Below, in pieces: positions 1 through 54,960 of a stretch of DNA of 54,960 nt (within the stretch, counting starts at the first letter, position 1; each line of letters begins with the position of its first letter). Origin of the DNA: Phoronis australis (lineage: Eukaryota; Animalia; Phoronida); the NCBI GenBank assembly GCA_002633005.1, contig NMRA01000125.1, forward strand, positions 199,624 to 254,583, given 5' to 3'. A program made the position numbers and the translations under genes. Below the pieces are notes generated by a model. The model worked only from the letters and a program-made list of their open reading frames with translations. It made no database searches and was not told the origin of the DNA.

Positions 1-185
1 GTGGAATCAAACTAAATTTATTCACTTTGTCAATGCTGTTAACTTGCATTTGTTTAAAGATCACTGAAACAATAAACATCACGATATATCACAAGTAAGA
101 GGCATCGTTCAAAACAAATGCAACTTTTCTTCCGGAGTGAAATGCACTTTTTACTCACTGTCAATGTCACGCTCTCTCGTTTACC

Positions 186-352
186 ACAATGGCGGAAAAA
201 GTGAAATATAGGTCATGTATATTAGCCAATCAACGTTGTCGTATTAAACCCTTCACCCAATTGGATAGGTTGTGACAAATTTAACACCAGCGCCACATAC
301 AAAACAGTGATGTTGAATATTTTTGTCTGTCAACATATTCACAAAACTTGAG
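186..352 (+). promoter_or_regulatory. Probable ARHGAP19 promoter and first non-coding exon
   Basis: YY1-like AATGGCGG at 188, two CCAAT boxes at 226 and 257 (31 bp apart), GCGCCA at 290, and a candidate donor GAG/gtttgt at 352/353. The ATG exon at 2158 opens with an acceptor, so an upstream UTR exon is required. Confidence 0.4.
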
Positions 353-744
353 GTTTGTCTCATCATTTTGTCTTGAGTGCAGTCTACATATTGGTTAACC
401 ACAGATTCAGTCACCATGTTGGTCTACTTTACTTTTTAGGTAGATTCTACGTTTTGTGACATTCGTTTCCACATATTCCAGCTACTTCGCCATATTCTCA
501 CCGTCATCAGTACAGTAGCCTATCTGTTTATAATTATGGAAAGCCTGAATGAATCAGGAGACGGAACTGGACTTTTTAGTTTGGCTTCAGCTTTCTCTTT
601 CAGCTGCAGCAAATTCTTAGATCTTGGTCACACCAATTATACAGAAGTCACAAACTGACTTTCATATCGATCACACTCTTCACAGTGCAGTGTGTGAGTG
701 GGAGTTACAATTATGAATTAGACTGGACACTTGTCACTAGAGTC

Positions 745-1520
745 CTAGACAGCTCCACCGTGTCTAGTTGAACTACAGACAGTGAAGCTCCTATAGGCGC
801 TACATATGCCGGAAGCTTTTCAGCAAATTATGCCTCACACTGACTAATACCTTTTGCGCATAGAGGAATACCTTAGGAGGCCGTCAACGGTCAACGTATT
901 TAATTCCTTCGAACAACAAATACTCCCATAATCAAACTTTTTTGCGCAGTCTTTCGTTCAGTTGCCCAAATGGACACTAGACAGTACCACCAACACTGTC
1001 TCAACTGGCCCTGCAGTAGAAACGGTGGCCTGTTGGCTCTCCATATGCCAAAGCTACTGAAACTATGTATCACACTGATTAAACCGTCAGAGTCTTGTTA
1101 CTACAAGCACCTTTTGCGCACAGAGAGACACTGTAGGAGGGCGTTGATGTCTTTAGCTCTTACTAGCTCGTACAAATTTATACTCGAGTCCTGCTATCAA
1201 ACTTTTTTCCGAACAGTTCTTCATTCACATATATCCTGTGGCATGAGTACACAGTATAAAAATGGCCAGTGGCCGATTTGGCAACTGAACAAAGGACTAT
1301 TAGAAAAAAAAGTTTGATTGCATGAGTGTAAATTTGTTCAAGCTGAGTAGAGTTTAAGACATCAACGGCCTCCTGAGGAGTTCCTCTATGTGCAAAATGT
1401 ACTTATAGCAATACGAGTTTGATGGTTTAATCAGTGTGAGGCATTCGCTTAAAATCTTCCGGAGTATAGAGGGCCTATGGTATGGTCCCCATCTCTACTG
1501 AGGCAAACTGAGACAGTGTT
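745..1520. mobile_element. Foldback/MITE family copies in inverted orientation (family A)
   Basis: The block GAAGCTCCTATAGGCGCTACATATGCCGGAAGCTTTT...CCTTTTGCGCATAGAGGAATACCTTAGGAGGCCG...CAGTTGCCCAAAT occurs at ~770-970 (+), partially at ~1040-1225 (+) and inverted at ~1250-1480. The same sequence recurs at 49.4, 51.0, 52.2-52.7 and 54.8 kb. Confidence 0.75.
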
Positions 1521-2158
1521 ACTGCCAAAGGTCAGACCAGAGAGACTTCAATCTATGGTTAGACTAGATTATACTACATTCACATGAGTGGTGAAAACGC
1601 AGCAGTTTCACTGGCTGAAATGCGTTTTTGTGTGACAGACAAGCTCTCCGTGAAGCGGTAATTTCCGTCATTAGTTAGCTTGTTTCCTCACCACCTGAGT
1701 TACTTTAGCCGAAAATTGATGTCACAGTGCGTTCACTCTCTACCATAAATTGATTGATGTGACAACAGAACAGGCCTCTTACCCATGTGCACTGACCTTC
1801 CCATAACACTCTTTAGATTTCCACTTGACTATGAGCACATGAAATGGCATTCAGTCATCAGTTTTCAATTTCAGTGACAAGTCAGGACCTTCGTTCATCC
1901 AGGGAGAAATGTGCCTGTGCCTTCTGATTGTTACATACCGTTTGAGTTTTTAAATTGAGAAATGAAGTTCCATTGAGTGGTTCAGCAACTACCTGTAAAT
2001 CTGCAGCGGAAAAAGGTTTTCATTCCTTTCTGATGGTGGTTGCCATGGTGACATATTTTTCAGGACATCAGTGGGGTTAGAAACATCTGACCATCTCAAC
2101 ATGCTTTCTTGTTGGTAAAGTTGCCTTGCTTACTTTACGTTTTAGCTTTGTTTTCAGG

Positions 2159-5100
2159 ATGTCGCTTAAAAGAATAGATGAAGTTAAACTTGAGGGTTAC
2201 GTTCAGAAACTGCAGGAGTTGGACATTAACCAGTTCTATATTTTATGTCGAATGCACTTGTCATTCGTAATTGAGCTAAACACTGAAAAATTTGAAGAAA
2301 TCTTATCCGACTCAACCACCAAGACAGACTTGAAAACCAAAAAGACAGCATTTGGCCTCAAAAAGAAAGGTTTGTACCAAATTTATTGGTAACACTGGTT
2401 TGTTCCCGTGTACACCATTCTGATCGAATGTTAGTTTTTAGTTTTTCTAAAATCTGATTGGTGACCTCTGAGTCTCGAGACAAACAGCATTTAAGTATCT
2501 CAGAGGTCTACTATTAACATGAGCCGTTACTTTTACTGCTGCTGGTACTTTATCATACTCGTACTTACTTGATATTGATAAAAAAATGATACCACATCCA
2601 GTACTTCTACTGCAGACTATTACTACTAAGGTGAAAATTCTTAAGTTTGGGAAATCTCTGAAATTTAGGACCATGAAATTCAAGCCAAAATTGAATTTAT
2701 TGGCTTTGAGTGTTGGGACATGGGTGATTTCGGCATTCATCGTATTTCTAAAATATCGGACACTGCGTTTTGTGTCAACAGAGTCTGAAAATAAACTTGG
2801 CAACTTTCATAAAATTGTCGAAAATCGCCTCTGGAGCAACATTTTAATGCGTCTCCCATTATATGTAACATTGATAGAAATGTTTATTTTCTATCAACAA
2901 AGCTTGAATTATCAAAAATAGCCAGCGACTGAACAGAATTCAGAATGGGTAAATTTCTTGTAATTATTGAATTTAGGATAGCCTGTATTGCCTATTTCTA
3001 AAATTTGGCAGATGCTTCAGCCTTTAGGAAAACAATTAAGGCAGTTCCAAACTGGGGAATTGTTATGGTACTAACGGTAAGCACAGAACATTTAAATGTT
3101 CATAGATACAGGTCTGCCCGCTATCACTTTGTTGTGTTTTTTAACTCCTTGATTTTGTGGTGTGTATCTATTAGCTAAAATGGGTGTTAATGAACACACC
3201 TGATTATTTACTCTTTGACAATAGCTGTACTTCGGGAGCAAGTTTCTGATATGCAAAATTGGTTAAATACACAACACTTGTGGTAATTAACAGTCTTTAT
3301 TTCGTTACGTTCGTATACTCGGAACAAAGTTCTACACTCAACAGAACGTTGGTGAAGCAACTGACTAAGAGACACCATTAAAAGACACGGTATTTCGAAA
3401 CATACTTGTTTTACTCTCAAGTGGAAATTAAGTGATGCAGTAATACCACCACAGAGCATAAGCTGGAAGACATACACAGTGGGACATGGCAGGTGTGAAA
3501 TACTGCAAAGAATGTTAAATGAAGGAGGATACGAACGGAACCGAATAAAGACTTTTAATAACGACAAGTGTCAATGCTATAAAATTTATCAGTTATCACT
3601 TTGCCTTCAGGTTCCAAGGAATCGTTGCTGTCTTCAGGAACAAGTTTGACTGAAGATAGCGTGGCACAGCTTAGCGAGCTCATTGACTTCCTTAGTCTCC
3701 CTCAGAGTAGGTTAAATAAGGCTCATAGTATTCAGTTATGACTGGTTGATGATTTACACCACATATTTCTTGGCACAGTAATGAAATAGCCATTTTGTAA
3801 CAGAATCCATAACTAAAATTGGGCTACATTTTTAATATGAGATGTGAACTCTACAGAGTTTTATTCTGACATTATGGAATAATGTTCTTATTTGCTTCAA
3901 ACCTTTGTGGATTAGCAACCTCTGTTGATCATCAAATGGGATTTGAGTGTCCCTTGGTCATGTACATGTCAATCTTCATTTATTTTTTAAAAACTTCTTA
4001 CTTCTTGGTTTTACTCAAGACATCAAGTATTTCGAATATTAGGGCGTGTACTAGAATTCTGTTATGGGTGCAAGATCACATATGGGCAGAAACTCCCAAG
4101 TAGGTTGATTCACAAATAATTCCTGTTTGATCGTAGTACACGTTTCACATGTGGTAAAAAGAACTGCTCATGTAAAAAAACTCATGTGAATGCAGTGTGA
4201 ATGCATATGTTTGTGGCTATTCCTTAGATCTGGAACAAGAAGGACTGTTCCGAAAAACGGGCAACATCAGTCGACAGAAAGACTTAAAGGAGCGTATCAA
4301 CAATGGTGAGAAAACTCACTTTGATAACAACGACTACAGCGCACACGATTGTGCGTCCACACTTAAGAACTACTTGGGCGAGTTATGCGAACCTCTACTA
4401 ATGGACAAGCTATATTCCATTCACTGCCAGGTAGCGGGTAAGTTATATGGTACCACCAACAAAAAGGGCACTAGATGTGATTTCTTATGAGCAATATTCG
4501 GATGTAACATGCCCACATTTTGAGAACCAGTTTGATGCCTATTATTCATTGGAGAAAACTGGTTCTTAGTTTCAGTTATATGATGACATGAATTTTAATA
4601 AATTTATTTCATATTTTCTTAAAAAATGATTGCAAGTTCAAATTTGGTGGATGATTTTATTTTTAGTGTGTGTGGTTCAAAATACCACACGAAAACTAAA
4701 CCATACTCTTTAATTTGAAGAAACAATCAGTCAAAGGCTTACTGCATTGCAGAAATCAAATTTATTACAGTATGAATTTGAGCTTTCTTGCATTTATTTG
4801 TGTCTGTAAATTTGACTATTCTAGGCTCTGCTATTCAGAATACATAGAGGGTAATAAAACAAATATCTTCTCAGCCAGGACCTTAATCACCTTGTTAAGC
4901 TGTATTTAGTTACATAGGCCAAATGAGACAGTTGCATGACTAACAGTAGGGTTCACAAAAGCTACTTTGCTGAATTAGCTTGTTAATTTCAAAAGGCCTG
5001 TTGTGTGTGAATGACACCCATTATTTACAATTCTCTGCAAAATTCTAAGGCACTATGTGGACTAGTTACCCCCCTCCATGCCCAAAATGACAAAACAGAA

Positions 5101-8100
5101 TCCAACTTTTCTACCTGACTGTCCTAAATGACCATTTTTTTTATTTCTTATTTTCTTGTAAGCTTGTCACTTGTTTTTCAGACCTAGCGTGCGCAGACAA
5201 AAAGGTTAAGGCTCTGCAGCTGCTGTTTCTGCTCCTGCCATCGATAAATCGGGAACTGCTGAAGAAGATTCTCTACCTTCTCCACCAGGTGGCATGCACA
5301 GAGGCCAACAAGATGAGCGCAGATGCCCTTGGAACTATGTTTGCACCTCAGATACTCTGCCCACGCAAAGTGAGTGTAACGGGCTAGGCTGCCAAGGGAA
5401 AACAACCCAGAACCCTTTTAGTTTCAGGGTGAATAGACTATTGATAGGTTAAACATGGCGGGGAGGGGGATAATCAGCGAGAACTAGGTGGGGGAAGAAC
5501 CCCAGTCCCCAATAATTGCAGGGTAAGTATCTTATTTTCCAGAATATAAGACCATGCCATTATAGGCCAAATAATGCAAATGACCCAGAATATAAGGCAC
5601 GTATAATAAAGTGTAAGGCTTACTGTTATAATCGAATATAATGCCTATTTTCATTTTTCCCTATCAGTCATGACCAAAATGTTACGTAATGTCTTAGATT
5701 ACAAAATACTGCGTGGTTAAAAGCATTCCATGAAAATATTGATTACATAATACAGCAAAAACCAAACATTTTTTGCTCACGCCAGAATGTAAACGTCCAG
5801 ACAATAAGGCCACAGCCTTATATTTGAGTATAAGACTACAGTGCATTATAAAGCCATGTACTTATATTCCACGTAATACAGTAGATGATTTGTCGGACTA
5901 GCTAGATCAAGTGCTGCACTCCACCTAATGGCCTGCAGTTCAATTATGCAACCAACCTATATACAGGAGTTCACAGTTTCCAGTTGGGCATCAGTAGCAT
6001 ATGCGCGTTAGCTTGGTAGAGACCTAGGCAGAGCAACAAGTGGAATTTTTCCATTGCGCTCTGTGGAGAGCCAACAATTAAATGTAGATTTCTTTTAAGA
6101 CAACAACTTAATTACTAAAACATGTCATTAGTATGTGACTGCTGTGGGGTTATCTGGACACAAAAACTTTAAGATTATTCATAATGATCCTTGGATCCCT
6201 GCTTGGCTGGTCAGCTGATACAGTATGATTGGTGTTAGTATTAACTTGCATATTAAAGCTTTAATTGAAATAAGGCATGTATTTTCACAAGGCTAAACTT
6301 CAAATATTCATATGTATGTATGTAATATTTATGCATGCATGCACGGCGCACGCACGCACACATGTATGTATTCTCATAGCCATGTTTTAGAAGTATTGAG
6401 AATAATGCCATTTTAATGCTGTATCTATAAGATAATATCGAGAATGCATTGTATTGATAATTCTCAAAAGTGTGGTTGATTTTTGGTCGCGTTTTGCTGT
6501 AGATGACTGGAACAGAACTTCAAACTGAAGCCTCCAACGTAACCAAGGCAACGTCTTTCATGATCTCCAATGCTCCTCAACTGTTTAAGGTATGATTGCA
6601 GTGGCTTATTAATGGGTTGTGTATTAATATGTCGCATATCAAAAGCAATCTGACTGTCATATTAGGTGGTATTTTGTCATTCCTTGAGAAATAGCCTTTT
6701 TTCGTCATTCCTGTATTTGCCACAACTTGGCTTTAGCACGTTTTCGCTGAATATGCATTTGATGCAAATCGTAAATTCTGTAGTGGGAAGCAACCAACAA
6801 AAAGCAATCGAAAGTAGGATTCGACAATAAATGCATGTTGTGTTTGTATATTCTGGCATTAAACTTGTCTGTGATTTTAATTTTCTTATTGCTTAGTAAA
6901 TGTCATGTTATGTGTGGAGCTGGGTATTTTGCATTGGGTCTCATTGATAGTCCTTTCCTGGTCTCAAAGCAGTTTCAGATTTGAGGAGCAGTTGAAATAG
7001 TCATGTTCATCAATGGGCTGTCCCGTCCTGTTAACACTCCTAACTCCAAAAATGAGTCGTGTGGGTGATCCCAAAACACTGCATTCAGAGCTTTTAGTCT
7101 TGTATCTGGACTCCGTAAACACTACGGCTGCTCGTCAGGTGTGCATTCCATAGAGACGAGAATCTCGCGAAAACACAAGACTTGGCGAGACATTGCCACC
7201 TATTACAAGGGAAGTACGTGATCAAATTAGCTGCCTTACTAGTAGCAAGATTCTTGCATCTACCCACATGCTGCAACCAGGCATACTGTGACTCACAGCT
7301 GGTTGGCTTAACTGGGTCGTTTCTCGACCCTGTTTTTGTGCAAGTATATCACTGCCTTTGATTCAACCTTTAGTCACAGTAGATTTTTCTCAGATTTATG
7401 ATATTTACTGGTCTATCCAGAATGGTATCCAGAATGTGTTGTTTCTATTATTTTGCTATTCATAATGCTCTACAGGTCCCTGCACTACTGGGCTTCGACG
7501 TAGTTCAATATCTCAAAGAAAACTGGGAAAACCTCGACATTTCTCGTCCCTGCTCTAGCTCCTCAGACGAAAACAATGGTCCTCCTAGCCGTAAGCGAGC
7601 TGTGAGTGTTGACTTGACGCAATTTTTTGTGATGTCTGCATGGTAACAAGTAACGATTGTATTAACGTGCACAAGAATACCTTACTTTTTTCTCAGTTAA
7701 TAATTACTACATCAGGATATTTCTCCTGTGTTATATACTACATGGATCTTTGTTTACTTAATTGTACCTCCGTTGTGTGCACAGTCAGGTCTGTGTAGAT
7801 GCAAGATTTGCCTTCATGCTGTACGATGCAATCACCAAAGACCTTGAAACCACTTAACTTACATAATTGACTTACGGTAAAACCTTAGAACACAACACGA
7901 AGTATTCTTTTTTGTACTTTCTTCAGAATACAAGAAGTATCAAGTAAACGGCTTGAGTTTTATACCATATCCACAGTATTTATAAACATTGTTATTGAAA
8001 TTGTGGGCAATTGAACCCTTTGAAAAATGGAAAAATATCAACTTTGGCGATTATTTTTGTCCAAAATTGGAAATTTTTACTGTTGTCGATTTAATATGTT

Positions 8101-11100
8101 TTTGTGTTGTCTTGTTTGTTGGGTTTTGTGTGTTTTTGTTCAAATTCACAAAAATGCAACAATTGATTAACTATCCAAGCGGGTTATAAACATACTTTCC
8201 ACCACAAAAATCAACTTTTCAGTTTAGACCACTTATCGTTAAGAAATTGGTTTCAAATTGTGTGTTCCTCAGTCAGATGGATAAGGAACTGACAGTTCAT
8301 TATTAGTTGAGACCAGAGGTTCTACAAGTTGGCTTGCCTCGGCCTGTAATGTTCTCCACTCAGCATAGTATGAAGAAATAACAAACTGTCAATTCTTTGC
8401 AAACCCAGAAGTCACTTTTCATCTGAGTAAGGTATACCTTGACACTAATCAATAATCAATTTTATAGGTGATAGTCAATTACAGGGGTCCCACATGAACC
8501 AGTTTTCTCCTCTGAATAAAAAGCATCAAACTGGTTCTCAAAATGCGGCACCCCTGTAATGAACTATTGCCTTTTATAGCGGTAAGTGGCCTAAATCACG
8601 TTTTGTTCTTGGGAAGAAGGCCGGATTATAGTTTATCTAACAAAGTAAACAATAACAGCCAAGTGTTAACTTCATGAATAACTCACATAACTGAGTTTCT
8701 TAGCTAATGGATATTTTCGTGTCTATCTTTGCCTCTATTGGTGCAAAGTGGTGTACAATTAGGTGTTTCGGCTTTCCGACTGCTTTATTTTGCAATATTT
8801 TTGAATTACCATAGTCGGACAAATTAAGATAATTCTGCCCTTGTTTGGAAATCAGGTTACACGTGAAAGCCATTTGTCAGAGTCGCCATATCTTAAGGTT
8901 GGTACCGTAAGATTTGCCTGCAGCTGCAGTCACGGGGCTTGCAATAGATATTTTGTAAATTATCTTGCATCTCATGAATAGTTTTGCCACGTGTGTTTCC
9001 ATTTCCTCTGTTGCCTTGCATTAATTTCATTCTTTGCTTTGTGACTACCAGACGGTGTAAATCCTATATAGCATATTGTATTTAAAAGGGTACTGTCTTT
9101 TTCTTAGTTATTTCAGGAACATTATAATTTGATTTTTTGTTGAAAAGCGACCACGGTACATCACAATGTGAATCAATAGTGACTAATTAACATATAGTCA
9201 GACAGTTATTATATTTATGCTACTGTTAATCAAGGTATTATTCACCATAGTTTTTCAAAGTCACCATAGCTCACGGATGCAATACGTTTTGACATATAAA
9301 ATTTTATATTATTGGGATCACGATTTCACTCAAATGACTGTCATTTTACGAGGTATTCAGGGACTTTGTTGGTTAGAGACCATATTAGGACAGTTTCAAT
9401 GGAAATTTCCGAAAATCCCCCCCCCCCCCTCTCTAAATACCCCGGACGTATTTTTTGGTTTTATTTGATGTTTCTGAAAGATTGTTTTTCGAGTATCCAC
9501 CCATGGGTCTATTTTTGGAAATTCCCGGTACAAAGAAAAATTGTGCTGCTGATCATCATGAGATGTAACAGAAACATAGCCCGCATGCACTGTTGTGTTT
9601 TCATTGATTACTAAGTCTGTGTACAGGAGGAGCTGCTGTCAAAGTATTTTGATGTCCCCATCGTAGGAATGCATGGTAGTTTCGGCCCTGTTAACTGAGG
9701 AAATGCACTGTAAAATCTCACCAATTTCAGACAAAAATAACTGTCAAAATTGACCTACTTCATATTTTTAAAGCTTTATAACGTCATTGTCATTGGCCAG
9801 TTTCTGAAAGCATTTTCTGATGGTAGGTATGGTGTAAAACTTTAAAATGTTGAGGTATTTGGTTGGGGATACCTATCTTTCTTAAAAATGAAGAAATATG
9901 TTTGCATTCATCAGCCATGTTGTGTCCTGAATTGGTGCGATTTTACCGTACTTACTTTCAGGCCTCCTTTCATGAAATCTTGTGTCTGCCCCCAGGTGGC
10001 GCTTTGTGCTTGCATGCCCTTTCATATCTAGCATGTGTGTGTGGTTCTTTACTATGTTGTGTGTAATCATGCTCTTCTGTTGGTATTGGCTTTTTTATAT
10101 CTTCCATTCACATAGCATGTTGGTTTCTTTTGTAACATGAAGCAAAAGCAAGAAGTTAGAAGCTTTTTACAAAGTGAAATAATATGAGCATTTTAGTGTT
10201 TATTTTTCAAAGACTACACAAATGCTCTCTGTCACCATATGGTGAAACTGTTTTGTGTACAAGTGGGCTCACCAAGAACTGCCAAACAACGTGTGGAATT
10301 TGACTGCTTCCAAAAGTACTGAGATATTGACTGTAAAAGCTTTACTCCTGTTATACTGGGCCCTAGAAAAATACAAAGTTGGCTAACTCTGGAGCATATC
10401 TAATATATGACTGCTCGGATTCAGTGAAACTTTTGAATACTGTGCCTTATGCAGTTTTCTCCAAAATCTCGTTAGGAATTTGTTTTTAAAATGTTCCACT
10501 TTTGTATGATTGGCTATCAAAACAGGACTTTTGTGATTTTAAAGGAAAAAAATCTGAAGTTGTATATAACAAAAAACAAACGATATACAGAAACTGTATC
10601 AGCGTTTTTGAGATCTCACCTTGAACTTTTGTATCAAATGAAATTTTATCATGCTGTTGATACCGTACGTACCATTGTTTTCCTATCAATGCGCCTTTCA
10701 GTTTTGCTAAATTTTACTAAAATGGCATGGTCACGTGACCTAATTAATGGCAGATAAAATTAGTAAAAAGTGGTACCGTAAACATTCGGGCCCATGTTCA
10801 GTTAACCGCCCACCCTGGATTTCTTGAAATTTCGCGTTTAAGCGCCCATGTCTGGTTAACCGCCCACCCCCGATTTTTTGGGTTTGCCAATTTAACCGCC
10901 CAGGGTGTTAACCCGAACGTTTACGGTAAATCAAATTCTTCAATCAATGTGCTCTCTTCTTTCAGAAAATATGTAATTTTACTGAGTCTAAATTCTGCAG
11001 TTATGTAGGTATTTTACAAAACACCTGTCAGTAAGATCGGATACAAGATGTGATGTGATGCCATTGGTTGATATCATAATACCAATGACTTCCTAATAAT

Positions 11101-14100
11101 ACCCACATTCCATAGACCAATGAGTTTTTATAAATACGCCGGACCTGTGCCAGGGGTCTGTTTCATAAATTTAGTGACTCAGCTTTTGACAACAGGGGGT
11201 GTCTAACAGCTGCTTTAATTTTTACTGTGTCCCATTAACTTGGTAAATTCTTCATAGACTGGAGTTACGTTCTAAGTGGGTGTTACTTTTTGTCTACATT
11301 GTAGCGAAGTGTCAATGAGGATGAAACAGATGGTACGCACACGGTCGTCAGCTTCGTGGATCGCAGTGGCACGACCACGTGTGACACAGAGGTGGCACTG
11401 GCGCAGCTATACGCTCACGTTCAGTCCATGCCCGAGTCAGCAAAAAAACGCAAACTACTGAAGCAGGTGAGTTGCATAGAAAATGCTGAAAATTTTGCTA
11501 TGTATTGTTGACTGTTTTATTTTCACCAGAAGTCTTGTTACTCTGTCTGGCAAATACCTGTCTCATACGACATTATAATTTTAGAATATCATAAAACATT
11601 GTATATGCATCTTATCTTAAAAGTTTCATAACAATCCATCAACGAGTAATATTTTTTATGGCTGTGTCTAATGAATCTAATACATGCTTTCAAACAATAT
11701 TCTTGTCTTGGATTGAACACTCCTCTTTCCCGGAGGTAGAAAATTACATTGCATGGCTGATCTACTTTTCAAAACTTCAGGCTCTCCTGAATTGATTGAC
11801 AAGGGAGGAATAAAGTATTGCACATAAACACTCATTCTGACATTTGCCTTTTTGCCAATTTCTTGGTATTAGCATTGAAAGTCAATATGCAATAACTACA
11901 GAACCAATTGCATAATAATTAAGGTATGAAAGATTGACTAGTACAGCTGCATGTTATGAAGCAGGATAAGTACTTGACACATGTGTTGCATTGTGGGTAA
12001 ACACCTTAGAATGAGTGTGATGTTGTGTTATTTCAGGACGAGCCTACTCTTTTGATATCTTCTTGTTGGTAATGGTCCGTGTACGATTTTCTCTCCTCGT
12101 TATTCCAAACAGTCATATTTTTTAATACAGAAAACTGTTACTTGTAGAGTTCAAAACTATGTGAAATTATATCAAGACAAGATTACCGTGATGAATGTTG
12201 GATGACAGTTATTTTAGGCTAAGACAAGTTGAAATTGCACAAGGTTTCTGGGAAATTTCAATCATGATAGTAACACCATGTATTTTATCGATTTGAGCTT
12301 TAATAATTGACCATGGTGCTTTCACGCCTACATAGTTCTTTTTCTTGTTGTCTAGTTTAATCGAAACGGAGTTGGCACTCAGGCAGAAGGCCAGAAACAC
12401 AAGCGAAGCCGATCACTGGGAGAAAGCCTAAAGGTTGGAATTTATGTAGATTACACCTTGTGCACAGCATTGCATAAAAATGGAGTGTAAAAAGCCGTTG
12501 AAATCAGTTTAAGTGACTGAAATTTAAAAGGATATTTTCAGAGTCATTGAATGTACTAGATCTCAGATGAATATCATACTGTATTTTGGTAAATTCATAC
12601 ATTCATTCAAAACTGGTTTTGTCACCTGACATTGATAAATAAATATCTCTGCTGTGAAGCAAGATTATTATTTTGGGCCATGGCTATCAAAATTAATCGA
12701 AATTTCTGTTTTTATCAAGGAATGCTGTCGTCTTGACACCAGAGTTTTCAGATTAAAGACCTTAAAGGAAAATCCCATGTAATTTGTACATATAATGTGT
12801 ACATACTTATGCAACTAGTGGAATAAAGTAACTTACAGCATTTACAGTTCTGTGCAAAAAATGATGTTTTTGGAAATTTCTGTAAAAGTTAAGATTTTCC
12901 AGCTTAAATGTTGTCATGTGTTTATAACCTGGACATTATTTTTACGTTGCATACGAATTCTCTGGTCTTCAAGGATATTAATATATATATTGTTTTATGG
13001 AGCAGTCTACTATATATACTTAAAACATTATCAAAGAAATTTCATCCTTGGCAATGAAGGAATCCCATTACCTGAACGTCTTGATGAAACGGGCAGAGGT
13101 TAAACGGAAACGACTTAAATTTGGCTAAAAACATGCCTAGAATGCAACACCGTCCACAGAACTCCTACATAGGTTGTGCAACACTCATTCGGTTACAACT
13201 CTGATTCTGTTTCGTTTTCAAGATTGTGCCGAGAACTGTCTTGGTGTGGCTGGGCCCTTGATTAGAATTACATGCCGGTCTGATAGTGTGTTTGTTTGTG
13301 GTGGATGCAAGAGTCATGTGTTTACTATAATTCACCTTTGGGTGTATTTCCAGAAGCGTTTCCTGAGGAACCACAAGCGACAACAATCGACTCATGACTC
13401 ACAAAACGACAGTGCCTCCACCTCCAGCATTGGTACATCAGAGGTACGAGGAGAACCCCTGTATTTGAATAACCATAAAAATATGTTTACTTTTCCTGTG
13501 TGTAAGCGTTGCAGGAATACATCTGTTCTGCAGCCTATTTAAATGCTGTATTTATATTCTTCAGGCTTAGAATTTGTTAACCGTTTGGTTTACTTAGCCT
13601 TTTCATTTAGTTATTTCTATAATTTGAAAGTTTGAGTACATTCCAACTTTTCATCTTGTGTTCTTGTTTTTTTATATTAACAAACAATGATTCAATTTGG
13701 GACAAAAATACTTGTTAAAATTGTGATTTCAAAATTTTTAATAGATTACTAATTTGCTACTAATTAATGCTCATAATTTTACCAAATATTATTTGAAGAT
13801 AGCTACACAGTAACTCAATATAACCACTGGAGCATATACTTATTAACAATTGTTTTGTGGAGAAATTTGATCTAACAAAATTCCATTTTTTCGCTATATG
13901 TTGTCCTAAACTGAAGAATTTTACCTTTGGCCATGGTGGTTCATCTAATCTTTCAGTCAGGTTATGAAAACAACAAGCATGCTGGCCACATTTTGTGTTA
14001 TAAAAACAACAACTAGCATGTGGGACACATTTTGTGTTATGATAACAACAAGCATGCTCACCACATTTTTTGTTATGAAAACAACAAGCATGCTGGCCAC

Positions 14101-16163
14101 TTTTTGTGTTATGAAAACAACAAGCTTGCTGACCACGTTTTGTGCTATGATAACAACAAGCATCCTCATCACATTTTGTTTGTAAAAACAACAACCATGC
14201 TGGCCACATTTTGTGTTAATATGAAAACAACAAGCATGCTCACCACATTTTGTTTTGTAAAAATAACAACCATGCTGGGCACATTTTGTGTTATGATAAC
14301 AACAAGCATGCTGCCCACATTTTGTTTTATGAAAACAACAAGCTTGCTGGCCACATTTTGTGTTTAGCTCTTACAAAATTGGCTTGTTGATAACCAAAAC
14401 CGCGACTGAATTGCATTACTCAACTACAACAGTTTTCAAAAAAGTCGACCATATCTCTTCTCATAAAATATCGCCAAAATTTTGCAGCAAATTTTTTTGT
14501 TTAATTTTCAAATAATTCTGTGCGGCATTATTTTTGTACATTACCTTTCTGGGTTTTTGTTGAAATTTGGGTTTTTTTGAAAGCTTCTTTATTATAGCGT
14601 GATGCAGTTGCCTTTAAGTTACTACATCCTGGTTGTCGAATGAGTATTCACATCACAATACCTGTATGCTAGTCTATATGAAGGCTTTACTACTTCACTG
14701 TTGTGTGCACCGGCACTGCTTTGTCCATTTTGTTAGCACGGGCATTGTCTCATTTGCATGCGTGCCTGTCACTAGCCAATCACAAGACTAGTATTGCTTC
14801 ATTTGCATGCGTGCCAACCTCTAAAAAGATGCTTCCGTTCCGTGAATATTCATTGATTAAGTAGGACGTTTTGCTTTGTTTCGTTATGCTTTAATTTTGT
14901 TTCCCGCATGTTCAGTTCAGCGATGTCTTCAGCCCGTCCACACCCTCACCCTACGCGTCGCCGCAGGTGATGAGAATCTATAAGAAGAAAGTCCAGGTAG
15001 GTTTGCAACAAAGGCATGGTAAGCGTCGACTTGCCCTGTGCTTACTGAATGCATGTACACCGAACCATCTCGAGCCACGTTCCCCTTGTGAAGCATTATG
15101 TAACCGGCATACATCCTAATATTTTGTGCTTGTAAAATCAACCAAAAATTATAAAATTTGTGCTGTGTTTCCTTCTCTACTTATGCTTCTCTGCTCAGTA
15201 AGTCTAAAATAGTTTTGTCTGCTTTTCTTCTAACTTCGATTATTTTTACTTCCTTCATGACTTGTTGTCAGTTGTTCATCAGAAGCATTTACAAGGGGTC
15301 GCGTTTTTGCACTTTTCTTTCAAACTAATCCAAATGTTTGTGTGGTAATATTGCATTTATGATACCTGCATCTTGTTAATTTTCTCCACAGTCCACTACC
15401 GCCTCGCCCGTCCGTGTGATCGACCTTAGCAAGGCTACCAACAGTCCCCTGTCGAAGCGTGCTGCCTCTACACCCTTACCTAGCTCCATCGCTGACAAGA
15501 CCATCCTGCGATCAAACTCAGACGACCGCCTGAAGGTCACAGGTCATGCCCCGCTCATTAAGCGTCCGATGATGGTGACACCGGACTCGCTGAAACCTCG
15601 CAAAGACAAGGATTCTAAATTTGTCTCGCCCATCTCTTTCTCTATGAAGGGAGTGGCCAAGCATGTACAGGTAAACTATGATTTATGTTATTGTCTTTTT
15701 GCTTAAAACAATTACTCATGAAAGGGTCATATACGAAACTTACACCGACAATCTGCGAGACTGTTCTTACGTGTTTTTACCACTTCCCAGAAAAGCATCT
15801 GTAGCAGTCGTAAAAGTTGTTTAAGGACTGACTGCAGACAAAAATGTGTGCCAGTTGCCCAACAATAGTAATTGTCAAAAACACAGTCACACGGCATTCA
15901 CAGGAACTGTATCCAAACTCTTGGCTATTTTTGGCCCAGATTTCATCCAAAGCTTTTAATTCAGTAAAGGATTCCAAATGAAAGTCTTGATTCCTGTTTT
16001 TCCTATTGTGTGTGTGCATGTAGTTCCAAGCTGTTAGAACAGAAACAATTGTCTCCCATGTCAGTAGGACTGGAATTTCTCTTCTTGTGTATCTTTCTTT
16101 AATTATCTCCTTAAATCTTCCAAAATGTATTTATTGCAGTCCGAGAATGCCGTATTTGTCTGA
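2159..16163 (+). CDS. ARHGAP19: Rho GTPase-activating protein 19-like (RhoGAP), multi-exon
   Basis: Phase-consistent GT-AG exons: 2159-2369, 3611-3706, 4228-4437, 5182-5369, 6503-6589, 7476-7601, 11305-11466, 12356-12433, 13354-13443, optional 14916-14996 (or -14966), 15392-15670, 16140-16163 (TGA). About 543 aa with the optional exon. RhoGAP motifs: EGLFRKTGN (arginine finger), DCASTLKNYLGELCEPLL, LQLLFLLLPSINRELL and NKMSADALGTMFAPQIL. ARHGAP19-type segments: LCRMHLSF and ALAQLYAHVQSMPESAKKRKLLKQFN, recalled as similar to the vertebrate HDMPESAKKKQL. Confidence 0.9.
6905..7095 (-). mobile_element. Possible SINE body fragment (Deu/Nin-domain-like)
   Basis: Minus strand GGATCACCCACACGACTCATTTTTGGAGTTAGGAGTGTTAAC resembles the recalled DeuSINE core (GATCCC..CAC..GAGTAGGGGTGTTAAC). 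Judged by eye only. Confidence 0.3.
8482..8556. mobile_element. Short TA-flanked MITE
   Basis: TA|CAGGGGT...ACCCCTG|TA termini with an internal inverted GAACCAGTTT/AAACTGGTTC. A related inverted copy lies at ~4511-4565. Confidence 0.6.
10776..10926. mobile_element. Tc1/mariner(pogo)-type MITE
   Basis: TA|CCGTAAACATTCGG ... CCGAACGTTTACGG|TA terminal inverted repeats with TA target duplication; internal TTAACCGCCCA repeated three times plus one variant. Confidence 0.75.
13961..14366. repeat. 36-bp minisatellite, about 11 copies (ARHGAP19 intron)
   Basis: Unit GTTATGAAAACAACAAGCATGCTGGCCACATTTTGT in tandem. It explains the five overlapping repetitive ORFs in the track. Confidence 0.95.
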
Positions 16164-17061
16164 ACTGAAATGGTTTGTAAATTCTTCTAGTATGTAAACG
16201 CTGACACTGTTTAGTAGTTATATCTTATAAGATCGAATTGACGTAAAATCTCACTAGTTTAGGGCACAATGCGGCGGACATGTTTAATGTTTTCGTTGTA
16301 GTTAAGTGCACCAGTACTCAACTTCTAAAAACCACAGACACCTTCAGATAAAGTTTTGGGAAATTGTGGGCATTCACAAATGTGAGAAGCCTCTAGAAAA
16401 TTTCCGAAGTTCAGTTTTGGCATTTTGTTTTGCCTAAAACTGGTGAGGTTTTACCTTAGTTGTGTTTCTGAATGCACAGAGGGTATTCTGCATGCTTTAT
16501 CCAATCACAAGCTGCGATATCATCACATGTAACTAGCAATCAAAGAAAGTTTAATTTAAGTCACCAGGAAGTGGGCTTTTGTAACAAAATTGATCTCATT
16601 TGGCATTCATGGGGCCTTGCAAACAGTAGACTGGAAGTTTAGTAAATTTATTTCACTCCAGTATTCGTCTGTAATTACTGACATTTTCAAAAAAGAATAA
16701 ATTAAAACCCACTCTGGAAGTCAGTAGTCAGCATACACTTAATGTGTGAAATACAGTCTGTTAAATGCAAGCATGAAACACATTTTGCTATTCAGATTAT
16801 GCTATGCGTGTGTGTTTCAATGTCACCTCCCAATAGTTTCATGGTTTACCATAGTGGGGATGTGCGGTGAATGCTTCAGTCCTGTGTATCTGAATTCTTG
16901 CCAAGCCATCTTGTTTGCAAATACAGGCTGTTGTATTTTACTGACAACGCAGTTTTTGAACTGACTTAGAGTATGTTTGCCGGATTTCTGTCAAATTTAT
17001 GTCAGTTACAATGTTTTTATTTAAGTGAATAGTAACATAGTGCCCAACATAGCCCTCATGG

Positions 17062-17176
17062 CTGTGCAGTGCCTTCTTGAGGGTTGACAGGTGCAAGGGT
17101 TTGTACTCGATGCAAGCCCTGTGCAGTGCCTTCTTAAGGGTTGACAGGTACAAGGGTTTTTACTTGATGCAAGCCC
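17062..17176. repeat. Tandem duplication, ~57 bp x2
   Basis: CTGTGCAGTGCCTTCTT(G/A)AGGGTTGACAGGT(G/A)CAAGGGTTT(G/T)TACT(C/T)GATGCAAGCCC occurs twice. Confidence 0.9.
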
Positions 17177-18212
17177 AGAAACATTGTCCTAAAACCTTAA
17201 AGTTAGATTTCTTTAATTTGTCTTCCATGGTATAATGCTCAACCATGTTCCGGCTATATGGTTTATCTTAACTCCATAGTTATGTAATCAACAATTTTGG
17301 GAGAGTTGAAACACGTATGCAACACGCAATCTGACTTCTTGAGGGTCTTGGTGTTTGGTAGCTATTAGATGATGACCATTATCATTCATAAAGTTAATTT
17401 ACTAAATGTGAAAAATATAAATCACAAAACATCTGGAATCTTAATGAATTACTGACTCTGTGCAGCTGCCTGGCTCCTTCTACACCAGGTTGATGACACA
17501 TTCATTTATGGAAGCAGACGTGAGGGTGTTAGCCAGAGATAATGTTCATGGTCCGAGTGGGTTGTCAGAAAGGCTGTGTGGGTGAAAACCAAGAGTCTTT
17601 TGAATAGGAGGGATGAGATTTAAGTTGTCTGACTCATGTACCAGGAGCCTGCAATTGTAAAGAAACACCGCCAGAGGGCGACGCAATTTTTTCAGGAACC
17701 AATCAGTCATCAAACACCCGTTAGAAGGAGTCGTGTGTCTCCGCAACGAGGAAAATATTTCAGTAAGTTTCCAGAAGTTTTGTGGCTTACTTTTTTCCAC
17801 CGTTAGTAGCAATTCTGCAGGCAAGGACATTTGAACTAGCGCAGCCTAGTGGGAACCTAACTTACTAACCTGTGTGAATAAGAACTAGGTGGCTGAGAGG
17901 ATTGTGTATACTGAACATGTAACGCTGAAGTAATTATAGCAAATGTCTTGAGCTCTACTCATATGTCATCTTAATACAGGGTTATTGGCAATTTTCTGTC
18001 TGTTCACTCCGTCAGTTAATCTTCAACATGGTCACGGAGTACAACGACTTTTCTTTGGTTTTGGGTTAATAACTGAGAAACCTTCGATTTTCATTGGCCA
18101 TTAAATCTTTTGTTTCATTTGGCTTCCAACATCTTTCAATGAAATAGACTTTTCAAAGATGTGTTTGTAGTAACCTGAAGCAGTGGCTAGGTGCATAAGT
18201 CCTTGATTTAGA

Positions 18213-18598
18213 CTGGGTTCTGTTTCATGAAAAGCGACTTAGAATTGAGGCATAATTTGGTCTTACCCTCCACATAACTATTTCTGACAAATTATCAGAT
18301 TTCACAAGAACAAAAGTGCAAAAGATCAGAGAATACACTCATAACTATGAGACTTTTTGCTTTTGCCCTATAAGTATCAAAACCGAATAATAAGCGCTGT
18401 GGTTAGAAACTTCATCTTTACGACGTTTCACCTTTTTTGACACTCATAGCTGCTACTTACTGGCAGAGTTTGTTCTTTCTAGGTTTTGATGTGCTAGTAA
18501 TTAGTTGGCTAAACCTTAATTTAGTAACTATGACCTGGGATCATAAGACCAAATTTCTGACTTAAGTCTTCAGTTACTTTTCATGAAACAGGTCCTTG
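18213..18598. mobile_element. MITE with inverted termini in probable ARHGAP19 3' UTR
   Basis: Perfect 15-bp inverted repeat CTGTTTCATGAAAAG (18220-18234 / 18577-18591) plus an inner AATTTGGTCTTA/TAAGACCAAATT pair. Related termini occur near 11151 and 34135. Confidence 0.7.
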
Positions 18599-20101
18599 GG
18601 TTCTATATTATAGAAAAGGGCTTAGTTCAACGCAGTGGTGTTGACTACATTTTCAGATCTTTTGTGTTGGTCTTTGCCTACTTCAAAACTGCAAAAATGT
18701 GGGTGCAAGTCACCACATTAGTTTAGCATTTCCATTACAGCTACCTAAACAAAGCCTCTTAACTTCTGGCAAAATCTGAAATTTACATGCATTGGGTTAC
18801 TGGAAAGCCATCCCTAAATCCTATTGAAAATGAAAAATTTTGTTGTGCGCTGTCAGTTTGGGGTTTTATTGCCTTTAACTTTTATTTTCCAGTTTACTGA
18901 TTTTCTTAACTCGGTGTGAATTCCTCAGATTTTAGCATTTTGGTAACATTTTCCTGTAATGTTGTATTTTGATGCCCATAGTGTTTTATGATCGACATAT
19001 GTCCCGAATAATATATAAATGATACATGCGTCACAAGATAGTTACTAGAGATGAAAAGGAGACTGAGGTAGAAGATACAAGGTCATTTATTGTGACGAAT
19101 ACAATTACAAGTACTGGATAGAGAATACAAATTAAATAAAATAAAAAAATGATAATCTCTGGTAAAATGGGCAATAAAAACGCCACAAGAGATGTTGTAA
19201 GACAGCCCATGCCCATATGTGACTGAAATAAGGGGGAAATTGTGGATTCAAACACTTCATTATTGATGTGTTTCAGCTCAATAGCAGCTCCACAATTTGA
19301 CTAAGGTCATGGTGACGAGATCCTGTCACCCGAAGTCAGAAATTTTGTCTAATGCTCCATACATTTATTTCCAAAAAGTAACTTTAGTTTCAATGCATCG
19401 GAGTGCAAAGTCTGAGAATCAATTCAGATTAGATAAGTAATTGTATATTAAGTCATTTTGTTGAACTATGACCTCCTGACACCTTCATTGGAAAATCTTT
19501 TTTTTTTACAGTTGTTCTGAACAGCGAAATGCTTGAATGTGTAAAACCAAATTTCTGGGAAACTGAGAAATTGGAGTAATTATTTGTCTATTCACTGTTT
19601 TTTTTTGATATTACCTCTCGTTTGATTAATAAAAATTTGTGGTTTTAATATTGAATGTCATTGAAGTATTACAGTAATTAAATTCATTTTCCATCATGAC
19701 TGAAATTTCATGCTATCCATAAGCTTTCCGGCGCTCGAAAACCAATGCATTGAATGAAATGGATTTATGGTTCGACCGCTAGTTTGTTTCACCACGACAC
19801 CCATTGATGACAGACACTGTGTCGTGTCAGTAGCTCATTATAGACAGATTCCCGTGCAGGGTTATTGGTTGCAAAAGCATGCCTAGAGTTTATTCATGTG
19901 TTATGAATGCATCGTTTCAATCATGGCAGGCTTTGAACATTTCATTAGTCTAATGCTTCTGGGGTAGTTTGGAGTGTCAGTTTATGAAATAAAATACTGA
20001 ATAATTGACTTTGCCATTATTTTCACACTTAGTTAAAAATTGACACCAAATGTGTCTGTACTAGCTCTAATTGCCTGTGATCTGGATTGTGTATTGCTGC
20101 G

Positions 20102-20107
20102 AATAAA
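20102..20107 (+). terminator. Candidate distal poly(A) signal of ARHGAP19
   Basis: AATAAA at the end of a ~4-kb UTR-like stretch. Alternative AATAAA hexamers lie at 16696, ~19135, ~19628 and 19988. Confidence 0.3.
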
Positions 20108-21135
20108 GCACATATTTGATAGCTGGCAAGCTTGTTTGCAGTCTGTTAATCTTAATTAGAGTCATGCCTTTTGGTTTTAATACCATGATGATATTTATCG
20201 TAATCTATTTTGCCCGGGGTACGCCACGAGCTATGTTGCAGAGTAAAACAAGAGGAGGATTGGGAATATTTGTCATTTATTATGACGTAATAGATAAAAC
20301 TAACTAAGACTCTGCAAGATGGGCATGCACAAAACTCCATAATGGCAGCACGGGAATGCTGACATCGCCCATCCGAGGAAGCGAAACCCGGGCAATAACA
20401 AGGTTAGACTATGATAAAATATAGGTACTTAACAGGATAACAGCAAATTAGAATACATAAGGTAGAATATAAAAAAACAAGAATAAAAACAAGAACATAA
20501 CGAAATGGAAGTAAAGTTAACTAGAACTAATTTAGCAATATTGTCCAAGAAAGGGGATAGCACCTGCTGTAAAGTCACAATGTTCATCTTGTCATGTTAG
20601 GCTACTCTCAATGTCATATGTATTGATTGGCAGTGAAAATGAAATTATCTGATGCCTTTTACTTAAAGGGTCAGGATACCTTTTTGGTCAATTTGTCATA
20701 TTTAGTAAAAAAAGGTATTTAGAATCTTTCTAGTCAATTTCTATAAAAAGAAACTACCGGTAATACAAATATACGTTTCTCCAACCTGAAGTGTTGAGCC
20801 AGTGAGCAAGGTCTGAAAACATCGGCCATTCTGAGTAAGATGTGTTCCCTCACCTGTCAGTTCTGATAAGTGTCGGCAAAGGCTGAGATGTACGTAGATT
20901 TTCAGTCCCACCCCGTTACGTAACAATTTGTCTTTGACTTGTAAGATGATGCCAGAAACAGGTATTAAAATTGATATTTCAGCCAGTTACAGTGTTTGGT
21001 TGCTTTAACAGCATCATAACTCTGCTTTGGAGAATTGTTGTTTTTACAAAAATCAACTGAAAAGTTCCACCATTCATTTTGGAGTAAGACATGTCAGTTT
21101 GACCAAAAACATTTTTAAAAGGGTAAGATTCACGT

Positions 21136-21881
21136 CAGGGCTTTATCCAGGATTTCGAAAATAGGGTGTCCAAAATGGGGTTCCCAATATTCCAGGGCAT
21201 CCATGTTTCCAACGAGGCGTTACCCCCACTCCCCACCACCATTCACCAGTAACCCCCCTCCCCCCACACGCAGAGAGGTTTTTACAAAAAGTGCGTTGAA
21301 CAAGGCTTTTACATGTAAGTTTACAAAAACAGCTCTCTTGTAGTGATCTTTTTATTAAAAAAACTGTGGATCAAGACTTTTATGTCTAAATTTACGAAAA
21401 TAGCTAACCAAACGGGTATTACAGATATTACAGATTTTGGTTGAACAATGAGTGCAAATTGCTGTTATAAAGTTTATCATATCATCTTAACTAGCTTTAT
21501 ATTATGTACAATGAGTCATCAAAGCTGCAGTTACCAACGCAAAAAATGCACAGATGTTGCTAAGATGTTTATGGCAGACACTCTGGCAACCAAATAGGTG
21601 CTTATGATTGACAGGTCTACTAAATACTTTGAAAATAGTTTGAACATAGTAACATTTTACATACATTTTATGTACATTGTATATTTATTTCTGAGTTGAA
21701 AGGCCCAACTTCTCTCTTTGATTAACTGGGAGTCCTAGTAATCTTACAATGTGGGTGTCCAAAGGAGAAATTCTGATTGACAGGGTGTCCAAATGATACA
21801 TTGGGCGTCCTTGCCAGGGCGTCCAGATTAGTGCTAGGGCGTCCAAATGGACGGCCAGGACGTACTCTGCATGAAGGCCTG
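21136..21881. mobile_element. Non-autonomous hAT-type DNA transposon
   Basis: Imperfect TIRs CAGGGCTTTATCCAG / CTGCATGAAGGCCTG, a perfect 8-bp target-site duplication ATTCACGT (21128-21135 and 21882-21889), and subterminal GGG(T/C)GTCC repeats. Confidence 0.9.
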
Positions 21882-21953
21882 ATTCACGTTTGATAACAGC
21901 GTAAGCAGCGCTTGGTGCATTCTCTAAGTAGCAAGGTATCAGAGAGGTTTAGA

Positions 21954-22076
21954 TATAGATAGAAGCCTGGGGTACGTATAGATAGAAGCCTGGGGTATGT
22001 ATAGATAGAAGCCTGGGGTACGTATAGATAGAAGCCTGGGCTGGGGTACGTATAGATAGAAGTCTGGGGTATACGT
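21954..22076. repeat. 23-bp minisatellite, about 5 copies
   Basis: Unit TATAGATAGAAGCCTGGGGTACG in tandem. Confidence 0.9.
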
Positions 22077-25000
22077 TTGGCAGATGGCATTTTGGGGGTC
22101 AAAAGTCAAATCCAAATATACACACCTAGGTAAATTATTATATTTGTCCGTCCAGCTATTATCACTTTTGATGTCAAATTACATTCAAACTGTCACTGCT
22201 TTTATTCATTAAGTAGATTTTTTTATTTTATCAATGTTTTCGTTGCTGGTTTTTTGTTCTTATTATTTTGATAAGTATTGTTATTAATGTTGTTATTGTC
22301 AATGTGATAATTGTCGTCACTGCTAAGAGCACTGTCTGTACTACTACCACTAACACTAATCTGGTCAAAATTCTCTAATTTGGACAGACTTTATAATTTG
22401 GGGCGGCTGAAATTCCAGCAGAATTGGAATTCTCTTGATTCTGAGGATCGGGACTTGATTGATTTTGGCATTCATCTTATTTCTCAAATATTACTACCAC
22501 TACTATCATTTTCACCACCACCACCACTATTATTTTTGTGGAAGCAAAAAGTACAATTAAATGCTCCAAATAAAATCTCTACTATAAAAATGATTCTCAA
22601 ACTTCGTCACCGTTAAACATTTCATTTGTGTTTTCCCCAACAGTTTGCACTCCACTCAAACTGAATGTCGCTCGAAATACATTATCTTATTTTCTGTCTT
22701 GCATTTTCCTTGATATGCACACAAATACCACTACACACTTTCGCAGTTGATGAGCATTTATTTTTGAAATCACTTGGAGAAAAGAATCCTCCGGTGCATA
22801 TTATAATTGATGGGGCCTGTCGATGTACAGGACCTGTAACCAGATTATGGGCCATGATCACCTGTTTTTACCGGAGACTCGACTCAACACTCAATTGACC
22901 AATCACAATGCGGGAGAACAAGTTTTGTCTTGGAATCGGTGAAGATGGATTTATTACGTAATAAACACTAGGTGGTGCAGACAGAAGCTGCTAAATATGT
23001 CTTTGATAACCCTTGTTTCACATACTGCCTCGTTTCTTACTGTTTCAGAGCTGCTCTCAGGTGTTTTAGAGTAATTAAGGTACAACTGGTTATGGTTTGA
23101 TATTGTTATGGTTATCCACGTCACTTTGTTCTATATTGTGTTTTTTTTTAATAACTGAGCTTGATATATTACGTGCAAGGGTTGTAAGTAAATAAATTCA
23201 CCCATGAGTACTTTGGATAAAAGTGACAATCGAAATTGAATCTATGTTTTCTATATTTTCCTATACATACTCAAAACTTTCGCTATTTGTTGTTTTATGA
23301 CACCTTTCTAGTACAAATCTTGCGTAATGACAATTTCTGATTCAGAATTTTAACAAGATAAATTGGCACTTTTCATCCGTGACGTAGTGTGTTCCAAATT
23401 GGTGAACCATAGGCAACCCTTGCGTTGTAATGGAACACGGCTCTTGCACTTTCAGTACATGCCAGACATAATCGGACTAAATGACCCAAAGTTTCCGGTC
23501 TTGCCGAGGGCAAGCAAAATATTATTCGTCATTACGACTGAGTGCAAATGGAAGTTCATCACCGTCATAGTACCTAGAATGACCTGTTACGACAGGGAAA
23601 TTGTTTTGCCTGATTAGTTTTGGCGTGTACTAGTAGTCTATGACCAAGTGCTATGGCAAGCTTAACTCATATGGTGACAGTTCTCTGAGCTTTTATTTTT
23701 CTCTGCAGTTATTAGATACAGGATTACAGTGTTCACTTGAAATCAATTTGCTTCTTGATACCTGCAGAGTAGCTGTAGGATGTTAATCCTGACTGCCTCT
23801 TGCATATTCTCTTGCTAGCGAATTATCTTACCAGGAAAACTTTACTGTACTTCCAAGTTCAGGGCTGAGAAATGATTCATAGTGGTGAATACTCTGACCA
23901 GGTTCCTAAATCCAATGACTGTGTGCTATGAAGCTTTGTCTACACATTGGCTTTTATGTATATACAGCCCAGTCTCATCACAAAGAATCCTCTTCATAAT
24001 GTTTGCTTTGCTTGTGTAACGTTCCATTCCTTAGGTTACACTTTTCTCTAATGCCATGACAGCATTTTCCGGGTTGATCCCAGCTTGTTCGATTCTATAG
24101 CCCAGCAACAACATGGGAAGATGACCCCTGCAGCCAATGTCTTATACGACTGATTAACTCCATTCTGGCAGTTATGATTGGGGGGCCAGCTCTCTTTTGT
24201 TTGATAATTGCTCTAATCTCCAATAAGATCCTCTCTAGCCTGACTGAGCTGTGCTGTTAAAAACGAAAGTTAAGTTACAGCATATTTGAACATAAACCAA
24301 TAGCATTTCTGAATTTCTCGGCAAATGCTGATCATGTTTAGTTTTTGAGTCGCTAAAATCGCCCAACTGCAACCGAAGTTGGGACAATCTATTCTTTCCA
24401 AACATACCAATTCGCTCTGGGTTTGACTGTGTTCTCATGTGATTTGTAATAAGCCTGGCAGATAATTGACCTGCCTGTTGTCATACCAGACAAAAGATTG
24501 TGCTTGACAGTTACCAATGGAGCTAGATGTTATCACACGCTCACAACCCTCTACATCTGGTAAAGTCGCTGAACGGGAGCACACCGTAATGCAAAATACC
24601 TTTCCTATGCTTTGTTTTTAACAAACACGGATCCATGGATCACTTGGTTATAAGTCCCAGTGCTTAACTCTACAGGAAAGCAGCGCATGCGAGTCTAAAA
24701 ACTGATCACACGCTGACTCCTCGAATTCATATCTGTGCACAACGAGTTACGCACAAGCATGTGATTTGTTGCACGTGGTTGGACAGTCTTACATATGAAA
24801 AAAATGATGAGAGTAACAGTTTTACGTTTTTTATTTTCTCTACAAAGTCAGTTAATTTGGTTACAGCGCACCTCGGTTGTAATGATCGTTTTCAATGGAT
24901 GTTTGTTTGCCTGTATTCGACTAACAGGAGAGCACAGATAGATGTTCCCGCACGACTTTTCGAGTTACAAAGTTGTGCACGACAATCGGTTCAAAAGTCC

Positions 25001-25565
25001 TGTAAAAAGTCAGTAACAAAAAATCAGGGTGTATGTAGACAAGATAGCTGATATCATGTCTGGATCTATAAACACCAGCTGGATTTGTTGTATTTAGTTA
25101 ATTAACTCTAAACACTGTCTATCATTTTCTTCAGCCAGACATGTCGCGACTCAAGTGTTCGCTTGTTGTTCAGTGCTGTGTTTGGTGCCTTTACCGTGTC
25201 TCCACCCTGAACACCAAATGGCATATATTGTGCTGTTGTCATGTCTCTTGCTTTGGTCACTGCATTATTATTTTCAAACTTGACCACATGGCTATGAAGG
25301 CTTTTGCCTCAAACATTTAAACTTATCAACGTCAAGTTTTCTACACCATGACCATCACTTGGACTTCTGGTTCATGGGTTCACTTCAACCACAGAGGCTT
25401 TTAAGAAATTATCCTTTAATTTAAGGATAATTTGCAATGGTCATGAAGTCAATAGTCAAAATATCCACTGGCAGCCTTTTTATGTGAATAGATCTTTTTA
25501 CATCATGCTGAGAGCTCATTCAACAGAAATATTGGGTCAAATGGTTTAGAGTTATTCTGATCACG

Positions 25566-25706
25566 GTCTTGTTGCTTACTAGTGCTACTAATGCATTGTG
25601 ATGTTCATTTGGTGTTTTGGTTGCCGGTTAGTGAGCCGTCTTGTTGCTTACTAGTGCTACTAATGCATTGTGATGTTCATTTGGTGTTTTGGTTGCTGGT
25701 TAGTGA
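25566..25706. repeat. Tandem duplication, ~72 bp x2
   Basis: GTCTTGTTGCTTACTAGTGCTACTAATGCATTGTGATGTTCATTTGGTGTTTTGGTTGC(C/T)GGTTAGTGA occurs twice, nearly identical. Confidence 0.9.
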
Positions 25707-28375
25707 CATTGATTCATGATGATGGTTTTATGTCAATAAACTGAAACATTGACAAGCTGGATTATGAATTGAGTCTCAGTTTTCGTTTTCAATTTTTTTC
25801 CTGTTACTATGGCCAAGAACAAGTTAACTCCTGCAACAAGTTGTGGAGAGGTTTGGTTGTAGTGTAGAATGCTGTTTGCACTGAGGCGACTTGATACATG
25901 TGTAGAAGTAACTTGTAGGGAAACTTGTCCCAGCACCTACAGACAAGGTGGAAGTTGTCACCAACTGCATGCTTGCTCAGTTACATACATGCGTGTGTCT
26001 GATCCTTCTGGTGTCATATTTGTCACTATAGGTGTAAGGTTTGTAATATGGACGCTCCACGGACTGTGGCTATATTGCTTTAGGACAAGTTGTACTAGGG
26101 TAACTCGTAGTGTGGACATATTTTCAGAATCATCAGGCAAAGCCAACAATTCCCACCACCTGGATTCAACTCTCCTTTTCTGTGGTAGCAGAGAAACGCA
26201 TGATTGACCTAGTTTTCAAAGGGAAGGGTCGTTAGTGCTCTTTGAGCCAAGTCAGATTAGTGGAGAACGATTTGTCTCGCTCCACTCAGCTTTTGGCTTT
26301 GGCAGTAATTCTGCATTACGGTTACTTCTTCACCTGTTTACCACACAATATGGCGGACAAGTTAAGAATTTCCCTGATGTTGGTCTGGAAATGGGGAGGT
26401 TTTGGGGAAATTTCGTTCTGTACGCTTAGAGTTTAAAGGGTAATGTTACCTTAACTGTTTTTGGCAATGTGGCATTTTTACTCTGAAGTGTATTTTGAAC
26501 CTTTAGATGTTTTTTATCAAGCAGAAGTATGACACTGTGAGTGCACACTGTGTGTCTGTGATCATCTGAGTTAGTGTTGTATTAGTTTTATTACCCATTT
26601 CTGGCATCATAGCGTCGTCAAATGGCAATTTTTTTCATACTAGGGTAAGTTTTGAAGGTCGACTGGTATCTCGGTCATTGAGCAAAAATTAGCAGAACAG
26701 AAAAACGAGAGAGCATATCTTATTTACTCAGACCTGGTAGACATTTTTGTAACTTGTTCAATGCGTCACACTTCCACTTTGAGGCTCTAAGTACCTTTTA
26801 TGGAAAGTAATATCACATATGCCTAATTAACCAGAAACGCCTCCAAAAAGGCAATATTCCCCTTGAGCCATGTGTATAACCATTAACATTTGAGATAGTT
26901 GTTTTTTGTTTTGTTTTTTGAATAACTTCATCATAAAGTTGCGCATGACAACTCACTGGCGCCAAAACACTTCTGTTGTTATGTTAGAATTCCAATGGAA
27001 GTTGTTGTTGTCAGTCGTAACGTTTAATCGTATAACCCAAGAGATCGAGTCGTTACAGTAAAAATTGTTCATTTTAGGCTCAACTCAGCACACCCAGGAG
27101 CCGGCTACCGGTAGACCTTCTTCAAACTGACCTGTGAGGAAAATTTTATGGATGGAAGTTGGAACTTAAAGGACATTTGCATTTCTGTTATTCTGCGCTG
27201 CTGAATGCAGAGAAGGTATGGGGAGATGAAGATTCTTGCCTTATTGAGTGTCGTTAGGATGCTTGAACTCTCAGACCAGATTGTGCATTTACATTTTTTC
27301 ATTTCTTGGATTGTAGCTGTGCAAAGTAAGTTGACTGTTGTCACAGGTTATAGTAAGACTGCCCAAATGTGCCTACCTGGAATTTCTGAAATCTGCCGTG
27401 TATGAAAGCCCATGGGCATTTATTTGGTACTTTGTTGAGTCTGCCTATGGCTTACTTTTGTGAACAGGAGTTATTTCATTTGTTTCTATTTTGACTGTTG
27501 TCCAAAAACAAAGGTTTATATTGAGCAAAACAGGTTATTTTTCAAATGTATGGACTTGAATTTCATTTCCAACGAAAACGTACCTGACGTCCTGCTGCTT
27601 AACTTTTGACCGATTGTATTCAACTCAAAGTATGTATATATCATCACATGGTGATGCTGTGTGTAAAAATCTGTTTATATGCCCCCATTTCCTGAGAGTA
27701 AGTCCAGGTATAGAATGATTCACGACATGAGCTAACATTATTTCATCATGGCTTTGACCACATGTAGGTGTTTTGTAGAAGTAAAAGGTATCGTAAACAT
27801 TTAATTTGTTAGTAACGAGATTTCCAGTTACATGTAATTTGCCTTGTGGTGGTGTTGATTTCAGGAGAGGCGTAGATGAGCGTATCCCACGGTTACTTTA
27901 CAGTCACACTGTTTATGTTTTTAAAAAGGTGTAAAAATGGTCTGTGGAAACATAAATACACACATATTATAAACATTATTTCGATATCAAAGACAAAATG
28001 GTGAGGGGCGCATACAATTTTTGTGTCCCTAAGCATGGAACTGTCGTTGGGTATGAAAAAAAAATGTCGCTAGCCACATCCACGCAAATTTAACAGTGTA
28101 ATTAGTACTGTTACTACTAAATTACTGATTCTCTGTCATTTAGAAAACTGAAACTTAACTGAGGCAGTGAAGGTGTCGCTATTTTTGATTTGATAAATGT
28201 TCTCTTTTTGATACATTGGAGTCACAGACCCAAAGTTTAGTGTCAAAATTTATTAAATTTGTGTCGTAAATCGCAGCATACCCGGTAGCTGTGTTAAAGG
28301 TTTTGCTTGACATTAGAGTGTTCCCTATCTTTGTTGTACTTACGATTTGTCACTGATTTTGTTTTGCTGTAAAGT

Positions 28376-28445
28376 TTATTATATTATATTATATTATATT
28401 GCATTATATTATTATATATTATTTCCTATTATCTTATATTATTTC
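28376..28445. repeat. (ATATT)n microsatellite
   Basis: Degenerate ATATT pentamer run. Confidence 0.8.
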
Positions 28446-29918
28446 ATTAGTGCAATTCTAGCTTAGATGTTATTTATTTATTTTCCTGCTTTATGTTATT
28501 TGTTTATCTGTAGATTGTTTATCACTAGTAGGCTCATAGTGCTTGTGGGTGGAGGATGTGTGTAGGCCAACCAACAGAATCTTTGCATCACTAATAATAT
28601 TCAGGACCTCCCGATATTCTCTTGCGAATGTTGACAATATCTTAGTTTTGAAACTGAGCAAGAAGTGATGTAACGTGGTTAATACAGTCAGTGTTATTGG
28701 TGAAAAATGAACTACAGATTATTGCCTGTCATGACAGGGAAGTAGAATTTTTGTCCCCATACTCATGTATGTATAGCAGGATTTCCTTGCGCTGTGTGAG
28801 ACTTAATTACCATATTTCAGTTCTACATTATCCATGTTTTATAAGAATATGTTGGTTGGTGCCACAAAGTCATTTCGTTTTTTCATATACCTCTGGCTCT
28901 TGCCATTATTTCCTTCAAAATTATTCTTCTCTTCAACAAAAACTGTGAATTGAAATACCAGGTAGAAATTTGTACCTGCTTAATTCCTTTGCCTGCCTGG
29001 ATAATACTGCTATTTACCAAGGGCACTTCTTTAGGAGTAAACCTGATATGGTAAACTTTCACCAACTTCAGAGGAAACTATTTGCAAGGATTTAATCTTC
29101 TTAAGTTTTCAGATCGTTTCAACGTTGTTGTAAAAATGGATAATTTCTCTCAACAGCCTCTTTAGTTGTTATGGTATATAACTTAAAGATGACAAAGCAT
29201 TTAATATTCTTTTGAAAAAAGTTTTAAAAATTTCGCTCAGCAGCCATATTTCGCCCTGAATTGGTGAAATTTTACAGTTTCCTTGGCAATGGCTTGTGTA
29301 AATGTCAGAAATCCCAGAAATCCAAATACTAGTTATGTAACATTACAACTCAAGTGTTGAAATGCTGGCTGAATGAATGTGATTGTCGGGTTGCATCCTG
29401 GAGATGCAAGACTTGCGAGGAAAGTTGGTGTGATCACGTGCTTCGCTTGTAGTGCCTAGTATGTATCAAAGGCTTACCTGATCATACCTTTTCAGGAGAA
29501 ACTTGCTGTTCAGAATACACTGATGTGCTTTATTGTATTGCATTGTATTCTATTGTATTGTAAATACATGTAAGGTTTTTCAGTTTCATCAGGCTTGCAT
29601 TCATTTATTGTAGAATTTGAAACTTGTTTTATGAGTCAAGAGTAAAAAGTCTAATTCGTTAGTATTTGAAGGGCGAAACGCATCTTTAATGGTATCAACG
29701 AAAAATAAAGATCAAATACTATACAACATGTGGATATTCCAGATTTGAAAACATCCCACGAAGCTTTACAATTTTAAATATTTAACAGTAAACTTTTCGC
29801 CATGACTCACAAATTGTCTAGTAAAACGCATAATTGCTCTCAACAACGTTGGTTTTTTTGTCAAAATAGTAGCAAGAGTCTAATCACAAGCGCACACGTG
29901 AAGATTGACATATCCAAA

Positions 29919-29958
29919 TTCAACGTTTCGTTTATTACAATCAAACTATCTTCAGGGA
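29919..29958 (-). ncRNA. Second, slightly degenerate minimal hammerhead motif
   Basis: Minus strand UCC-CUGAAGA-UA-GUUU(GAUUGUAAU)AAAC-GAAA-C-GUU-GAA. Confidence 0.45.
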
Positions 29959-30043
29959 GAAGTATTACGACAGTGTCAAATCAAAATACAGTATGTGTAT
30001 TGTCACACTGCTCGTGATCGCGTCGGAAATCCTGTCGTACTAC

Positions 30044-30084
30044 TCCCTGAAGATGGTTTGTTTGTAATAAACCGAAACGTTGGA
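30044..30084 (+). ncRNA. Minimal type I hammerhead ribozyme motif (PLE-type)
   Basis: UCC-CUGAAGA-U-GGUUU(GUUUGUAAU)AAACC-GAAA-C-GUU-GGA: stem I UCC/GGA, core CUGANGA, 5-bp stem II, GAAA, loopless palindromic stem III and a GUU triplet. Confidence 0.6.
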
Positions 30085-31759
30085 TTTGGATATGTCAATC
30101 TTCACGCGTGCGCTTGTGATGATTACTCTCGTTTCAAAGTCAAACTAACCGCGCCCGTCCATCAGTAACAATAGGTCTACATCAATGTACAATAGAAAAC
30201 GTGATTCGTTACTTTATCAAACTCATCACGTTTTCTAGACGTCGCCTCTTAAAGAAAGAACGCATTTTCACCACAATTTATTGAGTTGAGTTGAATGATG
30301 ACAGATGAACTGGGAAGTTACCGTAATTGTATAACAAACTTTATAGTAATAATTGTTTCGCTCAAACAGTAATCAGTGGCACTTAAACTATACTACACAG
30401 ACAGATGGGAACACCTAAAAGAATTAGAAATACCAATAACGTCGAACAGCGCAGAGACTAGGCACTACGTGAATGAGAACAAAAAAGAAGACAAAAAAAG
30501 AATATCGCCAGGAAGTAGGCCCCCATTGTGTACAGAACAAGTTTTTACTTTTTTACATTATGCATGGAAGTAGCATTAAAAAATAATAAAAACCACGCCT
30601 TTTGTCAACAATTTTTGATTTAAACCACTTAAAATGGTCTTGTTTTTTTACTTAAACAGTTTCGGAGTGTGCTTGGTCTGAACTGGGAGTAATATATTGG
30701 TCATAGGACTGAAGAAGTCCCAAACTGTCAGTTCTTGGCGAGTTCAGAAATCACACTTATTTTGACTAAGGAACAAATGGAGACAAGCTTCAAAACAATA
30801 AGGGGGAAAATCGAAACCTTGTTTTTGACATAATGCACGAGTTTAAATATTAAAAATGTTAGCAAAGTTTTGAAGCTGGATTAATATCCTGTTTCAAAAA
30901 CGCTTTTTATTCCGTTTTAAAAGTTATGGAAATACGTTATTATTCACATATTAGTGTTAGGTGAAAAAGTTCAAAATATTACAAAGGAATTTCAGAAGAA
31001 CAACAGATACATAAAGATATTCTTCATTTTTTCGTAAATTACAGTCATTTACATGCTTTATCCTTCTCTACCATTTTTTATCAAGTTTATAATAGGCTCA
31101 GAATAGTTCCAGTGCTGTGGCCGTTTTGTTGGTGTGGCTAAAAATTCTATCAATTAGATTTACTTTAAAAAATGTCAGGTGAAAGAGCATCATTTTGTGT
31201 CGAAATGGGTTAGCATTAAAATTCGTTTTACATTTTAAATTAGAATGAAGAGGAAAGATTACGAGGTGCATTTCACTGGATATAATTAATTTGTTGCAAT
31301 TAATTTGTGTCCCCAAACATTAATAATACATCTTTAGACGATAAAAAATCCGATATATAGATAACAAATACGCAGACAAGCTTGAATCGATATAAATTAA
31401 ATTACCCTAAGTGGGACATTATTCGTGATTGGTACGATATTCAATTTGTAGAATATCCCTGTCTGCAAATATCAAAATATAAATATTAATCGAAATGGTA
31501 CCCCTTATTGTACCTAAATTCACGCGATACGTGGGGTGGTCCAAAGATGTCATGGATTTTAAGACATTTACAAAATTTTCGGTTCGTGCTTGCATTTTTG
31601 TTTTACTCCTTGCCATCCGGGTAGATGACATTTTCACCCGAGTGAAAAACAAATCCCCAAAACGTAAACGGAGTTCAGAACCCCGACCGTCGCTGTCTAC
31701 GACAGACTGCACCAGTGAAGCACGGAAGTCTAAAGTAGATCATTTTACGCACCACTCCA

Positions 31760-31924
31760 AGCTAATAATTAATTATGTTGGGGAAATTCAATTAATGTAT
31801 TTTAGCGCACCTGATCATGGAATTCGTATATATAAATGGCTAGCACATATTTCAATCATGACTTTCTAAAATCAAGGACAATCGCCGTGACGCGTTACAA
31901 GTTTTAAGGCAAATACAAAAACAG
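31760..31924 (+). promoter_or_regulatory. Probable promoter and non-coding exon 1 of the neuropeptide gene
   Basis: Clustered TAAT/TAATTA homeodomain motifs at 31763-31798, TATATATAAA box at ~31827-31836, and a consensus donor CAG/gtaagt at 31924/31925. The ATG exon begins at an acceptor (33031/33032) only 2 nt before the ATG. Confidence 0.6.
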
Positions 31925-33033
31925 GTAAGTAAGCGATATGTTGATCAATAATTGGTTGAGAACTACAGACATTTTCTGTACGACTAAAAGACAAGTATTT
32001 AAATGTAATCTCGTAGTCTGTTCCTGTAATTAGCTAAGGTATTATCGAACTTTTTGTATGATTCAATAGTGTCCGAAATTCATTTCTTTCAAACCTTCGA
32101 AATCAAAAGTATTTGTTTTTGCATGACGTTAAGCTAACTTGCAAATTGCTCGAGACAAAAGTAGATTGCAAAATATGGTAAGCTATTGCCAACTCCAGGT
32201 CCTCAATTTCTCAAAATAAATTTTCAAGGGCTTGTGAAATAATGGTGAAACATTTGTTTGTAGAAGTTAACGAGGAAACACTTGTAGGCCACGTCCGGCC
32301 GTCGAAATTGAGTTATAAGTTTATTGCCGTACCTAATTTTTATCCAAATGGAAATATCCTTTTACATGTGTATTTAACATTTTTTCAAACCTACTTCAGT
32401 AACAGACAATACAGCGAAAATCGAAAATTATGTGTGTCAAAGTGTTTTTAAGGAAGTCCTGTTTTGAATGGATAAACTGTCACCGCATTTTCCCAGACTG
32501 AAATGAAAAATGATCTTTTCTGAATTCGCCAAAAGGGCGTCCTTAATATTGTGAGAATAAGAAATTTGCTTTTCTAGCGTTACTGATTCAAAGTTGGGGC
32601 GGCGTATTTCAGACATGCTCGGGTAGTACTCACCTATATCTATAAGTAGGGTAGAGGATGTTGCTGGCAAATTATGGTCTTCACCTATTTAGAGAATAGA
32701 CTGGACCTTCTAAGAAAATGTTATACTGTCATATGGTTTTAATCACAACATTCTTTCATAAGGGTTAATTCTTGGACACCTGTATGAATTTTAACTCCCA
32801 CTGAAACAGTAGGGGCATATAAAGTAAAAATGAGTTCATCTTGTCAAAACGAAAGTTTAAAAAAATGTCAGAGAAGGGAACCTTTCGGACATAGGTTTGT
32901 CAGAATAGGGACTCTTTTGTTAGTGGGAACTTGCCTTAAAAAATCACCCTTCTGAGGGGTACGTCTCGTGTACTATATGGAAGTAATACTCGCAAAGGTA
33001 CAAAGAATTGACCTGTTTGAATTGTTTTCAGGA

Positions 33034-33171
33034 ATGAACACCGTCATCTTAATCGCGTGCTTGGCTGCATTGTTTTCAGTCCCTTCTCTCGGGTGCTTTA
33101 TTTGGAACTGTCCGATACAGCGAGTAGGCAAACGTATCCAAATCTCCACTACCCAACGTGAAGTTGTTCAG
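33034..33171 (+). CDS. Neuropeptide coding exon 1: signal peptide, hormone (33094-33126), GKR (33127-33135)
   Basis: A 20-aa hydrophobic signal ending S-L-G is followed directly by C-x4-C-P, then the amidation/convertase site GKR. Donor CAG/gtacat. Confidence 0.93.
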
Positions 33172-36100
33172 GTACATATTTGAACGTCCGTTCACTTTTA
33201 TTTATTAACATGAAGAAATTGCATTGCAGGTAATATTAAGTTCAGATGAAGAATTTTTACTGGAACGCAGGCTTAAGTCTGATAACTGAGAAAACATGTG
33301 CCATGGCGTCTTACCGTAACATATTGGTAAATAAGGTCATGGCCATACAGGAGAAATGCTGCAACGACTTCTATCATAAGACCTTAACGGCTTATACCAA
33401 TCTTACGGTACGTAACAAATTGGCATAGAAAAGTTTACTAGAGGAGACGAGACAAGTGAGAACGCATCCTCCTCCTCATCTTGTTTATCCGCTCCCTTCA
33501 TTCGCCTCCACGGTTTCGCCTCTTCACCCCGCCGGGCCACCAGATTTATGCTCCAATCCCCTCGTCGTAGACTGCAAAACACAAATTAGTGATTCGTTCC
33601 GGTTGTTCATTGGGCTTACGAGGCACTTTACCTTCTCCTACGCCTTTGTAATTTAATGTGCAAATTGATCATATCCTGGTCAAGCACTAAGTAACTTAAA
33701 GAGACACCCCTAGCGTCTGATTCGGTGCGAAGGATAATGAAAGGGTAGATTAGCTAGAAGTCTGACGATTGTTCACATGTGATGATTTTTTCAGGCAGCG
33801 GATCAGAGTCCGACATGACTTCTGATCGGACGGTATGTGAATCGTTAGACAATCTCCAAAATGCGTAGAATTCTTACAGAGTGACCACCACACACTTAGT
33901 AAACAGTTTCCCTTCACGACTTACTTCAAAGGTTACTGATCAGAAAGAAGACGTCTGTGCTCGGAATCAATATGAATAGTGTCCATTTCTCGGTTTAACC
34001 TCTGCAACGCTGAGCGGGGCCGAAATCAACTTCATTAAACAAAGTTATAGCTTATAGATACATGTATATCCGAAAAAGTCTGCCCTGTTCGAGGCTTTTT
34101 CCACTCATAGTGATTAACCTTCATGAAACAGGACCCAAAGATATTTTAATTTTTTATGACGGATTTTGTGATCTCATAATGAAAAAGAATGTAAGCAGAA
34201 AATACACCAAAAGACTTCACTTTACGCATGGCCATGGGTTCATAACTAAGATTAAAGGTAGGAAATGGAAGAGTAATCAGGGTAACTGAAAACAGATGTG
34301 TACGTCACAGTCAAATCTTTTGCAGTGTCTTCCTTGCGGAATATTCGGCGCAGGTCGTTGCGTTACGGAGAATCACTGCAACCATCCTACCCAAGGCGTT
34401 TTTGAATTCGAGAGATGTGCAGCAGAGAATGAGATTGAAAGGCCATGTCACGTGTTGGGTCGGGACTGCAGCTCAGCAGACCTGAGATTTGGGAAATGCG
34501 TAGCAGACGGCATGTGCTGTGGAGAAGGTGAATACTTCCTTTCGTTTTTATATTGATGACTCAGAGAACAGGGGCAGATCCAGAAATTTGAGCTAGGGTG
34601 GTAAAGATCACCGATCTGTAAATTGATGTAAAATCAATATGTAAAAACGTCCTTAAAGGGCCACAATCTGTTTTACCCCAGAAAAGCGCTAACTGGCCAT
34701 GGCTACTAGTTGGGAAAAGTTTAGGGACCATGGGCCCTAATGAATCTACAACGAGGACTGACGCTAATTTGAAAAACCTTCTCATAAATGCTTGGAGTTG
34801 ATTATTCACTAAAAATACTAGCTGCCAAGTTTTCCTACAATCCTACGAAGAAATTAAATTGCCAGAAGTAAAGCTAAGAGATGGTAAATGTTGAAGACGG
34901 GTCTACATCTGTGAGAAATGTTCAATTTAGATTTTCCAAAAAAGAAAGGAACGTTTGTAGTAAGGCATATTTCAACACTTCAAGCAGGAAATATCTCGAG
35001 TGAAACGGAGTCCACTAGAAGTGTTGGTGGAAATCTCTTTATACAACTGGGCTCTCTGTCTTGGCAAGCACTTCTCAAAACTTTTCAACGGTTTATTATA
35101 TGATTTATTATATTTTGTTTCCAAAAGGAGAGAAATATTGCCAAATGACTGTAGTTTCTCCTTTCGCGAGTGAATCTATGACAGAGTTAACACTATATGC
35201 GTTTCGAACAAAAAATCATGCATCTACACAAGTCGTTCCTACTTCAGTACTAGGCGCATCTCAAAATGACATGAGTGGGACTTGTAGTAGCCAAAGGTTA
35301 ATAACTAAACTAAAGTTTTATTAAGACTGCATGTATAACATCAAAATAAGGCAAGGAGACTTTCAAAAGGCTAAGAAGCCGCATCCATGAAAGCCACCCA
35401 TGTCTTGTTGGTCAAAAATAAACAAAATATTCGTTTCAACAAATTATCTCACTACATGAGCAAAACAACAACCTGTTTCTAGTATCAACAAACAAAAAGA
35501 TTATATATCTATTTAAAATGTGTACATGTACAAGGGACAAATAATTAGGTATTACAATGCAAACAACTGAGGCAATAATGGGAGAAACTAAAATAAGGTA
35601 TAGATCAAGAATGATATAACCTAAACTTTAACACGTTTGGCCCAACAAATGAGAAAAATGAATACGTTATACTTCATGTTATACAACGTATGTGTCTGCA
35701 CCACTAGTCACTATATGGAGATTGGTGATATGCAAAAGCATCCCAACGAGTGCAAAGCACGAGTTCAAATACCTTTGCACAACACAAATCGTGATATAAC
35801 AACAGACTTGGTACAAACAGGTACGTTGTATAACATTTGAATCCTTCCCTTTTACAAGTTTTGATTTGTTTTGAGTTGGTTGGAACTGACACTATACAAG
35901 ATTTAACGACTTTTTAGAAAATTTGATTTTTTCAAAAAAACATATCTATTTTAATCGACAAAATATACTCCGACACAAGTAGGGGCCTTACGACCAGTCT
36001 TACGTCCAGTCTTATGACCACAACTAAAACATTTACGAGCACGACTAAAACATTTACGACCATGGCTAAAACATGGCCAATAAGAGTGCTGCGTGATCCT

Positions 36101-37708
36101 TATTTGTAGATTGGGGTCGACAAATCCCTCTTGGGTTTGTTTTTGTGATTATTTAGCAATTTCGTATCCATCAAAACACAATATCAAATACAAGAACCAA
36201 TAGAACGTTTTTGGAAAATGCGATTCTTTTTGATAATTGGTGCGGTGAAGCGGTATTCTTAGTGGTACAAAAACTCATCCGACATGAGCTCAGTGTGGTT
36301 AGGGATCGTTTCCTAGCTTCAACGGTTCAGTGACGCCGTTGGCAGTGATCCGGCACACCGGTGAAGGGGGAGGGTCTGGCCGCGACTCGAAACCGCTCTA
36401 CTTGTCTTTGGAAACCTGTTCATTATATGACCGTGAAAAAGGACCACTTCTTTCAGCGACATTAAACCCGTGTTTTCAGACAAAAACAAGTCTAGACTTA
36501 GACTAGTCATCATCACGGAATTGGTGTTCAATTGTTCCCAAGTGAAATTAGACACCAGGGCTTTGAATGAACTAACACCAAGTTATTCCTCGAGATAGGG
36601 CGGGGTTTGAATAAATAACTGCCAATTCGTCCCAAACTCCGAGATCACTTCTAGACTAAGCAAGGGACAAGAAAGGAAAATTTTTTATAACGGTAAGTCA
36701 CCTAAACCAAATCTTGTTTTGTGACTGAAAGCCAAACCGCTTTAAGATACGTCTGTGTAGCTTTTGGAAAAGTGATGCGGGAACGCATTTTTTTATCTTT
36801 GAGGAGCACGTTTCAAAACGAGTCGGGCGCAGACTAGAACCACTATTATTTTTTGTCTTATCTGGCTTTTAATGAGTTAAAAACTCATTTCATTCATGTT
36901 TGGAATAAAACCATTGGATAATTACTTTCTATAGCAGTACACAGTGACCGCTAACCTCAACGTCACGCTATACTCCCTGAATGGATGGGCACAGGTTGTC
37001 ATAGACCGGTGCTAATAGCTTTCGGTAACTAAAGACAGGTTCGAGTTAATTATTTTATTACCTTCTATGCTCCAGCCAGTGCTATGAAGCCTTGACATGT
37101 GAACAACTCCCGACGTCCTTTCAGCAACTGTTACACTGTCTCGTTCATCCAATAACCTGCTGCCCCTCGTAGCTGGGGTTACATTAACTAACGCTGTAAT
37201 TGCCGATTCGGTAACTGCAACTCAACTGTATCTAACTAAACTCAACTCGACTCAACTTTTTCAACTTACAGCTTTTTCAACTCAACTGACTGTCCCTAAC
37301 CCGTGCCTGGGTATTTATAGTCGCTTATAATGTTCTAGAACGTTTCAGTAACACAAACACGTTTCAGAGCTTTTCGCAATAGGTTATAGAATGTTCTAGA
37401 CTGTGGTTCTACTTTAACCACTAATATACTAGAATCTTCCAGAATGTTCTCAAGTAATCTGTTGTAAACATATTACATCACCCCACTTACCTGACCTATT
37501 GTGTCATGTTAATCAATTGCTAACTTTTTGAACTAAAACCAGGAAAGCCTACTTGTGACACTCACAATGTAACTTTTACCGTTGACGAGCCAGAACGTGC
37601 GACTGCATAGCGGATTAACCACAAATCACTGATTTTGTAGGTGGCTGTATGAAGGACACCAAATGTGTGAATGTGATGACGTCACTGGAAAATGAATACA
37701 CGACGTAA
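33034..37708 (+). CDS. Vasopressin/oxytocin-superfamily neuropeptide-neurophysin precursor (135 aa; predicted peptide CFIWNCPIQRV-amide)
   Basis: Exons 33034-33171, 34326-34527 and 37641-37708 with intron phases 0 and 1, at the same positions as in vertebrate AVP/OXT (Q|CLPCG and after CCxx). Protein: MNTVILIACLAALFSVPSLG-CFIWNCPIQRV-GKR-IQISTTQREVVQCLPCGIFGAGRCVTENHCNHPTQGVFEFERCAAENEIERPCHVLGRDCSSADLRFGKCVADGMCCGEGGCMKDTKCVNVMTSLENEYTT. Confidence 0.93.
34326..34527 (+). CDS. Neuropeptide coding exon 2: neurophysin core
   Basis: ttttgcag acceptor; CLPCG..G.GRC, RC..EN, PC and GKCVADGMCC motifs; 202 nt; phase-1 donor G/gtgaat. Confidence 0.93.
36960..37480 (-). mobile_element. LTR-like fragment with heat-shock elements and TATA box, antisense in neuropeptide intron
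   Basis: The minus strand starts TGATGTAAT at 37480, then nGAAn arrays (37431-37450, 37388-37401, 37332-37346), TATAAATA (37319-37312), AGTTG repeats and AATAAA (~37058-37053). The left boundary and TSD are not resolved. Confidence 0.55.
37641..37708 (+). CDS. Neuropeptide coding exon 3: neurophysin C-terminus
   Basis: ttttgtag acceptor in the correct phase. It supplies the last two cysteines (GCMKDTKC) and TAA; AATAAA signals follow at 37936, 38106 and 38193. Confidence 0.85.
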
Positions 37709-38954
37709 TCCGACCAACTCGTTTTCGAGCTTCACAGCATTTCAGATAAATACAACAGGATACAACTTGTGGACGCACACTCTTTCATCAGAACCAGAAC
37801 GGTTCTTTGTTTTGATTGCCACAACAGCGTTTTACCTAAAAATTATATATTGACTTTGGAAGGACCAGATGGTGCAAAACAGCCGCGGGGACTCAAGTTT
37901 TGAATTTCAGCTCTTTCCAACAACGAAATTCAGGAAATAAAAAAACCGGAAAAGCAAATCTTTATGGCTGTGACAAGACACAATTAATTTTTACGAATGG
38001 CCGCAACAATTACAATTGTTGCCTGTCGGGCTCAGTAATATATATAACATGGTATACACCTTTATTTTCAAATATAAAATATTTTACCTGTATTTTACAC
38101 TGGAGAATAAAGGTACTTTGTATACCATATTTCATTGTAAATTGACTTGGTATTTTGTTACAAATGAGTGGAAATTTTTTCAAATTATCAACAATAAAAT
38201 TCATTACTTGAACATTATTTTGTTTTTCTTTAGCTGATGGGGTGTCACCCAGTTTGTCTTTAGTGCCAGACTAAGTGAAATGAGGTGCCTTGTGACCCTA
38301 AGCAATGAGCTGCCTTAGTGTGTGGGTACTCTGAAAGGAACAGGGCAAATGTGTCTGCAAAGCAAAGCTCCTGGTTTCCATGGTGAACCACAGGCACAAC
38401 TTAAAGGCGCATTATCAGTTTACATCCAAAAACGGATTTTAGGGATTACTGTTAGAGGGGACAGACTTACTGAAGTTATTTAGCTTTGAGGAACTGCACA
38501 ATTTCACTGTAACTTTTGATTTTAACAGAGGGCACAAATAGAGTGGAATGACTCAAAACGGACAAAGAATCAATGTTTAAAGGGGCGCCCTCTGTTGAAA
38601 ACCAACTTTTGACGAGTTAGTACTAAAAACATTGGTCTTATCTTGTTTTACTTACTAACTTTTACTAAGATTAGAAATTATTCCTGAGTTTGGGAAGAAC
38701 TGACACTCATTAAATTGCTTCAGCACCTAAATTTGTTTGCCATAGACGGTTACGTTCACTTGCCAACATAAATAAAAAGTACAGTATAGCCAACAGGGGA
38801 ATTCCAGGAGATTTACTGTAGCACGGGATGATGTCACTATGGAAGGGCACACAAGTAAATCTGTAAAGAAAGTTGTTGTCTTTGACACCAATACATGGTT
38901 GATGGTGACCACCATGTTTATTACTCATTTGGTAAGAAAACACATAAATGCAAA

Positions 38955-41900
38955 CTATTTTCGTCCTTTAGATTTGACAGGTGTTGGCTGTGTAAACACC
39001 ACCGGACACTTTAGGCCAATGTACGCTTTGGAACCAAGTGCAGCTGAGGTCTTGGCCACATGACAACCCAGACACCTGACTAATGACATCAACCTGAAAT
39101 TGAAGAAACCAGCATAAGGTTACAAAGTAACATGACCACATCAGCAGAACATCCAGCAATTAACAGGGTTATTAAATATGCCATGTAACCATGCTGAACT
39201 TCCAGAAATCACTTCTAATATGCGTAATGAACAAGTTGCGACCAGTTATGTAAAAACAACTGATCTAAATGATATATCATTTAAGGTTACGTAGGACCCA
39301 AATTTGGCAAACTTCCAAACATCATATCTCAGAAATGGCTGATTGGATTCACATGAAACTCTGAGATACTATTCTTTATGCAATGTTCTACAACACATTA
39401 ATTTCAGAAAGAACTAAAATCTGCAGTGTTCTGGATAATTGCCAAAATAAATAAAATTGTTGCTAAGATTCTACAAATTTTAAAGTGTAAGCTAGAAATG
39501 AGAAAACAGGAATCCCTTGTCTACCACACTGTGGCTTAAATTAGTGAGATTTTACCAAAATAGCATGAAAAGAGAAAGGTAGAGTTTGCGGACAATTGTG
39601 TTAATGCTTTGCGCTATATGTAGGAAGTTTCTGCCAGTACACAAAATCTACGACAGTCGTACACCGCAAATTTCAGGGGGTGACAATGTATTTCTGCGAA
39701 AACAAAATGGCATTAAACCCTTAGCACTACACAATCACACAATGAAGTAGTGATTAAAAGATTTTTTTTTCCGGATAAAAACCTATTGTATGAATACAAC
39801 AGTGGGATATTTCTTAAGCATAAGTGAAAATAGCTTAAAACCAAATTGCAACATCAGTTAGGATTTCAGTTGTTTCAGTTACACGATTTTTCAATAAAAG
39901 CAATGTTCAAAAGCAGATGTCCTTACTTGTTTTGTCCCAGCTTCAGACTGTCCTGTACCTCAGCCACTGAGAGTTCAAACTCGTCAATAATCATCATCAG
40001 CACAATAATGTGCACGGCCAGCTTATCCTTCATTCTGGGTGGCATGCTCCTGACGACAGAAAAAACACATAATGATTACTGAACCTAAGTAGCGACTGAA
40101 ACACTTTCATGGCAATTTTGTTGCACGAGAATTTTCATTTATTTTTAATGGCCTTAATAGATACACAGCCTAATTACATCTGGTGTCAATTCCTGTAAAA
40201 GATGACCTAAGCTCATCGTAGAGAGGAAAGTGCAAAAGGTCAATATTAGAGGCTTCATATTCAAATCACATAACGAGAAAACATACAGAGTAACAAAACT
40301 TGTCTGAAGTAAAATTTGCCAAACACCTCAACTTGCGTTTCACCTCTGTTTAGCTGTCAAGGTTGAATTCTTAACTAAAGTGCTATAACTTTATCAGTTT
40401 TTAGAAAATAATAAGGTAAGGACAAAACACCCCCCAGTTAGACACTACCTTCCATACTACACGTATTAGGTAAAGAACTGTTAAAGCTACACTTTGCCAT
40501 GTTATAAGTGGCTAAAAACTGAACATCGAAAAAACAGGTATTTTACTTTCACAAATCGGTCTCACAATTTTCTTTCCTCTCATAGTGTGATTACTATCGT
40601 CAGTAAGGATCACAGAATAAGTTGGATCAGTCCACAAGAGGGCAAATGCTGCTCTCTCCAAGATAAAGTAGTCTGCTAAATTTCATGAAGATTCTACACC
40701 AGCACATATAAACAAGGACGTTGCAACTAGTGTGCAAGATCACATGTATCGTGCATTGAGAATAATACAGAGCCCATCTGTTTTTTAAATTAATTCCTTT
40801 TACAGTCCGCTCAGGTGTGCCCATTGCAATTAACATCTGGGATCATTTTTATACCTTATTGATATGTAATGAATACTGGAGGAGCTAGAGACCGGACTCA
40901 AGGGTCCAGCAGACTGCCCGAGTGGAACTCGAATCCACAACCTAGAGTAACGGAAGTGGACAGTTATCCCATTAGGCCACATGGCTTACTCTACTACTAG
41001 TCAATGCATATGACCACCATCAACTCCCAACTTTATCTACCTAGTGACTCCTTTGGCTAGCTGCATCTTTTGCGAGAACGTGTCCAATAACTTCCTCTTC
41101 ACGTTGTCTGGTATATCGATGGTAAATGACTCTACAACAGAACACAGCAATGTTATCTATGTGACTGTGTTATCAAATCACTGGACTGTGAAATTAGATG
41201 GGATTACTGCTGGACTAATGTGGAAGCGACATCGGAACTCGTACGCTGAGCAAACGTGTAGACATTAACGTTGCAATGACGTCAGTTAAAATTACGACCA
41301 TGAATCATCATCTGTTTGGTGTCAATGCAAGCAGACTGACAAACCTTTGCGGCGCAAGTCTGCACTTCGGAAGTGATACATTTCAATCATATAAGATAGG
41401 TACAGAAGACATTTCACCCTGTGCAGTCTATACTTCTCCTGCACTGGAAGCCTCTTCATGCGGCTTAGGATATAGCTGAAAAGAAACATCACATAAATCT
41501 CAGTGAACAATCCAGTAATTCCATCTGATGTTTGGAAAATGGGACTTGGCTATCTCCAGCCAAATTGCTTTCAAAGAATAAACTGACCAGGTTGTCAACT
41601 GTAACTTTTTAAAGTTCAGTTGCCAGCAACGATTTGTCAGTCTGTCCCAAGCGCAGAAATTATATCTAATTTGTGTTGGAAAAGGTTGAGAGCAGTGAGC
41701 AATAACAGTTCAAACAGAAAACAATATTTTTGAGAATAAAAATCAACAAATTTGGGTGTACTAAGATTCTAAAGGAAAACAATGTCATTTAGTATTGAAA
41801 AAACAATAAAACGTTTATTCCCACCATCTGAATCACCAACCATTACCATTTTCCAACACACGTGGCCAGGCTCCAAAACAAATACTTACTTTACTTTTGT

Positions 41901-44900
41901 AATAGTGTCAATGCTGGTTTTATCTTTTGCCGCTTCACGAGCCAAAGCGTCTAAAGAGCCCATTTCATCTGAAGAGATAACTGGCAGCTGTCAAGGAAAC
42001 CTCAAGCAGAGAGAGAATATCACAGACAGCATTAAACCCTGGACCAACAAAACACAGTCAGCTCAGCAAACAAGTGTTACCTACGGAATAAACCTCAACT
42101 AAATTTGGAAAAAATGTCAATGGAATTTCAAACAATATTCAGGGGGTGGAATTAATAAAAGAAAATATATTGGACAGTCTGCTAAATCCAGTGGTGGCAC
42201 TGAAAAATTTTGTGCTACACCAGTAAAATTTCTATGCTTTGCATAATCATATCATTTTAGCAGCAATGACTAGGGAGCAAGATTCAGTTGCCAGAAAAAT
42301 GTTCATGTGTAATACATTGATAATTTTTGTTTACTTCCTGCACAGCAAGTTTCGCGCTGAAAGAACTTGCGATGGCTTGGATGCCTACTTTCCTAAAGAA
42401 CAAACACACACTAGGTTCATACAGGATTTGACTCTTGGGTACTCAGTTTGATCCCGTCGTTGTATTTACAGGGTTCAGACACTGAATAAGGTGTACAGAA
42501 TTGGAATTAAAAGGTACAGTAATGTATTGTAGATTCTACCCCCTCAAAATTGGTGGCAAAATTTGTGTGGCAGCTTATTTTTAACACCAGGTTTGAACTT
42601 TAGGGATTGCTGACAAAATAATAATAGACATGAGGTAGGGTATCTTGAAATTTGGACGTTTTATCCAGAATGTATGCCTGGTCAAGAACGAATCTGCATA
42701 TTTTTAACAAAAAAAGATACTGCTGTCAAGTTTGTATGCCTCCTGTGGACAAGTAGCGTCAGTGTAACACTGTGGTATGATGGATGATTCCCCACTTGGT
42801 TTCACATCTACAATGAAGAAAAACAAAACATTAAGAACTGCAATTTTACAAAAAAAACCTTTAATACTGTTTCCTGAGTTTCTAAGCAAAACATATAAAG
42901 GCAATGCACACATGGTATTGAGGCAGTTAAAATTACTTAAAAACTAAATAAAGCAGGGTTGATGGTACATGTAAAAACACCCAATACCATGACGTTCACA
43001 AAGACATCGCTATGACAACTTGAGATTTAAACCTGTTAGATGTCTTTAACTGAAAGCCACTAAATTCTACAAAACCATGGCAATAGGTATGCCACAACCC
43101 TCCCACTCCCCACCTTCCCTTACCCTCATCTCTATGACTCAGTCACTCACCTAGCTGGGGTGTGTCTTTAGTGTACTCTAGCGCGTGCTCCACTGCCGTG
43201 GCAACCGCCTTGCCAAGAGCCTCACCCTCAATGGCATTGTTAAGACGCGAAGTCACCGAATTTTTCTTTTTTGAGCTACCAAAAGCCATGGTCAGCATGT
43301 CACTCTAAAAAACAAAAAAGTGAAGCCTATGCAACTTTTGGACTATCTTCTCTGAGTACCAGTCTGTCACATTTCATCTTGAACTACTCTAAAGCCAGTC
43401 AAAATGTGACTACAAACATTAAAAGTTGCAGCCTTGTTCTCACATGAATCGTGTTTTCACGGACGAGTCATGCACTGACCGTTTTATAGAAAGATTTACA
43501 GACATAACCTGTGCGCATTGTGGGAAATCATTCGTAGGAGATAAAACATCAACGTTTCCAGTCACGAAGTGGCAAGAAGGAAACATATCTCATAAATCCC
43601 TAGTATGAAATATGCATGCATCTGTTTTTGTTTATCAATAAAAATATGTACATGCAACCATGGCAAACAAGCAATGAATTAGACAGTGGTTTACCTTTTG
43701 CCTAAAGGTCATGTCTGTGACATCTAAGTCTTCAACAGACACACCTGCAAACATAAAAGAAGATTACTGATATTTTTCAGTTAAAACAGTCCTGTTCTTT
43801 TCCAAACCGTCATGAAGCTAGCATGAAAAATTATATTAATATTCAAATATCATTGCTTATCAACGATCTACATCACATTCTATAATAAACCAAAATTGAC
43901 CACGTAGCATATTGAGTTCTGTCGTCAGCAACAATGAACTTTTAGTTCATCCCAAACTGCATAAGTCAAGGTAGACATTATAAGTGTTATGCCGATAAAA
44001 GACCTAATTCAAGAGACAGCGAGCGCTTTTGACATCGAAAGTTGCCAACAAGGCACCAGGACCTCAAAGTTGTTTACAATGATCCAAAACAAGAACTGTT
44101 TGTAAACAATACGGTAAAATCTCGCCAATTTAGGATACAACATGGCTGACAGCTGAAACTTTATTTCTTATTTTTTAAATAAAATACATAGCACCTAATC
44201 AATGCTTAACAATGTTCACGTTTTATATGATATTAACCATCACACAACATTTTGAAAACCTCTGGGCATTCACAACAACGTAAGAAGACCTTGAAAAAAT
44301 GAGAAAAGGGCAATTATGGTGAATATCATTTTTGTGCAAAATTAGTGACATTTTACCCTACTCACTAGCAATGTTAACAAACCAATGAAGCAGACAGATG
44401 AGACTGATTACTTACTGGTTTTTGGCTTCAAATGAAACAAGGAGGCATTGTGTAGCGTAACTTCGTTCGTTTTCTTATCCCTTACACCAATCAGATACCT
44501 ACAACGAGAAGAACATGAAAAAACACAATAGATGAAAACCTACCCATAGTTCTGCAGCCAAGAAAATGTACCAAAAACTTGCACCTAGTCGCCAGTTTCA
44601 GAACTAGTCTCTTGCCATTGTACACTCTTGGTACATAAAACGACAACATGCAAAATTAACTGAGAGGTGAATTCAATTCACTGTATCCTCCATTGCAGAA
44701 ATACAAAACACAATATGACATAAAAGTAGCAACAAGAATACAACTCTTTCTTTCATAAATATCTGTTGACTTGTATACATTTCACAATGTGAGGTCAGTG
44801 GATATCACGAGAGTAACTGCATGTAAAAGGAGCCACAAACCTACCTCCTGTCAAGAGAATAACTTTTGATTCATGCTATGCTCGACACAAGAACAACTAA

Positions 44901-47846
44901 TCGCGTGAAAATGACTTGTGCCTGATCTCGAAAAATCACTGGATTGTTCTGAAACCCCCTCGACCCCCCACACCCCTCAACCCACAACCCCCTCAACCCA
45001 TGACCCACAACCCCCTCGACCCACGACCCCCTTGACCCACAACCCCTTTGACTCACGACCTGTGGCAATAGGGGTTACTGCATCTGTGCGCTTTTTACAT
45101 ATTTCATAATCTTATTACATCACTGGGTGACTTTCCCATAAGACATACCTACACGCGAGTCTGCTCTGGCTGAAGTCTGGTGAGTACAGAAAGTGGCATG
45201 AGAACGCCGGTGGTCTTGAGTAGCCCTTTGTGAGCGTGCTATCGTTGATGGAAATAGTTACATGAGCAGCTATCAATGGCCCAGTTCTAATAAACTCAGG
45301 GAGACAGTACGTGAATGTACATAATCTCATATTTTTATTGTTTGCTTTATATTGTATACTTGTTCACAATATACTCCATATAACATTGAAATCTTTTTAG
45401 TTAACAGTTTGTTTTTCCAACTGTATTTACTGATGAAATTACAGTTTTGTTGGTTCCTCGCACTCTGCAATTCACTGAAGTCAGTGAAGAGCAGGTGAGA
45501 CGATTACACTCTGCTGGGACCAACATTTGTAAGGTTGGTAGGTCTTTGATTTGATCACGTTTTTTTGTTTTGTTTTTGGCTTTCAAACTTGCCGAATCCA
45601 TTGCCTTAATTGCAAAAAATAGGGAAAAGCCAGCTGGACTCATGGCCCAACTCATTGGTCCTATAAGTCAGCGCTTGTTCTATGTTGAGATCGAGTCGAG
45701 TTTGTGTATATAGACTGGGTGGAGGGGGTTGTGGGTGGAGGAGGTTGTGGGGAGTGAGGGTCGAGGGGGTCTCAGAACAATCCAGAATCACCAGCTGTCA
45801 GGTCTTCTTATGCCCAGTACTCAATAAGGAAACAGGGGGACCAGTTTTGTAACACTAAATGTTCCGACTAGTAAATAAAATATTATCGTTTGGCAGGTTT
45901 AATTACATACGTTGAGAACTGAAGTGTGGGAAGGAAGCAAATTGGGTTTCAGCCTGTGTCTCTGCACTAGCTCAACTAAATCCACAAAACAATGGTTAAT
46001 GTTTCCCAGAAGCTTTGCAAGAGAAATAAACATGTATGTGTAACACAGGACTCATTCTTCACCAACAATCAAAAGATACTGAAACAGAAGAAACATACTT
46101 GCAAAACTTGCGTGCTGGAACACTATCTGGACAAAAAGTCAGGTTTGCAGATTCAGCAACCTGAAAAAATGTAGAAATATGTAATTATGCAAAATCTGTG
46201 GACACTTCATATCAAATATCAGTAAAAAGAAAGTTTAGCTTTAGTTATTGTTGTTGACACTGACTGTAGTATTGTAGATTTGACCAACTCTCATGTACCT
46301 TTTTATGTTAGAGAATTGTGGAATATACATCTTTCTCGTCATCTGTTGGCTACAAATAGTTGTACATTCTATGGTTTCATTGGTGGCTTTCATTCTGCTA
46401 GGCTGACTGCTGTTCCATAATCCATTCCAGACCCCCCACAAATTTCTAACCGTAAAAAGGTCAGTTGGTAGGTTACCGCAGATTTCCATCTACCTGAAAT
46501 GATGTTGCGTCCACAAAAGTCCCCAGGGGACTCTTTCAAAAACGTGGGGCTATATTGCTTATCACAACACCTTCATTCAGAATTGTGCTTCAAAATTGCT
46601 ACACTTTGCTAGAACATTCAACTCAGTGATGTGGCCTCATAGGCAGTGATTTATTTCATAATATAGTTTAACTTTGATCTACTTGAAATACCAGGCAGTT
46701 TGGCTACTATAAGAGTAGTTCAGCCATGTTTCTGCTGACAAGTCATCGATGTCATTTTCGGACCAAACTGAGAAAACAATGGCATACTACAACATTTTCC
46801 ATACCTTTGTCCATGCCGAAAAAGCAAAACAATCCAAAAGAAGCTTTGTGTTGGTGAGGGCTCCTTCAGACATACCCAGTAGTCGGAGTTTTGCCTGCAC
46901 CAACCAAATGGGCGATCCAATGAGAATGTTTTTTTCTCATCAAGACAATTCAAATGGAAGGAAAGAACTGCAGTATCTACGAAAACATACTGCACATCAT
47001 AAAGCACCGTGTTGATGAAAAAGAAGTTCTCAATGAGAATGCTTTCATGATTTGTGAGCAGAGAAGACGTCCGGCTAATTTGACTTGGAAGCCTTTTGAA
47101 CAACAATACGAAAATTAGATGATGATTCTCAAATTATTACATATGCTGTCCATTGCCAAGATTCATACATTCCGCCAATTATTTACTAAGACTCCTCTGC
47201 TGCTTGAACCCATTTCATTTAAAAAGGAAAAGCAAGAATAATCTCATACACAAAAATTTACATTTACGCTGATTTCAAAGTCACTTGAAAGAGAAATAGG
47301 CCTTGCCAATACTTGAAAAAATGAGAGAGACTGAAATATGCAACAAGTAGTTTTTCTTGGCATTTTAACACGTTAAAATACTTTAAAAGAGCTGTTTTTT
47401 GTTCCAAGACAGTCAAACAGTGAAATTACAGCCTTCTTCATTTCATGAAGATTCTCACGAAAGACACTGATTTACATCTTGAAATTGTAATATTTTAAAG
47501 CACACACTAAATTGAGATAACGCTGTCAATAGATTGAAATGTCTAAGAATTAATTAGATGCAGCTATTCATAGTATAATCAACTTTCATGAGAAACAAGT
47601 CAATTATGTGAGATTGGAAATTTAATTACTATGTAGCTGCCTTCCAGATAAATAATATAACAAAATATCAAAAACGTTCACACCCAAGTGTTGGCACAAT
47701 TCGAAAGACATTAAAACTAAATATTCCAAGAATAATTAAACTTACTGGTAACACTCGTTTACGGGGACCACTCTTGTAGCAACCAAACTTAATGGTTGAA
47801 TCACTCCCCTCTTTTGGACGTCGCAGATTGCCATTTGAAAAATCAA
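38955..47846 (-). CDS. POLR1E: DNA-directed RNA polymerase I subunit RPA49/PAF53 (5' end unresolved)
   Basis: Phase-consistent exons: 47846-47746, 46160-46099, 44498-44416, 43744-43695, 43304-43151, 42807-42721, 41980-41890, 41475-41345, 41131-41041, 40049-39927, 39093-38955 (TAG). About 369 aa plus the N-terminus. Matches to recalled RPA49 motifs: DFSNGNL, YLIGVRDKKT..LFHLKP, AFGSSKKK, IPQCYTDATCPQEAYKL and MKDKLAVHIIVLMMIIDEF. Confidence 0.9.
40760..40986 (-). mobile_element. tRNA(Arg-like)-derived SINE or tRNA pseudogene in POLR1E intron
   Basis: Minus strand 40986-40916 has an A box TGGCCTAATGG and a B-box-like GATTCGAGTTCC, but the anticodon and acceptor stems do not pair properly. A non-tRNA body follows; the 3' boundary is approximate. 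Confidence 0.65.
44939..45785. mobile_element. TIR element with C-rich subterminal tandem repeats
   Basis: CTGGATTGTTCTGAAACCCCCTCGACCC (44939) is inverted at 45758-45785 with one mismatch. An internal ~15-bp CCCCTCGACCCACGA-type array lies at 44955-45060. Confidence 0.7.
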
Positions 47847-48702
47847 CTGAAAAGATGCAGTGAATACATCGCTTAAAACACATTTGCTTTAAAACCAATG
47901 GTATTGTTGCTGTGCTTGAACGTGGAATTCCAATGCATCTCAAGATCACCTATTCATGAACCTGGATGTAACTTTGATAGCTCAGCCAGAGTTAATTGTA
48001 ATTTGCAGACAATCTTCCAGTATACAGGCTTCATTAGGCTGTAGTCGGAAAGCTCAGCAGTGAAGCTGCAACCAAATTGGACAGACATTGCCGGCGCCAG
48101 TCAAAAATCACGGGTGTAGATTAGCCTACAAGTACCCCTATGGGTTGTGGTCGCTCTAACAACTGAAGGATAAATAAGGAATTTTGTTGCAAGTCCAAAC
48201 ATTGTAGGCCTACTTTGACCAGAACCTACTTAACTGCAAGAGAATTAGTAGGACAGTTGATATACACAAACTCCCATTCTAGGTGGGTCAAGAAAAAAGC
48301 AAATTTATCTACTGAATTTAGCTTAAGATTTAGAAATACGTACATCATCAAAGAGAACACGAAATTGTCTACAGAACTAGTATACTTTAGATTTGTCAGA
48401 TTTTACCACTCACTAGCACCATGCAGTCTCAAACCAATGCTACTCACATGTGCTGTCTTTTCTTGCAATTTTTGCAAGGCATGTTAGTCTGTAAACCAAC
48501 CCTATTTGAAAGTCCGCGCAGTGAAAGTATACTATCAAGTTATACACACATCACACTGGAACCGCACGTCAAACATTAACCCACAAGCATCAAAATTGCG
48601 ATTGTTTGAAAAGATTTATTTTAAAAATAATATAGAGAATATAACTGCATAGAAATCAAGCACTTTGAAAGAAATTAATCACTTGAAGATTCGACTTTTT
48701 AC

Positions 48703-48790
48703 TTTTCAGCTTGTCATTCCGCCATGTGAATTTTTAAATCTACCAGTGAACTCATGGACTAAAGCATTCACTATGCTCATTGGTTGGCAT
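48703..48790 (-). promoter_or_regulatory. Probable POLR1E promoter and first exon
   Basis: CCAAT on the minus strand at 48783-48779, YY1-like ACATGGCGG at 48727-48719 and a donor at 48702. A second small exon candidate lies at 48488-48448 (ag...gtgagt). Confidence 0.5.
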
Positions 48791-48858
48791 TCGGGTCACT
48801 ACATGAGGTCCTAAGGTCAAAAACTGAGATTACAAGATGATTTGATTTGCTGTTGTTA

Positions 48859-49423
48859 GGGCTGTTCCAGCAAAATCTGTGTGGGAGGGAGGGGGAAGGC
48901 AACTGAAATAAAAATTTATGGGTGGTTGCGTTTGATTTAAATTCAAAATGGCTGGTGGTCGTACTTCAAAAAAATTAAAATTTACAGGTCGTTGTTGTTT
49001 CATTGGGCCATAAATGTTTGATGGTGCATAATTTTAGTAAATTTTATAAACAATTCGCACAGAATCAAAAACTGAAACAAAAATGCAACTTGCAAAAAGC
49101 TCCGACTTTTTCACTCCCTCCGATCTCCTCATTGGCATGCCCATAACACCATTTAACCACAGGTGCTCGAATTTCTCGACGGCTAATAACCATATATGAG
49201 AAACATTATGTTTTCTTAGTAATGAATGACGTGATGGAGGAACAGATAAACTCAAGCGCCTGTGCAGTCAACCACAAGAACAAAAAAAATTACGGGTGGT
49301 TGCATTTCAAACTTATAAAAAATTAAGGGTGAAAGGCTGAAGAAATAAATGAAAAATATGGGTGGTGGGTGCAAAAAAAAGGTGCCTTCCCCCCCTCCCA
49401 TACAGATTTTGCTGGAACAGCCC
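48859..49423. mobile_element. PIF/Harbinger (Tourist-like) MITE
   Basis: TIRs of ~40 bp, GGGCTGTTCCAGCAAAATCTGT(G/A)TGGGAGGG..GGAAGGCA, flanked by a TTA target duplication (48856-48858, 49424-49426). Confidence 0.88.
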
Positions 49424-49434
49424 TTAGAGGAAGG

Positions 49435-51160
49435 TAGCTGAACTAGAGACAGTGAAGCTCCTATAGGTGCTTCATATGAGGGAGGCTTTTCGGCAAATTA
49501 TGTTTCACACTGATTAAAAAAACAAAGTCACGTTGTTACAAGCACCTTTTGCGCATAGAGGGAAACCTTAGGAGGACGTTGACGTCTTTAGTTCCTTCCA
49601 ACTCCAACAAATACTCCCATAACCAAACTTTTACTTCGAGCAGTCCTTTGTTCAGTTGACCAAATCAGCAACTGGCCATTTTTAACACTGCACGTGCCAG
49701 GTAGTAGGACGGCTTATCTCCTGGCGTGCACAGGGCCCTCACTCACCAGAGGAGAAAGGTGCCTGTACCTTGTAAAAGGGAATTTTCTCAACGTATTTTA
49801 CTTTAAGAGAGCAATTTTCGCATCGTTTTTTACTTAGATGGGATTTTTTGTGAGGTTTATTTACTGTACGTTTTTTATGACAATAGTTTTCATGCTTTCA
49901 TAAATAAGCAAGAATCAAATTTAAATTAAACAATAAAAAGTAAGCCACTTTTACATCCAACATTTATTTGAAAAAGAGCGAGTGAACCCGGCCACTTGTC
50001 ATACAGCTGAGTCATCAGTATGGCTATGCCTTCAGTGTCCACATGCAATGTATTATGGTTAGGACACTGCTTGGCTTATGAAGGCAATACCAAGACAATG
50101 GTACATTTTCACACAAGCACAGAACAATGGAGTTGTTCGTAAATATCCACCAGGGTAAATAACTTTCAAAACCGTCTGCTAAATATGCCACAGTGACTAA
50201 TAACACCTTAAAAACATAGTTAAGCAATGTTTGTAAGGAACAGAACAACCACCTTGTACCACAGAACCCATACTTGCTAGCACAATAATGAAGGGTTTCC
50301 GCTAAACAATCTTTTTAATCTATCACAACAGTGTGTAATGTTACATTTCCTTAAATTTACCATTCAGTCCTTCTTTGACCTCAGTGAAGAGACAAGAAGA
50401 GCAATGCTCACCTGTTCTCTAAAGGTGTAGCAGAGAGTGACAGTGTTGTTGGCCACAGTGTCAGTGAATAATTCTACTGAGCTAGCTGTTCAAACGTGGT
50501 CTGCTTGACACTGCTTCTGAGAGGAGTGCACAACAAGTTTATCCATGAAAACACACTTTCTTGCATGTTTCTATACTCTGCGTGTGACTTTTTTGTAATT
50601 CTTCTCTTGTAGAACTTGTTTGTTTTCAGTTTTCAGCTGCAGACGAACGGAAGGTGTTTTTTACTTTTGTGTTTTCAATACGCGAGATCGAAACAATGCA
50701 AAACTGGTTCAAGCCCTCAAGTGGCACTTTCTTAATAGGGAAACCAGTTTGGGACGTTTCCATCTAGTCTGGCGACTTCGAAATCAAAGTGAGTGGGTTT
50801 GAATACGATAATTTTAACATTGTCTGAGGTTAAAAATACGAGGGGAATTTTTAATGGTTCAGAGGGGAATGTTTTGACCTCATGAGGGAAATTTTCGTCC
50901 GCTGATATTCGGCCCCAATTTCAAGGGATTGAGGGCCCTCCTGGTGCGCAGTGTTAGAAATAGCCAGTTCCTGATTTGGGCAACTGAATGTGCTCGAAGA
51001 AAAAGTTTATGTCAATTTTTGTTTGAGTTGGAAGGAATTAAAGACATCAATGGACTGTTAAGGTATCTCTCTATGTGCAAAAGGTACTTATAAAAATGTG
51101 ACTTTGATTTTTTAACCAGTGTGAGGCGTAATTCGGCAAAAAGCTTCCGGCGCATGAAGC
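49435..51160. mobile_element. Family A foldback element interrupted by a nested insertion
   Basis: Left arm ~49435-49730 (+) and right arm ~50941-51160 (-), matching the intact copy at 52173-52749. Confidence 0.75.
49731..50940. mobile_element. Nested hAT-like non-autonomous element
   Basis: Termini CAGGGCCCTCA / TGAGGGCCCTC, subterminal AGGGAATTTT-type repeats at both ends, and imperfect flanking duplication (GGCGTGCA / GGTGCGCA). Confidence 0.6.
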
Positions 51161-51182
51161 AGCAAAATTTTTCCAACACGCG

Positions 51183-51628
51183 ACGCAATTTTTCACGGCA
51201 CCGAAAGGCGACGCAAAAGATCGTACCACAATTATAGATGCAGAATAACAGTAGAATGCCAAGTTTTCCAACACCTGTAAATAATTTAGTTTACTGAAGA
51301 AACAGCATAGTTTTTAATGACACTAATTTTGTGTCAGACTTTAGCTGGTCAATTTTTAACCCACATCGGTGCAAAGCTGTATATTTAGTACACAGCTTTT
51401 CACCTAGCCTTGGTGTAAAGCTGCATACTAACAGCTGTGTGCCGATGTGGGTAAAAAAATGACCACATAAAATTTGACATAAAATTAGAGTCATTAAGAA
51501 CTAGTCTTCCTTGAGTAAACTAAATTATTTACCGGCGTTGGAAAAATTGGCATTCTACCGTTATTCTGCTTCTAAATTTGTGATACGATCTTTTGCGTCG
51601 GCTTTCCGCGCCATGAAATATTGCGTTA
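51183..51628. repeat. Long palindrome (foldback MITE) with ~220-bp arms
   Basis: Mirror pairs include CGACGCAAAAGATCGTA/TACGATCTTTTGCGTCG, AATAATTTAGTTTACT/AGTAAACTAAATTATT and ACCCACATCGG/CCGATGTGGGT, centred near 51407. Confidence 0.9.
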
Positions 51629-52172
51629 CCTATGGGCCATTTTTTGCCGATTATTCAATCAACTGATCCTTCACGAGGTTGCGTACCTGTCACAACAAAT
51701 TATCAGAACTGGTTTCACTTTTAAGAGTTTTTAGAATTTTGATACCAGCAAACCAAAATTCAGAACAAATTTTACTGCTATAAAGCTGTCATTTATCTAT
51801 CGAGAGATGTTGCTTAAATTTAGGAAATGGCACAGGCGCGTGTCACGAGCATACTGTTTTCAAAATGACGACAGATTTATCTTTGTTACAAAAGGCAGAG
51901 AATTACGCAAAGAAATGACCTTCATTAGGCTGTTTTTCGCTTCAACGGATGTAACAGGCAAGGTGAGTGCCGGTTGACTCCCAGATTTCGCATGCACCCC
52001 ATCTGGTCTTTAGCTCTACAAGTTGATACAAGATTCACAGCGAGATGACGAGCAGAACTACCCAGGCTGTGTGTAATTTTGAGGTCTGTTGGTACTGAAC
52101 ACACAGTGGTACCTAGCTGTAGTCTTCATACAGCTAGCTGGCTGACTTTTTTGCACCAAACCCTCAAGGGCA

Positions 52173-52749
52173 TAGACAATGACCACCGTCTCTACCTGGC
52201 CCAGTACAGACGGTGTACTTCTATAGGAGCTCCATATGCTGGAAGCTTTTAGGCGAATTATGCCTAACAGTAACTAAAACATGAAAGTTACATTGTTATA
52301 AATACCTTCAGCGCATAGTAAGACACCTTAGGAGGCCGTGGATGTCTTTAATTCCTTCCTACTCAAACAAATACACCTGTTATCCAACTTTTTCTTCAAG
52401 CAGTTCCTCATTCAGTTCCCAAAATTTGAAACTGGCCATTTTTAACACCGTACGCGACAGGTGATATGATGTCAAATCCCCTGGCATGCGCAGTGTAAAA
52501 ATGACCATGCAGTTACCGATTTTGGGAACTGAAGAAGGATTGCTTAAAAAAGTTTGATAACAGAAATATTGTTCAAGTTGGAATGAATTAAAGACATTGA
52601 TGGCTTCTTAAGGTGTCCGTATATGCACAAAAGTATAACAACATGACTACGATGTTTTAGTCAGTTTGAAGCATAATTCACCAAAAAGCTTCCAGCATAT
52701 GAAGCTCCACCGTCTCTACTGGCAAGACAGAGATGGTGGTCACTGTCTA
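52173..52749. mobile_element. Complete family A foldback MITE (~580 bp)
   Basis: TIR TAGACAATGACCACC / GGTGGTCACTGTCTA (14/15 match). The two arms are inverted throughout around a centre near 52470. Confidence 0.8.
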
Positions 52750-52753
52750 CCTA

Positions 52754-54104
52754 GGCAGTTACATCGTCCTTCATGCCACAGGCATACAGGGGCGATAGTT
52801 CATCTCCACAAAAAGCTACGAATTTCAAAATACAGGAAATAAAATCAAATGAAACATCCATATACGCACATGGAGTTATAATTAACACGTCATATACTGG
52901 GGAACCCAATGTTCGTCCGCCTAAGCATAAAACCGACTTGCTGTTGTACTCACCGAATTATTCCACTTCAAAGTTATGATCTGAATAGGATTCGATTTAA
53001 CTCTCACAGATATACCGCATTCATCGATTCGGAAGTTTTCTTTAATTTGTGCCGAGTTATTTCAAATGTGCACTGCCTTCGGCAGCCATTTTATTGTGAC
53101 ACCTAAGTTCGTCATATGCTGCCCCCTTTTGTAAAAACTGAGAAACATGCAGAAAAAGGCCAACGAAGTAATGAAAATTGCAACAGCCTGTTTTTATTGA
53201 CATAAACTCGATTTGAAGCTTTGATGTTGAGCTCTGCACTGTGGTTTCCAATAAAAGCCAATTGGACAACATTTCAATGCAGTTTAATGGTGAATGCGTG
53301 AGGCAAAATGTTAAGAACCCAGCGTATCGCATTTGTCTGCGGATTTTTCCTTTGGCCTTCTAGATCCTACTAGTGCCTGGGAAAAACAGATACATTGCAT
53401 AAACAAACCCTGGATCTTGTTTTGTGTCCCGTCGGAAGAAAATTTAAATTCGAAAACATCTTCTGAAAACGCACAAAAAAGTGTATTAGTAAAATCTACT
53501 GATTTTTAAGTGGTTTTAAAAAACAATCGGTAAACTCACCGATTTTTGTCTCATTACTTTGATACGTGTCTCTTCCGATAAGTTAGTACCTAACGTGCAG
53601 ACGAGCACTCCAAATTGGAACGCTAAGTCCCGCGTGGTTGCGCTGCACGCGAAACAAGATGGCGGACGACCTTTGGAGCCTGACGACAATAGGTAACCGG
53701 ACGATATAAAAATTCCAACTCCACTTTTTCACCACGTGCGCGATAACCACAAAGTATTTCAACTGAGTCACATGAGCTAGGCAAAGGCTAGCGCGAGAAT
53801 GAGCGAAGCGCATGACGCTGGCGCGCAACACTTGCAAAATAGCATGGCAAGGCATCAGGTGAAATTTGTAAGATTTGTGTCCCTTGCGTGATTTCACGTA
53901 ACTTCCTCAAAATGGCACCAGTGGCACCAGCTGAAACTCGAGTGAACCAATCGTTCAAATTATCTTGACTGAATCGTCTCCAGCCGATGCATGTTTCTTC
54001 ATTTAGTTTTATTTCCTGTATTTTGAAATTCGTAACTTTTTGTGGGGATATACTATCGCCCCAGTATGCCTGCGGCATCCAGGGCGATGTAAATTCTAAT
54101 TGCC
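52754..54104. mobile_element. 1.35-kb element with ~100-bp TIRs enclosing a CpG-rich promoter-like core
   Basis: 52760-52858 is the reverse complement of 53991-54091 (ACATCG..ATGCC.CAGGCATAC.GGGGCGATAGT..CCACAAAAAG.TACGAATTTCAAAATACAGGAAATAAAA). Termini are TA|GGCA..TGCC|TA. Confidence 0.65.
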
Positions 54105-54499
54105 TACCAAGCGACAAGGCCAAGGCCAAGCCAAGGCAAGGTTCGCCAGCAAAATCAGAGAGATCGTGAAAGATTAAAGGTGTTGGGCAACAAAGCTAGT
54201 TTACCTATCATGACTTCATTTTGGTTAGCCGGGCCAACTCCATATCTCAGTGTGTTAACCAATGACATCATCACTAGCAGTAATGATCAAGACACCATGT
54301 CATGTAGCCTACTTTTTTAAGCACGGTGGAGTTTCTGCAGAAACGAAGTTGTGGGAAATCACATGGTGCCGTAAAGTGATCGTAAACAGTTTTGGCACAA
54401 ATAAGAAAACGTCAAGTATCTTAATGTTTAGGCTTACTTTTAAAGCGAATAAATCAATTATGACAATGTTGGAGTATACTATTAGGATTCATATTTAAC

Positions 54500-54542
54500 A
54501 TGAGCGAAGAACCGCGAGCGTTGAAGGCAACAAGCGACAACC
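54500..54542 (+). CDS. Possible first coding exon of a gene continuing beyond the window (MSEEPRALKATSDN)
   Basis: ATG in AACATGA context, open frame and consensus donor gtaagt at 54543; upstream CCAAT with adjacent TGACATCA at 54259-54270. No homology recognised. Confidence 0.35.
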
Positions 54543-54795
54543 GTAAGTGAGTCTTGACCTGGAATGCAGTTTTCGAGCGAATTACTTAGAAATGCTGGTA
54601 AACTTTGACGGATTTCTCACGCCCTGAGAGACTTATGAGGTTTGTTTTCAGGAATTTTGATATGAAATGTTTTGAAGCTTGTGAATTTTTACAATCGACT
54701 TCTATATTTGATTTAACGAAGCTGATAACAGTTGACAGATCAAACTTGAAATGGGGGACACGAAACCCTCGCTTAGACGAGGGCTCTGTGCTTTT

Positions 54796-54960
54796 CATAG
54801 GCAATGACCATCGCCTCTGTTGGCCCGAACCAGAGGCGATGTAGAGGCTATAGGCGCTCTGTACGCCGGAAGCTTTTCGGCAAATTATGCCTCGCACCGA
54901 CTAAACCATCAAAGTCACGTTGTTATAAATACCTTTTGCGCATAGAGGAACACCTTAGGA
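54796..54960 (+). mobile_element. Family A element, left arm, truncated by window end
   Basis: CATAGGCAATGACCATCG terminus followed by the CTATAGGCGCT..GCCGGAAGCTTTTCGGCAAATTATGCCTC..CCTTTTGCGCATAGAGGAACACCTTAGGA block. Confidence 0.8.

Follow-up and report, generated by a model that had tools for sequence, protein, structure and literature searches.

The window, a stretch of 54,960 nucleotides from Phoronis australis, contains a real oxytocin/vasopressin-family (VP/OT) hormone gene, which we identify with near certainty as the phoronid vasotocin-related paralog 2. Its precursor probably releases a cyclic, amidated 11-mer that likely acts on the VP/OT-type receptor of the paralog-1 nonapeptide. 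The precursor was already described in 2021 and is not novel: it appears as "vasotocin-related_2, Phoronis australis" (TRINITY_DN239299_c0_g1_i1) in the available supplement of Thiel et al. 2021 (PMC8557429). The outcome is the confirmation of a catalogued gene, to whose published precursor the window adds the exon-intron structure.

The hormone gene lies on the forward strand and consists of three exons encoding a 135-aa precursor, from an ATG at 33034 to a TAA ending at 37708. The introns, 33172-34325 (1154 nt, phase 0) and 34528-37640 (3113 nt, phase 1), are both of the GT-AG type, and we take both to be positioned as in the vertebrate vasopressin and oxytocin genes. The coding span of exon 1 (33034-33171) comprises a predicted 20-aa signal peptide (33034..33093), the predicted mature cyclic 11-mer CFIWNCPIQRV (33094..33126), the glycine amide donor and Lys-Arg cleavage site (33127..33135), followed by an isoleucine, and a linker forming the N-terminus of the neurophysin (33136..33171), which runs to the phase 0 donor at 33172. 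Exon 2 (34326..34527) carries the neurophysin core with 10 cysteines. The coding part of exon 3 (37641..37708) supplies the last two neurophysin cysteines and the TAA, and agrees with the published C-terminus. Three acceptors in 34528-39900 would give an in-phase cysteine pair, of which only that at 37641 fits the published C-terminus. Candidate poly(A) signals (AATAAA) are located at 37936, 38106 and 38193. Upstream, a splice-acceptor-like TTTTCAG (33025-33033, forward strand) stops 2 nt short of the ATG at 33034, so a non-coding first exon is likely.

The preliminary description of this DNA had placed CFIWNCPIQRV-G-KR directly after the signal peptide, and translation of 33094-33135 on the forward strand gives exactly CFIWNCPIQRVGKR. 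The leader itself was called from hydropathy instead of a dedicated predictor: residues 1-20 are hydrophobic, with a 7-residue Kyte-Doolittle mean of up to 3.6, and S-L-G immediately precedes Cys1. The 135-aa model was borne out by the GT-AG introns and by a published protein of equal length. That protein derives from a transcriptome and extends across both junctions of the model, which shows that the gene is transcribed and that its splicing follows the model. By the definition of a VP/OT-type precursor in the available parts of PMC8557429, the locus has one peptide copy straight after the predicted signal peptide, cysteines at peptide positions 1 and 6 that would form the disulfide, a glycine followed by a dibasic site (GKR, 33127-33135) and, at the C-terminus, a neurophysin domain.

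Compared by eye, as were all published relatives, the window precursor and TRINITY_DN239299_c0_g1_i1 are equal in length, contain the same peptide and are identical at 134 of 135 residues. The single difference is at residue 78, which is Ala in the window (GCA at 34419) and Val in the published precursor; it is most simply an allele. Besides this match, assignment to paralog 2 follows from the shared Trp4-Asn5 ring and a CNH...GV neurophysin motif, a description that is ours and was read off the authors' alignment. The peptide and GKR are also spelled out in that alignment (PMC8557429). The suggestion in the preliminary description that the ligand was possibly undescribed, for which prior publication had been named as the refuting outcome, therefore falls. 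A full-text search of main texts did not return CFIWNCP; the published sequence sits in a supplement.

According to Thiel et al., phoronids, linguliform and craniiform brachiopods and a single palaeonemertean have two vasotocin-related paralogs (PMC8557429; the bioRxiv version agrees), and paralog 2 is present in all four phoronids surveyed. The authors suggest that the phoronid and brachiopod paralog 2 share an origin, with tree support of 0.964 for the phoronid paralog-2 clade and 0.788 for its union with the brachiopods; the phoronid paralog-2 neurophysins sit on long branches in this tree (PMC8557429). The four phoronid peptides given there, all followed by GKR, are CYLWNCARIA, CFIWNCPQR, CFLWNCPRDAR and CFIWNCPIQRV. 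All four share Trp4-Asn5 and lack a terminal Gly-amide, length ranges from 9 to 11 residues, and Pro7 is missing in one. An ordinary paralog 1, CFWRNCP[SA]G, is present as well in P. australis and P. ijimai; in P. australis it reads CFWRNCPSG-GKR (PMC8557429). Because lengths within the phoronid paralog-2 group span 9 to 11, the 11-residue form is a labile trait inside a known paralog group.

Translation agrees with the earlier description of the peptide residues (Phe2, Ile3, Trp4, Asn5, Pro7 and a five-residue tail with Val before the Gly). Oxidised and amidated, the 11-mer would have a computed monoisotopic mass of 1374.67. Measured against the canonical consensus C-x4-C-P-x-G-amide (PMC5153645), it has a five-residue, Val-ending tail where the nonapeptides have a three-residue tail with Gly-amide. 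The precursor shares with canonical VP/OT nonapeptide precursors, including P. australis paralog 1, the signal peptide, a single Cys1-Cys6 peptide, GKR and a neurophysin, and differs from them in having 11 instead of 9 residues, Val-amide instead of Gly-amide and 12 instead of 14 neurophysin cysteines. Like it, paralog 2 in P. ijimai, P. psammophila and Phoronopsis harmeri, as published, combines a C-aromatic-[IL]-W-N-C ring with GKR and no terminal Gly-amide, and the neurophysins lack the same two cysteines; the tails, of 3-5 residues, differ in sequence from species to species.

The preliminary description named only nematode and tunicate peptides as elongated exceptions, a picture that proved too narrow for elongated or non-Gly-amide forms. 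Besides nematocin (11 aa) and the Styela and Ciona peptides (14 and 13 aa; PMC7181382), there are three arthropod decapeptides, among them centipede and copepod ones, the centipede case being an additional paralog alongside an ordinary nonapeptide (PMC5153645), as well as 10- and 11-mers from other phoronids and one nemertean 10-mer (PMC8557429). All of the nematode, tunicate and arthropod peptides retain the ring and extend the tail, but the tails are unrelated to the one found here and the lineages are distant, and the extensions are therefore independent. The proposal that this elongation arose independently of nematodes and tunicates looks sound, since the peptide sits in the phoronid paralog clade (support 0.964). 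The available text of the platytocin paper (PMC8896804) does not give the peptide sequence.

Exon 2 matches the neurophysin family (Pfam PF00184, E 6.5e-9, 37 bits against a cut-off of 27.2), while a Pfam scan of exons 1 and 3 matched no family. Against sequences of solved structures, the best 8 of 15 matches were bovine neurophysins, at weak E-values of 0.006-0.024. An AlphaFold model of exon 2, built on an alignment of 2 rows, was of poor quality (mean pLDDT 56) and uninformative on disulfides; in a Foldseek search with this low-confidence model the top 10 of 19 matches were likewise bovine neurophysins, none at E<=0.001. The neurophysin of the precursor has 12 cysteines, compared with the usual 14 (PMC5153645). 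Asn65 and Val71 stand at the positions that align with bovine Cys28 and Cys34, and a four-residue deletion follows. We take Cys28-Cys34 of bovine neurophysin to be one disulfide, in which case the loss would be a clean removal of one bridge; our literature search returned no published neurophysin disulfide map. Read by eye in the authors' alignment, this pair is absent from 4/4 phoronid paralog-2 rows and both cysteines are present in 34/34 others (PMC8557429). The joint loss suggests that the remodelled 12-cysteine domain still folds. Glu80 aligns with bovine Glu47 and is thus retained; deletion of Glu47 is reported to trap provasopressin in the cell (PMC5267430). In the vasopressin-neurophysin crystal described in the same source, the buried parts of the hormone are limited to its N-terminus, Cys1, Cys6 and residue 2, and residues 3, 4, 5, 7 and 8 are exposed. 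Carrier binding would therefore not have to suffer from Trp4 or the longer tail, and the neurophysin should tolerate both.

The peptide motif contributes less to the case than these features. A six-frame scan of the window yields a single instance of the loose pattern C[FYL]xxxC-x(2-7)-G-[KR][KR], and 3 of 40 windows simulated with an order-2 Markov model contained this ring-plus-GKR motif (0.075 per window on average). By itself it is only modestly unlikely by chance, and the case is therefore carried by the in-frame neurophysin exon and the match to the published transcript. A tandem second VP/OT gene was sought and rejected: the ring motif is single, and tblastn with exon 2 and with P0003 finds only exon 2, all other matches lying at E>=1.7. 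P0003 is a 79-aa singleton from JGI/IMG, an exon resembling neurophysin that was annotated as a gene in a metagenome (contig of 1103 nt); it is 45% identical to exon 2 and retains both cysteines that the exon 2 product lacks. It was one of three matches to exon 2 (67 aa) in a representative-protein search, the other two being long proteins with many short matched stretches. A homologue search with the same 67 aa, restricted to proteins of 119-2000 aa, returned 2 candidates, neither of which reached E<=0.01.

We consider it likely that the precursor is processed as predicted. Following the pathway of the family, the signal peptide would be removed at Gly20 and Cys1 and Cys6 would oxidise into the ring. 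The peptide N-terminus and Phe2 would then dock in the neurophysin, enabling folding and granule sorting. A convertase would cut after Lys-Arg, a carboxypeptidase trim the basic residues, and the amidating enzyme turn Val-Gly into Val-amide. The residue following Lys-Arg is Ile (33136-33138, forward strand), a position occupied by Ile or Val in three of the four published phoronid paralog-2 precursors and by Gly in paralog 1. A beta-branched residue after a dibasic site can slow convertase cleavage, and this Ile may affect cleavage here. Our literature search on phoronid vasotocin/oxytocin-type neuropeptides, which covered few subscription journals, returned no mass spectrometry, expression or receptor test of the 11-mer. 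The mass spectrometry in the available parts of Thiel et al. 2021 covered the nemertean Lineus longissimus only (PMC8557429).

The final step, which we hold least firmly, is that the 11-mer would be a second ligand of the one VP/OT-type GPCR in the catalogue, probably with a potency or release site of its own. For P. australis, Thiel et al. list two precursors, one VP/OT-type, one NPS/CCAP-type and one GPR150 receptor, and they report no receptor duplication matching the two precursors (PMC8557429). With one listed receptor and no matching duplication, a shared receptor is favoured over a private one, and we regard the 11-mer as somewhat more plausibly a second ligand of that shared receptor than not. 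These receptor counts come from incomplete transcriptomes, in which 2/4 phoronids are listed without any VP/OT receptor (PMC8557429). A search of the literature on phoronid neuropeptides, again covering few subscription journals, found no phoronid VP/OT receptor assay.

The preliminary description had instead inferred a diverged GPCR partner and a signalling system of its own, neither of which the listed receptors support. We consider it unlikely that paralog 2 acts on a divergent VP/OT-type receptor of its own that the transcriptome survey missed. The published peptides give this reading some substance: the gene is kept in all four phoronids, and the tail varies freely and Gly-amide is lost in all four orthologues while Trp4-Asn5 stays fixed, a pattern that could reflect a different receptor. 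GPCR detection is patchy in the surveyed transcriptomes, and for Lingula, where both paralogs occur, 2 VP/OT receptors are listed (PMC8557429). However, molluscs with a single precursor are also listed with 2, so the two receptors of Lingula may be unconnected with paralog 2, and P. australis, which has the fullest phoronid set (48 rhodopsin-beta receptors), shows one VP/OT receptor and, to the authors, no duplication corresponding to its precursors. Variation among the orthologues could also mean that the precursor is poorly cleaved, or that the peptide has drifted under relaxed selection and is now weak, an antagonist or without a dedicated receptor. The differing tail length and sequence, the lost Pro7 in one species, the lost neurophysin cysteine pair and the long branches are in keeping with drift, and the Ile or Val after the dibasic site with poor cleavage. 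Nevertheless, all four species retain the ring and the GKR site in a reading frame that is open and transcribed, and the joint loss of two cysteines points to a domain that still folds, making this reading rather improbable.

Least probable of all, and in our view very unlikely, is a role for paralog 2 as the ligand still missing for the NPS/CCAP-type receptor of phoronids and certain brachiopods, whether it be a VP/OT duplicate that switched receptor or the survivor of an ancient neurophysin-bearing sister gene. A CCAP precursor was undetected in 10/10 phoronid and brachiopod species (PMC8557429), and the receptor is listed in 3/10 (Lingula, Novocrania and P. australis), all with paralog 2, and in 0/3 species without it. 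This co-occurrence is weak (3/7 versus 0/3, about p 0.29 by hand): four of the seven paralog-2 species show no NPS/CCAP receptor, and the three negatives are one clade. Non-detection is also common, since the tachykinin, luqin, MIP and RGWamide receptors listed for P. australis are likewise without detected precursors. The model of Semmens et al. derives the NPS/NG/CCAP gene from a neurophysin-bearing cyclic-peptide precursor (PMC4422128), and the authors' 38-row neurophysin alignment, as available, has no NG-peptide outgroup, so their trees could not test such an origin. NG-peptide precursors of invertebrate deuterostomes do carry a neurophysin (PMC4422128), but the architecture found here is VP/OT-like: a single peptide copy directly after the signal peptide, with a C-x4-C ring of a size unlike CCAP, and neither Asn-Gly motif peptides nor a multi-copy C-x5-C ring. 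The published nemertean CCAPs are multi-copy C-x5-C peptides, the nemertean Tubulanus has CCAP and paralog 2 together, and the brachiopod paralog-2 peptides are ordinary nonapeptides. If the peptide did activate the NPS/CCAP-type receptor, this would bear on the split between vasopressin/oxytocin and NPS/CCAP in early bilaterians. The gene would then be a protostome precursor that keeps a disulfide-ringed peptide with a neurophysin, as predicted for the ancestral NPS/NG/CCAP state, or a VP/OT duplicate that switched receptor family. On the favoured reading of a shared VP/OT-type receptor, the locus is useful as an example in which two markedly dissimilar oxytocin-type ligands would share one catalogued receptor; it also provides a natural 12-cysteine neurophysin.

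To describe the surroundings of the hormone gene, 12 candidate exons or ORFs were scanned against Pfam. Upstream lies a RhoGAP-domain exon on the forward strand (4176-4487, PF00620, E 8.8e-15), from a gene that presumably resembles ARHGAP19. The ORFs 2081-2392 and 15380-15706 probably belong to the same RhoGAP gene; neither matched Pfam. Downstream and convergent with the hormone gene is a multi-exon gene on the reverse strand that is RNA polymerase I A49-like (RPA49/POLR1E, PF06870), with exons at 39932-40060 and 43146-43304; it spans 39932-43745 and extends further. Neither neighbour suggests a functional link to the hormone gene. A 36-bp tandem repeat at 13961-14364 (11 copies, 79% matches), open on both strands, is probably an intronic minisatellite. 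Finally, an imperfect, MITE-like palindrome of about 500 bp at 51157-51652, with arms of 146 nt (82%) and 73 nt (84%), is nested among several copies of another, dispersed repeat in both orientations (about 49440-49733, 51007-51161, 52200-52708 and 54827-54960).
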